A DNA stretch of 64,000 nt from an uncultured Kiloniellales bacterium (GCA_964195155.1 CAXMOP010000060.1:9860-73859), one strand, 5' to 3'; numbered from the stretch's first letter, positions 1 to 64,000 are shown. The notes: generated from the letters alone by a model not told the origin. Numbers and translations: made by a program.

Positions 1-311
1 TCGTCGGGGACCCAGCTGTCGACTTCGTCTTTGGCGTGGGCCACTCGATGCCAGTCTTCGAACTGCTCATCCCGGCTCTTGCCGGACGGCCGCTGGTTCC
101 GGCCTTGTGGGCGCTGCCAGCCCCACGGCGGCCGGCCGCCGGAGCTGCGGAAGAAGAGCCCGGCCAGGAGGCCGAAGATCACCAGGAAGAACAGCAACTT
201 GCCCACAAAGAACACGCCGCCGACCATCCAAGCGCCGGCCGATCCAAGACCGCCGGCCAACAGTGCGCCGATCCCGATCAGGCCGAGCGCCAACAGTGCA
301 AATCGCAACAT
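1..311 (-). CDS. hypothetical membrane protein (3' end runs off window)
   Basis: Not in ORF track; ATG at 311 with AAGGAG RBS; MLRFALLALGLIGIGALLAGGLG...VFFVGKLLFFLVIFGLLAGLFF... (two hydrophobic segments) then a charged tail FEDWHRVAH. Confidence 0.7.
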   Translation of the reverse strand, partial: MLRFALLALGLIGIGALLAGGLGSAGAWMVGGVFFVGKLLFFLVIFGLLAGLFFRSSGGRPPWGWQRPQGRNQRPSGKSRDEQFEDWHRVAHAKDEVDSWVPD

Positions 312-395
312 CGTCTTCTCCTTGTGTCGATGTCTGATCCCAGTGTGCGACGGGATTGTGAAGAGGATGTGAAGACGCCACGGAGACATCTGGCA

Positions 396-878
396 TCACG
401 CCGGCGCAGGCGTCGCTCCCTCGGCGAGCTTGAGGCGGGTCCACACGTTCATGTTGATGACGATCGCCGCGATCTCGACGACCTCGGCGTCGGTGAAGTG
501 CTCGACGAGCCCGTCGTGGGATCGCTGGAAGGAGTCGGCAACGGTCGTGTCGGCGATCCGGGTCAGCGTCTCGGCGTAATCGAGTGCAGCCTGCTCGGCC
601 GGGGTGAACAGCGCCGTCTCCCACCAGGCGCTCAGCGTGTCGATCTTCGCCCGCGCGATGTCGAGAGCGCGGGCCGCGTCGTAGTGCAAGTTCATGCAGT
701 ATGTGCAATTGTTGATCTGCGACACCCGAAGACGCAGCATCTGGGCCAGCCCGGCGTCGACGCTGAGCTCGGCGGTGTAGCCGAAGGCCGCGGCGAACTG
801 GCGCGAGATATCTAGCAGGGCCTCGTTGTCGGCGGAATCGAATCGACGGTTCTCGATGACGACCTTCTCGCTGCTCAC
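396..878 (-). CDS. carboxymuconolactone decarboxylase/AhpD family protein
   Basis: LRLRVSQINNCTYCMNLH and INMNVWTRL motifs; GTG at 878 with GGAGG RBS. Confidence 0.85.
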   Translation of the reverse strand: MSSEKVVIENRRFDSADNEALLDISRQFAAAFGYTAELSVDAGLAQMLRLRVSQINNCTYCMNLHYDAARALDIARAKIDTLSAWWETALFTPAEQAALDYAETLTRIADTTVADSFQRSHDGLVEHFTDAEVVEIAAIVINMNVWTRLKLAEGATPAPA

Positions 879-932
879 GATCAACCTCCGTAGGGTGGCG
901 CAGTCGAGTCTACGGCGAGGCGGAATGTCGGC

Positions 933-1283
933 ATGGCCCAGGAAACATCCGAGGTACTCGCCACCGGTGTCATCACGGGACCCGAGGCCCGAGGGAAGGT
1001 GATGATCAACCGGCGCCCCTCGGGCGAGGTGGTCGCACGCCTGTCCCAGCTGTGGGTCGCCCCCGGTGCTCCCGACGTTCGGGTCTATCTCTCCTCGAAT
1101 ACCGACGGCGACGTGACGGCTGGCGTGACCGTCGAGCTGGGCAAACTGACGTCGCTCAGCGGCGACTTCGCATTCGCCGTGCCCGGTGACGCCGAGCTCT
1201 CTTTGGCGCGTACCCTGGTCGTCTACTGCTCGGTGTATTCGGTGACCTTCGGCGTGGCCAGCCTCGAGCACCAGGCGGCTTGA
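933..1283 (+). CDS. DM13 domain protein
   Basis: PGAPDVRVYLS, ELGKL...GDFAFAVP, VVYCSVYSVTFGVASL match the DM13 pattern. Confidence 0.75.
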   Translation: MAQETSEVLATGVITGPEARGKVMINRRPSGEVVARLSQLWVAPGAPDVRVYLSSNTDGDVTAGVTVELGKLTSLSGDFAFAVPGDAELSLARTLVVYCSVYSVTFGVASLEHQAA

Positions 1284-1331
1284 AGGGAAACGTCGGCCGA
1301 CGATGCGATCGCTGTGCAGTCGGCAGGGCGT

Positions 1332-1499
1332 TTATGGGTTGAAGTAGTCCTCGTTCTCGAAGTCCTGCTGCAGATCCTCGGTGAAGTCCTTGCCCGGTGG
1401 ATCCTGAGCGATACAGCCGGTCGACACCGCGAGTGCGATCAATGCGGCGGCCACCAATCGCCGTACGCCGGCGAGCTTCGACCCGAGCTGCTTCCTCAT
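1332..1499 (-). CDS. small putative lipoprotein
   Basis: MRKQ...RRLVAAALIALAVSTGC signal/lipobox-like segment with a short acidic tail. Confidence 0.45.
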   Translation of the reverse strand: MRKQLGSKLAGVRRLVAAALIALAVSTGCIAQDPPGKDFTEDLQQDFENEDYFNP

Positions 1500-1600
1500 G
1501 GAGTAGGTATCGGCCGAACTCCAATCTCGTTGAGTGCTCCCGCTGCCAAATCGCTTCAGCGCAGAGAACGGGCCATTCGACACCAGGCAAGCCTATTCAC

Positions 1601-1630
1601 GTGGCACAAAGCGTGGTACTCTTATGCCAT
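1601..1630 (+). promoter_or_regulatory. vapBC promoter/operator (leaderless)
   Basis: TGGCA...TGCCA inverted repeat around a TACTCT -10 (1617-1622), 6 nt before the ATG at 1629. Confidence 0.5.
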
Positions 1631-1874
1631 GAAATCTACCATAGATCGGGCAGGGCGGGTCGTGATCCCTCGCCCTCTTCGAGAAGAGCTCGGATGGCTT
1701 GGCGGTGAAGAGATCGAAATCGAGGTGGTAGATGGGACGGTCTCGATCAGCCCGGTGACCATGAAGATGACCTTGACCGAGACCGACGATGGGGTGGTCG
1801 CGGTACCCGAAGCCGAGCTACCGCCGCTCACGGAAGATGTGGTGCGCAAGACTCGAGACTCGGTTCGCAGATGA
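1629..1874 (+). CDS. vapB: AbrB/MazE/SpoVT-family antitoxin (VapB)
   Basis: MKSTIDRAGRVVIPRPLREELG motif; ATGA overlap with the PIN gene. Confidence 0.88.
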   Translation: MKSTIDRAGRVVIPRPLREELGWLGGEEIEIEVVDGTVSISPVTMKMTLTETDDGVVAVPEAELPPLTEDVVRKTRDSVRR

Positions 1875-2278
1875 TCGCTGTTGACACCAGCGTCATCGTC
1901 GCCGGCTTCGCCAGTTGGCACGATCAGCATCTCCCGGCGCTGAAAGCGCTCGGCGCCGATCGACTCGTGCCCGGTCACGTCTTACTCGAGACCTATTCGG
2001 TCCTCACTCGACTTCCGTCTCCGCACCGGGTGCCGAGCGGCATCGCGATGACCTATCTGGAGATGATGTTTCCCAAGAACCACATCATCCTTCCTTCGCC
2101 CGACACGGTCGCCGCCCTCCCCCGTTTGTGCCATGAGGCGGGACTCTTCGGGGGGGCGACCTACGACGCGGTCGTCGGGGTGACGTGTCTCGAGCACAAC
2201 GCCGAATTGGTCACGCTCGACCGACGCGCTCTGCGGAATCATCAGGCGCTTGGAGTCACCGCCCGTCTCGCCGCCTGA
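1871..2278 (+). CDS. vapC: PIN-domain toxin VapC
   Basis: IAVDTSVIVA, ETYSVLTRLP, YDAVVG, LVTLDRR acidic PIN residues. Confidence 0.9.
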   Translation: MIAVDTSVIVAGFASWHDQHLPALKALGADRLVPGHVLLETYSVLTRLPSPHRVPSGIAMTYLEMMFPKNHIILPSPDTVAALPRLCHEAGLFGGATYDAVVGVTCLEHNAELVTLDRRALRNHQALGVTARLAA

Positions 2279-2301
2279 CGGCGGAGTCGGCGCGCAAATA
2301 G

Positions 2302-3348
2302 TCAGCCGCCGACCAGCGCGGCGACCCGATCTCCCACCTGGGATGTGGTGATCCCCATCTCGCCGGCTCTGAGTGAAGGAAGGGACCCGGCGACCTCGGC
2401 AACGGCACCTTCCACCGCCTCCCCGGCGCCGGCGGCACCGAGCTCGTTCAACAACATGGAGGCGGCGCCGATGGCGGCAAGAGGGTTGATCTGACCGGTC
2501 CCCTCGAAACCCGGTGCGGTACCACCGATCGGCTCGAACATGGAGACCCCGTCGGGGTTGATGTTGCCCCCCGACGCGATGCCAAGGCCGCCCTGGATGG
2601 CAGCACCGAGATCGGTGATAATGTCGCCAAACATGTTGTCCGTGACGATGACATCGAAGCGTCCGGGATCTTCGACCAGCCACAGGCAGGCGGCGTCGAC
2701 GTGGGCGTAGTCGAGACGCACCGCCGGGTACTCGGCGGCGATCTCGTCGGTGACTCGCTCCCACAGCCCCCATGCGTAGGTGAGCACGTTGGTCTTGCCA
2801 ATCAGGGTGAGACTTTGCCGCGGGCGGCGCTGTGCAAGCTCGAATGCGTAGCGGACGCAGCGCTCGATGGCGGGGCGGGTGTTGACGGACTCCTGGATCG
2901 CCACCTCGTTCGGTGTGCCCGCCGCTTCGGTGCGACCCGACCCGGCGTAGAGGCCTTCCGAGTTCTCCCTCACCACCACGATGTCCACGTCCCGCGGCCC
3001 CAATCCCGCCACCGGGCTTGTCACCCCCGGATACAGCTTGATCGGCCGCAGGTTGATGTACTGGTTGAGCTCGCCCCTGATCCGCAGCAGCACCCCCCGC
3101 TCCAGCACGCCGGGAGCCACATCCGGGTGACCAATGGCGCCGAACAGGATGGCGTCGACCGCGTTGAGTTGCTCCAGGTCCTCATCGGTCAAGACCTCGC
3201 CGGTACGCAGGTACCGGGAACCGCTCAGGTCCATCGGGACATAGTCGACGTCGAGCCCGAACCGGCCCGCCGCCGCATCAAGCACCTTCTGTGCCTCGGC
3301 GACGACCTCCGGGCCGGTCCCGTCTCCGCCGACCACGGCAAGCTTCAT
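2302..3348 (-). CDS. leuB: 3-isopropylmalate dehydrogenase
   Basis: [31 protein letters not shown]; directly downstream of leuA. Confidence 0.93.
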
Positions 3349-4886
3349 TTGGATGCTGCTGCGGCCACTTCCTTGGCGACGCTGGCAGCAGCCGCCCGGT
3401 TGAGGGCCGCCATGAACGCCCTCGCCGACCCTTCGACCACGTCCGTCGAGACTCCAACGCCGCTGTAGACGCCGCCGCTGATCCGGATGGTGACCTCGAT
3501 CTCGGCGATCGCATCCGAACCCGCCGTCAACGGACGCACGTTGTAGCCGAGCAGCGTGGCGTCTACGCCGAACGCCGCGGTGGACGCTTCGAAGATGGCG
3601 TCGATCATGCCGTCGCCCTCGGTGTCGTACTCGAACTGCATGCCGCGCGATTGCACCTGCATCTTCGCCCGCGGCGTCATTGCCGTGCCACCGGACACCT
3701 GGACACCGAGCAGCTCGATCAGGTCCTCTGCGGTGGACTGCTCGTCGACGATGGCCCGCAGGTCACGGTCGGTGAACTCCACCTTGAGGTCGGCGAGTTG
3801 CTTGAAGCGGACGAAGGCGTCCTCGAGTGCATCGCCGTCCACCGCGACACCGATCTTCTCCAAGGCGGCGCGGAAGGCGGCCCGGCCCGAGTGTTTGCCC
3901 AGAGCGAGCACCGTGCCGGCCTGGCCGACCCCCTCGGGCTCCATGATCTCGTAGGTGGTTCGATCGCGCAGCATGCCGTGCTGATGGATTCCCGACTCGT
4001 GGGCGAAGGCGTTGCGCCCGACTACCGCCTTGTTGAACTGGACCGGGTAGCCGGTGAGCTCCGCCACCAGTTGCGACGTCGGGTACAGCTCGGCGGTATG
4101 GACCCCCGTCGTCACGGAGTATGCGTCGGATCGGACCTCGAGCGCCATCACGATCTCCTCGATCGAGGTGTTACCGGCCCGCTCCCCGATCCCGTTGATG
4201 GCACCCTCCACCTGGCGAGCCCCGTTTTCAACCGCAGCCAGCGCGTTGGCCACGGCCAGCCCGAGGTCGTTGTGGCAATGCGAGGAGATCACGACGTCGT
4301 CGCGATCGCCCTTGACCTCGGCCACCACCCTGGCGATGAGCTCCCCGTAGTCGCCGGGCGTGGCATAGCCGACGGTGTCGGGGATGTTGATCGTCGTCGC
4401 CCCTGCCTCCACGGCGGCATTGCACACCTCGATCATGAAATCGGGATCAGACCGAGTGCCGTCCTCTGGAGAGAATTCGACATCACGGCACAGGCCCCTG
4501 GCCAAGGTCACCGCGGTAATCACTGCTTCCTTGACCTCGGCGGGCTCCATCCGCAGCTTGTGCTCCATATGGATCGGGGAGGTGGCGATGAACACATGGA
4601 TTCGGGGACGCGTGGCGTCCTCCACCGCCTTCCATGCCGCCTCGACGTCGGTGGCGTTGGCCCTCGCCAACGCTGCGATCACCGGTCCCTCGACCTCTCG
4701 GGCTACCGCCTGGACGGCGGCGAAGTCGCCGTCCGAAGCCGCGGGAAACCCGGCCTCGATCACATCGACGCCGAGCCGGGCGAGCTGGCCGGCGATTTCG
4801 AGCTTCTCCTCGGTGTTGAGGGCGATGCCGGGGGATTGTTCCCCGTCGCGCAGGGTGGTGTCGAAAATTGTTACTCGCTCGGTCAT
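3345..4886 (-). CDS. leuA: 2-isopropylmalate synthase
   Basis: [42 protein letters not shown]; C-terminal regulatory domain. Confidence 0.96.
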
Positions 4887-4936
4887 GGGCTCACTTCCTT
4901 GGTGTCGATGATGCTGGCTTGGTGCGGGAGGCCGGG

Positions 4937-5016
4937 TCAGCGGTGCTGGCTGCCCGGCCGCGTAAGCGCCAGCAATCCGGCGCCGGTCGGTGTGCGTTCG
5001 AAGGAAGTGGGACGCC

Positions 5017-5020
<4 letters not shown>
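4937..5020 (-). promoter_or_regulatory. putative Leu-responsive leader peptide (LEU-element-like) of leuA
   Basis: [27 protein letters not shown]; ATG overlaps the ilvC stop (ATGA); Leu codons TTG CTG GCG CTT; stem GGCCGGG-CAGC..GCTG-A-CCCGGCC over the stop. Confidence 0.6.
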
Positions 5021-6024
<1,004 letters not shown>

Positions 6025-6034
6025 GGGGCTCCTC

Positions 6035-6532
6035 TCATCTCGCGGCGCGCGCCGCGGCACGTGTGCGTTCTTTCGCAATGGCGACCCGGCCGGACTTGAC
6101 CAGCTCGACGATGCCGAAGGGCTGCATCACCTCAAGGAACGTGGCGAGCTTGGCCGGGTCACCCGCGACCTGGAAGGTGACCGAGGTCGGCCCGAGGTCC
6201 AACAGGGTGGCCTCGAGCATCGACGCCGTCTCCACCACGGTTCCCCTCGTGTCCGGGCTTGCGGCGACCCGCACCAGCATGATCTCGCTTTCCACACCCT
6301 CATCAGGCGCAAGCTCGGTGACCTTGAGGACGTTGACCAGCTTGTACAGCTGCTTGGAAAGCTGCTCGACGTCGGGGGCATCGACAACGAGCGTGATCCG
6401 CGACCGGCCCTCCTCGTGGGTCGGGCCAACCGCAAGCGAGTGGATGTTGAAGGCGCGCTGGGCGAACATCGACGCCACCCGCGCCAGGACACCGGACTGG
6501 TCTTCGACAATGACCGAGAGCGTGTGGCGCAT
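6035..6532 (-). CDS. ilvN: acetolactate synthase small subunit
   Basis: [32 protein letters not shown] domain; start overlaps the ilvB stop. Confidence 0.95.
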
Positions 6533-8253
6533 CAGAGATCCTCCGCGGCCATCACGACCTGGTCGCACGACCCTCCCGCGACCACCATGGGAAAGACCAT
6601 CTCGTCGGGGTCGACCACGACCTCGATCACCACGGGGCGATCGTTGATCGCCAATGCCTTGTCGATGACCGGCCCAACCTCATCCGGCCTCTCGACGCGC
6701 AGGCCCACGCAACCCATGGCCTCGGCCAGGGCCGGGTAGTCGGGGGCGATGTCGCCCAGGTCGCTTCCCGAAAACCGTCCCCCATAGAAGAGCCGCTGCC
6801 ATTGGCGGACCATTCCGTGGCCGTGATTGTTGAACACGGCGATCTTGATCGGGACTCCCTCGGTCGCTGCGGTGATCAGCTCCTGACAGGTCATCTGGAA
6901 GCACCCGTCGCCATCGAGAGCGAAGACGAGCTCGTCCGGTCGTGCCACCTTGGCCCCGATCGCGGCGGGGATGGCAAACCCCATGGTCCCCAATCCACCC
7001 GAGTTGATCCACGATCGGGGTTTGCTGAACCGCCAGAACTGCGACACCCACATCTGGTGCTGGCCAACCCCGGCAACCACCACCGCCTCTCCCCCGGTGG
7101 CGTCCTGGAGCTGGTCGACGAAGTACTGCACCTTGATCGGCCCGTCGGGGTCCTGGTCGTACTCCAACGGATACCGCTCCTGCCAGCCGGCCAATGTCTC
7201 GAACCAATCGGTGCGAGCGGGAGCCGCCTCATCTCCACGGACCTTCTCGAGATTTCTGAGCAGCTGTTTGAGCACCACCCTGGCGTCGCCGACGATCGGG
7301 ACCTCGGCGTGGCGAACCTTGCCGATCTCGGCAGGGTCGATGTCGATGTGGACCACCCTTGCGCTTGGGGCGAAGGTGGCGGGGTCGCCGGTGACCCGGT
7401 CGTCGAAGCGGGCACCGATGTTGAACAACACGTCAGATTTCTGCAATGCGGTGGTGGCGGTGTAGCTGCCGTGCATGCCGGACATGCCGAGGGCAAGGCG
7501 GTGCTCGTCGGGAAAGGCACCCCTCGCCATCAGCGTGGTGACTACCGGGGCGTCGGCGGCCTCGGCGAAGGCGAGCAGCTCGCGGTGCCCGCCGGCCTTG
7601 ATCACTCCCCCGCCGACGAAGAGCACGGGGCGCTCGGCCTGTTCAAGCAGCTCGATGGCGGCTCGCACCTGCCTGCCGTTGCCCTCGGTGGTCGGGTTGT
7701 ACCCGTCCATCACGACGGGCTGCTGGTCGCGGAGCTCGGTCATCCCGTTGAGGACGTCCTTTGGCAGGTCGACCAGCACCGGGCCCGGGCGGCCGGTTCC
7801 CGCCAAATGAAACGCCTCGTGGATTACCGGGCCGATGTCGTCCGGGTCGGTGACCAGATACGAATGCTTGGTGCAGTGCATCGCAAGGCCGGTCGTGTAG
7901 GCCTCCTGGAAAGCGTCGGTTCCCATCGACCCCGAGGGCACTTGTCCGGTGATGGCCACGATCGGCGTCGAGTCCATCAGCGCGTTCTGCAGCGGCGTGA
8001 TCAGGTTGGTCGCTCCCGGGCCTGAGGTCGCGATCACGACCCCAACCCGACCGGTAGCCTGGGCGTAGCCCTCGGCCATATGGCCGGCACCTTGCTCGTG
8101 CCTGGCCAGGATGTGGCGCATCGACCCGTCGATCAGCGGGTCGTAGGCAGGGAGAATGGCGCCGCCGGGTACTCCGAAGACGACCTCGACGCCCTCGCGC
8201 TCGAGCGCCGCGATAAGCGCCTGTGCCCCGCTGATGTGGTTGTCGTTGGTCAT
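6532..8253 (-). CDS. ilvB: acetolactate synthase large subunit
   Basis: RHEQGAGHMAEGYA, TSGPGATN, GGLGTMG, GDGCFQM ThDP motif. Confidence 0.97.
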   Translation of the reverse strand: MTNDNHISGAQALIAALEREGVEVVFGVPGGAILPAYDPLIDGSMRHILARHEQGAGHMAEGYAQATGRVGVVIATSGPGATNLITPLQNALMDSTPIVAITGQVPSGSMGTDAFQEAYTTGLAMHCTKHSYLVTDPDDIGPVIHEAFHLAGTGRPGPVLVDLPKDVLNGMTELRDQQPVVMDGYNPTTEGNGRQVRAAIELLEQAERPVLFVGGGVIKAGGHRELLAFAEAADAPVVTTLMARGAFPDEHRLALGMSGMHGSYTATTALQKSDVLFNIGARFDDRVTGDPATFAPSARVVHIDIDPAEIGKVRHAEVPIVGDARVVLKQLLRNLEKVRGDEAAPARTDWFETLAGWQERYPLEYDQDPDGPIKVQYFVDQLQDATGGEAVVVAGVGQHQMWVSQFWRFSKPRSWINSGGLGTMGFAIPAAIGAKVARPDELVFALDGDGCFQMTCQELITAATEGVPIKIAVFNNHGHGMVRQWQRLFYGGRFSGSDLGDIAPDYPALAEAMGCVGLRVERPDEVGPVIDKALAINDRPVVIEVVVDPDEMVFPMVVAGGSCDQVVMAAEDL

Positions 8254-8275
8254 GTGGGCCTCGGTCGTAATCGAG

Positions 8276-8302
8276 AAAACCCTCCGGCCGGAGCGGGAGG
8301 GT
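8276..8302 (-). terminator. attenuator terminator of the ilvB leader
   Basis: ACCCTCC-loop-GGAGGGT followed by TTT, between the leader ORF and ilvB. Confidence 0.7.
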
Positions 8303-8329
8303 CAAGGCGCACGCGTCGAAACGCGTGCG

Positions 8330-8371
8330 CTACATGATAAGAAGTACGGTGTTCAGATTGTTATTGGTCAT
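8330..8371 (-). promoter_or_regulatory. ilvB operon leader peptide MTNNNLNTVLLIM
   Basis: Val-Leu-Leu-Ile run just before the stop; perfect hairpin 8307-8330; promoter TTGACA(8407-8412)-N17-AATACT(8384-8389). Confidence 0.8.
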
Positions 8372-8468
8372 GTGAGCTCTGGCAGTATTGCTTTTGGCTT
8401 CTTGCGTGTCAATATCCATCGACCATAGCGCTCCGATTCCTTTAGCCGACAGATAGGATCCGATCCAC

Positions 8469-10181
8469 GTGGTGCACAAGATCAGATCCCAGGACGTGAC
8501 CGAAGGGCCGACCAAGGCCGGGTCGCGAGCCATGCTGCGGGCCGTCGGGCTCACCGACGCCGACTTCGCCAAACCGCAGGTCGGCGTCGTCTCAGCCGGC
8601 AACGAGGTGACCCCTTGCAATCTCAGCGGGCCGCGCCTGGCAAAGGCGGCCAAACGTGGCGTCAGCGCCACCGGCGGGGTCGGCCTCGAGTTCACCACGA
8701 TCGCCGTCTCCGACGGCATCTCGATGGGGCACGAAGGGATGCGGGCATCGCTGGTATCGCGCGAGGTCATCGCCGATTCGGTCGAGCTGGTGATGCACGC
8801 GGAGCGATTCGACGGCCTCGTCGCCGTGGCCGGCTGCGACAAATCGCTGCCCGGGATGCTGATGGCGGCGGCCCGCCTCGACCTCCCCGCCGTGTTCCTG
8901 TATGGAGGGACCAGCCTGCCGGGCCGGTGGCGCGGCCAAGACATCTCGATCGTCACGGTCTTCGAGGGAATCGGCTCATTCACCCAAGGCAACCTGAGCG
9001 AGGCGGATCTCGTCGATCTGGAGAAGTCGGCATGCCCAGGCGCAGGGTCATGCGCGGGCATGTTCACCGCCAACACGATGGCCGCCGTCGGTGAGGCTCT
9101 CGGGATGTCGCTGCCGGGCAGCGCCGCGGTCCCGGCGATCGACGACCGTCTCGACGAATACGCCGAGCAATCCGGCGAAGCGGTGATGCGCCTCATGGAG
9201 GCTGGCATTACCCCAAGGGACATCATGACCCACGGTGCCTTCGAGAATGCGATCAGCCTGGTGATGGCGCTTGGCGGGTCCACCAACGCCGTCCTCCATC
9301 TGCTTGCCATCGCCGCCGAGGCACGCGTCGAAATCGGCCTCGAGGACTTCGACCGCATCAGCCGACGCGTCCCCCACCTCAGTGATCTCAGCCCGTTCGG
9401 GCGCTACCACATGGTGGACCTCGACCGCATCGGCGGTGTGCCCGTGGTCATGGCCACCCTGCTCGAGGCCGGACTCCTCGACGGGGATGCGCTCACCGTC
9501 ACCGGAGCCACCGTCGCCGAAAACCTGCAGGGGGTCGTCCTGCCCTCCGATCAGGACGTGATCCGGCCGGTGTCGGAGCCGATGGCTCACGAGGGCGGCA
9601 TTGCCGTGCTGCGCGGCTCCCTGGTACCGGGAGGGGCGGTGCTCAAGATTGCCGGGATCGAAGAGGTCGTTTTCGAGGGCAGGGCCCGGGTGTTCGACGA
9701 CGAGCGGGATGCGCTCGAGGCTCTCTACAGGCACGACCTTCATCCGGGAGACGTTGTCGTGATCCGCTACGAGGGGCCAAACGGCGGTCCCGGCATGCGG
9801 GAGATGCTGGCGATTACCGCTGCGATCAAGGGGGCGGGACTCGGCAAGGACGTTGCGCTGATCACCGACGGGCGCTTCTCCGGGGGGACTACCGGCCTGT
9901 GCGTTGGACACGTTGCGCCGGAGGCGGCCCGCGGCGGCCCGATCGCTTTCGTCGCCGAAGGCGATCCGATACGGATCGACGTTCCCAATCGGCTCGCCGA
10001 TCTCCTCGTCGATGAATCCGAGCTCGAGACCCGTCGCCGCAAGTGGCAGCCGCCCGAGCCGCGGTATACGACCGGTGCCCTCGCCAAATACGCGGCGCTG
10101 GTCGGCTCTGCCGAGACCGGGGCGGTGTTGGCCGGCAGCACTGAGAGCGTGCCCCCGGTAGCGAGTCGCGAGCCCGACTGA
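8469..10181 (+). CDS. ilvD: dihydroxy-acid dehydratase
   Basis: [40 protein letters not shown]. Confidence 0.97.
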
Positions 10182-10248
10182 ATTGCTTTCGACTAGCTCT
10201 GTCGCGATCACGCAGTCAGGCGGCGAGCCGCCCAACAAACATGGCGCA

Positions 10249-10327
10249 GGCCGCTCGGGCCCCGGCTCAGCAATTGGCATCCGGTGTCGGCAGACACCGG
10301 ATCGCGCCAACTCGCAGAGCCCCCTAG
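10249..10327 (+). repeat. structured intergenic repeat, copy 1
   Basis: GGCCGCTCGGGCCCCGGCTC is identical to the reverse complement of 18574-18593; nested hairpin ending in CTAG. Confidence 0.7.
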
Positions 10328-11916
10328 CTCGCCGGCCGGTCGGGGATGGCCTCAACTCCTGCGTTGAGGAGCCCGACCACGATCCCGTCGTGGAGTGCCT
10401 GCCATGAGGCTTCGATAACGTTGTGGTGGATGCCGACCGACCCCCAATCCCGCTCGCCGTTCGTGGTCGTGATCAGGACCCGCACTCTGGCCGCGGTTCC
10501 ATCCGCGGAGTCGAGGTCACGCACCTTGTAATCGGTGAGGTGCACGCCCTCGAGCTCGGGATAGACCGGCTCGAGTGCGACCCGAAGCGCCTGGTCGAGG
10601 GCGTGCAGCGGGCCGTCACCGCCGCTCGAGACCTCGAGCTCCTCATCGCCGAGGCCGATCCGGAGCGTGGCTACGGCCGTTGGCTCGCCTCGCTCATCGC
10701 CGTGCAGGGTCACCACCCGTGACAGGACGGTGAAGAATCGCTGCTCCCATCCCATCGCATCGCGCACGAGCAGCTCGAATGACCCATCGGCGGCCTCGAA
10801 CTGGTAGCCGGCGTGCTCGAGCTCCTTGACCCGGTCGACCACGACCTGCGCCGTCTCGACATCGAGATCCCATCCTCGGTCGCCGGCCGCACTCAGCAAT
10901 GTGGAACGACCCATCAGCTCGCTGAAGAGCAGCTTCGGCGAGTTGCCAACCAGCTTCGGCTCGATGTGCTCGTAGGCACCGTCGAGGCGAGCCAGCCCGG
11001 AGGTGTGCAGCCCTGCCTTGTGGGCGAAGGCCGATGACCCCACGTAGGGATGGCGCGGGTCGATGGGCGAGTTCATCACCTCGGCGATCTCGTGTGCCAC
11101 CGGGTACAGCAGCTCGATATTCGCCGCGGGCACCGTTTCGCGGCCCAGTTTGAGCGAGAGGTTGGGGATCAGGGAACACAGATCGGCGTTGCCGGTGCGC
11201 TCGCCGTATCCGTTGACACACCCTTGCACCTGGAAGGCTCCAGCCCCAACCGCAGCCAGGGAGTTGGCGACGGCGCACCCACCGTCGTTGTGGAAATGCA
11301 CTCCGAGCGGGACCGCGAATTCGTCGAGGACGGCACCGACCACCTGCTCGGCCTCGGCCGGCAGCGTCCCGCCGTTGGTGTCACACAGGACAAGGCGCTC
11401 GGCACCGGCCTCCGCTGCCGCAGCGAGGATCGCGAGGGCGAAGTCGGGCTCATTGCGGTAGCCGTCGAAGAAATGCTCGGCGTCGAAGAAGACCCGTCGG
11501 CCCTGCCCGAGGAGATGTTCGATCGATTCGCGCACCATGGCGATTCCTTCTTCGCGAGATGCCCGCAGGGCGTGGGTGACGTGGCGAAGCCAGCTCTTGC
11601 CCACGATGCACACCACTTCGGTGCCGGCGTCGGCGAGGAGCCGCAGCTGCTCGTCATCCTCAGCAACGGCCCCGGGGCGGCGGGTCGACCCGAAGGCAAC
11701 GAGGGTCGCGCTTGCCAGATCGAGCTCATTACGGGCCCGGTCGAAGAACTCGTCGTCCTTCGGGTTGGCCCCCGGCCAGCCGCCCTCGATGAAGTGCACG
11801 CCAAGGCGATCCAGCAGGGCGGCCACCCGCAGCTTGTCACCGACCGTTGGTGAAAGCCCGGCCGCTTGCGTGCCGTCGCGCAGCGTGGTGTCGTAGATCT
11901 CGACGAGGTCTGACAT
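10324..11916 (-). CDS. cimA: citramalate synthase
   Basis: YDTTLRDGTQ, EGGWPGANPKD, FFDAEHFFDG, AFAHKAGLH typical of bacterial CimA; a true leuA is present separately. Confidence 0.88.
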   Translation of the reverse strand: MSDLVEIYDTTLRDGTQAAGLSPTVGDKLRVAALLDRLGVHFIEGGWPGANPKDDEFFDRARNELDLASATLVAFGSTRRPGAVAEDDEQLRLLADAGTEVVCIVGKSWLRHVTHALRASREEGIAMVRESIEHLLGQGRRVFFDAEHFFDGYRNEPDFALAILAAAAEAGAERLVLCDTNGGTLPAEAEQVVGAVLDEFAVPLGVHFHNDGGCAVANSLAAVGAGAFQVQGCVNGYGERTGNADLCSLIPNLSLKLGRETVPAANIELLYPVAHEIAEVMNSPIDPRHPYVGSSAFAHKAGLHTSGLARLDGAYEHIEPKLVGNSPKLLFSELMGRSTLLSAAGDRGWDLDVETAQVVVDRVKELEHAGYQFEAADGSFELLVRDAMGWEQRFFTVLSRVVTLHGDERGEPTAVATLRIGLGDEELEVSSGGDGPLHALDQALRVALEPVYPELEGVHLTDYKVRDLDSADGTAARVRVLITTTNGERDWGSVGIHHNVIEASWQALHDGIVVGLLNAGVEAIPDRPAS

Positions 11917-11936
11917 GGGTACTCCCTTGGGATACG

Positions 11937-11961
11937 AAAGACCTCCGCCGCAGCGGAGGTC
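11937..11961 (-). terminator. attenuator terminator of the cimA leader
   Basis: GACCTCCGC-TGCG-GCGGAGGTC-TTT, about 20 nt before the cimA ATG. Confidence 0.75.
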
Positions 11962-11994
11962 GAAGTCGGGGTTCCGGCTGGTGTCGCCGGCCCC

Positions 11995-12036
11995 TCAGCA
12001 GATAATGATCGTTGCTTGCAACGTGCTCTCGGTCAT
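11995..12036 (-). promoter_or_regulatory. Ile-rich leader peptide MTESTLQATIIIC of cimA
   Basis: ATC ATT ATC run; promoter TTGACG(12070-12075)-N17-CATACT(12047-12052); terminator downstream. Confidence 0.8.
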
Positions 12037-12117
12037 GAGTGGATCGAGTATGCAACACCGCAGATGCTGCGTCAACCGTTTGACACCAACCGGGATCGGG
12101 TCATAATCCCTGCACTG

Positions 12118-12186
12118 ATGACGGACTCCACGCCCAGCCACCGGCACAGCCGGCGTTTCTTCGCCTCCGGCTTCTTCGGCGCGTAG
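12118..12186 (+). promoter_or_regulatory. Phe-rich leader peptide MTDSTPSHRHSRRFFASGFFGA of pheA
   Basis: Two TTC-TTC pairs; promoter TTGACA(12080-12085)..CATAAT(12102-12107); followed by a C-rich tract. Confidence 0.78.
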
Positions 12187-12265
12187 CGCGCCTCACACCC
12201 CCTCCCCCCGATTCTCCGACCGTTCCCGAGGCACCGGCCGCGCCCCGTCAAGACAGGACGTACCC

Positions 12266-13435
12266 ATGACCGATCAACCAGACGACATCAATGAGCTGAG
12301 ACAGGACGTAGACCGCATCGATGAAGCCATCATCGAGCTCCTGGCGGAGCGTCGCGCAGTCAGCGTCGACATGGCGAAGGCGAAGCAACGCGCCGGGCGC
12401 CCCTTCCACGATCAGGAGCGGGAACAGACCCTCTCCGCCGAGCGGCGGCGCGCCGCCCAGGAGCTCGACCTCGACGGCAGCCTGGTCGCCAGGCTGTGGC
12501 GCGAGATCATCGACGACTCGCTTCGGTTGCAGCACGAGTACCTCCAGCACGAGCTCAACGAGGGCGCCGAGTCGCTGATCGCCGCCTTCCAGGGCGTCGA
12601 AGGGGCGTACAGCCACCTGGCGGCCCAGGAGTTCTTCGAGTCCAAACCGGTTGCCGTCTCCTGGCTCGAGTGCACGCAATTCAAGGACGTGGTCGCCGCC
12701 GTCGAGGAGGGTCGGGCCGACATCGGCGTCCTGCCCACCGAAAACACGACGAGCGGAGCAATCTCAGAGGTCTACGACCTGCTGATGCACAGCCGGCTGG
12801 CCCTGGTAGGTGAGACCAAATTCCGGGTCAGGCACTGCCTCCTCGGGCTGGAGGCGATCGATCCCTCTGCGATCAGGACCGTGTTCGCCCATCCCCAGGC
12901 CGTGCTGCAATGCTCGGAGTTCCTCACCGAACTCGATGACGTTCAGATCGTCTACTTCGGCGACACCGCCGAGTCCGGTCGCTGGATCAGGGATCTCGCC
13001 GACCCCGCCACCGCGGCGATCGCCAGCGAGGAGGCCGCCCGCCTCTTCGACCTGACCATCCTGCGCCGAGATATCGCCAACTACGAGGTCAACCACACCA
13101 GGTTCTTGTTCACGGCAAGGAATCCGATCACCGTCGATCAACAGATCCCGACCAAGACGTCGCTCGTCATGTCGGTGGGCAACCAGCCCGGTGCCCTCCT
13201 CGATGCCCTGGTGTGCTTCCGCGATGAAGGAATCAATCTGGTCAAGCTGGAGTCGCGGCCGATACCTCGCAACCCGGGGGAGGAGCTGTTCTACGTCGAC
13301 CTCGACGGCAACCAGACCGACCCCGGAGTTGGGCGCGCCCTCGAGGCGCTCGCCGCGGCGGCCCGCTTCGTCAAGGTTCTCGGCAGCTACCCGTCACGCG
13401 ACTTGCGGCCGCATGGGGAGCTCCCGGCGAGCTGA
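12266..13435 (+). CDS. pheA: bifunctional chorismate mutase/prephenate dehydratase (P-protein)
   Basis: AroQ N-terminus LRQDVDRIDEAIIELLAERR; PDT GAYSHLAA, ENTTSG, NHTRF; ACT KLESRP. Confidence 0.93.
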   Translation: MTDQPDDINELRQDVDRIDEAIIELLAERRAVSVDMAKAKQRAGRPFHDQEREQTLSAERRRAAQELDLDGSLVARLWREIIDDSLRLQHEYLQHELNEGAESLIAAFQGVEGAYSHLAAQEFFESKPVAVSWLECTQFKDVVAAVEEGRADIGVLPTENTTSGAISEVYDLLMHSRLALVGETKFRVRHCLLGLEAIDPSAIRTVFAHPQAVLQCSEFLTELDDVQIVYFGDTAESGRWIRDLADPATAAIASEEAARLFDLTILRRDIANYEVNHTRFLFTARNPITVDQQIPTKTSLVMSVGNQPGALLDALVCFRDEGINLVKLESRPIPRNPGEELFYVDLDGNQTDPGVGRALEALAAAARFVKVLGSYPSRDLRPHGELPAS

Positions 13436-13455
13436 TCAGTTTGGCCTCAACCAGA

Positions 13456-13477
13456 AGTATGTGCATATGCATATACT
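13456..13477 (+). promoter_or_regulatory. ARG-box-like operator overlapping the -10 of leaderless argR-argG-argH
   Basis: Near-palindrome AGTATGTGCATATGCATATACT; TATACT 6 nt before the ATG at 13484. Confidence 0.65.
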
Positions 13478-13483
13478 GACTGG

Positions 13484-13942
13484 ATGTCCAACGCTCGCCA
13501 CCGGACGATTCGACGCCTGCTCACCGAGGAGAATATGTCCACCCAGGCGGAACTCGTTCGACGGCTCGCTGCCGAGCAGATCTATGTCACCCAGGGCACG
13601 GTGTCCCGCGACCTCAAGGCCATCGGCGCGGTGAGACGGCACGGCGCCGACGGATCGGTGCGGTACCGGCTCGAGACCGGCGCCTCACCGAACGGCGCAG
13701 ACAGCGGGCTTACCCGTGCTTTCGACGAGTACGTGTTGCGGATCACCCCCACCGCCGGACTCGTCGTGGTGGTCACCGTTCCCGGTGCCGCCCATGTCGT
13801 TGGCAAGGCCATCGACGAGAGCGGCGTCGGCGGCGTCGCCGGCACGGTCGCCGGTGACGACACCGTCCTGATCGTTGGAGCGGCGGGCGTCGAGGGTGAG
13901 ACGATCGCAGGCCGACTCGAGACCGCAGGAGGATCCAGATGA
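13484..13942 (+). CDS. argR: arginine repressor (copy 1)
   Basis: [27 protein letters not shown]. Confidence 0.93.
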
Positions 13943-15144
13943 AACGCGTGATGCTCGCCTACTCCGGTGGCCTCGACACCTCGGTGATCGTGCCCTGGCT
14001 CAAGGAGCACTACGGCGCCGACGTCATCACCTACACCGCCGACGTCGGTCAAGGTGAGGAGGTGGAGGAAGCGCGTTCCAAGGCCATCGAGACGGGCGCC
14101 GTCGAAGCCATCGTCGATGATCTGCGCGCCGAGTTCGTCGAGGACTACGTGTTCCCCGCGCTGCGGGCCAACGCCGTCTACGAGGGGTATTACCTCCTCG
14201 GGACGTCACTAGCCCGTCCGGTGATCACCGCCGGTCTGGTACGAGCGGCCGCCGACGTCGGCGCCGAAGCCATCGCTCACGGTGCCACCGGCAAGGGCAA
14301 CGACCAGGTGCGATTCGAATTGTCCGCGTATGCCCTCCAGCCCGACATCGCCGTGATCGCACCCTGGCGGGAATGGGATTTGAAGGGCAGGGCCGATCTG
14401 GTCGCCTACGCCGCCGAGCGAGGAATCCCGGTCCCCATCACCCCGGAAATGCCTTTTTCCATGGACGCCAACGTGCTGCACATCTCCTATGAGGGCGGGG
14501 TGCTCGAAGACCCGTGGGCGGCACCGCCACGCGGCATGTTCCGCATGACCACCGACCCCGAGGTCGCTCCGGACGAACCCGAGGAGGTGACCGTCGCCTT
14601 CGAGAACGGGTCCCCGGTTGCGGTCAACGACACGCCGCTCGAACCCCTTGCGCTGCTGGAGTTGCTCAACGAGATCGCGGGCCGCCACGGGATCGGGAGA
14701 GTCGACATCGTAGAGAACCGCTTTATCGGGATGAAGAGCCGGGGCGTCTATGAGACCCCGGGGGGCACGCTGCTCCACCACGCCCACCGGGCCGTCGAAT
14801 CGCTGACCCTCGACCGTGAGGTGGTTCACCTCAGGGATGAGCTGGTGCCTCGATACGCCGAGATGGTGTACAACGGGTTCTGGTTCTCTCCGGAGCGCGA
14901 GGCGCTGCAAGCGTTCATGGACCGCATCCAGGACCGGGTCAACGGTGAAGCGCGGCTGAAGCTGTACAAGGGAAACCCGACCGTCGTCGGCCGTAGATCC
15001 GACTTGCACGACCTATACGACACGGCGACGGTCACCTTCGAGGCCGACGACGTCTATCAGCAGGCCGACGCCGGCGGCTTCATCCGGCTCAACGCCCTGC
15101 GGCTGCGCCGACTCGCCGAGGCCCGTATGGGAGAGGGCGAATGA
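13939..15144 (+). CDS. argG: argininosuccinate synthase
   Basis: [35 protein letters not shown]. Confidence 0.97.
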
Positions 15145-16502
15145 CGCTGTGGGGCGGGCGCTTCACCGACCCCCTCGACCCGGCGGTGTTCGACTTCACC
15201 GCCGACCCCGTCGACCGGCGCCTGCTGCTCGTGGACATCGAGGGCTCGTCCGCCCACGTACACGCCCTCGAGGCCGCAGGCCTGCTCACCCAGGTCGAGC
15301 GCCGCGATCTGGTCGCCGGCCTCGAGCAGATTCGTGAGGAGGCCGCCGAGGACAGCTTTGTCTTCGCGCCGACCGACGAGGACGTGCACACCGCAGTGGA
15401 GCGCAGGCTGGTCGAGCTCGTCGGGGACGTTGGGAAGAAAGTGCACACCGGGCGAAGCCGCAACGACCAGATCGCCTTCGACCTGCGCCTCTACCTGTAC
15501 CGGGCGGCAGCCGAACGAACGGACGACATCAATCGCCTGATCACGGTCCTGGCCGAACGAGCCGAGGAGGTCGCCGAGGTCGTGGTTCCCTCCTACACCC
15601 ACCTGCAGCAAGCCCAGCCCGTCTCGCTCGGGCACCCGCTGCTGGCGTATGCCTGGATGTTGGGTCGCGATCGAGACCGGTTCGCCGATGCCGCCGTCCG
15701 GATCGGCACATCCCCCCTTGGCGCCGGCGCCGGCGGTGGGAGCAGCCTGCCGCTTCGGCCCGACGTTGCCGCCGCCCATGCCGGGCTCGCCGCGGTGTTC
15801 GACAACTCCCTCGATGCGGTGGCGAGCCGAGACTTCGTCGCCGAGTACGCCTTCGCCTGCGCCCAGCTCATGGCGCACCTCTCGAGGCTGGCCGAGGACC
15901 TCGTGCTGTGGGCCAGCGTCGAGTTTGGATGGATCACTTTCCCGGACCGCATTGCCACCGGCTCATCGGCGATGCCCCACAAGAGGAACCCCGACGTCGC
16001 CGAGCTGGTTCGGTCGCGGGCCGCCGTCGTCCTCGGCGACGTCACCGCCCTGCTCGCCATGCAGAAGGGCCTCCCCCTGGCCTACAACCGGGACCTTCAG
16101 GAGGACAAGCGCGCCGTCTTCCACGCCGACGACACCGCAGCGGGGTCCGTGGCAGTGTTCACCGACCTGCTGCACAGCGTCGAGTTCCATCCGCCGGGCC
16201 CTGCCCCCGAGACGGTCGCCATGGTGCTGGCCGAGCGCCTGGTGTTGCGCGGTATCCCGTTCCGGGAGGCTCACGAAGCGGTGGGAGCGCTGCTCAGCAA
16301 GCTCGACGCCGAGGGACGCAGCCTCAGCAGCGCCGCCGAGCCCGACCTCGAGGCCAGCGCGATCGCCCTCACCGACCTCGAGCCGAGGGATCCCGCAGAG
16401 GTGGCCCGCAGCATGCAGAGCCCGGGCAGCGGCAGTCCGGCGAGCGTCCTGGAACAAGTGACTGAGCTGCGCCGCCGCGTCGGTGCCGAGCAGGCTGGCT
16501 AG
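15141..16502 (+). CDS. argH: argininosuccinate lyase
   Basis: [36 protein letters not shown]. Confidence 0.96.
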
Positions 16503-17101
16503 CCGAGGGTGGGCCTCAGGCGAGGACGCGCCGCCTCGTAGGCATCGATGTCGGCCTCGGACTGGAGCGTGATATCGATCTGATCCCAGCCGTTGATCAG
16601 GCGCTCTTTGACGTGAGGGTCGATGTCGAAGGTGGCAGTGAAGTCGCCCGATGTCACCTGCTGGGTCGGGAGGTCGATCGTGACCGAGTTGGCGGGGTCG
16701 GCGGCCAGCTCGGCGAAGATTCCCGCGTCTTCGGTTCGGAGGACCACGGGCAACAGGCCGTTCTGGTAGCAGTTGTTCTCCAGGATCGGCCCGAATGAGG
16801 ACGCCAGGATGGCCTCGAACCCGGCCTCGAACAGCGACCACACCGCATGCTCCCGGGAGGAGCCGCAGCCGAAGTTGGGCCCGGCCACCAGCACGCTTGC
16901 TTCTGCATACTCCGGCCGGTTGAGCACGAAGTCGGGCTCTCGTTCGCCCTCGACGTCGTACGCCCAGTTGTAGAACAGGTTCGGCCCAAGGCCGGTGCGG
17001 GTGACTCCCTTGAGGAACTGCTTGGGGATGATCTGGTCGGTATCGATGTTGGCCTGTGGCAGCGGGGCCATCTGACCTTCGATGATGGAAACCGGTCTCA
17101 T
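16499..17101 (-). CDS. leuD: 3-isopropylmalate dehydratase small subunit
   Basis: [24 protein letters not shown]; ATGA overlap with leuC. Confidence 0.96.
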
Positions 17102-18504
17102 TGCCACTCCCGAATGTCGACAAAGCGCCCTTCGATTGCGGCGGCGACCGCCATCTCAGGACTTACCAGATGGGTCCTCCCACCGCGACCCTGGCGCCCT
17201 TCGAAGTTGCGGTTCGAGGTAGAGGCGCATCGTTCTCCGGGCAACAGGATGTCTTCGTTCATGGCCAGGCACATCGAGCATCCGGCATCGCGCCACTCGA
17301 ACCCGGCCTCCTTGTAGATCAGGTCGAGTCCCTCCTCCTCGGCCTCGAGTTTCACGAGGCCGGAGCCCGGCACGACCATCGCCCCCACATCGGGGTGGAC
17401 GGTTCTTCCTTGAATGACCCCGGCGCCGGCGCGGAGGTCTTCGATCCTGGCGTTCGTGCAGGACCCGAAGAACACGCGGTCGATGCGGATGTCGGTGATG
17501 GCCGTCCCCGGCTCGAGGTCCATGTATTCGAGGGCGCGGGCGGCGCTGTCGCGCTCCAGCAGATTCTCGAAGCTGTCCGGCGAGGGAACCCGCCCGGTTA
17601 CTTCGACGACCTGGGAGGGATTGATGCCCCATGAGACGAACGGCGCCAGGTCGGCCGCGTCCAGCACGACTTCACGGTCGAAGACGGCGCCGGCATCGGA
17701 CGGAATCGTCTCCCAGTAGGCCACCATCTCTTCCCAGGGAGCTCCTCCCGGAACATACGGCCGGCCCTCCAGATAGGCGTAGGTCGTCTCGTCCGGCGCG
17801 ATCATCCCGGCTACCGCCCCGGCCTCGATCGACATGTTGCACACCGTCATCCGCCCCTCCATGGAGAGGCCGGTGACGGCGCTGCCGCGATACTCGATGA
17901 CGGTCTCGTAGCCGCCGTTGACGCCGATCTCTCGAATGATCCCGAGGATGACGTCCTTTGCCGTCACCCCGAGGGGCAGGTCACCATCGACGGTGATCGC
18001 GAGTGAGCCCGGCTTGGTCCGCGGCAGCGTCTGTGTGGCCAGCACATGCTCGACCTCAGACGTGCCGATGCCGATGGCCAGCGCACCAAAGGCACCGTGC
18101 GTCGAGGTATGCGAGTCGCCGCACACGATGAACATCCCGGGCTGCGTGATGCCCTGCTCGGGGCCAATGATGTGCACGATGCCCTGACGGATATCGTTGA
18201 CCCCGAACACGGTGATCCCTTGCTCCTTGCAGTGCTGCTCGAGCGCCTCGATCTGGATCTTCGACAGCGGGTCGTTGATGCCGAGCTCGCGGCCCACCGT
18301 CGGGATGCCGTGGTCGACGGTCGCCATGCTGAGGTCGGGTCTGCGCACCCGACGTCCGGACAACGCCAGGCCCTCGAAGGCCTGCGGCGACGTCACCTCG
18401 TGAATGAGGTGCATGTCGACGTAGAGCAGGTCGGGCTCGCCGGAGGCATGGCGAACGACATGGTCGTCCCATACCTTGTCGAGCATCGTCTGTGGCTGGG
18501 TCAT
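17098..18504 (-). CDS. leuC: 3-isopropylmalate dehydratase large subunit
   Basis: [47 protein letters not shown]. Confidence 0.97.
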
Positions 18505-18518
18505 CAGGGCCGCGCAGC

Positions 18519-18593
18519 CTAGAGGCTCCGCAGAATAGGGCGCTCCGATCTGTGTGGGCCGAGGCCGTTTGCGGAGCCGGGGCCCGAGCGGCC
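18519..18593 (-). repeat. structured intergenic repeat, copy 2 (leuC 5' region)
   Basis: 20-nt identity to 10249-10268; GGCTCCGCA..TGCGGAGCC stem; ends in CTAG. Confidence 0.7.
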
Positions 18594-18725
18594 CGCCGCC
18601 GAAGGCGGCAGGAGCGGGAAAAACTGCTCCACTTCTATCGAGACGACCGGTTACCGATCGGTGCGTACTGTGAGGTCGGCCAGAGACTGCGAAGTGGATT
18701 GAACCGACACGCCGATACGCCGGCT

Positions 18726-18800
18726 CGCCGAAGCTGTTCCGTAGGCCGTTCCGCGGGCTGACAGCGTCATATAGCCGCTCCTGAACCCTGGGTTCGCGTC
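18726..18800. repeat. direct repeat, left flank of the argB-argC-argJ-argR2 module
   Basis: Matches 22504-22566 except a 12-nt insert and a ct/tc swap. Confidence 0.85.
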
Positions 18801-19657
18801 GGTTGCCTGGTGATCATGGTGCCGAGAGCCTGGTCGGTGAAGAGCTCGACCAACAGGGCATGGGGCGCCAGGGCATTGACGATGTGTGCCGATTCGACAC
18901 CGCCGCGCACCGCATTCAGGGACCCCTCCAGCTTGGGCAACATCCCATCGTGGATCGAACCTTTCGCGATCAGTCCCTCGATCTGGGCATCGGTCGCTTC
19001 CGGGGTCAACGAATCGGGGTCGGAGACGTCCTCGAGGAGGCCGTCCACGTCGGTCAGGTAGATCAGCCTGACTGCGCCGACGGCGGCGGCGATCGCACCG
19101 GCGACGATGTCGGCGTTGATGTTGTAGGCCTGGCCGGCTCCGTCGGATCCGATCGTCGAGATCACCGGTACCAGTTGCTCCGCTAGCAGGCGCTCGATGA
19201 TGTAGGGATTCACCGCCTTGACGTTGCCGACGAACCCCAGGTCGGGATGCCGCTGCTCCGCGATGATGAGCCCGACGTCCTCGCCGGATACCCCGAGGGC
19301 AATCGGCCCGTGCCGATTGATCGCTGAGACGATGTCGCGATTCACCTTCCCGACCAGGACCATACGGGTGATCTCGAGCGCCTCGGCGTCGGTGACGCGG
19401 TGTCCCTCGCTGAACTCGCTGGCTTTGCCGAGCCGGTCGAGCAACTCGGAGATCTGCGGCCCGCCACCATGAACCACGATGCAGCGGATCCCCTCCGAGT
19501 GCATCAACACGACGTCGGTGGCAATCCGCCGAGCCAGCTCCTGATCGGCGAGTGCGCTGCCCCCCGCCTTGACGACGATGGTTTGGCCGCGGAGACGCTG
19601 GATGTGTGGGAGCGCCCGGCTCAGGATTTGCGCCGCGCTTGGGGGCGTCTCGATCAT
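18767..19657 (-). CDS. argB: acetylglutamate kinase
   Basis: [36 protein letters not shown]; ATG at 19657 overlaps the argC stop. Confidence 0.95.
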
Positions 19658-20694
19658 GGATAGACCCCGGCCCGGGCCAGCCCGGCGCCCTCGTCGATGC
19701 CGATCGCCAGGTTTGCGCACTGGATTGCCTGCCCGCTTGCGCCCTTGACCAGATTGTCGAGGGCGGCGATGACGATGACCCAGCCGGTACGTGGATCTTG
19801 CCGCGCCGTCATGTGAATGGCGTTTGATCCAAGCGTCGCTTTGGTGGTGGGGATGCCCGGGATCACGGAAACGAACTGCTCGCCGGCGTACTGCGAGGAC
19901 ATCGCCTCCAGCAGGTCCTCGGTGTCGGCGTCGGCGCTTGGTCGTGCGTAGCAGGTGGCGAGGATGCCTCGGGTCATTGGCGCTAGGTGCGGGGTGAAGA
20001 GCACCTCGACCGGCTCTCCGGCGGCTCGGCCCAGGATGAGCTGCATCTCGGGGGTGTGGCGGTGGGTGAGCAGCCCGTACGGGGCGAAGGTCTCGTTGAC
20101 CGCTGAGAACGACGTCCCTGCGGTGGCGCCACGACCGGCGCCGGATACGCCGCTGACTCCATTTACGACGATCCCATCCGGTTTGATGAGCCCACCGGTC
20201 AACAGGGGGGCTAGCGCCAGCGTTGCCGTGGTTACGTAGCAGCCGGGGACCGCGGTCGCCGGCGCTTGGCGCAAGTCGTCGCGAAACAGCTCGGGCAGGC
20301 CGAGAACAAAGTCGGCGAGCATCGCCGGGACCGGATGCTCCCATCCGTACCACGCCGAGTAGAGCGCGGGGTCATCCAGTCTGAAGTCCGCACCGAGGTC
20401 GATGATGTGGCCGGCGGTGAGCTTGGGGATCACCCGTTGCGACACGCCGTGGGACAGGGCGACGAATACAACGTCCAGCCCATCGGGAACCTGCTCCCAA
20501 GGCTCGAACACCAGGTGTGGGTATTCGGCAGCGAGGCTGGGGTACAGCGAACCGACCTCGGCGCCCGCATGACTCTCGGCCGATGCGAAGGCCACCTCGA
20601 ACCACGGGTGCCGGGCGCAGAGCCGCAACAACTCGGCGCCGGCAAAGCCCGATGCTCCGAGAATCCCAACCTGGTGGCGGTCTGTCGCCTTCAC
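19654..20694 (-). CDS. argC: N-acetyl-gamma-glutamyl-phosphate reductase
   Basis: GASGFAGAELLR, IDLGADFRL, PGCY, SGVSGAGR, DNLVKGASGQA. Confidence 0.95.
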   Translation of the reverse strand: MKATDRHQVGILGASGFAGAELLRLCARHPWFEVAFASAESHAGAEVGSLYPSLAAEYPHLVFEPWEQVPDGLDVVFVALSHGVSQRVIPKLTAGHIIDLGADFRLDDPALYSAWYGWEHPVPAMLADFVLGLPELFRDDLRQAPATAVPGCYVTTATLALAPLLTGGLIKPDGIVVNGVSGVSGAGRGATAGTSFSAVNETFAPYGLLTHRHTPEMQLILGRAAGEPVEVLFTPHLAPMTRGILATCYARPSADADTEDLLEAMSSQYAGEQFVSVIPGIPTTKATLGSNAIHMTARQDPRTGWVIVIAALDNLVKGASGQAIQCANLAIGIDEGAGLARAGVYP

Positions 20695-20739
20695 ATTGCT
20701 CCCGTCGCCGTTCTGACTGCCGTCCGGATGTGTGGTCGC

Positions 20740-20778
20740 TGGATATGCATGTTATTCTAGAAGCTCACATAATATCCA
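20740..20778. promoter_or_regulatory. putative ARG boxes in the divergent argC/argJ promoter
   Basis: AT-rich TGCATGTTATTCT and CACATAATATCCA, imperfect matches to TGCAT-N3-ATGCA. Confidence 0.5.
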
Positions 20779-20829
20779 ATTCGTGATAGCTCCATTCCCT
20801 AGCCAGCACGAGATGCACATGGAGGAACG

Positions 20830-21987
20830 GTGACCGTAACTGCACCACGGGGATTCGTCGCCGGAGGCGTGCCGTCCGGGATTCGCAGAAACGGCCGCAA
20901 GGATCTTGCGATCGTCCGCTCCGTGACCCGGGCAACCGGAGCCGCAATGTTCACCACCAACCAGGTGCAGGCAGCGCCGATCCGGGTATCGAAGTCGCAT
21001 CTGCGAAGCGCCCAGCCACAAGCAGTAGTGATCAATTCGGGTGTCGCCAATGCCGTCACCGGAGCGCAGGGTGAGTCAGACGCCATTGCGACCGCAGCGG
21101 AGACTGCGGCGCTGCTGAACCTCTCCGTCGAAGAGGTCCTGGTGCTTTCCACCGGGCTCATCGGTGTGCCGCTTCCGCTGGACAAGATCTCCAGGGGGCT
21201 GCCGGCGGTCGTGGCCACCCTCAGCGACGAAGGTGGGATCGATGCGGCCGAAGCGATCATGACGACGGACAAACGGCCCAAGCACTCGGTGGCCGGCAAC
21301 GGCTCCTTCACCGTGGGGGGGATCGCCAAAGGCTCCGGGATGATTCATCCTCTCCTGGCCACCATGCTGGCGATCGTGACGACCGACTACGCCCTCGCCC
21401 CCGACCAGGCATCGGACTATTTGCATGCTGCGGTCGAGTCGACCTTCAATCGGATCTCGGTCGATGGGGACCAATCGACGAATGACGCGGTCATCTTGCT
21501 TGCCAATGGCGCCGCCGGAGCGCCTCGTGCCGACACCGATCTCGAGTCAGCCCTCCAACAGGTTTGTGAAGATCTGGCACGCCAGATCGTGGCGGACGGC
21601 GAGGGGGCCTCCGTGTTGATCGAGATCCGGGTGACCAATGCCGCCAGCGAGAACGACGCTGTTGCGATCGCTCGGCACATCGCAACGTCGAGTCTGGTGA
21701 AGACCGCTGCGTTCGGCCGAGATCCAAACTGGGGTCGAGTGATCGCTGCCGCTGGCGCGGCGAGCACCGACCTGGGCCCGGCAAAGGTCGACGTCGATCA
21801 GCTGGCGCTGAGCTTCAACGGCACGCCGCTCTTTTCCGGCGGCCGGCCCACCGGTGCCGAGCCGGTTATGGACACGCCGGTGTTGAAGATCGACCTCGAT
21901 CTTGGGATCGGGCACGCCGGTGCGGGCTATCTGTCGACCGATCTCAGCAAGGAGTACGTGAGGATCAATGCCGACTACACGACCTGA
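20830..21987 (+). CDS. argJ: glutamate N-acetyltransferase / ornithine acetyltransferase
   Basis: NSGVANA, IMTTD, KGSGMIHPLLATML, DGDQSTND, DPNWGRV, C-terminal ADYTT. Confidence 0.95.
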   Translation: MTVTAPRGFVAGGVPSGIRRNGRKDLAIVRSVTRATGAAMFTTNQVQAAPIRVSKSHLRSAQPQAVVINSGVANAVTGAQGESDAIATAAETAALLNLSVEEVLVLSTGLIGVPLPLDKISRGLPAVVATLSDEGGIDAAEAIMTTDKRPKHSVAGNGSFTVGGIAKGSGMIHPLLATMLAIVTTDYALAPDQASDYLHAAVESTFNRISVDGDQSTNDAVILLANGAAGAPRADTDLESALQQVCEDLARQIVADGEGASVLIEIRVTNAASENDAVAIARHIATSSLVKTAAFGRDPNWGRVIAAAGAASTDLGPAKVDVDQLALSFNGTPLFSGGRPTGAEPVMDTPVLKIDLDLGIGHAGAGYLSTDLSKEYVRINADYTT

Positions 21988-22005
21988 GCTCGGTCTGGAT
22001 CAGCG

Positions 22006-22455
22006 ATGAGCAAGCGGTCGCGCCAGGCGGAGATTCTGCTCCTGATCGAGCAACAAGACGTCTCCACCCAGGCCGAGATGGTGGCTGCGCTGCTTGAGGC
22101 TGGAATCGAAGCTGCCCAGGCCACCGTCTCGAGAGATATTGGTGAGTTGGGCTTGGTGAAAGTCCGGGGCGACGGTGGGCGGATGATCTATGCCACACCC
22201 GGCGCCAAGGACAACGACCGGATCCTGGCGCTCTCCCGGGCCTTGCGGCGCTGGGCGTCCGCCATACGGGGAAACAGCAATCTCGTGCTCATCGAGACTC
22301 CCGCCGGATACGCCTCTGCGCTTGCCCAGGTCATCGACGAGGCGGGGCATCCCGACGTTCTTGGGACGGTTGCCGGGGACAACACCGTTCTCGTCGTCGC
22401 CGATGACCGTTTGACCGGTGCCGACCTCGCCGACGAGCTGATGCTCCTCTCATAG
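22006..22455 (+). CDS. argR: arginine repressor (copy 2)
   Basis: AQATVSRDI, TPAGYA, GTVAGDNTVLV. Confidence 0.92.
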   Translation: MSKRSRQAEILLLIEQQDVSTQAEMVAALLEAGIEAAQATVSRDIGELGLVKVRGDGGRMIYATPGAKDNDRILALSRALRRWASAIRGNSNLVLIETPAGYASALAQVIDEAGHPDVLGTVAGDNTVLVVADDRLTGADLADELMLLS

Positions 22456-22508
22456 CCGACCCTCCCGGCCCGCCGACCCACCCGGCCCGCCGACCCGCCA
22501 ACCCGCCG
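22455..22508. repeat. short tandem repeat of GCCGACCC-containing units (about 17 nt)
   Basis: gccgaccctcccggccc gccgacccacccggccc gccgaccc gccaaccc gccg. Confidence 0.6.
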
Positions 22509-22566
22509 AAGCTGTTCCGCGGGCTGACAGCGTCATATAGCCGCTCTCGAACCCTGGGTTCGCGTC
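22504..22566. repeat. direct repeat, right flank of the arg module
   Basis: cgccgaagctgttccgcgggctgacagcgtcatatagccgctc..gaaccctgggttcgcgtc. Confidence 0.85.
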
Positions 22567-23903
22567 TAGGGGGACTCCGTTGCCTGGCCGAGGTCCTGCC
22601 ATGCGTTGGTCCCACCGGTGATGCTTCGGGCGTTCCCGTAGCCAAGGCTGTTCAAGAACAACACGCCGGGGAGCGAAATGTTGCCTCGCTGGCACACGGT
22701 GAGCACCGGGGTGCTCAGATCTTCGGGAAGCTCCGACGCACGATCGGGAAGCTCGGCAAGCGGGATGTTGACTGCATCCTGGATGTGCCCGGCGCGGTAC
22801 TCGTCGTGGCTTCGCACGTCGATCACGAGCGCGTCTTCGTTCTTCCACAGTTCGTGGGCGGCGGCAACGTCGATGGTCAAGTCCGGGTTGGCCCTGGCGT
22901 TCTCGATCATTCCCTCATACAGCGGATCGCGCCTCGTCCCGGAGGTCGATTGCTCTGCACTCAGTCCCGTCAGATGCTTGACCAGCGACGATGCGTATTT
23001 GAAGGCGCTGTCGGGGAACAGCACCACCACACGGTTGCCGGGCTCGTCGTCGACCAACTCGAGCGCCCCAGCCAGGGCCAATCCAGAGCTCGGCCCCGCG
23101 GTGACGCTGTCTTCCCGGTTCAGGCGCAGGCAGAGCTGGAAAGCCTCATCGTTGCCGATCTCCGCCAGCCCGTCGTACTCGTCGGGGTGGAAGAATTCGG
23201 TCTGCTCCAGCTGGCGGATGCTGCGGACGCCGGGGATGTCGTGCCCCTCGCTCGGGTGCACGCCGAGTATCTGCACACCGGGATCGTGCTCCTTGAGGAA
23301 TCGGCCCACGCCGCTGATGGTGCCGCAGGTGCCGAGGCCGGCGACAAAATGCGTGACGGTGCCTTCCGTCTGATGCCAGATCTCCGGTCCGGTGGTCCGG
23401 TAGTGGGCGTCGGGATTGGCCTGGTTGCTGTACTGGTCGAGCATGTGAAAGTCCTGCTGTTCGGCAATCTCCTTCGCTCTGGCGATGGCGCCCTCGGGCG
23501 CCCACGGCGCCGGGCACAGATCGTCGTCCAGCTCCACCACGCCCGCTCCGAAAAAGCGAAGCATGGTTCGCTTTTCGATCGGAATCTGGTTGGACATGGT
23601 TGTGGTGACGGAGTAGCCGTTGGCATTGGCCAACATCGCCAGACCGAGCCCGGTGTTGCCAGAAGTGGGCTCCACCAGGTCGAGGCCCGGGGCGATCACG
23701 CCGCGCTCCTCGGCGTCGCGCACCATGTTCATGGCAACGCGGTCCTTCACCGCCCCGAACGGGTTGTACCACTCCAGCTTGGCGTACACCTCGGTGTGCT
23801 CGAACGGGATGACCCGGTTGAGACGCACCAGCGGTGTGGGGTTGTCGACGCTCGGGAGCAGGTCCACGATCGAGTCGTAGACCCTCAGCGAGTCGTTGTT
23901 CAC
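22566..23903 (-). CDS. PLP-dependent cysteine synthase family protein fused to a C-terminal rhodanese
   Basis: KLEWYNPFGAVKDR (PLP Lys), EPTSGNTG, GLGTCGT; rhodanese IDVRS..GHIQDAVNIP..VCQRGNIS. Confidence 0.88.
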   Translation of the reverse strand: MNNDSLRVYDSIVDLLPSVDNPTPLVRLNRVIPFEHTEVYAKLEWYNPFGAVKDRVAMNMVRDAEERGVIAPGLDLVEPTSGNTGLGLAMLANANGYSVTTTMSNQIPIEKRTMLRFFGAGVVELDDDLCPAPWAPEGAIARAKEIAEQQDFHMLDQYSNQANPDAHYRTTGPEIWHQTEGTVTHFVAGLGTCGTISGVGRFLKEHDPGVQILGVHPSEGHDIPGVRSIRQLEQTEFFHPDEYDGLAEIGNDEAFQLCLRLNREDSVTAGPSSGLALAGALELVDDEPGNRVVVLFPDSAFKYASSLVKHLTGLSAEQSTSGTRRDPLYEGMIENARANPDLTIDVAAAHELWKNEDALVIDVRSHDEYRAGHIQDAVNIPLAELPDRASELPEDLSTPVLTVCQRGNISLPGVLFLNSLGYGNARSITGGTNAWQDLGQATESP

Positions 23904-23933
23904 GGGGAATCCTCCATTTCTGCGAGCGATCGG

Positions 23934-24629
23934 TCAGCCGGCGAGCCTGGCGGTCACCCCGCTTGCCCCTACCTCGACTGCCGTCGGAACCACCGCGATG
24001 CCGTACTTGCGGGCGAGATCGGGGCGCTCCTTGACGTCGACCATGGCCAAGCGTCGGCCTTCCGCAACCAGCCGACTTTCCAGGTCGTGACAGTCGGTGC
24101 ACAGCGGATGGGTGAACAGCACGACCACTTCACTGCCCTCCTCGACCCCCACATCCGAGAGGTCGACGTGATCGAGCCGGTGTCCGTAGATGCCCCGTAT
24201 CCGTGCACCGAGCCGATACAGCTCGCAACCGACGCAGAACCCGGTTGTTGCGGCCAGCAGCGCCAGCGCCGCGACAAGAAGCCCAAGAGCCCAGCCCAGG
24301 GCGTCGAGGCCGACGACGTGTGCCAGCGAGGCAGCGCCGAGAACGACCAGCCCGACCTGGTTGGCGAACTTGGGGGGTCGAGCATCCTCGATCGGCCCCT
24401 CCCCGAAGCGAGGCTGGATCAGCTCGAAGTAGACGAGGCAGGGAAGGCAATAGCGGCGGCCAAACCGCAAACCAACGAAGAGCTGGAGGGCAAGGATTGC
24501 CAACAGCGGCCACCAGTCGATGACGTAGGCGAGCAAGGCAAGCGAACCGATGGTCACCTGGTTGACCCGGGGTGCCCAGGCGTCGATGACCTTCAGGTCG
24601 CGGTAGGGATCCGCGGTTCGCTCGGTCAT
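23934..24629 (-). CDS. DUF4395 membrane protein fused to a thioredoxin-like domain
   Basis: IDAWAPRVNQ, EDARPPKFANQVG, AATTGFCVGCELY; C-terminal HPLCTDC, YGIAVVPT. Confidence 0.8.
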   Translation of the reverse strand: MTERTADPYRDLKVIDAWAPRVNQVTIGSLALLAYVIDWWPLLAILALQLFVGLRFGRRYCLPCLVYFELIQPRFGEGPIEDARPPKFANQVGLVVLGAASLAHVVGLDALGWALGLLVAALALLAATTGFCVGCELYRLGARIRGIYGHRLDHVDLSDVGVEEGSEVVVLFTHPLCTDCHDLESRLVAEGRRLAMVDVKERPDLARKYGIAVVPTAVEVGASGVTARLAG

Positions 24630-25480
24630 GACCCAGCCACCGAGCCACGCTCGACCGGCACGTCGACCAATGAGCCGTATTCGGTCCACGATCCGTCGTA
24701 GTTCTTGGCGTTCGAGTGGCCGAGCAGCTCATGCAGCACAAACCAGGTGTGCGAGGAGCGCTCTCCGATGCGGCAGTACGCGATCACCTCGTCTTCGAGG
24801 ACGCCCTCACCCTCATACAGAGCGCGTAGCTCCGCCTCGGACTTGAAGGTCCCGTCTTCGTTGGCTGCTCGGCTCCACGGGATGTTCTTGGCCCCCGGCA
24901 CGTGGCCTCCCACATATGGTTGCTCCTGGGGCAGATGGTCTGGTGCGAGCTTCTCGCCCGAGAATTCCTCTGGAGACCGAACGTCGACGAACGTGACGCC
25001 ATCTTTCTTGGCGAGCACCTCATCACGCAGAACCCGAAGCTCAGGTCGTAGGGCTCCGCTGATCTGGAAGTCGCTCTTCTCGATCGCCGGGACCGCATCG
25101 ACGACTTTTCTGTCCTCGAGCTCCCACTTTTGACGGCCACCATCGAGGAGCCTGACGTTGTCGAAGCCTCGGTACTTGAGCAGCCAGTAGGCGTAGGCAG
25201 CGAACCAGTTGTTGTTGGCGCCGTAGAGCACCACCGTGATGTCGTCATCTACTCCGGCCTCGGCAAGCAGTCGCGAAAAGCCGTCCTGGTCGATGTAGTC
25301 GCGCCGTATTGGATGGTGGAGGTCCGTCGCCCAGTTCCAGGCGTGGGCTCCGGGAATGTGATCTTTCTCGTAGGTAGTGGTGTTCTCGTCCACCTCGATG
25401 ATCCGCACCGCCGGATCATCCAGGTGCTCGACCAGCCAATCGGTAGAGACGAGGGCGTCGGGGTTTGCGTAATCGGACAT
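24626..25480 (-). CDS. thiosulfate sulfurtransferase (two-domain rhodanese, CysA/SseA type)
   Basis: LVSTDWL, HIPGA, NNWFAAYAYW, YCRIGERS, YDGSWTEYG. Confidence 0.93.
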   Translation of the reverse strand: MSDYANPDALVSTDWLVEHLDDPAVRIIEVDENTTTYEKDHIPGAHAWNWATDLHHPIRRDYIDQDGFSRLLAEAGVDDDITVVLYGANNNWFAAYAYWLLKYRGFDNVRLLDGGRQKWELEDRKVVDAVPAIEKSDFQISGALRPELRVLRDEVLAKKDGVTFVDVRSPEEFSGEKLAPDHLPQEQPYVGGHVPGAKNIPWSRAANEDGTFKSEAELRALYEGEGVLEDEVIAYCRIGERSSHTWFVLHELLGHSNAKNYDGSWTEYGSLVDVPVERGSVAGS

Positions 25481-25842
25481 GGTGAATAGCTCCTTTTCAG
25501 CCTGTGGAACGAAGGACGACGCCGAAAGAGGAAGAGACTCTCAGGTGGTGGCGTCTAGGAGCGCTCGGGGCGAGCGGCACTCGGGTCCACCCGAGAGCCG
25601 ATACAGATGCTCCACCCCGACATGCCGATTGCCTGCCTTCCGATTTCACCTATGCAGATAGTGTAAACCTACGCCTGCTGCTGGCTTCCGTCAAGAGGCA
25701 AAACCCGCCCGACCGGTCGCGGTTGCCCGGCCACTATGGCGGCATCGAGCCCGGTGCGAGGACGCCGAGCCTCGACCGGGAAGCACAATATTGGCCGTTG
25801 ACGTTTCCCCGGCTCGAAGGCATACTGCCCGAACACACACGC

Positions 25843-25928
25843 GCTCATCAAGAGCGGCTGAGGGACAGGCCCGATGAAGCCGCGGCAACCGGCGTGACCA
25901 GCACGGTGCCAATGCCTGAACGATGAGC
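25843..25928 (+). ncRNA. SAM-I (S-box) riboswitch aptamer with minimal P4
   Basis: CTCATCAAGAG..GAGGGACAGGCCCGATGAAGCC..GGCAACC..GGTGCCAA..GATGAG; promoter TTGACG(25798)-N17-CATACT(25821). Confidence 0.9.
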
Positions 25929-25991
25929 CGCCAACGGCGGACCTTCCGCCCGAGGCGCTCGAAGAGCGCGTCGGATCGAGGAGGACATGCC

Positions 25992-27218
25992 GTGGCATTT
26001 GTTGAATCGCTGATCTGCAGGGAGTGCTCGCGCACCTACGAAGTCGCCCCCAGCTACTTCTGTGAGTGGTGTTTTGGCCCGCTCGAGGTGCTCTATGACT
26101 ACGACGCGATCGCCGACACCATCTCAAGGGAGAAGATCGCCGAGGGCCCGCCAACACTATGGAGATACGCCGATCTCCTGCCGGTGGAGGCGTCGGCTGC
26201 GGCCGATCTCGGCGCCGGGTTCACTCCGCTGGTCAGGGCAGATCGTCTCGCCGAGGTGCTCGGGCTCGGCGAGCTGTGGGTGAAGAACGACACCCTCAAT
26301 CCAACGAACTCGTTCAAGGACCGGCCGGTCACCGTTGCGGTGACCAAGGCACTTGAGTTCGGGATCAAGACCGTGGCTTGCGCATCGACCGGCAATCTCG
26401 CCAACGCGGTTGCCGCCCACGCCGCCAGGGCCGGCCTCGACTCCTATGTGTTCGTTCCCCACGACATCGAGCGCTCAAAGATCGTGGCCACCGCTGCCCT
26501 CGGAACCGTCGTCGCCGTCCAAGGGAACTATGACGACGTCAACCGGCTGTGCGTCCAGCTCAACGAGGAATACCCCTGGGGCCTTGTCAACATCAATCTC
26601 CGTCCCTACTACGCCGAGGGGTCGAAGACCCTCGCGTTCGAAACCGCCGAACAGCTTGGCTGGCAGCTCCCCGATCACGTGGTGGTACCGGTCGCCAGCG
26701 GAGCGCTCCTGACCAAGATCGCCAGGGGTTTCGACGAGCTGGTTCGGGTCGGTCTCGTCGATGCCAACGAGGTGCGGATCTCGGGTGCACAGGCGGAGGG
26801 ATGCTCGCCGGTCGCCACCGCCTTCCTGGAGGGAAGCGACGACGTTCGGCCTCAGAAGCCGAACACGATCGCCAAATCGCTGGCGATCGGGGATCCGGCC
26901 GACGGGTACTACGCACTGCGCGAGGTGAGGCGCAGCGGCGGAGCTGTAGCTGCGGTCACCGACGATGAGATCGTCGAAGCCATTCACCTCCTCGCCCGAA
27001 CCGAGGGCATCCTCACCGAGCCTGCCGGAGGGGTAACGGTTGCCACGCTGGCCAAGTTGGCTCGCGAAGGGCAGGTGACCGAATCGGAGCGGGTAGTCAT
27101 CTACATCACCGGCCACGGGTTGAAGGCAACGGAAGTCATCGCCGCCGATGACCCGGTTGCCATCCCGGCCACGATCGACGGCTTTCGGTCCGAATTCGAG
27201 ATCAAGGAGTACGCATGA
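25992..27218 (+). CDS. threonine synthase-like PLP enzyme (probable MetM-type O-phosphohomoserine sulfhydrylase)
   Basis: N-terminal CxxC..CxxC, NPTNSFKDR, CASTGN, EGSKT; under a SAM riboswitch and coupled to a sulfur carrier gene. Confidence 0.8.
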   Translation: MAFVESLICRECSRTYEVAPSYFCEWCFGPLEVLYDYDAIADTISREKIAEGPPTLWRYADLLPVEASAAADLGAGFTPLVRADRLAEVLGLGELWVKNDTLNPTNSFKDRPVTVAVTKALEFGIKTVACASTGNLANAVAAHAARAGLDSYVFVPHDIERSKIVATAALGTVVAVQGNYDDVNRLCVQLNEEYPWGLVNINLRPYYAEGSKTLAFETAEQLGWQLPDHVVVPVASGALLTKIARGFDELVRVGLVDANEVRISGAQAEGCSPVATAFLEGSDDVRPQKPNTIAKSLAIGDPADGYYALREVRRSGGAVAAVTDDEIVEAIHLLARTEGILTEPAGGVTVATLAKLAREGQVTESERVVIYITGHGLKATEVIAADDPVAIPATIDGFRSEFEIKEYA

Positions 27219-27490
27219 CGGCGACCGTCCGAATCCCAACGTCCCTGAGAGGCCTGACCAAAGGATCATCCGAGGTGGAGGTTCCTCCTGGCCGGGTAGG
27301 AACGGCCCTCGATGACCTCATCACTAAATACCCTGATCTCAGGGAGCGGCTGATCGGTGAGGACGGAAAGCCGCGGCGCTTCGTCAACATCTTCGTGGCC
27401 GAAGACGACATCCGCTTCCTGGACGGGCTGGAAACCGCGGTGACCGATGGCCAGGTGGTCACCATCCTGCCTGCCGTGGCGGGTGGGTAA
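27215..27490 (+). CDS. MoaD/ThiS/CysO-family sulfur carrier protein
   Basis: VRIPTSLR, RRFVNIFV, C-terminal PAVAGG. Confidence 0.92.
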   Translation: MTATVRIPTSLRGLTKGSSEVEVPPGRVGTALDDLITKYPDLRERLIGEDGKPRRFVNIFVAEDDIRFLDGLETAVTDGQVVTILPAVAGG

Positions 27491-27493
27491 GCC

Positions 27494-28669
27494 ATGAGCG
27501 TGAGCTTTCAGGACCTGGTCAACCAGGCAAAGGAGCAGATCAGGGAGGTCGATCCGGTCGAGCTCGAGCGACGCCTCACCCGGGTCACCGTCCTCGACAT
27601 CAGAGAAGCCGGGGAATTCGACCAGGGCGCGATCGGTGGAGCGCACCTGGCTCCGCGGGGGATTCTCGAATCGGTGATCGGCGTCCTTGCCTCTGACTTC
27701 GACCAGGCGGTGGTGGTCTACTGCGCCGGCGGGGCACGCTCGGCGCTGGCCGCCCAGACCCTGCAGCAGATGGGCTACACCGATGTGTGGTCCCTGGCAG
27801 GCGGATTCGACCGCTGGAAGAACGAAGGCCTCCCCTGGGGTGCGCCGGAGAGTCTGACCGCCGATCAGCGCGTCCGATACAGCCGCCACATCCTCCTCCC
27901 CGAAGTCGGTGAGCAAGGCCAAATCAAGCTGCTCGAATCTCGGGTGCTCCTGGTCGGTGCCGGCGGACTCGGATCACCCGCCGCCCTGTACCTGGCTGCG
28001 GCCGGTGTGGGCACGATTGGAGTCGTTGACTTCGACGTCGTCGACGCGTCCAACCTGCAACGACAGGTCCTCCACAACGTCGATCGCATCGGGCAACCGA
28101 AGGTCGATTCGGCCAGGGAGACACTGACCGCACTCAACCCGGATGTGAAGGTGGTGACCTACAACGAGCGGCTCACCGCCGACAACGTGCTCGACATCTT
28201 TGTCGAGTACGACGTCATCGTCGACGGCGGCGACAACTTCCCAACGCGGTATCTGGTGAACGACGCAGCGTTGCACCTGCGAAAACCGGTGGTGCACGGA
28301 TCGGTCTTTCGATTCGAGGGCCAGGTGACCGTCTTCGATCCCTATGTCGGCCCGTGCTACCGATGCCAGTTCCCGGAGCCGCCCCCACCCGAGCTTGCCC
28401 CGTCGTGCGCAGAGGCGGGGGTGCTCGGAGTGCTCACCGGGATCATCGGCTCCATCCAGGCGATCGAGGCGGCCAAGATCCTGCTCGATATCGGGGAGGG
28501 TCTGACGGGACGGCTCCTCACCTACGACGGGCTCACCCAGGAGTTCCGCACGCTTCGAGTCCGGCGCGACCCGGGGTGCCCTGCCTGCGGCGACGAGAAC
28601 CAGCCGCCCCGGCTCGTCGAGTACGACATCGCCTGCGCTCACCCCGGGTCGGTGGCCAGGATCGCCTGA
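27494..28669 (+). CDS. moeB: MoeB/ThiF adenylyltransferase with N-terminal rhodanese
   Basis: YCAGGARS rhodanese loop; RYSRH, GAGGLGSP, SNLQRQ, CYRC..CPAC. Confidence 0.92.
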   Translation: MSVSFQDLVNQAKEQIREVDPVELERRLTRVTVLDIREAGEFDQGAIGGAHLAPRGILESVIGVLASDFDQAVVVYCAGGARSALAAQTLQQMGYTDVWSLAGGFDRWKNEGLPWGAPESLTADQRVRYSRHILLPEVGEQGQIKLLESRVLLVGAGGLGSPAALYLAAAGVGTIGVVDFDVVDASNLQRQVLHNVDRIGQPKVDSARETLTALNPDVKVVTYNERLTADNVLDIFVEYDVIVDGGDNFPTRYLVNDAALHLRKPVVHGSVFRFEGQVTVFDPYVGPCYRCQFPEPPPPELAPSCAEAGVLGVLTGIIGSIQAIEAAKILLDIGEGLTGRLLTYDGLTQEFRTLRVRRDPGCPACGDENQPPRLVEYDIACAHPGSVARIA

Positions 28670-28734
28670 CTCCCGGATTGCACCGACGTAGCCGGCGGTC
28701 GAGCTGCCGGTGATTCTGGCCGATGGGCGCGACC

Positions 28735-29961
28735 TCAGACCGGCGGTGTGCCCGGCACGTCGATCAGACGCTGCTGATCGAAGTCGGAGTCGGCGCCGTC
28801 GGCAGCGTCGACGTGGTCGCGCCGCACCCCCATGAGAAACAGGATGGCGTCGAGGTATGGGACGGTCAGCGCCGCATCTGCCGAGTCGCTGACCAGCGGC
28901 TTGGCATTGAAGGCAATGCCAAGCCCCGCGGCGGCCAGCATCTCGAGATCGTTGGCCCCGTCTCCCACCGCAACGACCTGACTGAGCGGCACTCCCTCGG
29001 CCTCGGCGACCGACCTCAGAAACCGCGCCTTTCCGGCTCCGTCGACGATCGCTTCGGTCAGGCGTCCGGTGAGACGCCCCTCCTCGACTGCAAGGGTGTT
29101 GGAAAGCGAGTACTGGATGCCGAGCTCCTTCACCACTGCATCGGTGACCCGCGAGAACCCGGATGAGACGATCGCGGTGACCAGGCCAAGACGTTTCACG
29201 GTGCGAATGAAGGTGCGGGCTCCCTTGGTGAGGCTGATCTTGTCCGCCACCCGAGCCATTGCCTCCTCCTCGAGCCCTGCGAGCAGTTCGACCCGTTTGC
29301 GTAGTGAGTGCTCGAAGTCGATCTCACCCGCCATGGCGGCTGTGGTGAGCGTCGCCACCTCATCTCCGACGCCTGCCTCCTCGGCGAGCAGGTCGATGAC
29401 CTCGTCTTCAATCAGCGTGGAATCGACGTCCATCACGATGATGCGCTTGGCCCGGCGGAGGAGGCCGTCTGGTTGGATGGCGATATCGATGGGCAGACGA
29501 GCGGCAGCCTCGACCAGGCCGGCACGCATCTGGTCGACGTCGCCCGACGATACAACGAGCTCGTAGCTGACCACCGGGTACCGGGAGAGGCGATAGATGC
29601 GCTCGATGTTGCCGCCGCCCGAAGCGATCGCCACCGCCACCGCGCCGAACTCGCCCGGTCCAACCGTCACTCCGATGATGGTCACAATGGCCATCGGTCG
29701 AGCCGGGGTCGGCGCCTCGTCCAGAACTTCGAATTCCAGGTGAAGGTCGTTGTCCCAACCAAAGAGCAGCAGGTCGCGGATCGTCGCCCGCTCTCCCGGC
29801 ACCCCGACGAGCACATTCAGGGTGAGCCGGCCGCGGACCACGATCTGTTCAACGTCGTGGATGTCGGCGCCGGTGGCGCTGAGCACCTCCATGAGCGATG
29901 CGGTGATGCCGGGCCGGTCGGCGCCGTGCACAGCCACGAGGACGGTAGATCGATCGGTCAT
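28735..29961 (-). CDS. serB: phosphoserine phosphatase (ACT-ACT-HAD)
   Basis: GADRPGIT ACT, MDVDSTLI, GDGANDL; TAGCAT -10 7 nt before the ATG (leaderless). Confidence 0.93.
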   Translation of the reverse strand: MTDRSTVLVAVHGADRPGITASLMEVLSATGADIHDVEQIVVRGRLTLNVLVGVPGERATIRDLLLFGWDNDLHLEFEVLDEAPTPARPMAIVTIIGVTVGPGEFGAVAVAIASGGGNIERIYRLSRYPVVSYELVVSSGDVDQMRAGLVEAAARLPIDIAIQPDGLLRRAKRIIVMDVDSTLIEDEVIDLLAEEAGVGDEVATLTTAAMAGEIDFEHSLRKRVELLAGLEEEAMARVADKISLTKGARTFIRTVKRLGLVTAIVSSGFSRVTDAVVKELGIQYSLSNTLAVEEGRLTGRLTEAIVDGAGKARFLRSVAEAEGVPLSQVVAVGDGANDLEMLAAAGLGIAFNAKPLVSDSADAALTVPYLDAILFLMGVRRDHVDAADGADSDFDQQRLIDVPGTPPV

Positions 29962-30084
29962 GGCGCCGCATGCTATCGCCCCGCCGGCGGGCACCGTATC
30001 CAGGCGCCTTGGCAGGGCAGCGGCCCAGCATGGGGAGTACGACGTCGCTGCGCTCACCCGGGTCGGCCGCCCGGATGGCCTATT

Positions 30085-32556
30085 TCACAGGTTCGCTCCG
30101 AGGTAGTTGGCGAGTCGCAGCAGGTCGGCGAACACCCCGCCGGCGGTGACCTCGGGCCCTGCGCCCGGGCCCTGTACGACCAGCGGGTTTTCCCGGTACC
30201 GATCCGTCTGGAACTCGACGATGTTGTCGGTGAGGCGGATCCTGGCGAAGTGATGATCCGCCTCGTAGGAGCGCAGGCGGACGCTGCAGCCTTGCGTGGG
30301 ATCGATGATCCCCACGAAGCGCAGCACCTGGCTGCGGGATCGACTCTCCTCGACCAGGCGGAGCATCTCGTCGTCGTAGTCCCGCAGCTGGATCAGGAAA
30401 TCGTCGGGCGAGCCCGCCTCGAGACCGGCCGGCACCAGGCTCTCGACGTCAACGTCGGCAAGCTCGATGTCGAGGCCCATTTCGCGGGCGAGGATCACCA
30501 GTTTTCGAGCGACGTCCATCCCGGAGAGATCTTCGCGGGGATCGGGCTCGGTGTAGCCCTTCGCTCGTGCCGCAGCCACAATCTCGGAGAAGGGGACCGA
30601 TCCATCGAAGCTGTTGAACAGGTAGGAAAGCGTGCCGGAAAAGATGCCCTCGATGCGACGGATTTCATCACCGGTCTGCACCAGGTCGCGAAGCGTTTGC
30701 ACGATGGGAAGCGCCGCTCCGACCGTGGTCTCGTAGAAGTAGTGGGCATCGGCACGCCTGGCGCCCTCTCGCAGCGATCGATAGAAGTCGAGCGGCCCAG
30801 TGCTCGCCCGCTTGTTCGGGGTGATCACATGGATGCCCTGAGACAGCCAGTCCACATAGCGCATCGCCACGTCCTCACTGGCCGTGCAGTCGATGATGAC
30901 GGCATGGGGAACGGTCTCGGTGTGGACGTAGTCTGCGAGCCGATCCAGGTCCACAGGGACGGCGTTTGCATCGTCCTCGTCGAGGCGCTGACGCCACTCG
31001 TCGAGATCGATGCGGTGCTCGTCGAGCGCCATCGTCGAGCTGTTGCAGATCGCCCGTACGCGCAGGTCGACCCCGAACTCGTCCCGCAGCCAGTCGAGCC
31101 GCCTTGCCATCTGATCGAGCAGCGTTGAGCCCACGTGGCCAGGCCCGACCAGGCCGATCGACAGCGTCTGCTTGGAGAGATAGAACCCGGAGTGCGCGGC
31201 CCGAACCGCCTTGGTGGCATCGGCGCTATCGATGACGACCGAGATGTTTCGCTCGGATGATCCCTGTGCGATCGCCCGGACGTTGACCCCGGCACGGGCA
31301 AGCGCTCCAAAGAAGTTGGCCGCAATACCCGGGGTGCCGGCCATCCCGTCTCCCACAACCGCCAGGATCGTGCAGTTCTCGGTGATGCGGGGTGATTGGA
31401 TCTGCCCGTATCGAGTCTCCGACTCGAACGCTCGCTCGATCGCCCGGCTTGCAGTCTCGGCCTCGGATTGGAGCGTGGCGAAACAGATCGAATGCTCCGA
31501 GCTGCCCTGGGAGATCATAACCACAGATACGCCGGCGTGGCGGAGGGCGCCAAAGACTCGTTCCGAGATGCCGGGGACCCCGATCATCGCCGTACCCTCG
31601 AGATTAATCAGCGCCATGTCGCCGATCGAAGCAAAGCCCTTGACCGGCGACGTCGATTTGGTGCCGACATGAATTCGCGTGCCGGGCGCAGACAGATTGA
31701 ACGCATTTCTGATGTAGATCGGGATTTCGCGCTCGATCGCCGGGCCCATGGTCGCGGGATGGATCACCTCGGCACCGAAGTAGGCCAGTTCGATCGCCTC
31801 GTTGAAGGAGAGCTCCTCGAGAACCCGGGTCTGAGGGACCAGGCGGGGGTCGGCGCTGAGCACCCCGTCGACGTCGGTCCAGATGACGATCTTTCGTGCC
31901 CCGAGCAATGAGGCAAAGATCGAGGCCGAGTAGTCACTGCCGTTTCGCCCGAGCGTGGTGGGGGCACCCGCCGGATCCGAAGCGATGAACCCGGTGATCA
32001 CCGTCGTATCCGCTTCATTTGCATCGAGCCAGTCGGCGAGTCGCGATCGAGAGGCGTCCCAGTCCACCGAGGGCAGCAGCTCGCCCGGGCGCACGATCAA
32101 GACTTCCCGTGCATCGAGCCAGGTGGCGCTGGCCCCCTGGTTCTCGAGGTAGGCAGCCAGCAGGCGGGCCGACCACACCTCGCCGAAGCCGGCGACAACG
32201 CCAACGGCGCTCTCCGAAACAGCGTGCATGACCCACGAGGCTCGCAGCACATCCCCGATGTCGACCCAATCCTTCTCGATCTGTGCGATCAGCTCGTGAC
32301 CACCGTCCATCAGGTCCTGCGCCACAGTGGTCTGGCGGTCCCGCAGTTGATCGGCAAGCTCCTCGTAGCGCGGCTCGCGACGACCGGCCCGCTCGACCAC
32401 CTCGATGAGACCATCGGTCATTCCCGCCATGGCGGACACGACCACTGCCCGTCTGGCATCGGTCGATGCTCCCAGGTTGGATGCAGCAGCCCGGTAGGCC
32501 GATGCGTCGGCCAGGCTGCTGCCGCCGAACTTGTGCGTTACCCATTGCTCAGCCAC
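30085..32556 (-). CDS. thrA: bifunctional aspartate kinase/homoserine dehydrogenase I
   Basis: HKFGGSS, TTLGRNGSDYSA, WTDVDG, two ACT domains, GPGHVG, YETTVGAALP, GPGAGPEVTA. Confidence 0.93.
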   Translation of the reverse strand: MAEQWVTHKFGGSSLADASAYRAAASNLGASTDARRAVVVSAMAGMTDGLIEVVERAGRREPRYEELADQLRDRQTTVAQDLMDGGHELIAQIEKDWVDIGDVLRASWVMHAVSESAVGVVAGFGEVWSARLLAAYLENQGASATWLDAREVLIVRPGELLPSVDWDASRSRLADWLDANEADTTVITGFIASDPAGAPTTLGRNGSDYSASIFASLLGARKIVIWTDVDGVLSADPRLVPQTRVLEELSFNEAIELAYFGAEVIHPATMGPAIEREIPIYIRNAFNLSAPGTRIHVGTKSTSPVKGFASIGDMALINLEGTAMIGVPGISERVFGALRHAGVSVVMISQGSSEHSICFATLQSEAETASRAIERAFESETRYGQIQSPRITENCTILAVVGDGMAGTPGIAANFFGALARAGVNVRAIAQGSSERNISVVIDSADATKAVRAAHSGFYLSKQTLSIGLVGPGHVGSTLLDQMARRLDWLRDEFGVDLRVRAICNSSTMALDEHRIDLDEWRQRLDEDDANAVPVDLDRLADYVHTETVPHAVIIDCTASEDVAMRYVDWLSQGIHVITPNKRASTGPLDFYRSLREGARRADAHYFYETTVGAALPIVQTLRDLVQTGDEIRRIEGIFSGTLSYLFNSFDGSVPFSEIVAAARAKGYTEPDPREDLSGMDVARKLVILAREMGLDIELADVDVESLVPAGLEAGSPDDFLIQLRDYDDEMLRLVEESRSRSQVLRFVGIIDPTQGCSVRLRSYEADHHFARIRLTDNIVEFQTDRYRENPLVVQGPGAGPEVTAGGVFADLLRLANYLGANL

Positions 32557-32565
32557 GGGGCGTTC

Positions 32566-36924
<4,359 letters not shown>

Positions 36925-36979
36925 ATCGGAGGGGTCGTACAGCGGGAAGGAATCGCGCGCTGTGTGGTGGAGCGATTGA

Positions 36980-37042
36980 TCAGGGTATTTGATCGGTCAC
37001 AGGGTACTCGGGGTCGAATCGCTCGGTCGCCGACGCCAACAT
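36980..37042 (-). other. uORF MLASATERFDPEYPVTDQIP ending CCC-TGA; possible first frame of gltB
   Basis: AGGAG directly upstream of ATG/TTG; a +1 shift at CCC-T enters the open gltB frame. Confidence 0.4.
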
Positions 37043-37048
37043 TTGCTC

Positions 37049-37135
37049 CTAGCGAATGAGAAGCCAAAGGGAGACCACCTCGCCGACAAGCGCGAACGCG
37101 ATGATCAGTACTCCCGACACCAACTCAGCCTGCAC
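37049..37135 (-). CDS. 28-aa putative single-pass membrane peptide
   Basis: MQAELVSGVLIIAFALVGEVVSLWLLIR*; its stop TAG overlaps the next SD. Confidence 0.45.
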   Translation of the reverse strand: MQAELVSGVLIIAFALVGEVVSLWLLIR

Positions 37136-37152
37136 GAGAGTAGCGTCGCACC

Positions 37153-37986
37153 ATGGTCGACCTGCTGATCGTGCACGGCTGCTGCAAGGCGGAAGATCCG
37201 GAGCGCAATGCCCGAGCGAAAATCGAGGCCGAGAACGCTGCCGCTGCGTCCTGGCTGGAAGGATCGTTTGGTGACCTCTACAGCGCCTACTACACGTGCA
37301 CGCTGAACCAGGAGGTCCGACGCCTGGGCCATCAGCTCGGCGGCCAGCGATTCCCCCTTCCCGGGGACTGCGAGCCGCCGCCGCGGATCGTGGAGGATGC
37401 CGACCACGCCGAATTTTCCGCCTGGCTCAACGGTCTCGACCAAGGTATGGCGATGCTGCGCGGCGACGAGGCCGATCAACCGCCGGCGCGGGATCGGGGC
37501 GTCCAGGAGGGGTGGGCGGACGTGCACACCTACCTCCACGCGCATGAACAGGGAGCCCTCGGTCCGAGGGTTCCCTTCAGGGCGCCGGTGTGGGAGGCCG
37601 TCGCCGCCAACATCCCGCCAGAGCCCTATGTGGTGATTGCCCACTCGCTCGGATCGCTCATTGCCGTCGACATGGCAAGGGAAGGGTTGTTGCAACCCGA
37701 AGCCCTGGTCACGATCGGCTCCCCGCTCGGCATTCCCCTGGTGAGCGGATCGATTGAGGGATTCTCCTTCGATCGACCCTGGCTCAATCTGTACGACCTG
37801 CGTGATGCGGCCACCGCCTTCGGCAAGCTGTCGCCATTCGACTCCGGGTTCGGCGGATCGCCGGCCGCCCACGCTCGGGTTGCCGGTACCGGTGTCGGAG
37901 ATGGCCACGACCTGTCCGGGTACGTGCAAGCGTCGGCGGACCAACTTCGTCATCTACTCGACACCGGGCACTTGCCGCCAAGCTGA
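37153..37986 (+). CDS. putative alpha/beta hydrolase
   Basis: VIAHSLGS nucleophile elbow, LVTIGSPLG, later Asp and His candidates (DLRD, GHDLSGY). Confidence 0.65.
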   Translation: MVDLLIVHGCCKAEDPERNARAKIEAENAAAASWLEGSFGDLYSAYYTCTLNQEVRRLGHQLGGQRFPLPGDCEPPPRIVEDADHAEFSAWLNGLDQGMAMLRGDEADQPPARDRGVQEGWADVHTYLHAHEQGALGPRVPFRAPVWEAVAANIPPEPYVVIAHSLGSLIAVDMAREGLLQPEALVTIGSPLGIPLVSGSIEGFSFDRPWLNLYDLRDAATAFGKLSPFDSGFGGSPAAHARVAGTGVGDGHDLSGYVQASADQLRHLLDTGHLPPS

Positions 37987-38028
37987 CCTGCAATCGCTGC
38001 GACCCCTGCATCAGCGCGCGACTCTTTA

Positions 38029-38410
38029 CCTCCCCCTCAGCCTCAGGGGGAGGCGCCAAGCGAAGCGAGGCGACTTCTTTGCGTCCCCCTCAGGAGGAGG
38101 TGCCGAGCGCCAGCGAGGCGGAAGGGGTCTAGCCGTTGTCGCGACCACAGCCTTGACCCCCCTCCCCGCCCTGCGGTCGGGACTCCACCCTGAGGGGGGA
38201 GCAAAGAGAGGGCCGCTGCGCCATGGCTCGACCCCTGTCGCCGCCTGTTTCTTCCCTTCTCGGGTGAACGGTCGGGATGGTGTGTGACCCACACCACAGC
38301 GAGGCGACTTCTTTGCCTCCCCCTCAGGGGGAGGTGCCGAGCGCCAGCGAGGCGGAGGGGGTCAAAATGTTGTCGCGACCACGGCCTTGACTCCCCCCAA
38401 AGCGGGGAGA
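38029..38410. repeat. cluster of REP-like CCCCTC/GGGGAG palindromes including two ~100-bp direct copies
   Basis: 38064-38162 and 38298-38398 nearly identical (..ccccctcagggggaggtgccgagcgccagcgaggcggagggggtc..). Confidence 0.85.
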
Positions 38411-38449
38411 ACGAACAGCCCACGCGGCGACATTCGCTGTGCTCGCTCG

Positions 38450-38950
38450 CTACCGCTCGGCGTCCTCCAGGGTGGCGAGGAGCCGGCGCAGGGTTGGCAG
38501 TGCCTGACGGTCTCGCTCCCGGCCCGCCGCCTCCTTGGAGCGAATGATGTCGCGCAGCGACGCGCTCGGGACCTCGAGGTCGCCGAGCTCAAAACGAACC
38601 GCATCCCGAATCAGGTCGTCGTAACCGTTGGTTCCGGCGGGCCGAAAGGCCAGGTCCAGACGCCCATGGTCGGTGAGCAGATTCCAAATTTCGGCCTTGG
38701 CGAGGAAGGCGGCGTCGGGGACGAACGGAACGCCGTCCGGTTCTCGACTCGAGTAGATGGCGACATTCAGCTCTCGCAGCGCGGCAGCCAACCGCTCCAG
38801 GTTCGCCGGGTCATCGTCGGGACAGATATCGAGGTCGCCGGTGGTGAGCGGTGAGCCGTGCAGCGTCGCCGCCAGCCCGCCGATCGCGACATACGCCACC
38901 TCGTGCTCGTTCAGGGTCCGGAAAATGGCGAGAGGATCAAAGCCGGTCAT
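38450..38950 (-). CDS. nucleotidyltransferase (AbiEii/MNT-like putative toxin)
   Basis: YVAIGGLAATLHG, TGDLDI, LRDIIRSKEAAGRERD. Confidence 0.8.
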   Translation of the reverse strand: MTGFDPLAIFRTLNEHEVAYVAIGGLAATLHGSPLTTGDLDICPDDDPANLERLAAALRELNVAIYSSREPDGVPFVPDAAFLAKAEIWNLLTDHGRLDLAFRPAGTNGYDDLIRDAVRFELGDLEVPSASLRDIIRSKEAAGRERDRQALPTLRRLLATLEDAER

Positions 38951-39270
38951 GACACCACAACCGCACCGTGGAGCAGCTTCTCCGTTTCGAGGCGCCCCAA
39001 GAGGTCGTCGATACGCTCTTCGGGACTACGGCGCAGCGCATCATCAATGAGCCGGTCGTGATCGTCGTCTGCCGGCGTCACCGACACGTTGAGATCGAAC
39101 CCGGCAGCCCGCAGCGCACGGCGAACCGTGGCGAGGGCGGGCTCCCGCACCCCGGTTTCCCAGCGGGCCACCACCGACTGCTTCGTTCGCAATCGTGTAG
39201 CCAGCTCGGCCTGGGTCATGCCGGACCGCAGCCGCGCTTCTCTGATCAGCGCTCCGCCGTTCATCATCAC
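38947..39270 (-). CDS. XRE-family HTH protein (putative antitoxin)
   Basis: LIREARLRSGMTQAELA..QSVVARWETG..P; overlaps the NTase start. Confidence 0.85.
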   Translation of the reverse strand: MMMNGGALIREARLRSGMTQAELATRLRTKQSVVARWETGVREPALATVRRALRAAGFDLNVSVTPADDDHDRLIDDALRRSPEERIDDLLGRLETEKLLHGAVVVS

Positions 39271-39273
39271 ATG

Positions 39274-39331
39274 ATATAGCAGATCGGCTATATGGGCAAT
39301 AGCTATACAGCTATGTCTCCGGCTAGCTATG
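39274..39331. promoter_or_regulatory. putative XRE operator array
   Basis: ATATAGC-N6-GCTATAT inverted repeat plus three further AGCTAT copies. Confidence 0.5.
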
Positions 39332-39338
39332 TCATTGG

Positions 39339-42300
39339 CTACCCGGAGGGCACGTCGGGCACGGCCGAAACCTGCTCCACGGTGAGCGTCTCCCGCCGGC
39401 CTTGATCCTTCCAGCACCCCACGCCCCAATCACCCTCAGAGATAGGGCGGGCAAAGAACGCCGTCCCGCCCGCCGGTGCTTCCCGCCACCGGTACAGGCC
39501 GCTCCCATCGAAGTCGGGCGGAGCATTGGGGTCGTCACCGGGCTCCAAACGCCAGTTGTACACGCCGCCGAGAACGGCGGACTCGTTGAGGATCATGAAC
39601 CCGGCGAGCTCGGGGCTGAGCGGGCGGTGGAACTCGATGTTGCAACCGGCGTCGGTGATGGTGACCGTGGCGTTGATCTCGGCATCGGTCGGGGTACGCC
39701 GCGGACGGTTCGCGGCGTTGCGCTCGACGCCGGACTCACCGTCCACGGGCCGGCAGCGAATGGGCAGATCGTCGTCGAACATGGCGACCTGACCCCGGTT
39801 GGCACGTCCGGGGTCGGCCGTGATCTCGACGGGCTGACCGGTCCCCGCCATCATGATTGCCGCGGCGTCACCGTCGTTGACAAACTCGATGTCGAGCACC
39901 GTGCCGATGGGCACGTCGAGCGGGCCGGCGTAGCTGCACGCCGACGCGTCGTACGTGACCTTCGCCGTCATGCGGTTGTACGTTCCTGGAATGGCGTTCA
40001 GGTCGCCGATCGGCACGGTCGGTGCGACCGCGTTGCCCGTGCCGAGCTCCTCAACTGCCCGCAACGAATGGAAGTCGGCGGTGCCGGCGAGCGACGCCCC
40101 TAAGCGGGAGTAATCCATCACGCCGTCGCCGATCAGCCACTCCCCGTCGGGCTGGGCGTCCCCGGTCTCCAGGTAGCTGCCGATCATCGCCACGACCAGG
40201 CCGTCGTATCGGGGAATCAGGGACGTGAGTGCGTGGGGGCGAAGATCCGGCGCCCCACGCAAGTTCTCGTCGATGAACGAACCGATGATGTAGTAGAAAT
40301 TGCCGGGATCGTTGCGAGTGGCAACGGCTTCGAGCGCTCCGGCATCCTGACCAGCGTTGAAGATGACATCCGCTCCTTGGTCCATCTGCAGGTTGATGGC
40401 GGCAACGGTGGCGTCGCTCAGCCCGGGATCGGGCCATCCGCTCGCCACTGCGTAGCCGGCGATCACTTCGATGCTGGGCCTGAGCCAGTGCACGCCCGTC
40501 TCGTATCCGGCGCGGAGTCGCTCGCTGTGCCGATCCTGGACCGATCCCACAAAACCAACCTTGTCGTGGGCTTCGAGCGCCGCCAATGCACCGAGCACAA
40601 ACGCACCCTGTTCGATGGCAAAGCCATCACCGGATGTCTCGCGGGTCCTGACGATCTCGAAATCCACATCGGGGTACTCGTCGCGCAGCGGCAGCACCAG
40701 CGACTCATAGGCCTCGTCGGCGATGACCAGCTCGGCGCCGAGCTGGATGGCGTTGGCGATCTCGTCTTCCAGTCGCCCGAACGGCGGAGCGATCTCGATC
40801 ACCTCGACTTCGAACTCGGCTCGCGCCAGGGCGACGCCTTGTGAGATCTCGAGATCGACGGTCGACCGGCCGCCGTGCGCCACCACGACGACCGGCGGTG
40901 TGTCGAGCGCATTCACCACGGCCAGGGCGCCGGCCATCAACAGCACGCCGATCGCCGCCACCAGACCCCACAGACGCCGCCTGGCGCGGCGCCCGAGGTC
41001 GGTTTCGCGGACGGCCCGGCTTTGATCCGCCTCGACCAGCTCCTGGGAATGGTGCACGCCCTGATCGAGGAATGCTCTTTGCTCTCCGGTTAGCAGCATC
41101 GACGCGCCCAAAGCCCACGACCGCCAGTCCTCGAGGCGCCTGCCCGAATACAGGTAGTCCGGATCGCGGTTGGAGGCCTCCCACTCATCAATGGATGCGG
41201 TGAGGAGAGCGTGGCGCTTGACATCTTCCTCGCCCTCGTCGATCCATCCCACCAGCCGGGGCCACCCGGAGAGCAACGCCTCGTGGGCGATCTCTGCGAC
41301 CGGCTTGCCTGTCACACCGTCCCGATCGAACGAAACCAGTCGATGTTCGGCAAAGGAGCTGAGGACGGCCTCGATATCCTCGGCCGGCAGCTCGAGCGCC
41401 AGCAGCTCACCGGCGTGCACGCGGCGCTTGGTGCGCTCCCCATTCTCAGCAATGGCAGTCATCCGGAGGAATACCTGCTCCGCAGCTTGTTGGCGGTCGG
41501 AGTCGAGTTCGCGGTAGATGTCCTCGGCCCGTGCCGCCAGCATGCCCCGCACCCCGCCGGAAGCCTCGTAGACCTGCAGCGTCATCTGCCCGCCCTCTCT
41601 GCGATCGAACAGCTCGCGGAGCGTGTGCTGAAACACGGGCAGAGCGCCTGCCTGGCCGATGACGTCGGTGATCAGTGCGGTGAGCAGTGCGGGCTCCAGT
41701 TCGGCCCCGGCTCGCCTGGCCGGCACCATCGCTGCCGCTTCGAGCTCTTGTGCGGACATCGCCGAGACGTTGATCTGCGATGAGGCCAGCAGCTCGCTGA
41801 ATACCGGGTGGTTCAGGACACGCTCATAGAAGTCGGCCCGCAGCGTGACCACCGCAGTGAACCGGCCGTGCACGTCGGAGCACGCATCGCTGAGGGCGTC
41901 GAGGAACGCGGTGATCACCGCCGGGTCGCTCACCAGGGTGAACAACTCCTCGAACTGGTCGATGAAGAGGAGGACCCGCTGATGTTGATAGTCCAACACC
42001 CGCAGCACGGCGCGTATCAGGCCGTCGGGCCCGCTGGCGAGCAGGCTCTTGAGATCGGCAGTGTCCGGGGCGGCGCGGTTGAGGGCGGCCTCGAGCTCGG
42101 CGAACGGTCGTGACCCGGGAACCATCTGGGCGACGACCCATCCGTGCGGGTCGTCGACGCCTTCGGCCTCGAGGGAGGGGAAGACGCCGGCACTCACCGC
42201 GCTGGTCTTGCCCGACCCGCTGGCACCGACGAGCGCGATGAGCGGGGCGCCATCCTTGATCCGGCGCAGAATCTCACCGACGAGCCGCTCTCGGCCGAAG

Positions 42301-43154
42301 AAGTCGTCGGCGTCTGCGGCCCGGAAAGGCTGGAGGCCCTTGAAGGGGTTGGGTCCATCGCCCCCGATCGCCTCGGCGGGGGTGCGCCGGGTTCCCACCC
42401 ACAGCCGCGTGTCGTGGAGCAGAATCTGCTCTTCGATCGATGCCAGCTCGGGGCTTGGCTCGATGCCGAGCTCATCCCCGAGCTGCCTGCTGAAGCGGCT
42501 GTAGGCGCGCAGCGCCTCGGCGGATCGTCCCGCCCGGTAGAGAGCCATCATGAGCTGCTGCACCGGCCGCTCCCGCATCGGATGCTGCTGGCTGTGATGC
42601 TCGATCTCGGCGACCAGCTCACCGGCCTTGCCTGCCCGCAGGTCGGCCTCGATGCGGTCCTCGAACACCGAAGTCCGCAGCTCCTCGAGCTGGGCGGCTT
42701 CGGCCTCGGCGAACGACTCGTACTGGAACTCCTCGTAGGCATGGCCCTGCCAGAGCTCCAGCGCATCCTGGAAGGTGGCGGACGCCCGGTCGGGATCGTC
42801 TTTGAGCAACAGCTCGCCCTCCCGGGCCAGCCTTACGAACCGTTTGGAATCGATACGATCAGGCGGCACATTGAGCTGATATCCGTGGTCGTGACGTGCC
42901 AGCACCGCGCTCTCGGCTCGCTTCTCACGCTCCGGCTCGAGGATCGATCGGATCCGGGAGATATAGACCCACAGCGTGCTCTCCTTGCCGTCGGGCTCGT
43001 CCCCCCAGAATTCCTCGATGATCCGCTCGGTGGTGACCACGCTGTTGGCGTGGATCAACAGCAGCGCTAGAACGGCGCGCTGTCGGTTCGGCCCAAGATC
43101 GACGGCGTCGCCGTTGCGCCGGGCTTCGAGCGGTCCGAGCACCCGAAAGTCCAT
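39339..43154 (-). CDS. SARP/BTAD regulator with nSTAND1-like NTPase, TM helix and Bmp-like extracytoplasmic domain
   Basis: MDFRVLGPL..RQRAVLALL; BTAD; PFKGL..FFGRE, GASGSGKTS, IDQFEELFT, AHEALL; TM LWGLVAAIGVLLM; KVGFVG..GADVIF. Confidence 0.85.
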   Translation of the reverse strand: MDFRVLGPLEARRNGDAVDLGPNRQRAVLALLLIHANSVVTTERIIEEFWGDEPDGKESTLWVYISRIRSILEPEREKRAESAVLARHDHGYQLNVPPDRIDSKRFVRLAREGELLLKDDPDRASATFQDALELWQGHAYEEFQYESFAEAEAAQLEELRTSVFEDRIEADLRAGKAGELVAEIEHHSQQHPMRERPVQQLMMALYRAGRSAEALRAYSRFSRQLGDELGIEPSPELASIEEQILLHDTRLWVGTRRTPAEAIGGDGPNPFKGLQPFRAADADDFFGRERLVGEILRRIKDGAPLIALVGASGSGKTSAVSAGVFPSLEAEGVDDPHGWVVAQMVPGSRPFAELEAALNRAAPDTADLKSLLASGPDGLIRAVLRVLDYQHQRVLLFIDQFEELFTLVSDPAVITAFLDALSDACSDVHGRFTAVVTLRADFYERVLNHPVFSELLASSQINVSAMSAQELEAAAMVPARRAGAELEPALLTALITDVIGQAGALPVFQHTLRELFDRREGGQMTLQVYEASGGVRGMLAARAEDIYRELDSDRQQAAEQVFLRMTAIAENGERTKRRVHAGELLALELPAEDIEAVLSSFAEHRLVSFDRDGVTGKPVAEIAHEALLSGWPRLVGWIDEGEEDVKRHALLTASIDEWEASNRDPDYLYSGRRLEDWRSWALGASMLLTGEQRAFLDQGVHHSQELVEADQSRAVRETDLGRRARRRLWGLVAAIGVLLMAGALAVVNALDTPPVVVVAHGGRSTVDLEISQGVALARAEFEVEVIEIAPPFGRLEDEIANAIQLGAELVIADEAYESLVLPLRDEYPDVDFEIVRTRETSGDGFAIEQGAFVLGALAALEAHDKVGFVGSVQDRHSERLRAGYETGVHWLRPSIEVIAGYAVASGWPDPGLSDATVAAINLQMDQGADVIFNAGQDAGALEAVATRNDPGNFYYIIGSFIDENLRGAPDLRPHALTSLIPRYDGLVVAMIGSYLETGDAQPDGEWLIGDGVMDYSRLGASLAGTADFHSLRAVEELGTGNAVAPTVPIGDLNAIPGTYNRMTAKVTYDASACSYAGPLDVPIGTVLDIEFVNDGDAAAIMMAGTGQPVEITADPGRANRGQVAMFDDDLPIRCRPVDGESGVERNAANRPRRTPTDAEINATVTITDAGCNIEFHRPLSPELAGFMILNESAVLGGVYNWRLEPGDDPNAPPDFDGSGLYRWREAPAGGTAFFARPISEGDWGVGCWKDQGRRETLTVEQVSAVPDVPSG

Positions 43155-43388
43155 GCCTCCTCCGTCGGTTCGGCGATACTTCGCTTCTCGTGGTGATTTC
43201 ATCAGGCCCGACTTGCCGCTCACTTAACGGTACGCCGAAGAACCCCGGTCGTTTAGTCACGCTTAAGCCAGGCTGCGTATGTTTGTAGCGTGAAACGTCC
43301 CGTATCCGGCCACCCGGACATATGGGGACGACGAGATATGGAAGTACCTGGAACGACGAGAGGGTGACGGAAGGCACGGAGGTTCGTT

Positions 43389-44114
43389 GTGGAGACGGAT
43401 ACACAGATAGCACAGGAACCAGCAGATCAACCAATGTCGGGGCCAACATGGTGGATCATCGCCGCGGCGGTCGCGATTGTCCTCGCCGGCATCGCGCTCG
43501 CCGTGCAGTTCTCGTCGACGGCGACTGCCGAGACGTCCGACGTCGCCGGCCAGGGGGATGTCGGAGTATGGGCGCAGAACGGCGTGACCATCATCCGGTC
43601 CGAAGACGGCATCGAGGTGTCGATGGAGATGCCACGGCCGATGCCGGGTACCTATGCATACCCCGAAGGGGGAGAACAGGCGAACGGCAGCATCCACCCA
43701 GAAATCGTACAGGGAGAGGAAGAGGTCTTCACCCTGTGGTTCTTCAATTTCAACCATCCTGAGTTGTGCGTTGATCCGTATGTGTGCCGCTTTGCCGACA
43801 TCATCAGCGAAGACGGTTCACCTCCGCCGGCCGAAGGCGGGATCTACCAGGTCGATGGGGTCATCGTCAGCGGTTCCATCATCACGATGAGCGGCGAGGT
43901 ACGAGTCGGCGACCCGGCAAGGACCGGCGCCGATCTCACCAACCCGCTGTGCTCACATGTCCACGTCGGGATGGCGCCCCACGGTATGGCGCTCGACGGC
44001 GACGACCTCTTCACGCAGCTGACCTCCGGCGTCGGTTCCCCGGACTGGTGGTGGGCGGCAGAGTTCGAGTGGATCGACGCATCAAAGGGCTGCACCCCGC
44101 AGCCGGCGGGTTAG
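43389..44114 (+). CDS. membrane-anchored or secreted hypothetical protein
   Basis: N-terminal TM WWIIAAAVAIVLAGIALAV; four Cys; GTG start with GGAGG RBS. Confidence 0.7.
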   Translation: METDTQIAQEPADQPMSGPTWWIIAAAVAIVLAGIALAVQFSSTATAETSDVAGQGDVGVWAQNGVTIIRSEDGIEVSMEMPRPMPGTYAYPEGGEQANGSIHPEIVQGEEEVFTLWFFNFNHPELCVDPYVCRFADIISEDGSPPPAEGGIYQVDGVIVSGSIITMSGEVRVGDPARTGADLTNPLCSHVHVGMAPHGMALDGDDLFTQLTSGVGSPDWWWAAEFEWIDASKGCTPQPAG

Positions 44115-45559
44115 CGCCGCCACAGCTCCCGGTTGAACAGGATGAGGATGGGCAGGATCTCGAGTCGGCCAACGATCATCAGCCCGGCGAGCAGGTACTT
44201 GCCGAGGGCGGGTACGACGAGGTAGTTCTCGGTCGGCCCCACCATGCCGAGGCCGGGGCCGACGTTGCCGATCGCCGAGGCCACCGCCGACACCGTCGAG
44301 ACGATGTCGAGGGGCGGGTCGCCGAGCGACCCGATGATCGCCAGCAGAAACGTGCCGGTCATGAAGGCAAACATGTAGAGGAGAAAGAAGGTCTGGGTGG
44401 CCTCGACGATCGTGTCCGGGACCGGCTGTCTGCCGACCCTGGTCACGAACACCCCGCGGGGGTGGATGAGCCGGCGCACATCGGCGCGCGACGCTGCGTA
44501 CAGCACGTCGAGCCGGTACACCTTGACCGAACCCGACGTCGACCCGGCCATCCCCCCGATAAACATCATGCCGACAATCATGATCTGCAGAGCCGCGCTC
44601 CACAGACCGAAGTCGACGGTGCCGAACCCGGTGGTCGTGATGATCGACACCGCCGTGAATACGGCATCGCGGATAACATCGACGACGGCACCACCCCAGG
44701 TGCCGATCGTCATCAGCACCGCAGCCAACGCCATGATCCCGAGGAATAGTCTGAACTCGAAACTCTTCCAGAACACCCGCGGGTCCCTGGCGGCGCGGAA
44801 GTGCAGTGAGAAGGAGGTTCCGGCCAGCACCATGAAGATGATCACGATCCACTGCGAATACGCCGAGAACGCGCCCAGCGATCCGGCGCTGGTGCTGAAC
44901 CCGCCCGTCGACAGCGTGGTCAGGGAATGGTTGACCGCCTCGAAGAGGGACATCTCCCCGAACCAGAGCAGCAGCGCCTCGACGGCGGTGAACACGACGT
45001 AGACCAGCCACAGCCGCTTCGCCGTCTCCCGAAAGCGCGGTGTGAGCCGGTCCGGCGTCGGTCCCGGGCTCTCCGCCCTCGCCAGCTGCATCGCCCCCAT
45101 GCCGAGCAGCGGCAGGATCGCCACCGAGAGCACGATGATTCCCATCCCACCGATCCACTGGGTGAGCGATCGCCAGAACTGAATGCCGTGGGGCAGCAGT
45201 GCAGGATCCGGCACGATTGAAGCGCCGGTCGTCGTGAACCCCGCGGTGGTCTCGAAGAACGCGTCGGTGACATTCGGAATCGAGCCGGTGAACAGGTAGG
45301 GCAGAACCCCGACCAGGCAGATCGCCGTCCAGGCGAGACCGACCGCAGCGAAACCCTCACGGGTGCTCAGCTCACCGGGCCGGTCGAACCACTTCCACAA
45401 GGCGAGACCCAATGCCACGGTGACCCCGGCCGCACCGGTGATCTGCGCCGCCACCTGCCACTCTTGATAGAGAAGGCTGACCAGCGCAGGCAGCAGCATC
45501 GCTACCCCGACCGCGGCCACGACGGCCCCGACCACGTGGAGCAGGTGGCGCCAGGACAC
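44111..45559 (-). CDS. trkH: TrkH potassium uptake protein
   Basis: GFTTTGAS, STGGFS, TTTGFG, GNVGPG pore motifs; GRLE. Confidence 0.94.
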   Translation of the reverse strand: MSWRHLLHVVGAVVAAVGVAMLLPALVSLLYQEWQVAAQITGAAGVTVALGLALWKWFDRPGELSTREGFAAVGLAWTAICLVGVLPYLFTGSIPNVTDAFFETTAGFTTTGASIVPDPALLPHGIQFWRSLTQWIGGMGIIVLSVAILPLLGMGAMQLARAESPGPTPDRLTPRFRETAKRLWLVYVVFTAVEALLLWFGEMSLFEAVNHSLTTLSTGGFSTSAGSLGAFSAYSQWIVIIFMVLAGTSFSLHFRAARDPRVFWKSFEFRLFLGIMALAAVLMTIGTWGGAVVDVIRDAVFTAVSIITTTGFGTVDFGLWSAALQIMIVGMMFIGGMAGSTSGSVKVYRLDVLYAASRADVRRLIHPRGVFVTRVGRQPVPDTIVEATQTFFLLYMFAFMTGTFLLAIIGSLGDPPLDIVSTVSAVASAIGNVGPGLGMVGPTENYLVVPALGKYLLAGLMIVGRLEILPILILFNRELWRR

Positions 45560-45563
45560 CGGT

Positions 45564-46892
45564 TCAGCCGGACAGCTTCTCGGCTGCCGGGATGCCCTCC
45601 GGGAGCGCCACCGCGATCAGGTGATCGCCTTCCTTGATCTCGGTGTTGCCGCGTGGGACGAAGGCCTCCCCGTTGCGTTGCACACCGCCGATGATGAGCG
45701 TCTTTGGCAACTTGATCTCGCGCAGGGTCTTACCGATCGCCGGGCTGGCCGATGACACCTCGAACTCGATCGCCTCAGCCCGAGACCCCGGGATGGTGAC
45801 CGCGGAGAAAATCATTCCCCGTCGCACGAAGCGCAGGATTTCGTTGGCCGCCGACAGCCGCGGGCTCACCGTTGCATCCACGGCGTCTCCTGCGAGCAGA
45901 CCGACGAGTTCTGTGTCGGTGAATCGGGCGGTGACTTCACCGGCACCAAGGGCCTTGGCCACCTGGGCTCCAAGCAGGTTGTCGCTGTCCCAGCCGGTAA
46001 GAGCCAGGACCTCGTCGGCTTTCCCAACGCCCTCTTGTCTGAGGATCCTCGGATCGGCGGGATTGCCGCATACCACCACTACCTCGGGCAGAGCCTCGGC
46101 GATTGCCCGGCACCGTACCGGATCCTCTTCGATCAACGTGGTTTTGACTCCCCGTTCCACGAGCATGGCCGCGGCCATTCGGGCCAGGCGGGTACCACCG
46201 AGGATGAACACCCTCTCCGCGGGTCGATCGGTGAGCCCGAGCAGCCGATACGGGGTGTCGGTCGCCCCGGCCTCCGCCATCACCAAGACGTGATCGCCGG
46301 CCTGTAGCTCGGTGGAGCCCCGCGCAATGAAGGTCTCCCCGTGGCGGACGACGGCGACCACCAGCCAATTCCAATCTTCGACCTGCTCGCGCAACTGGGC
46401 GAGCGAAATGCCAACCACCTCGGATTCCTTGTCGACGTATGCGCCGACCAGTACCAACCCACCCCCGGCGAACTCGACCAGCTCGGCAACATGGCCGGTG
46501 CTGACCAACACCATCAGTTCGCGGGCCGCCGCTTCCCCCGGGTCGATGACGAAGTCAACGCCGAGCGCCTCCACCTCGGCCTTGAGCTCGGGATCCTCCA
46601 CCCTGGCGACCGTGATCGGGATCCCGAGCTTGGTGGCGGCATTACACGCCAACACGTTCACGGCATCCGACGAGCTCACCGCGATGAGGAGATCGGCCTC
46701 CTTGAGACCGGCCTGGCGCAGGGTCTTCGCCGATGCCCCATTGCCGGTGATGACCAATGCGTCGAGCTCGCCCTGGACCTGGGCCGCGCGACCGGAATCG
46801 GACTCGATGACCACAACGTCTTGGCCCTCGAGCGAGAACCGCTCGGCGAGATAGGAGCCGACAGCGCCTGCACCGACGATCACGATCTTCAT
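45564..46892 (-). CDS. trkA: TrkA potassium transporter regulatory subunit
   Basis: MKIVIVGAGAVG; two RCK_N/RCK_C repeats. Confidence 0.93.
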   Translation of the reverse strand: MKIVIVGAGAVGSYLAERFSLEGQDVVVIESDSGRAAQVQGELDALVITGNGASAKTLRQAGLKEADLLIAVSSSDAVNVLACNAATKLGIPITVARVEDPELKAEVEALGVDFVIDPGEAAARELMVLVSTGHVAELVEFAGGGLVLVGAYVDKESEVVGISLAQLREQVEDWNWLVVAVVRHGETFIARGSTELQAGDHVLVMAEAGATDTPYRLLGLTDRPAERVFILGGTRLARMAAAMLVERGVKTTLIEEDPVRCRAIAEALPEVVVVCGNPADPRILRQEGVGKADEVLALTGWDSDNLLGAQVAKALGAGEVTARFTDTELVGLLAGDAVDATVSPRLSAANEILRFVRRGMIFSAVTIPGSRAEAIEFEVSSASPAIGKTLREIKLPKTLIIGGVQRNGEAFVPRGNTEIKEGDHLIAVALPEGIPAAEKLSG

Positions 46893-46925
46893 GAGGTCAC
46901 GAGGTTAGGCGTTGGCTTGGACACC

Positions 46926-46951
46926 TTCTCAGATCCTTGCGTGTCTGAGAA
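46926..46951. promoter_or_regulatory. inverted repeat in the divergent trkA/AbrB-like promoter
   Basis: TTCTCAGA-N10-TCTGAGAA. Confidence 0.5.
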
Positions 46952-46978
46952 ACGGTAGGGTGCGGCGAGGAGACGCGC

Positions 46979-47347
46979 ATGGACGATATGACCGCAAGGG
47001 TCAGCACCAAGGGCCAGTTGACTGTTCCCAAGGCGGCGCGCGATGCCCTCGGCATCAGCGGGGGAAGCCAGCTCGTCTTCCGGATCGACAATGGCCGGGC
47101 CATGATTGCCCGTACCAAACGGCTCCTCGACACTGCCGCCGCGCCCGCCGACGGGCCAACGGCGTCCTCGCAGCTGCCCTGGGATGCCAACCGGCGCTCC
47201 CGGCTCAGGGTCCGATCCAAGCCCCGCCGCACGGCACCGAAGGATCTGCCGACCTGGCAGGACCCGGCCGACGAGATCACCGTCGATCTGCGCTCCGTGC
47301 CCGAGCCTGAAGCCTTTATCCCCGAAGGAACCGCAGACGCCACCTAA
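46979..47347 (+). CDS. orphan AbrB/MazE-family DNA-binding protein
   Basis: ARVSTKGQLTVPKAARDALGI..LVF; low-complexity C-terminal tail. Confidence 0.75.
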   Translation: MDDMTARVSTKGQLTVPKAARDALGISGGSQLVFRIDNGRAMIARTKRLLDTAAAPADGPTASSQLPWDANRRSRLRVRSKPRRTAPKDLPTWQDPADEITVDLRSVPEPEAFIPEGTADAT

Positions 47348-49917
47348 GTGTGGTCTGTGTTCGCGACGACCTCACGCCCCAACGACACCGCCTCATCGAG
47401 GGTCAGCGACTGCCCCTGAGACCACGCTGCCTCGATGTCGGCATCATCCATGGCATCGGCGACCATCGATCGCACCGGCTCGAGACCGACGCTATCTGCT
47501 GAGAGACCTCCGCCCGCCTCGCCACGAAGGTGATCGGCGGCCCCGGCCAGCCGAACCGCCGGCGCCGGGCTAGTCGCGGCCACCGTGGGCGCCAGGAAGT
47601 CGATCGCCATGATCGTGCCCGAAGCGTCGTTGGCCTCGACCATGGCCTCGAGGGTCTCGGCCGCAAGAGAGATCGATTCGTCGGCCCGCCCGAGCTGGCC
47701 AAGCATGGCGCTGATCGCAAGGTCGGTCTGACGGACCTCTCCGTCGTCCCCGATTGCTGCGTATTCGGCCCGCGCCTCGATCCACGACTCCAGCGCTTCT
47801 TCGATTCTCCCCGCCTGCCAGATGTTCCAGCCGATGGCGGCAGCGACCCTGGCTGCGCCATGGGGGGCGCCGGCCTTCTCGTAGGCCGAGCGGGCCTGCT
47901 CGGCGTAGTCGCGACCGCCTTCCAGGTCGCCGAGCCATTGCGTCGTCGTGGCGAGCGCAAAGAGGGTATCGGCGACCTTCTCATCGTCGCCGAGCTCGCG
48001 ATAGAGGTCAAGCAGGTCCACGTAGAGTCGCTTCGCCGCGGCGTAGTCGGCCTGCCAGTAGGCGATGCCTGCAAGACCCTCAATGCCGGTCGCCGTTGCC
48101 TCGGTGGAGGCGCCGTCCATCGCCAACAAGAGCTCGAGCCACTCCCTGCCCTCGCGCAAATGGCCCCGCCGGTGGTAGAAGCGCCATGTGGACCCGGCGG
48201 TACGCAGGCCGGAATCCGGATCGCTGGAATCCCGCGACAGTCGCAGTACCGCGCGCAGGTTGTCGTGCTCATCGGCGAGGCGGTCGAGCCAAACCTGCTG
48301 GCTCTCCCCATCGAGCAGCGGACCTGCGGTTTCGGCGAGGTCGACGAAGTACTCGGCATGTCGGAGCGCAGCCGCATCTCGTTGGACTGCGTTGATGAGC
48401 TCCTCCAGAGCGAAGAGCCGGATCGCCTCCAACATCGAGAACCGGACCTCGCCGCGCGTGACCTGGCTTCTCAGCAGACTGCGATCGAGCAGCGCCGCCA
48501 CGCCCTCGGCCACACCGCTGGACGGGTCCACGACCGCCTCGGCCCCCTCCAGGGTGAACCCCCCGTCGAATATGCTCAGTTGCCGCAGCAGAGATTGACC
48601 CGCATTTTCCAGTAGGTCATAGCTCCACGCAATGGCATCGCTGAGCGACCGATGACGCTCGGGAACATCGGCAAGCCCGACGGCGGGGATCTCGAGCCGA
48701 TCCGAGAGCCGGTCGCGCAGGCCGCGCAAACCGAACAGCTGGATCCTCGGGGCGGTCAGCTCCAAGGCCAGTGGCAATCGTTCCAAAAGGTCGACCACTT
48801 CGTCCACCATTGGCCGAACCTCGTCGTCGAGCACGAACGACGGGTCGGCCGCCACAGCAAGCTCGGCGAACATCTCGACTGCATCGTTCGCGGCGAGCGG
48901 AGGCACCGGGTACACCCGCTCGCCGCGGATCCGCAGTGGCGTCTGGCTCGTAACCACGATCTTGACCAGGGGCGCACCGCCTAGCAGCGCCGACACGTCC
49001 TCGGACGCCGCCAGGACGTGCTCGAAGTTGTCGATCAGCAGCAGCATCGCTTTCTGCGCACTGGTATCGATCACGGTCTCGAGCAGCGAGTCGCCCGCGC
49101 CGTTGGTCACCCCCAGCCGCTCGGCAAGCTCGGTCACGACCAGCTCTGGGCTGCGCAGCGACTCCAGCGGCACGTAAAAGACACCATCGGGGAAGCCTGC
49201 CTGGAGCGTGGAGGCCACCCGCAACGCCAGCCGGGTCTTACCGGAGCCGCCGGGGCCCGTGAGGGTCACGAGCCGATACTGCTCAACGAGCTCGCTCACT
49301 TCCTCGACCTCGCTCGTCCGGCCCACAAACCCGGTTGGCTGGGTCGGTAGGTTGTTCGGCGCGACGTCGAGGGATGTAATGGGAGGAAAGTCGGTCGGCA
49401 GCCCGCGAACCACCGCCTGATAGAGGTGCTCGGCTTCTTCTATATCCTTGAATCGGTGCTCCCCCAGATCAACCAGCGTCACTTCGGGAGTCAGTGTCGA
49501 CACCGACAGGACCTGCGTTGCTTCCGAGACCAGAATCTGCCCACCGTGCCCGGACGCGGCGATTCGAGCCGCCCGGTGCACGTCCAAACCCACATAGTCG
49601 TCGCCACCCGCCACGCCCTCGCCGGTGTGCATCCCAATGCGCACCATGACCGTGCCGCCCTCTGGCCAGGCGAAATCCGCAAGCCTGCGCTGGGCGGCGC
49701 AGGCCGCCAGCAGTGCATCCGGCGCCGAGGAAAACACATAGAAGAAGGCGTCGCCTTCCGAGCGAATCTCGGTCCCGTCACCAAAGGCACCCCGAATCAC
49801 CCGGTTGTGATCCTCGAGCACCGTGACGAAGGCATCACCGAGACGTTGCAGCATGCTGGTGGATCCCTCGATGTCGGTGAAGACGAAGGTCACGGTGCCG
49901 GTGGGGAGTTCGCTCAT
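47344..49917 (-). CDS. class III adenylate/guanylate cyclase - NB-ARC-like ATPase - TPR protein
   Basis: GTVTFVFTDIEGST, EGDAFF, VHRAARI; NNLP..FVGR, GPGGSGKTRL, IDNFEHV, LPLALEL; helical repeats. Confidence 0.9.
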   Translation of the reverse strand: MSELPTGTVTFVFTDIEGSTSMLQRLGDAFVTVLEDHNRVIRGAFGDGTEIRSEGDAFFYVFSSAPDALLAACAAQRRLADFAWPEGGTVMVRIGMHTGEGVAGGDDYVGLDVHRAARIAASGHGGQILVSEATQVLSVSTLTPEVTLVDLGEHRFKDIEEAEHLYQAVVRGLPTDFPPITSLDVAPNNLPTQPTGFVGRTSEVEEVSELVEQYRLVTLTGPGGSGKTRLALRVASTLQAGFPDGVFYVPLESLRSPELVVTELAERLGVTNGAGDSLLETVIDTSAQKAMLLLIDNFEHVLAASEDVSALLGGAPLVKIVVTSQTPLRIRGERVYPVPPLAANDAVEMFAELAVAADPSFVLDDEVRPMVDEVVDLLERLPLALELTAPRIQLFGLRGLRDRLSDRLEIPAVGLADVPERHRSLSDAIAWSYDLLENAGQSLLRQLSIFDGGFTLEGAEAVVDPSSGVAEGVAALLDRSLLRSQVTRGEVRFSMLEAIRLFALEELINAVQRDAAALRHAEYFVDLAETAGPLLDGESQQVWLDRLADEHDNLRAVLRLSRDSSDPDSGLRTAGSTWRFYHRRGHLREGREWLELLLAMDGASTEATATGIEGLAGIAYWQADYAAAKRLYVDLLDLYRELGDDEKVADTLFALATTTQWLGDLEGGRDYAEQARSAYEKAGAPHGAARVAAAIGWNIWQAGRIEEALESWIEARAEYAAIGDDGEVRQTDLAISAMLGQLGRADESISLAAETLEAMVEANDASGTIMAIDFLAPTVAATSPAPAVRLAGAADHLRGEAGGGLSADSVGLEPVRSMVADAMDDADIEAAWSQGQSLTLDEAVSLGREVVANTDHT

Positions 49918-50265
49918 CGCAGCCCATGTTGGCATGGGTTCGAACCGGCCGACATGGAGACCAGCTTCCCGGTGATGATCGACTCGTACGAGGCCGACTG
50001 ATGGTTAAGCGTCTTTCAAAAGCCCGATAAGGAACACGCTCGCTCGAATCGCAGAAACGGCCGCAGCCAAAGGATCCTCGCCCCATATCGCTCGGCAACG
50101 GGCGACGGCGCCAGATTGACCATGCGAAGACCTCCGGTAGCTTCGCGGTGGAGCCAAGTTTGCGACGGCGGGCCTTGGAGAGAACGCCCGGCCGGCAGTG
50201 CGGCTGAGAAGCACTGCCGGCCGGCGAGCTACCGGCAAATACCCATCCCGTGTTCAATGGCTCCC

Positions 50266-50760
50266 ATGAAGATGACCATCGTCGCCGCGGCAACACTGAC
50301 GATGGTGGCCGTCTCCTGCCAGGCCGCCGACAGCGAGCCAACTTCCTCGACCGCGGTCACACCGTCCACGTCTCTGTCGACTATCACCGCAACGACCTCA
50401 GCAACCACCACGACCATCAACGTGCCAACCGAGGTCGCAAGAACCATCGACGCCGAAGCGACGATCGACGGCAACACGGTGACGGTCGAGGTGGTCGCCC
50501 GCAGCTTCGACGTTGCCTTCGTCTCCGGCGACACCAGTGGCGAAACCGGTCACCTCCATCTCTACGTCGACCGGGATCCGCCGGCGCCTGGCGATGTGGT
50601 GCCGCTTGGCCCCAGCGATGTCATTCACACCCTCGGCACGACCCTCTCTGTCGCGTTGGAGCCGGGCGAGCACACCCTGTGGGTGGTGGCCGCGGACGGT
50701 GCCGACCGGGCACTGATCCCGCCAGAGCCGGTGCGGCTCGACATCATGATCGAGGGCTGA
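50266..50760 (+). CDS. lipoprotein, DUF4399-like
   Basis: Lipobox-like VAVSC; Thr-rich linker; GHLHLYVD, LEPGEHTL. Confidence 0.65.
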   Translation: MKMTIVAAATLTMVAVSCQAADSEPTSSTAVTPSTSLSTITATTSATTTTINVPTEVARTIDAEATIDGNTVTVEVVARSFDVAFVSGDTSGETGHLHLYVDRDPPAPGDVVPLGPSDVIHTLGTTLSVALEPGEHTLWVVAADGADRALIPPEPVRLDIMIEG

Positions 50761-50783
50761 GGCACCCGGCAGCCTCTCACCCG

Positions 50784-50891
50784 ATGGAGCCCATCACCGG
50801 CTACGCAACGCTCGGCCAAGGCTCCGACCTCGCCTTCGAAGACCGCGGCATCCACTCGCTCAAAGGCATCGACGATGACTGGCATCTCTAG
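50784..50891 (+). pseudogene. remnant of a class III cyclase C-terminus
   Basis: GSDLAFEDRGIHSLKGIDDDWHL* resembles the FEDRGxHxLKG end of cyclase domains; no upstream domain. Confidence 0.5.
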
Positions 50892-50952
50892 GCCGTAACC
50901 GTCTGATTCGCGCCGGCTCAAGCGGTCGGTCCTGCGCTGCCGATGATCTGGT

Positions 50953-52725
50953 GTGTCGGTTGATCTTTACCCCGCCCCGGTCGCTCCCAACGACCCATCA
51001 CCGTCCGGTCGGCCGTTGTGGCTGCTCGTCCCCGCCGCTTTGCTCGTGGCCGCCATCGCGATGTTGTGGTGGATCCTGAGCGCGGACGGTGAAGAAGACC
51101 CCGCCGAGCCAGGACAGGCGCGGGCAACAACGACCATCCCGGCCACACCGACCACCGCGACACTAAGCACCACGGACGCTTCCGGTTCGGACACGACGCT
51201 CGGGATTGGGGCGGACAACGCGCCGGGTTCGATCGCCGTTGCCTACTGGGAGCTTCGGATCGGGGATTGTTTCCTCTCCCCCGACTACGACGAAGATTGG
51301 TCCGTCGGTGTAGTCCCGTGTGGTACCCCGCACGGTTTCGAGATGTACGAGATCTTCTACCTCGACGACACGACCGAGGCCACCGTAGAGGCCATCGACG
51401 AGGCGGCATCGGCGGGTTGCGCCGCCGCACTCCCGGCGGCGGCTGCGACCTTCGGCAGCTGGGTTCCCACCGTCGAGGAGCTTGGCGATGGGTTCCTCGA
51501 CATTGGGTGCTACGCCATCCTCGACTCCGAGCAGGTCGGCTCGATCCGAGCGCCAATCCCGCCGGGCCCGATCGCCGATCAGGTGGCCGAGGTCATGGCA
51601 GCGGTCGAGGAGCTGCGTGGGCTTTCCTTCCTCTCCGTCCCCGAGATCAGCATGATTTCCCGTTCGGAGCTGGTCGAGGGCCTGGAACAACTGGTAGCTG
51701 AGGATCTGGCGTCGGGTGATCCCCTGTGCGAGCTGTTCCGCCCCGCCGACCCGTGCGGTGTAGATTCGGCGCAGGCCATTGCCACCCAGACCCTCGCCTA
51801 CTACGACGGCGAGACCGGGATCATCACGGTTCCCTTGGACGGCGAGACGCTCAGCCCGTGGGAGCTGGCATCCCTTGCCCATGAGCTGGCCCACTCCCTG
51901 ACTGACGGTCACTTCCGGTGGACCCAAGAAGGAAACCTCTTGTGGTGGGAGGGGTCGACGGATGCCTGGTACGCGCTGGACGCCGTCATCGAGGGCGACG
52001 CGCAACTCCTCGAGGCACGCTACATCGAGCAATACTTCGACGAGGACGACCTGACCGCCTACGACGCGGCCTATGAGGGAGCGACTCGCGATGCACCTGC
52101 TGCGCCCCTGTTCTCGGAAGCCGAGGCCACCTTCACCTACGGCGAGGGGCTGGAGTACGTGTCGGCTTTGGACACTGCGGGGGGTCTCGATGCGGTGAAT
52201 CAGGCCTATCTGAGGCCGGCGCCGGCGACCGAGTGGATCCTCTCCGGGCCGGACGGGGTTACCGACCGGCCGGTCGACGTCGATGGCCAGCTGCCATTTG
52301 CCCCGAACCGTTACTACCTCAGCTCATTCGGCGATTGGGGCACCCTGGAGTGGTATCGGCTGCTGTGGGAGGACCCCGACGTCTCCCAGATCGTGGCCGG
52401 TTGGGGTGGAGGCGGTTACTCGCTGTACGAGAATGAGCGCGGCGAGCTGCTGCTTTCAGTGACCCACGTCGGTGACGACGAGGCATCCGTCCAGCGGCTG
52501 TTCGATGCCCTCACCGAGCAGCTTCCGACCACGATGGCCGTCGATTCCATCGAGCCCGCCGGGTCCACATTCACCGCGACCGGCGACGACTTTCTGTGGA
52601 TCAGCGTCGAGGGAAGGGAGCTGAGACTGATCGTCGCCGAAACTCCCCGGGACGGCGCGATGGTCATGCACAAACTCGTCGGCTGGGAAGACGCCGTCGA
52701 GGAAGGCACCGTCCCAACGAACTGA
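50953..52725 (+). CDS. membrane-anchored protein with septum-formation-like domain and HExxH metallopeptidase-like domain
   Basis: TM; LRIGDCF..VVPCGTPHGFE; LAYYD, LAHELAHSL, IEGDA, FTYGEG. Confidence 0.7.
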   Translation: MSVDLYPAPVAPNDPSPSGRPLWLLVPAALLVAAIAMLWWILSADGEEDPAEPGQARATTTIPATPTTATLSTTDASGSDTTLGIGADNAPGSIAVAYWELRIGDCFLSPDYDEDWSVGVVPCGTPHGFEMYEIFYLDDTTEATVEAIDEAASAGCAAALPAAAATFGSWVPTVEELGDGFLDIGCYAILDSEQVGSIRAPIPPGPIADQVAEVMAAVEELRGLSFLSVPEISMISRSELVEGLEQLVAEDLASGDPLCELFRPADPCGVDSAQAIATQTLAYYDGETGIITVPLDGETLSPWELASLAHELAHSLTDGHFRWTQEGNLLWWEGSTDAWYALDAVIEGDAQLLEARYIEQYFDEDDLTAYDAAYEGATRDAPAAPLFSEAEATFTYGEGLEYVSALDTAGGLDAVNQAYLRPAPATEWILSGPDGVTDRPVDVDGQLPFAPNRYYLSSFGDWGTLEWYRLLWEDPDVSQIVAGWGGGGYSLYENERGELLLSVTHVGDDEASVQRLFDALTEQLPTTMAVDSIEPAGSTFTATGDDFLWISVEGRELRLIVAETPRDGAMVMHKLVGWEDAVEEGTVPTN

Positions 52726-52728
52726 TGG

Positions 52729-52774
52729 TTCTTGCGTAGCGTGGTCAGGTATACCGGACCACGCTACGCAAGAA
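52729..52774. repeat. REP-like palindrome A
   Basis: TTCTTGCGTAGCGTGGTC-aGGTATACCg-GACCACGCTACGCAAGAA. Confidence 0.85.
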
Positions 52775-52782
52775 GGGTTGGG

Positions 52783-54375
52783 CTAGACGGCGACCTGCTC
52801 GGAGGCTTGCTCGTTGTCCGATCCGCCGAACACCTCCTCTGCCGATGCCTGGGTCGCCCGCATGCGCCTTGGGATCAAGGTGAACGCAATGACGACGGCG
52901 GTCACCAGCACGGCTGCGGAGATCCGGAAACCGGACACCATGGCGTCGACAAACGCCTGGTTCGCCGCAGGGATCACCACCGCGGCAATACTTTCCGGCA
53001 GCTCGGCCGAGATCGCCGAGGCAACCCCGACCCCCTCGCCCACCAGCTCGACGACCTCATCGGGAACGACCCCGATCAGCGCATCGTCGACGTTGGACCG
53101 GTACAAACTCGACACAATCGATCCGATGGTGGCGATGCCGAGGGCACCGCCGAGCTCCCGACTCACATCGTTGACCGCAGAGCCGACGCCGGCGTCGGCC
53201 TCAGGGACCGCCGCCATCACCGTGTCGGTCAGCGCCGGCATGCCGAGCCCCGCCCCGAACCCGAAGATCCCGAGCGGGATGATCACCGCCAGCGTCGAGG
53301 AATCCTGCGTGATTCCGGTGAGTAGCAGGACCCCGCCAATCATGGCTGCGGCCATGGCCAGCACCAGATACCGCGGGCCGATCCTCTTCACGAGGGCGCC
53401 GGAGAGCGGCGCTCCCATCATCATCCCGACCGAGGCCGGGATGATCAGCAGACCCGCGGCGAACGCGGTGCGGCCCTGCACGATCTGGAAGTACTGCGTC
53501 AGGAAGAAGAAGGTCACCAGCATCCCGAAAATGATCAGGCCAAGCGAGAGCACGGCTCCGGTGAAGTCCTTCTGCCGGAAGAACTTCAGGGGAAGCATCG
53601 GTGCATCGCTTCTGATCTCGACGTAGGCGAAGGCCGAGAGCAAGAAGGCGGCCAGCGTGAAGAAGAAGACGATCACCGGTGACGTCCAGCCGAACTCCGG
53701 ACCCTGAATGATCGCGTATACGAGAGCGATCAGCCCGGTGGTACCAAGCACCGCACCCGGAACATCGAGCCCGAGGTTGCGCTCGTCCTTCGACTCGGGA
53801 ACGAAGACCATCCCGGCCAGGGCAAGGGCGAGGATCGGAATGTGCAGGAAGAACACGGCCGACCAACCCACGTTGTCGACGAGCCAGCCGCCCAGAACCG
53901 GCCCGAGGCCGATGCCGAGGGCACCGACGGCGGTCCAGATTCCAATGGCCTTGGCCCTCTCGCCGCGGGGGAACACGTTGGTGATGATCGACAGCGTCGC
54001 CGGAAGCACCAGCGCCGCGCCGAGGCCTTGGACGCCACGGAAGATCACCAGCTGGGCCGATGAGTCCGCCATCCCCGCCCCGATCGAGCCAAGCGCGAAG
54101 ATGAGCAACCCAATAATCATCCATCGCTTTCTGCCGTACCGGTCACCGAGGCTCCCACCCAGGAGCAGCAGGCCGGCAAGCACCAGCACATAGGAGTCGA
54201 CGACCCATTGCAGGGTCGAGATCGATGCTCCGAGGTCGACTGAGATCGCCGGCAACGCGGTATTGACCACCGTGTTGTCGAGGAAGACGATCAGCGTCCC
54301 CACAGACATGACGGCGAGCACCAGCCAGCGGTTCACCGTGGCTTTGGTGTTATTCGAATTCAGTGTGGTGGACAT
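52783..54375 (-). CDS. DHA2-family MFS efflux transporter
   Basis: LDNTVVNTALP, LGDRYGRKR, GPVLGGWL; many TM segments. Confidence 0.92.
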   Translation of the reverse strand: MSTTLNSNNTKATVNRWLVLAVMSVGTLIVFLDNTVVNTALPAISVDLGASISTLQWVVDSYVLVLAGLLLLGGSLGDRYGRKRWMIIGLLIFALGSIGAGMADSSAQLVIFRGVQGLGAALVLPATLSIITNVFPRGERAKAIGIWTAVGALGIGLGPVLGGWLVDNVGWSAVFFLHIPILALALAGMVFVPESKDERNLGLDVPGAVLGTTGLIALVYAIIQGPEFGWTSPVIVFFFTLAAFLLSAFAYVEIRSDAPMLPLKFFRQKDFTGAVLSLGLIIFGMLVTFFFLTQYFQIVQGRTAFAAGLLIIPASVGMMMGAPLSGALVKRIGPRYLVLAMAAAMIGGVLLLTGITQDSSTLAVIIPLGIFGFGAGLGMPALTDTVMAAVPEADAGVGSAVNDVSRELGGALGIATIGSIVSSLYRSNVDDALIGVVPDEVVELVGEGVGVASAISAELPESIAAVVIPAANQAFVDAMVSGFRISAAVLVTAVVIAFTLIPRRMRATQASAEEVFGGSDNEQASEQVAV

Positions 54376-54446
54376 GTGTACTTCCTTTGTCCACAGACAT
54401 CTAGCCTGTTATCCAGATGCGAGTTCGGACGACTGTACAACATAGT

Positions 54447-54460
54447 TAGACACTTGTCTA
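54447..54460. promoter_or_regulatory. putative TetR operator
   Basis: TAGACA-CT-TGTCTA between the divergent MFS and TetR genes. Confidence 0.65.
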
Positions 54461-54510
54461 GTCGAAGATCTGTACTATGGTGTGAACAGGCAACCAGTGG
54501 AGATGGTGCG

Positions 54511-55089
54511 ATGAAGAAGGTGCCGCCCGAGCTGACAGAGAAGCTGCTCGAGGCCTCGGCCACGATGCCGGTGGGCTCAGGCTTCGACGTGAGCGTCGAC
54601 GAGGTGGCCGCGATGAGCGGCGTCCCACGAGCGACGCTGTACTACTACTTCTCAGGCAAGGACGACCTCGTCCAGTTCTACCTCAATGACCTGATGGAGC
54701 GAACGCGGGTCGCCATACAGAAGGCTGCCGCGACCGAAGGGTCCCACGAGGCTCGTCTAGCCGCGGTCATGACCGGCATCATCGGAGCATTCGCCGAGTA
54801 CCCGAAGATGTGCATGGAGCTGCCGGCCGCCATCAAGCACGGTGCCGACTACGCCGAGGTGATGCTGAAGATGGACGAGGCGGTGATGGCCCCGCTTCGC
54901 GAGGTGTTGATCGAGGGAAAGGCCGGCAAGGAGCTGACCTACACCGATGTCGCCACCGCGGCCAACGCCATCATGGGCGCACTGCACATGGTGTCGATGA
55001 CCAGGCTCATCCAGACCGGGCACCTCGATGCCGACGAGACCTCCGCCGCCGTGGTCCCCCAGCTGATCAACGGGCTACTCCCCCGCTGA
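54511..55089 (+). CDS. TetR/AcrR-family regulator
   Basis: SVDEVAAMSGVPRATLYYYFSGKDDL. Confidence 0.92.
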   Translation: MKKVPPELTEKLLEASATMPVGSGFDVSVDEVAAMSGVPRATLYYYFSGKDDLVQFYLNDLMERTRVAIQKAAATEGSHEARLAAVMTGIIGAFAEYPKMCMELPAAIKHGADYAEVMLKMDEAVMAPLREVLIEGKAGKELTYTDVATAANAIMGALHMVSMTRLIQTGHLDADETSAAVVPQLINGLLPR

Positions 55090-55095
55090 TCTACC

Positions 55096-55143
55096 GTTCT
55101 TGCGTAGCCAGGAGCTATATATGGCCGGCTGCTACGCAAGAAC
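55096..55143. repeat. REP-like palindrome B
   Basis: GTTCTTGCGTAGC..GCTATATATGGC..GCTACGCAAGAAC; same arms as palindrome A. Confidence 0.85.
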
Positions 55144-55157
55144 CATCGGGAGGTCCC

Positions 55158-56384
55158 GTGTCGCTGGTTGATGATGCCGCCGAGCGCTCGATCGAGCTGC
55201 TGCGCGAGGCGCTGCATCCCGAGGGATTCGTGGCGTCACCGGCCGACGATCACTACGCCTCGATCTGGGGCCGCGACTCGGCAATGGCGTGCCTCGGTGC
55301 CTCACGATCCGGCGACGAAGCGTTGATCGAGGGTGTCGAGGCGAACCTGCGCACCCTGGCATCGAAGGCGACGCCATATGGCCAGGTCCCCAACGTGTAT
55401 TGGCCCGAGCGCGGCTACTGGGATTGGGGTGAGGGCGGCACCACCGACGCCACCGCATGGCTGGTGATCGCCCTCGCCGAGCACGTGGCGGCGACCGGGA
55501 GAGACGCTATCGCCACTGAGCTGTGGCCGGCGGTCGAGTCCGGGATGCGCTGGTTGCGCTACCAGGAGATCACCGGAAGCGGGCTGATCGACTCGCCCGC
55601 AGGCGGGGATTGGATGGACGGGACTCTGCGGCGCGTCGGCCGGGTGTTTCACGTCAACGTCTTGTACCACTGGGCGGCGGCGAGCGCGATGCGGCTGGCC
55701 GAGCGACTTGGCGAACAAGCACCGATGGACCCGGCTTCGATCGCACGGAAGATCGACGGCCTGTTCTGGCCGGCACCGGGAAGTGATCTGGCCGATCTCA
55801 GCACTGCTGACTATCCCAACGAAGCCACGGCGGAGTTCCCCCACCCTCTTGCTGTTCGTGAGTTCCAACGGGTTTCGATCGCCGACCGGCGCCACCATCT
55901 CGCCTTGGTGTCGTTCGGGCGCTTCGTCGACCGCTGCGACGTGCTCGGCGAATCCCTCGCCATCGCCAGCGGCCTCGTCGACGGAGACCGCGCCCAAGGC
56001 ATTCTCGACTACCTGAACGAAGAGGGATGCGCCGACCCGTATCCCAGCAAGACCTGGCCCGAGCCATTCCTTCCGGGCGCTCCGGGCAGCATCCTCGACA
56101 CCGACGCCGACGCCTTGCAGGACGAGCGCTGGCGCAACCCGCCGGGGTCCTATCACAACGGGGCGATTTGGCCGTACATCGGCGGAGCCCATGCTGTCGC
56201 CGCGTCGGTGGCCGGCCGAGACGACGAGGCCCGCCGATTGCTCGAAGGCGTTGCGGCAGCCAATGCCCTCAACGAATGGAGCTTCCCGGAATGGATCGGA
56301 GTCCCCGCAGGCCAGCCCGACGGCGCCCGTCGCCAGGCATGGAACGCCGGCGCGTACCTGTGGGCGTATTCCGCAATCGGCTAG
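55158..56384 (+). CDS. (alpha/alpha)6 glycoside hydrolase (GH100 invertase / debranching-enzyme-like)
   Basis: YASIWGRDS, DATAWLV, DWMD, YHNGAIWPYIGG, FPEW, QAWNAG. Confidence 0.75.
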   Translation: MSLVDDAAERSIELLREALHPEGFVASPADDHYASIWGRDSAMACLGASRSGDEALIEGVEANLRTLASKATPYGQVPNVYWPERGYWDWGEGGTTDATAWLVIALAEHVAATGRDAIATELWPAVESGMRWLRYQEITGSGLIDSPAGGDWMDGTLRRVGRVFHVNVLYHWAAASAMRLAERLGEQAPMDPASIARKIDGLFWPAPGSDLADLSTADYPNEATAEFPHPLAVREFQRVSIADRRHHLALVSFGRFVDRCDVLGESLAIASGLVDGDRAQGILDYLNEEGCADPYPSKTWPEPFLPGAPGSILDTDADALQDERWRNPPGSYHNGAIWPYIGGAHAVAASVAGRDDEARRLLEGVAAANALNEWSFPEWIGVPAGQPDGARRQAWNAGAYLWAYSAIG

Positions 56385-56397
56385 GTTCCTGCCACCG

Positions 56398-57051
56398 ATG
56401 GCTGACACCGAACTCGACGCGCTGAACCAGGCCGCAGAACAACGCTGGATCGAGATGTGGCTGGAGGGGCCAACACTGCGGGCCGACGCTCTGCGTCGCG
56501 GCGACCTAGCGCCCGAGGTGGAGCTGCTTGCCGAGGATGGATCCCCGGTGGTACTCAGCTCATTCTGGGCCGAGCGGCCGGCGCTGGTGATCCTCTGGCG
56601 CCACCTTGGATGCGGGTGCGGGCAGGACCGCGCCCGACGCCTCGCAAACGAGTTTCAGGGCTACGTCGCCGCCGGTCTCCAGGTTGTCGTCGTTGCGCCC
56701 GGTGATCCGCAACGTGTGGCTGCGTACAGAGAGAAGTATGGCGTGGTGGCGCCGATGCTGGCCGACCGCGAATACGCCACCCATCATGGCTTCGGGCTGT
56801 CGCACTGGTCGGTCGAGCAGGTGCTCTACGACGCACCCGACGAGTACTGCGAGCTGCGCCGCGACACCGGCGACGACTTCCAGACCGGGCGCCGGGCGGA
56901 GGGGCGGCCAATGGTCGATGACCCCTGGATGCCTTCGGCAGAGTTCATTGTGGGAACCGACGGGGTGATTCGGATCGCCTACCTGTACAACTACTGCGAG
57001 GACTTCCCAGATCCGCGAGTGTTCACGACGGCGGCTCGACTGGCATCGTGA
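56398..57051 (+). CDS. AhpC/TSA peroxiredoxin-like protein
   Basis: GDLAPEVEL, ILWRHLGCGC, FIVGTDGVIR. Confidence 0.75.
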   Translation: MADTELDALNQAAEQRWIEMWLEGPTLRADALRRGDLAPEVELLAEDGSPVVLSSFWAERPALVILWRHLGCGCGQDRARRLANEFQGYVAAGLQVVVVAPGDPQRVAAYREKYGVVAPMLADREYATHHGFGLSHWSVEQVLYDAPDEYCELRRDTGDDFQTGRRAEGRPMVDDPWMPSAEFIVGTDGVIRIAYLYNYCEDFPDPRVFTTAARLAS

Positions 57052-58195
57052 TCTCATCGACCGCTGCAAGCGCCGCCCAGGTCTGCGGGACCGCGCCTCT
57101 GGCTTCTCCGGTTTCCGGATCCCACAGCTCCGAGAACCCGGAGGTGATCGCGCCGCGGCGGGTCATCGCCGCAATCTGGTCGGCGAGGTCGGCACGGCCC
57201 CAGCGGAGCGCAGCAACCCTCGCCAGATGGTTGAGCTGGGGCCAGGCCGCCCCGCGCCAATAGAGATCCGGCCGGTACACCGGATGGGAACGGGGCACAT
57301 AGGCCAGCCCGTAGGGGGCGGCGAAACGGGTCTCGTCGGCGAGCTGGTCCAAAACGGTCGATGCGAGCTCCGGGTTGGTGGTTGACAGCGCCGGCAGAGC
57401 CCCGTCGAGGGTGGGCACGCTCGTCGAGTCGTCCGGTCCCACCACGGCGAGGTCGGCCCAGAGGCCCTCATGAGGATCCCAGAGCTGCTCATCGAGTACA
57501 GCAGCCAGCTCGCCGGCACGGTCCTCCCAGACGGAATCGCCCCCAACGGAGGCGAACTCACGCATGCCGTGGGCGGCGATGGCGTTGAAGGCCGCCGGCG
57601 CCGCCTCGAACTTCTCGTTGGTCGCCGCCTCACCGGTCGCCTCGAATGCGGTGAGGCCCACCAGCTCGAGGTCAAACCCGGTCCACTGGTCCCGGTTCCA
57701 GTCGGCCGTTCCGATCCAGCCGTCCCAACGCGGCGAGTCGTCGGCGCCGGCCTCCCAGGGATGGACGATGCGCAACAGCCCCTCGCCGGTTCGACGCTCC
57801 CGCCACAGGTATTCGTAGGCGGCGGAGACCCTGTCGATCAGCCCGCCGCCGACCGGTAGCCCGCTTCTGACGAGTGTTGCCAGCGCGTGCCCGTAGACCG
57901 GTGGCTGGGTATACCCGGAGCGATCGTCGAGCGGTCCCCGATACTGCGAAGGCTCGGCGTAGCGCATGTGCGGGACAAACCCGCTCGGCAGCTGGCCGAC
58001 GAACACCGCTTCGAGTTCCCGCACCGCTCGATCGTCGCCGAGGGCAGCCCAGGCGATCGCATGGAAACAGCTGTCCCACAGCCAGAGATGTGGATACACC
58101 GACGGATTCGGATACGAATAGCCCCGCGCCTCGTCCCAGGCCTCCTCGAGCACCCGGGCAGCCTGCGACCTCGCATCATCCTTTGTTGCGGGCAT
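57023..58195 (-). CDS. GH63 mannosyl/glucosylglycerate hydrolase-like protein
   Basis: YPHLWLWDSCFHA, TQPPV, HPWEAGADDSPRWD, YWRGAAW, GFSELWDP. Confidence 0.8.
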   Translation of the reverse strand: MPATKDDARSQAARVLEEAWDEARGYSYPNPSVYPHLWLWDSCFHAIAWAALGDDRAVRELEAVFVGQLPSGFVPHMRYAEPSQYRGPLDDRSGYTQPPVYGHALATLVRSGLPVGGGLIDRVSAAYEYLWRERRTGEGLLRIVHPWEAGADDSPRWDGWIGTADWNRDQWTGFDLELVGLTAFEATGEAATNEKFEAAPAAFNAIAAHGMREFASVGGDSVWEDRAGELAAVLDEQLWDPHEGLWADLAVVGPDDSTSVPTLDGALPALSTTNPELASTVLDQLADETRFAAPYGLAYVPRSHPVYRPDLYWRGAAWPQLNHLARVAALRWGRADLADQIAAMTRRGAITSGFSELWDPETGEARGAVPQTWAALAAVDEITMPVEPPS

Positions 58196-58215
58196 TGCGG
58201 CCATATATTGGCCCA

Positions 58216-58716
58216 ATGTCCACAGGATCCGGGGAGCAATCAGAGCCAAGGCCAATTCTCCGCAAGCCGCCGCGCGGCGCGATGCGATGGCTGATGAAGG
58301 CGCCCGCGTATCTCTACCGAGCCAAACTCGGCTGGATGATGGGGAAACGGATGGCGATGATCGAGCACGTCGGCCGGCGGTCGGGGAAGACCTATCAGAC
58401 GGTCCTCGAGGTGGTTCGCTACGACAACGACACGATCGACCTCGCCGCCGCATGGGGCCCGAAGAGCGACTGGTTCCGCAACATCAAGGCCAATCCGGCC
58501 GTCAAGGTCAGCAGTGGCCGGATTCACCAGGCGCCGGCGACCGGCGGCGTGGTCGACGCCGAAATCGCGGCCGAGGTGTACGCCGCATACACCGAAGCTC
58601 ACCCGCGATCGGTGCAGGCGCTCTCCAAAACCATGGGCCTGCCCTTCGAGGACCCCGAGGTGATGGCTGCGTCGGTTCCGCTGGTTCGGCTCACACTCGA
58701 CGCCAGCGCCCGATAG
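58216..58716 (+). CDS. deazaflavin (F420)-dependent nitroreductase family protein
   Basis: HVGRRSGK, AAWGPKSDWFRNIKANP. Confidence 0.85.
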   Translation: MSTGSGEQSEPRPILRKPPRGAMRWLMKAPAYLYRAKLGWMMGKRMAMIEHVGRRSGKTYQTVLEVVRYDNDTIDLAAAWGPKSDWFRNIKANPAVKVSSGRIHQAPATGGVVDAEIAAEVYAAYTEAHPRSVQALSKTMGLPFEDPEVMAASVPLVRLTLDASAR

Positions 58717-58851
58717 AAGGGTCGGGCTCGTTCACCACGGCCACTGGGTACGACGGCCGACCGATCGGTACGCTTGCACGATGGGCGGCAGTATCCACCC
58801 ACTCACCGGGTTCGAGGGCAAGTTGCATCGCTATGCGATAAGCGGCGACCA

Positions 58852-59823
58852 ATGACCACTGCGGAGCACCAGCAGGGCGGTTCGGCGGGTGGCGGCCACG
58901 ACCACACCGCCATGCTCGCCGCCAACGAGCGGGCCCTCAAGATCAGCCTGTGGCTGACCGGTATCTACTTCTTCGTCGAGCTCGGTCTTGGGCTGGCCAG
59001 CGGATCGGTGGCGGTGCTCGCCGATGCCATGCACACGTTCTCTGCGGTCGGCGGGGTGTTGTTGGCGTTGGTCGCGGCCCGGATCGCCGCTCGCCCGGCC
59101 GACCGCTATCGAACCTTCGGCTCCATCAGGGCCGAGATCATCGGTGCGCTCCTCAACGGCCTGTTCCTCTTCCTCATGGCCTTCGTGGTCATCGGGCTTG
59201 GCATCCGGCGGCTGCTCAACCCCAGCGAGCTCGAAACCGGCCTGATGCTGCTCGCCGCGATCGGCGGCATCATCACCGAACTCATCTCGCTTCGCGTCCT
59301 CTACGCCGGGCAGAAAGACAACCTCAACATGCGGGGCGCCTACTGGCACGTGGTGCAGACTTTCGTCGGCAGCCTGTTGATCATTGTCGCCGCCGTCGTC
59401 GTCACCTTCACCGACTTCATCGCCATCGACCCCATCTTGGGTATCACCTTCGGATTCGTGTTGCTGTGGGCGGCATGGGGAATCACCCGTGATTCCATCC
59501 GGATTCTGATGGAGACGGTGCCGTCCGACGTCGACCTGCCCGAGGTCATCGGATCGCTGGTCGAGATCCCCGGAGTACGGGATGCCCACCACGTCCATGC
59601 CTGGGCATTGACCAGCGGGCGCAACCTGTTCTCTGCCCACCTCCTGGTCGCAGAGGACGTCGACCCCCAAGCGGTGCTGCACTCGGCGCAAACCGTAGTG
59701 AGGGATGAGCACGGCTTCTACTTTTCGACGATCCAGGTCGAGACCGAGTGCGAGGAGCCAGACCCCGCAGCAGCAATCGACTTCGCCAACACCGACCCAT
59801 TGGAGCATCGGCACCCGGGCTGA
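58852..59823 (+). CDS. cation diffusion facilitator (CzcD-like)
   Basis: SVAVLADAMH, TFGSIRAE, NLNMRGAYWH, HHVHAW, TIQVE. Confidence 0.92.
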   Translation: MTTAEHQQGGSAGGGHDHTAMLAANERALKISLWLTGIYFFVELGLGLASGSVAVLADAMHTFSAVGGVLLALVAARIAARPADRYRTFGSIRAEIIGALLNGLFLFLMAFVVIGLGIRRLLNPSELETGLMLLAAIGGIITELISLRVLYAGQKDNLNMRGAYWHVVQTFVGSLLIIVAAVVVTFTDFIAIDPILGITFGFVLLWAAWGITRDSIRILMETVPSDVDLPEVIGSLVEIPGVRDAHHVHAWALTSGRNLFSAHLLVAEDVDPQAVLHSAQTVVRDEHGFYFSTIQVETECEEPDPAAAIDFANTDPLEHRHPG

Positions 59824-59993
59824 GGTGACCAATGCTCGCCCGGGTACGCCTCGAGCACGCGATCCATCACCGCGACGATCACTCGCCGCTCATCGGAGGG
59901 CCGACGAGCGTGTCGATCGATGGCTCGGCGCCGGCCTCGACGTCGACGTGCTGGAGACTGCGACCTACTTCCAGTATGGGATCGGGACGCGGA

Positions 59994-60854
59994 TCAGGCT
60001 CCCAGGAGCACCTCGCCAAGGGTGAGCACCGCGACGGCGAGGAAGATCCAGCCAAGCAAATGGATCAAGGACTCGCCTCGCACTCGCTGTGACAGCAGCG
60101 GCGCAAGCTGGCCACCGAGGATCACTCCGGGAACCGTGAAGATCACGATCGAAAGCACCGTATCGAGACCAGATCCACCGTCGGTGACGAATCCGACGAT
60201 ATGCGTGGCGCTTGCGGCCAGCGCCGTCACCGCCACCACCACGACGCTGGTCGCAACCGCGATCCGCGTCGGGACGCGACACCGCATCACCAGCGTGTAG
60301 TCGTTGAGCTCACCCAGCCCCGTCGATATCAACCCAACGGACAGGCCACCAAGCCCGGCCGCCCACCGACCCTCGTTGGTCCGGCACACCTGGTACTCGA
60401 GCGTCTCGCCATCTGCGGCGACGATGCGCCGTTCCAAACTCGGCTGCACGACTCCGTCTCCCCGTGCGATCGCGGCGTCCTCCCGGTGCCGGTCGTGATG
60501 GCGGAGGAACGCAAAAGCGATGGCGAGGAGCGCCAAGCCCAACAGCACCTTGAGCAGGTCGGCGGGAATAACTCCGGCAAGCAACGCCCCAACTACGGCG
60601 GCCGGCACCGAGAAAACGGCAAGCATGCGCGCCATCGTCCAGTCGATGGTTCCGGCCCTGGCGTGCGCCGACACTCCCGAGGCAAAGCCAAAGACCTCGG
60701 TGATCAATGCCGCTCCGATCGCCACCTGGGGCTCCAATCCCAACACGAGGATGAAAAGCGGGGCAAAGAAGGTGGCTCCTCCGATGCCGGCACCGATCGC
60801 CACGAATGAGATCCCGATCGCTACCGGAAACAGATACCAATAGGTCAACTCCAC
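59994..60854 (-). CDS. TauE/SafE sulfite exporter family protein
   Basis: GIGGATFFAP, GLISTGLGE, AVATS; multi-TM. Confidence 0.85.
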   Translation of the reverse strand: MELTYWYLFPVAIGISFVAIGAGIGGATFFAPLFILVLGLEPQVAIGAALITEVFGFASGVSAHARAGTIDWTMARMLAVFSVPAAVVGALLAGVIPADLLKVLLGLALLAIAFAFLRHHDRHREDAAIARGDGVVQPSLERRIVAADGETLEYQVCRTNEGRWAAGLGGLSVGLISTGLGELNDYTLVMRCRVPTRIAVATSVVVVAVTALAASATHIVGFVTDGGSGLDTVLSIVIFTVPGVILGGQLAPLLSQRVRGESLIHLLGWIFLAVAVLTLGEVLLGA

Positions 60855-60938
60855 CGCTGGACCGTATCACCGACGTGCAGCCGGGAACCCCACAGCCGGC
60901 GACGGCCGTCAAAGCGGAGAAGCAACCTGGAGGGGAAT

Positions 60939-61994
60939 ATGCGTCGCTTTGCCGCCTTTGCCACAACCTTGTTGATCGCACTCTTCGTCGTCGCCCCGGC
61001 CGCCCGTGCCTGCGGGTTTCTCGTCTCGGCGAATGGGGCGATTCGCCTGCAGAAAACGACGACGTTCGTCACCTGGGCCGATGGCATCGAGCGCTACATC
61101 ACCAACTTCACCTTCGAGGGTGAGGTGGAGTCGTTTGGCTCGATCATCCCGCTGCCGGCCGAGCCCACCGAGGTCACCCGTGCCGGTGACTGGACGCTGC
61201 AGCGACTCCAGCTCGAGGTGAACCCGCAGCCACCGTTCCAGCTCCGCAGCGCGGCACTGTCCGCGACGGCCGAGGGTGTTGAGGTCATCCTGCGCACCCA
61301 GATCGACGCGCTCGACGTGGTAGTGCTCAAGGGCGGCGGCGCCGACGTGCTGGCGTGGGTGAACGACAACGGCTTCAACTTGCCAGAGGGGCCGGAAACG
61401 GACCACATGCTCGAGTTCTACGGATCGCGCTCCCCCTACTTCCTGGCGGCTCGGTTCGATGCCGACCTCGCCGCCAACGATGGATTCATTTCCGGGGATG
61501 GGATCCCGGTGCAGATCACGATTCCGATCGACCGGCCCTGGGTGCCCCTCCACATCTTGCACGGAGCCACCCCCGACACCGAGATCATCGAGGCCGACGT
61601 GTTCCTGCTGACCCCGGACCGCCCCGCCCTGCTCCACGGGACCGGGCTCAACGTGGAACGGTCGGAATGGGCGTCCCAGGATCTCCTCGACGATCTCCGC
61701 TCCGACGAGAACATGGAGTGGGTCCCGCGGGAGGGGTGGTTCACCCATCTCGCCCTGGAAGTCGAGGCTCAAGAGCTGGTGTACGACCTGGCGATCAGTG
61801 TCGATGGCGACTTTCCATCGTTCGTCGACGCCGGCCTGACGCGCTTCGAGCCGACCGAACAGCAGCTCACCGACTTCGGGTTGCGCAGGAATACGTCACC
61901 CAGGACCGGCGTCCTGGCCGCGGTTGCCGCAGTGGCGGTGGCCGGCTCGGCGTTGGCGCTCGGAATCGCCTGGTCGATGGGTCCAAAAGACTGA
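60939..61994 (+). CDS. DUF2330-like secreted, membrane-anchored protein
   Basis: Signal peptide ending ARACGF, FGSIIPLP, WVNDNGF; C-terminal TM. Confidence 0.7.
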   Translation: MRRFAAFATTLLIALFVVAPAARACGFLVSANGAIRLQKTTTFVTWADGIERYITNFTFEGEVESFGSIIPLPAEPTEVTRAGDWTLQRLQLEVNPQPPFQLRSAALSATAEGVEVILRTQIDALDVVVLKGGGADVLAWVNDNGFNLPEGPETDHMLEFYGSRSPYFLAARFDADLAANDGFISGDGIPVQITIPIDRPWVPLHILHGATPDTEIIEADVFLLTPDRPALLHGTGLNVERSEWASQDLLDDLRSDENMEWVPREGWFTHLALEVEAQELVYDLAISVDGDFPSFVDAGLTRFEPTEQQLTDFGLRRNTSPRTGVLAAVAAVAVAGSALALGIAWSMGPKD

Positions 61995-62126
61995 ATTCGG
62001 GACCGCTGCGGCCTGAGGACGGTGTTGAACAATGACGAGTGCCCTGAGCCGCCGCTCGCTTGAGTGTTGCGGTGACGCTGTTTCTCCAGTCAGCGCCGGC
62101 ACGCTGGAGGATTGCTCAACACCCTC

Positions 62127-62795
62127 CTAGTTCGTCTTGGCGCTCCGAAGCGCCGACGCTGCCTCCTCGGTGGTCACAACGTCGTTTGCGAGGAACCTGT
62201 AGTTGGTCATCGCTGCGGCATACCCGTCGCCGAGGTCGGGGAGGATGGCCGCCGCCGTGGCGTCCTGAATCACCGTCACATCGAATCCGCTCTCCAGCAT
62301 TGCGCGCAGATGCGCCTCGGTGCAAAGGTTGGCCGACATCCCGCACAGGTACACCGAGTCGATTCCCCGCTTCCTCAGTTGGAGGAAGAGATCGTTGTTC
62401 TCGGGGCCGTAGACCTTGTGCGGACTGGCTACGACGGTCTCGCCGTTATGGATGTGCTGCTTGTACTGATCGAGAAAGTCGGCACCGGAGCCTTCGAACC
62501 CGGTCAAGTCGAGCGGGTCGGGCCGGTCGTACATGCCAACCTCGTGCATCGCCTTTTCGATCGTGCCACCGAACTTCCAGCGATGGTCCCACGGGAAGTA
62601 GTAGTGGGGCGAGATAAACACCGGAACCCCGCCGCCCTTGGCGGCCTGGAACATGGTGTCGATGTTCTCGATCGTGTTGTTCTCGATGACGCTTTGTTTC
62701 ACTGCGTCCCAGAACGCGCCTTTTTCGCTGAGGAAGTCGTTCTGTGGATCCGTCACCACGAGGGCAGTGACGTCGGCGATGACCGGAATTGCCAT
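62127..62795 (-). CDS. cysteine hydrolase (isochorismatase family)
   Basis: VTDPQNDFL, HKVYGP, GMSANLCTEAH. Confidence 0.88.
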   Translation of the reverse strand: MAIPVIADVTALVVTDPQNDFLSEKGAFWDAVKQSVIENNTIENIDTMFQAAKGGGVPVFISPHYYFPWDHRWKFGGTIEKAMHEVGMYDRPDPLDLTGFEGSGADFLDQYKQHIHNGETVVASPHKVYGPENNDLFLQLRKRGIDSVYLCGMSANLCTEAHLRAMLESGFDVTVIQDATAAAILPDLGDGYAAAMTNYRFLANDVVTTEEAASALRSAKTN

Positions 62796-62904
62796 GACGG
62801 GATCTCTCTTTCTGTCTCCTACGGGCCTTCTCCGAGCCTACCCGTCGATCAGCAAGGGGATGACGTCGCGCATCGACCCAAGCCGTTGGGCGGTCCACAC
62901 GCGA

Positions 62905-63528
62905 CTAGCCGTCGTCGTTGGCAGAGGTTGCAAACTCGATGGAAGCAGCAATGATCGTCTTCACCACATCAAGGTCCTCGCCATCACGCGGCGCGTAGAC
63001 CATTACCAGATTCGGGATCGATCCATCGAGCGCAAACGGGTGGTACTCGCCCCAGCCCTGGTCGACCATCTGTTGAGCATCGCCCGCCGGCAGCCTGAGG
63101 TGCAGGCTGCCCCCATCTGGCTGGGGGTGGATGTGCGCAAACTCGCGGGCAACGATCATCGCTCTGCTGTTCAGAGTCACGCCCTGTGCCACGGTCAGCG
63201 CTCGGGCACCCGGCAGTGAAGCCAGGCTCGGCAGCTCCACGATCCCATCTCGGGAAAATGCCCATGTGGCCAATTCGGCGAACACATCGTCGCTCGACCC
63301 TTGATCGAGCTGGATGTGCGGGATGCCGGTCGTAACACTCGGACGTTCGCCAGGTCGGGGCTGAAGTGTCAGGTTCGAAACCACGGTGTTTCCTGTCCGA
63401 GGTGCCGTCGTCGGCGGTGCCGGCTGTGTTGCTGAAGGGTTCGTGGTTGGTGGGTCGGCGGCGCCAGAGCAGGCGGCAGCGGCAAGCGCCAGCGCCGCCG
63501 CAGCCACCGTCAGCCTCGTGGCGTGCAT
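62905..63528 (-). CDS. luciferase-family (DUF5519-like) lipoprotein
   Basis: Lipobox LAAAAC; REFAHIHP..GSLHLRLP, GWGEYHP, MVYAPRD. Confidence 0.7.
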   Translation of the reverse strand: MHATRLTVAAAALALAAAACSGAADPPTTNPSATQPAPPTTAPRTGNTVVSNLTLQPRPGERPSVTTGIPHIQLDQGSSDDVFAELATWAFSRDGIVELPSLASLPGARALTVAQGVTLNSRAMIVAREFAHIHPQPDGGSLHLRLPAGDAQQMVDQGWGEYHPFALDGSIPNLVMVYAPRDGEDLDVVKTIIAASIEFATSANDDG

Positions 63529-63679
63529 GTGATCACGCGATGGGCGCGCCGTTGAGCTTCGGGAAGGAGGGTCCGACGCTCTCCTTGCGACGGATGCGCG
63601 CGACCATCCTGCTCGGCACATTCGATCGCATGAGCCGCAGCTATCGTTTGCCGCACACTCACCGAGCCAAGGGGAAGCC

Positions 63680-64000
63680 GTGGATCTTGGAGCATTCTCG
63701 ATCAGCCTCGCTGTCAAGGACATGGTCGCATCGCGAGCCTTCTACTCGAAACTGGGATTTGAGATGGTCGCAGGCGACGGCGAGACCTGGACAATCGTCG
63801 CCAACCAATTGGTCGCCATCGGCCTGTTCCAAGGAATGTTCGAATCGAACATCCTGACCTTCAATCCCGGCTGGGCTGGCCTCGGTGAACCGGTCGACGG
63901 GTTCACCGACATCCGAAAGCTGAGTAGCCGGCTGACAGACGAGGGGCTCGAGCCGATCGACGACACGACCGGAGAGACACCGAGTGGTCCCGCCAGCTTC
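63680..64000 (+). CDS. VOC/glyoxalase family protein (3' end runs off window)
   Basis: Not in ORF track; MDLGAFSISLAVKD..SRAFYSKLGF..IGLFQGMFESNILTFNPGW. Confidence 0.85.
   Translation, partial: MDLGAFSISLAVKDMVASRAFYSKLGFEMVAGDGETWTIVANQLVAIGLFQGMFESNILTFNPGWAGLGEPVDGFTDIRKLSSRLTDEGLEPIDDTTGETPSGPASF

Follow-up and report, generated by a model that had tools for sequence, protein, structure and literature searches.

A probable MetM/MetO homocysteine operon under SAM-I control and a facing candidate cysteine operon with a CysM–rhodanese fusion

Two operons that face each other in a 64,000-nucleotide stretch of DNA from an uncultured bacterium (the window, meaning the whole stretch that was analysed) probably serve two different amino acids. 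Judged by sequence comparison, the plus-strand operon, headed by a SAM-I riboswitch, is very likely a homocysteine operon of the known MetM/MetO type. The minus-strand operon is likely a separately regulated cysteine unit, and the two are adjacent only here among the species examined. The more interesting part of the locus is a CysM-like enzyme fused to a rhodanese in the minus-strand operon; the metM operon represents an already known pathway.

Organization of the locus

The features are listed below, with positions counted from the first nucleotide of the window.

22566..23903 (-): CysM-like PLP enzyme fused to a rhodanese; Lys53, extra Cys130, Arg227, rhodanese Cys404
23934..24629 (-): DUF4395 membrane protein by domain match, with a weak thioredoxin-like CxxC tail
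24626..25480 (-): CysA-type two-domain thiosulfate sulfurtransferase (rhodanese), CRIGERS loop
25555..25623 (-): 22-codon leader ORF, candidate cysteine-sensing attenuator
25666..25694 (-): promoter-like site of the cysteine operon, TTGACG-17-TAGGTT, from alignment with G004 and G005
25798..25826 (+): sigma-70-like promoter of the metM operon, TTGACG-17-CATACT, from a consensus scan and alignment of relatives
25842..25929 (+): SAM-I riboswitch aptamer, RF00162, 77 bits (cut-off 44.4)
25978..25984 (+): predicted ribosome-binding site of the MetM-like gene, which a downstream hairpin is predicted to hide
25992..27218 (+): MetM-like homocysteine synthase (putative), ThrC fold, 408 aa; PLP Lys109, two N-terminal CxxC motifs
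27215..27490 (+): MetO-like sulfur carrier, ThiS/MoaD family, 91 aa; Gly-Gly end without extension
27494..28669 (+): rhodanese-first MoeB, E1-like activator; NF006444, 553 bits (cut-off 449); CAGGARS loop, two CxxC motifs
28735..29961 (-): serB, phosphoserine phosphatase, ACT-ACT-HAD, converging on moeB
30085..32556 (-): thrA, aspartate kinase–homoserine dehydrogenase I, converging on the metM operon

All genes described in an earlier note on this DNA were recovered, as was the SAM-I riboswitch, with the metM-like gene, the carrier and the rhodanese-MoeB facing cysA, DUF4395 and the fusion. The three rhodanese-bearing genes said to lie within about 6 kb span 6.1 kb as measured. For the protein described as DUF4395–thioredoxin, the first domain was found, but the thioredoxin-like tail scored only 21.2 bits against a cut-off of 23.5. 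The placement of serB and thrA behind moeB in its operon proved wrong, since both lie on the minus strand as the tail of a gltB–thrA run that converges on moeB. The position of serB is not kept in congeners, and SerB, noted earlier as a source of carbon skeletons, would consume O-phosphoserine instead of supplying it. The position of thrA is the same in the three close relatives whose contig reaches that far. Contigs that span the point where the two facing operons meet were found in four sequencing runs of four other studies; thus, the adjacency of the operons is not an assembly error.

The SAM-I riboswitch operon

The metM promoter was the one site returned by the consensus scan, compared to 0.0 expected in 50 shuffles, and its boxes are conserved in four close relatives. 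A SAM-I profile built in this analysis placed the riboswitch upstream of the metM-like gene in 80 of 80 related loci, and Rfam confirmed it in all 20 loci tested, 16 of which belong to the same set of 80. The genome contains just one other SAM-I riboswitch, which precedes metE-metF. We infer that switching would act at the ribosome-binding site (25978–25984); equilibrium folding of the riboswitch platform gave no alternative state that frees this site, its accessibility being 0.15 in both states. A terminator-like match at 25842–25856 was the riboswitch read on the opposite strand and was rejected.

The enzyme, with its likely start at GTG 25992, has the catalytic lysine of a ThrC-homologous PLP enzyme in the motif SFKDR (Lys109). 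It passes the thrC models TIGR00260 (295 bits) and NF006050, and its best PDB matches are threonine synthases. These matches would fit a second threonine synthase or deaminase, with a carrier that serves molybdopterin or thiamine synthesis, and PMC12172450 reports threonine synthase/deaminase activity, but not a full MetM role, for a cyanobacterial homolog. We nevertheless consider such a function very improbable here. The genome (96.6% complete) encodes four thrC paralogs, so that the MetM-like enzyme is not its only ThrC; the canonical motifs are retained in the copy on contig C66, which neighbors argS and rho. These include the positions of Arg160 and Asn188 of PDB 1uim, which we take to bind phosphate. 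In the MetM-like enzyme, they are replaced by Tyr207 and Ser236, and Tyr and Ser occupy the same positions in 118 of 118 aligned homolog rows. SAM-I control in every related locus and the exchange with metX/metY within the family, described below, also argue against a second threonine synthase, as does the presence in the genome of another MoeB and another MoaD-like protein that could serve cofactor synthesis.

A tree, a check suggested in the earlier note, placed the enzyme in one clade (SH-aLRT 98) with riboswitch- and carrier-linked homologs spread over the phylum and separated it from the three paralogs; this was a quick tree of 42 of 123 rows, in which two paralogs sit on very long branches. 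The same clade contains homologs from family f37, whose genomes are 7–10 Mb, with 54–56% identity to the MetM-like enzyme; the gene is present in nine of nine f37 genomes, and the riboswitch–enzyme–carrier layout was seen in the three loci read. One named actinomycete record is 50.7% identical; these homologs served as a proxy for S. albulus MetM.

The carrier ends in AVAGG followed directly by the stop codon, and its Gly-Gly is invariant in 34 of 34 aligned sequences. It is adjacent to the metM-like gene in 77 of 80 related loci; in the remaining three, the locus stops less than 120 bases from the enzyme. A dedicated MoeB with the rhodanese domain first, a domain order unlike that of MoeZ, is found in the operon in only two of the 80 loci, both from the closest kin. 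The JAMM peptidase and thrB, rightly said to lie outside the window, are located on other contigs: the only JAMM peptidase of the genome on C1, and a full-length thrB-like gene on C45 that scores 141–144 bits, below the cut-off of 168. With thrA, the latter completes the genes for a source of O-phosphohomoserine. There was no match to metX (best 25.6 bits) or metY in the genome, nor to metA, at 96.6% completeness.

The MetM/MetO reading of the operon is thus well supported by the riboswitch, the carrier, the motifs, the tree and the absence of metX, metA and metY, and on this comparative evidence, the operon is almost certainly MetM/MetO. It is an example of a published pathway and one more misannotated “thrC”. 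In the pathway that we envisage, ThrA and ThrB would produce O-phosphohomoserine. The rhodanese-MoeB would adenylate the Gly-Gly end of the carrier and then convert it to a thiocarboxylate using its own persulfide, and the ThrC-fold enzyme would exchange the phosphate for the carrier sulfur. Homocysteine would be freed either directly or by the JAMM peptidase, and MetE and MetF, under the second SAM-I riboswitch, would complete methionine.

Exchange of metX/metY for metM

The metM-like gene was found in five of seven genomes of the genus, the two misses being only 60% and 72% complete, and in none of 54 other relatives (best identity 43%), although these kin are not independent of each other. 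Conversely, metX and metY are absent from all seven genus genomes but present in 29 and 28, respectively, of 30 other genomes of the family. The genus therefore appears, from gene content, to have replaced metX/metY by metM-metO-moeB. In a sample of 300 genomes from the phylum, the metM-like gene was present in 125, of which 20 had metX, compared to 78 of the 175 genomes that lacked the metM-like gene. Nine of 24 order-level genomes have neither metX nor the metM-like gene, so the absence of metX does not force MetM. Two transsulfuration-type enzymes encoded in the genome might also provide an alternative route. The genus offers a clean case of a swap of metX/metY for metM/metO, which is helpful for annotation but not surprising.

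The cysteine operon and the CysM–rhodanese fusion

The minus-strand operon is preceded by a leader ORF that was absent from the earlier note. It contains one Cys codon here and two to four, mostly spaced, in nine relatives, and it ends in an invariant CTCCT that could base-pair with the ribosome-binding site of cysA. A profile of the leader recovered it in loci outside the training set, namely in G001 and in eight of 80 metagenome loci, seven of which have an intact Cys-rich ORF. Folding was less clear-cut. The accessibility of the ribosome site here was 0.18, 0.29 and 0.19 in three states, without a clean switch; simulated stalling caused no change in four to five of nine relatives; and the fold z-score was -0.65. 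Pairing in the leader helix holds in 92% of cells, and compensatory changes are absent, the 5′ arm of the helix being invariant. A second frame contains Cys codons too (27 versus 19). We regard the leader as a candidate cysteine-sensing attenuator. The literature search found no paper on this leader or on a thrC-moaD riboswitch in Actinobacteria.

The best whole-domain sequence matches of the fusion are CysM, and it is 38–39% identical to CysM structures (2JC3 and 2BHS among the comparators). Arg227 is conserved in 120 of 120 rows and aligns with Arg297 of 1WKV, which we take to be of Aeropyrum origin; this residue presumably has a role in the use of O-phosphoserine. The fusion also has a five-residue insertion that bears an invariant extra cysteine, Cys130, which suggests that Cys130 may form part of a built-in persulfide relay. 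In three of 80 fusion homologs, this position is a TGA codon; no SECIS-like signal was detected after the three codons (z = 0.88, -0.09 and 2.14). The literature search, which left most subscription journals out of scope, found no study of a CysM–rhodanese fusion and no paper on Arg297/Arg220, and the terms pyridoxal, PLP, CysK and PALP are absent from the main text of a 2026 review on prokaryotic selenoproteins.

Ribosome stalling at the leader Cys codon would turn on CysA, DUF4395 and the fusion. The fusion would then likely use O-phosphoserine to make cysteine, with sulfur supplied as a persulfide that CysA hands to the rhodanese Cys404 and that moves on to Cys130, from where, if the relay is as we picture it, the persulfide sulfur would reach the PLP aminoacrylate formed from O-phosphoserine. 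Alternatively, the operon might not make cysteine at all, and instead serve cysteine degradation, persulfide handling, or the synthesis of another β-substituted alanine, as aspergillomarasmine A synthetase does. We find this distinctly unlikely, although several observations are in its favor. The PLP domain falls below every NCBIfam cut-off (cysKM, 275 versus 344), and the fungal aspergillomarasmine A synthetase (PDB 8H4H, 8H4Q) is a similar full-length match. Of 12 loci with unfused kin, 11 have TusA alongside and seven have DsrE2, and a CBS-like/CGL-like pair encoded in the genome could supply cysteine from homocysteine. On the other hand, identity to the fungal enzyme is only 26%, well below that to CysM, a Cys-codon leader precedes the operon, and the fusion sits with sulfite reductase genes in three relatives (G023, G041 and G052) and in four of 80 metagenome loci. 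We had also considered the unfused homologs (45% identity) as mec-cysO-cysM operons, an idea that was rejected on account of the TusA/DsrE2 neighbors.

Cysteine synthesis remains our preferred function for the operon. A wider proposal, which we put forward tentatively and consider doubtful as a whole, is that the fusion represents a widespread but unstudied type of cysteine synthase with a built-in persulfide relay, and a selenoprotein in one clade. Together with MetM/MetO, it would allow cysteine and homocysteine to be made without acetylation, sulfite reductase or free sulfide, starting from O-phospho amino acids and sulfur bound to protein; cysteine would be sensed by one branch and SAM by the other. 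If Cys130 relays persulfide, this would be an undescribed sulfur feed to a cysteine synthase, and possibly a selenoprotein family of PLP enzymes.

Linkage of the two operons

The earlier note had interpreted the locus as an integrated hub with one shared divergent promoter region. DNA comparison instead divided the intergenic region into two blocks that derive from different loci, and each block brought along a promoter-like site of its own; that of the cysteine operon was seen through the alignment with G004 and G005 and was absent from the consensus-scan output. The cysteine operon is not beside metM in any of the four congeners with metM, and in G004 and G005 it lies inside a different contig. 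The other operon is likewise adjacent in none of 80 metM loci, 58 of which extend 3.5 kb or more upstream, and in none of 80 fusion loci, 36 of which reach that far; a metagenome locus at 93% identity (L181) has unrelated genes upstream. The two also occur separately: metM with no fusion match in G002 and G006, and the fusion with no metM in G017, G023, G041 and G052. With their separate leaders, these observations leave the hub poorly supported.

Selection could still have joined the operons, such that CysA feeds the MoeB rhodanese and one Gly-Gly carrier serves both MetM and the fusion, cysteine then being carrier-made as well. We think this unlikely, if somewhat less so than a non-cysteine role for the fusion. 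Two observations lean toward it. Seven of 80 fusion homologs head a JAMM–carrier–MoeZ operon resembling mec-cysO-cysM, but the six placed in a quick tree of 35 selected rows form one clade, hence one event. In a second lineage (G023 and L187), the leader and fusion likewise stand back to back with a SAM-I riboswitch, in this case one ahead of sulfate-reduction genes, but these two loci are 83% identical and were counted as one event. The genome also has only two ThiS-family carriers, the second a MoaD-like fusion, along with its single JAMM peptidase, and no match for cysE or sulfite reductase at 96.6% completeness; the presence of the junction in four other studies also favors a joined unit. 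Overall, the two operons are likely of separate origin, their adjacency being confined to this species among those examined.

Comparison with known systems

The MetM/MetO route, with MoeZ and Mec, was reportedly described in Streptomyces albulus by Hasebe et al. in 2024. Three sources summarize the pathway (bioRxiv 10.1101/2024.10.14.618325, PMC12172450 and 10.64898/2026.09.15.751699), and PMC12172450 places a SAM riboswitch upstream of S. albulus metM. The present operon shares with that system the ThrC homolog, the carrier, the SAM riboswitch, the rhodanese-bearing E1-like activator and the location of the JAMM and thrB genes elsewhere in the genome; it differs in having a dedicated rhodanese-first MoeB in the operon and a carrier that needs no trimming. 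The host, in contrast to S. albulus, is an uncultured Acidimicrobiia lineage, the family of which otherwise uses metX/metY.

The thiocarboxylated Gly-Gly carrier chemistry is also common to the mycobacterial CysO/CysM/Mec/MoeZR system, as described in PMC3227635, and the PLP domain of the fusion has the CysM fold (PDB 3DKI, 3DWG; 35% identity to 3DKI). Unlike the mycobacterial system, the cysteine operon has no carrier or JAMM of its own, features present in the seven of 80 homolog loci noted above, and has the fused rhodanese and the extra Cys130 instead. With the O-phosphoserine sulfhydrylase 1WKV, the fusion shares Arg227, which matches Arg297, mutated to Ala in 6L0P; relative to both 1WKV and CysM (2JC3, 2BHS), it adds the insertion with the invariant Cys and the C-terminal rhodanese.

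The leader resembles the mycobacterial Ms5788A leader before Ms5788-cysA2 in being a short Cys ORF with a ribosome-site pairing sequence, according to bioRxiv 10.1101/834739. There, eight consecutive Cys codons are found at the end of the ORF, while here there are one to four, mostly spaced and in the middle, within a different conserved core, and the switch is a predicted candidate only. Finally, aspergillomarasmine A synthetase likewise combines a PLP cysteine-synthase fold and a rhodanese in one chain, and one of its PDB entries is a complex with OPS; however, it is a secondary-metabolite enzyme with low identity to the fusion and a different gene context.

Layout of the region

All of the genes named in the earlier note were found within the window. 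The sole RNA match there (Rfam) is the SAM-I riboswitch at 25842–25929, at the head of the metM operon on the plus strand. The likely start of the MetM-like enzyme is a GTG at 25992, preceded by a GAGGAGG site, while a longer ORF begins within the aptamer. Spacing in the operon is −4 nt for the carrier and +3 nt for MoeB. serB and thrA had been placed after this operon, but both are actually encoded on the minus strand and run toward moeB. The region is covered, and the operon junction bridged, by contigs assembled from four runs of four other studies (marine sediment and seawater, according to their records). A ≈60-bp intergenic repeat (22505–22566), with 20 matches in the genome, borders the cysteine block on its left, and two argR-like genes (13484–13942, assigned by sequence only, and 22006–22455) lie on either side of a split arginine/leucine biosynthesis cluster.

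The MetM-like enzyme and its paralogs

In a quick tree, the window enzyme clusters with riboswitch–carrier homologs from across the phylum. The positions of Arg160 and Asn188 in PDB 1uim, which we take to have a phosphate-binding role, are Tyr and Ser in the window enzyme and in 118 of 118 aligned homolog rows, a few of them duplicates. Of the related metM loci analyzed (the best 80 of 499), all have the riboswitch and 77 have the carrier, the remaining loci ending too early; Rfam confirmed the riboswitch in 20 of 20 loci tested. moeB was found next to the carrier in 2 of the 80 loci (68 with room) and in 1 of 29 phylum loci. The genome has just one more SAM-I riboswitch, upstream of metE–metF.

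The genome (96.6% complete) contains four thrC paralogs. A second thrC, which the earlier note had proposed looking for, is present near argS and rho on contig C66 and retains the canonical motifs. Two further thrC-like paralogs are found at L004:7182–8429 and L005:5670–6887, one of them inside a carbamoyltransferase/carbamate-kinase-like cluster.

The right operon is very probably MetM/MetO-like, joining a pathway that is already published (bioRxiv 10.1101/2024.10.14.618325; PMC12172450; 10.64898/2026.09.15.751699). The first of these describes threonine synthase as a frequent misannotation of MetM. The main caution on the assignment is a cyanobacterial homolog that, according to PMC12172450, did not fully perform the MetM role.

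Methionine and sulfur genes in the genome and its relatives

Searches of the genome gave no match to metX, metA, metY, cysE or sulfite reductase (metX/metY and sulfite reductase being among the checks proposed earlier); the single PAPS-reductase-family match is CysD. thrB and the JAMM peptidase do lie outside the window, as had been stated: a thrB-like gene is on contig C45 and the only JAMM of the genome on C1. Contig C17 carries serA-like and IscS-like genes. The JAMM (L004:14939–15553) begins with ≈80 additional N-terminal residues that match no Pfam family; an MBL-fold gene and an RNase PH-like gene come after it, and neither cysO nor cysM is nearby. A second rhodanese-first MoeB (L007:5617–6729, contig C115) is 49% identical to the window copy. 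On contig C8, cysD-cysN-cysC-like genes (L100:2381–5132) adjoin a sulfotransferase-like gene, and neither cysH nor sulfite reductase was matched in the genome; sulfate activation by these genes probably serves sulfation.

Among 60 relatives, close orthologs of the MetM-like enzyme (86–91%) were found in 4 of 6 congeners and 0 of 54 others. Both metX and metY are absent from the 7 genomes of the genus, and are present in 29 and 28, respectively, of 30 other family members. Across 300 sampled phylum genomes, metX occurs in 20 of 125 with a metM-like gene versus 78 of 175 without, related genomes in these counts not being independent. Nine of 24 order-level genomes have neither metX nor a metM-like gene. 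The counts include genomes flagged as unpublished (G050 of the 60; G061, G106 and G177 of the 125), on which no conclusion rests.

Linkage of the two operons

The earlier note had read the two operons as one integrated thiosulfate/persulfide assimilation unit, but their linkage is not conserved in the genus or in metagenome loci of the fusion. In a DNA search of the genus, two genomes (G004, G005) had the cysteine block on one contig and the metM block on another, and two others (G002, G006) matched the metM block only. The sequence 5' of metM in close relatives holds his genes (locus L011), a glnA–amtB region (G004) or lysA–argR (G006); the slot holding lysA in G006 is the place of the cysteine operon in the window. 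L010 and L011 were not counted on top of the congeners. serB was not between moeB and thrA in any of three relatives reaching thrA, and in G004 it is present 4 kb upstream. A thrC-like gene was found in 0 of 80 metagenome loci of the fusion. Counting against the non-conserved reading, the tail-to-tail position of thrA is conserved within the genus.

In one other lineage, which also counts against that reading, the leader and fusion stand back to back with a SAM-I riboswitch (L094:6982–7400 in genome G023; L187:2–470). In G023 it is ahead of sulfate-reduction genes (siroheme, sulfite reductase, cysDN), and the leader ORF is interrupted. This arrangement implies that SAM- and Cys-controlled sulfur units have come together at least twice. 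The cysteine operon beside the metM operon is probably regulated independently.

The CysM–rhodanese fusion

In the best 120 of 4461 fusion homologs at E ≤ 1e-60 (from 7999 scored candidates), whose sources include Acidobacteria, Gemmatimonadales and Gammaproteobacteria, both domains were present and Lys53, Cys130, Arg227 and the rhodanese Cys404 were invariant throughout. Cys130 is within a five-residue insertion relative to CysM, in a loop presumably facing the active-site entrance, by analogy with CysK/CysM structures. The fusion model has a pLDDT of 85 and matches both CysM/CBS folds and aspergillomarasmine A synthetase. Among the commonest motif variants listed, a Cys130-type insertion also occurs in 12 unfused relatives, with TusA as a neighbor in 11 and DsrE2 in 7.

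Loci bearing on the fusion
L139–L150 (e.g., L141:4440–6242): unfused cysteine-synthase-like genes with Cys-bearing insertion, host's order
L239:6076, L248:1586, L258:391: in-frame TGA at the Cys130 codon
L240, L241, L246, L253, L254, L256, L257: fusion–JAMM–carrier–MoeZ operon; Gly-Gly carrier with short extension

In 80 metagenome loci, the Cys130 codon was TGY in 74, TGA with the frame continuing in 3, and unread in 3. The three TGA homologs are distinct sequences of a single clade, for which no SECIS signal was seen. The codon suggests selenocysteine at this position, and thus a candidate PLP-enzyme selenoprotein family, as predicted from sequence.

Six of the seven loci with the fusion–JAMM–carrier–MoeZ operon were in the tree and form one clade; an Rrf2 regulator is often next, and L253 also has an IscS-like gene. 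According to PMC3227635, MoeZR is unlikely to use thiosulfate as its physiological donor. The IscS-like gene on C17 would place the Met branch downstream of cysteine. The proposed persulfide relay of the fusion is the part that deserves an experiment.

A cysteine-codon leader upstream of cysA

A 22-codon ORF 5' of cysA had been overlooked. In 10 of 30 loci, among them all 8 at ≥70% identity, cysA has a homologous leader ORF ahead of it. These ORFs contain one to four Cys codons (one in the window copy) followed by a Ser-Arg-Val core, and differ in length by whole codons. Every one terminates in (Arg/His)-Ser-stop, where a CTCCT is able to pair with the ribosome-binding site. A profile of the ORFs re-found the element 5' of the fusion in genome G001, and the same profile picked it up there in 8 of 80 metagenome loci. 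Folding and covariation tests of the leader as a switch were negative or flat. The leader is a candidate regulator, and its switching is a prediction. It differs from the mycobacterial Ms5788A leader (bioRxiv 10.1101/834739) in not being a polycysteine run, but may resemble it in its way of working.
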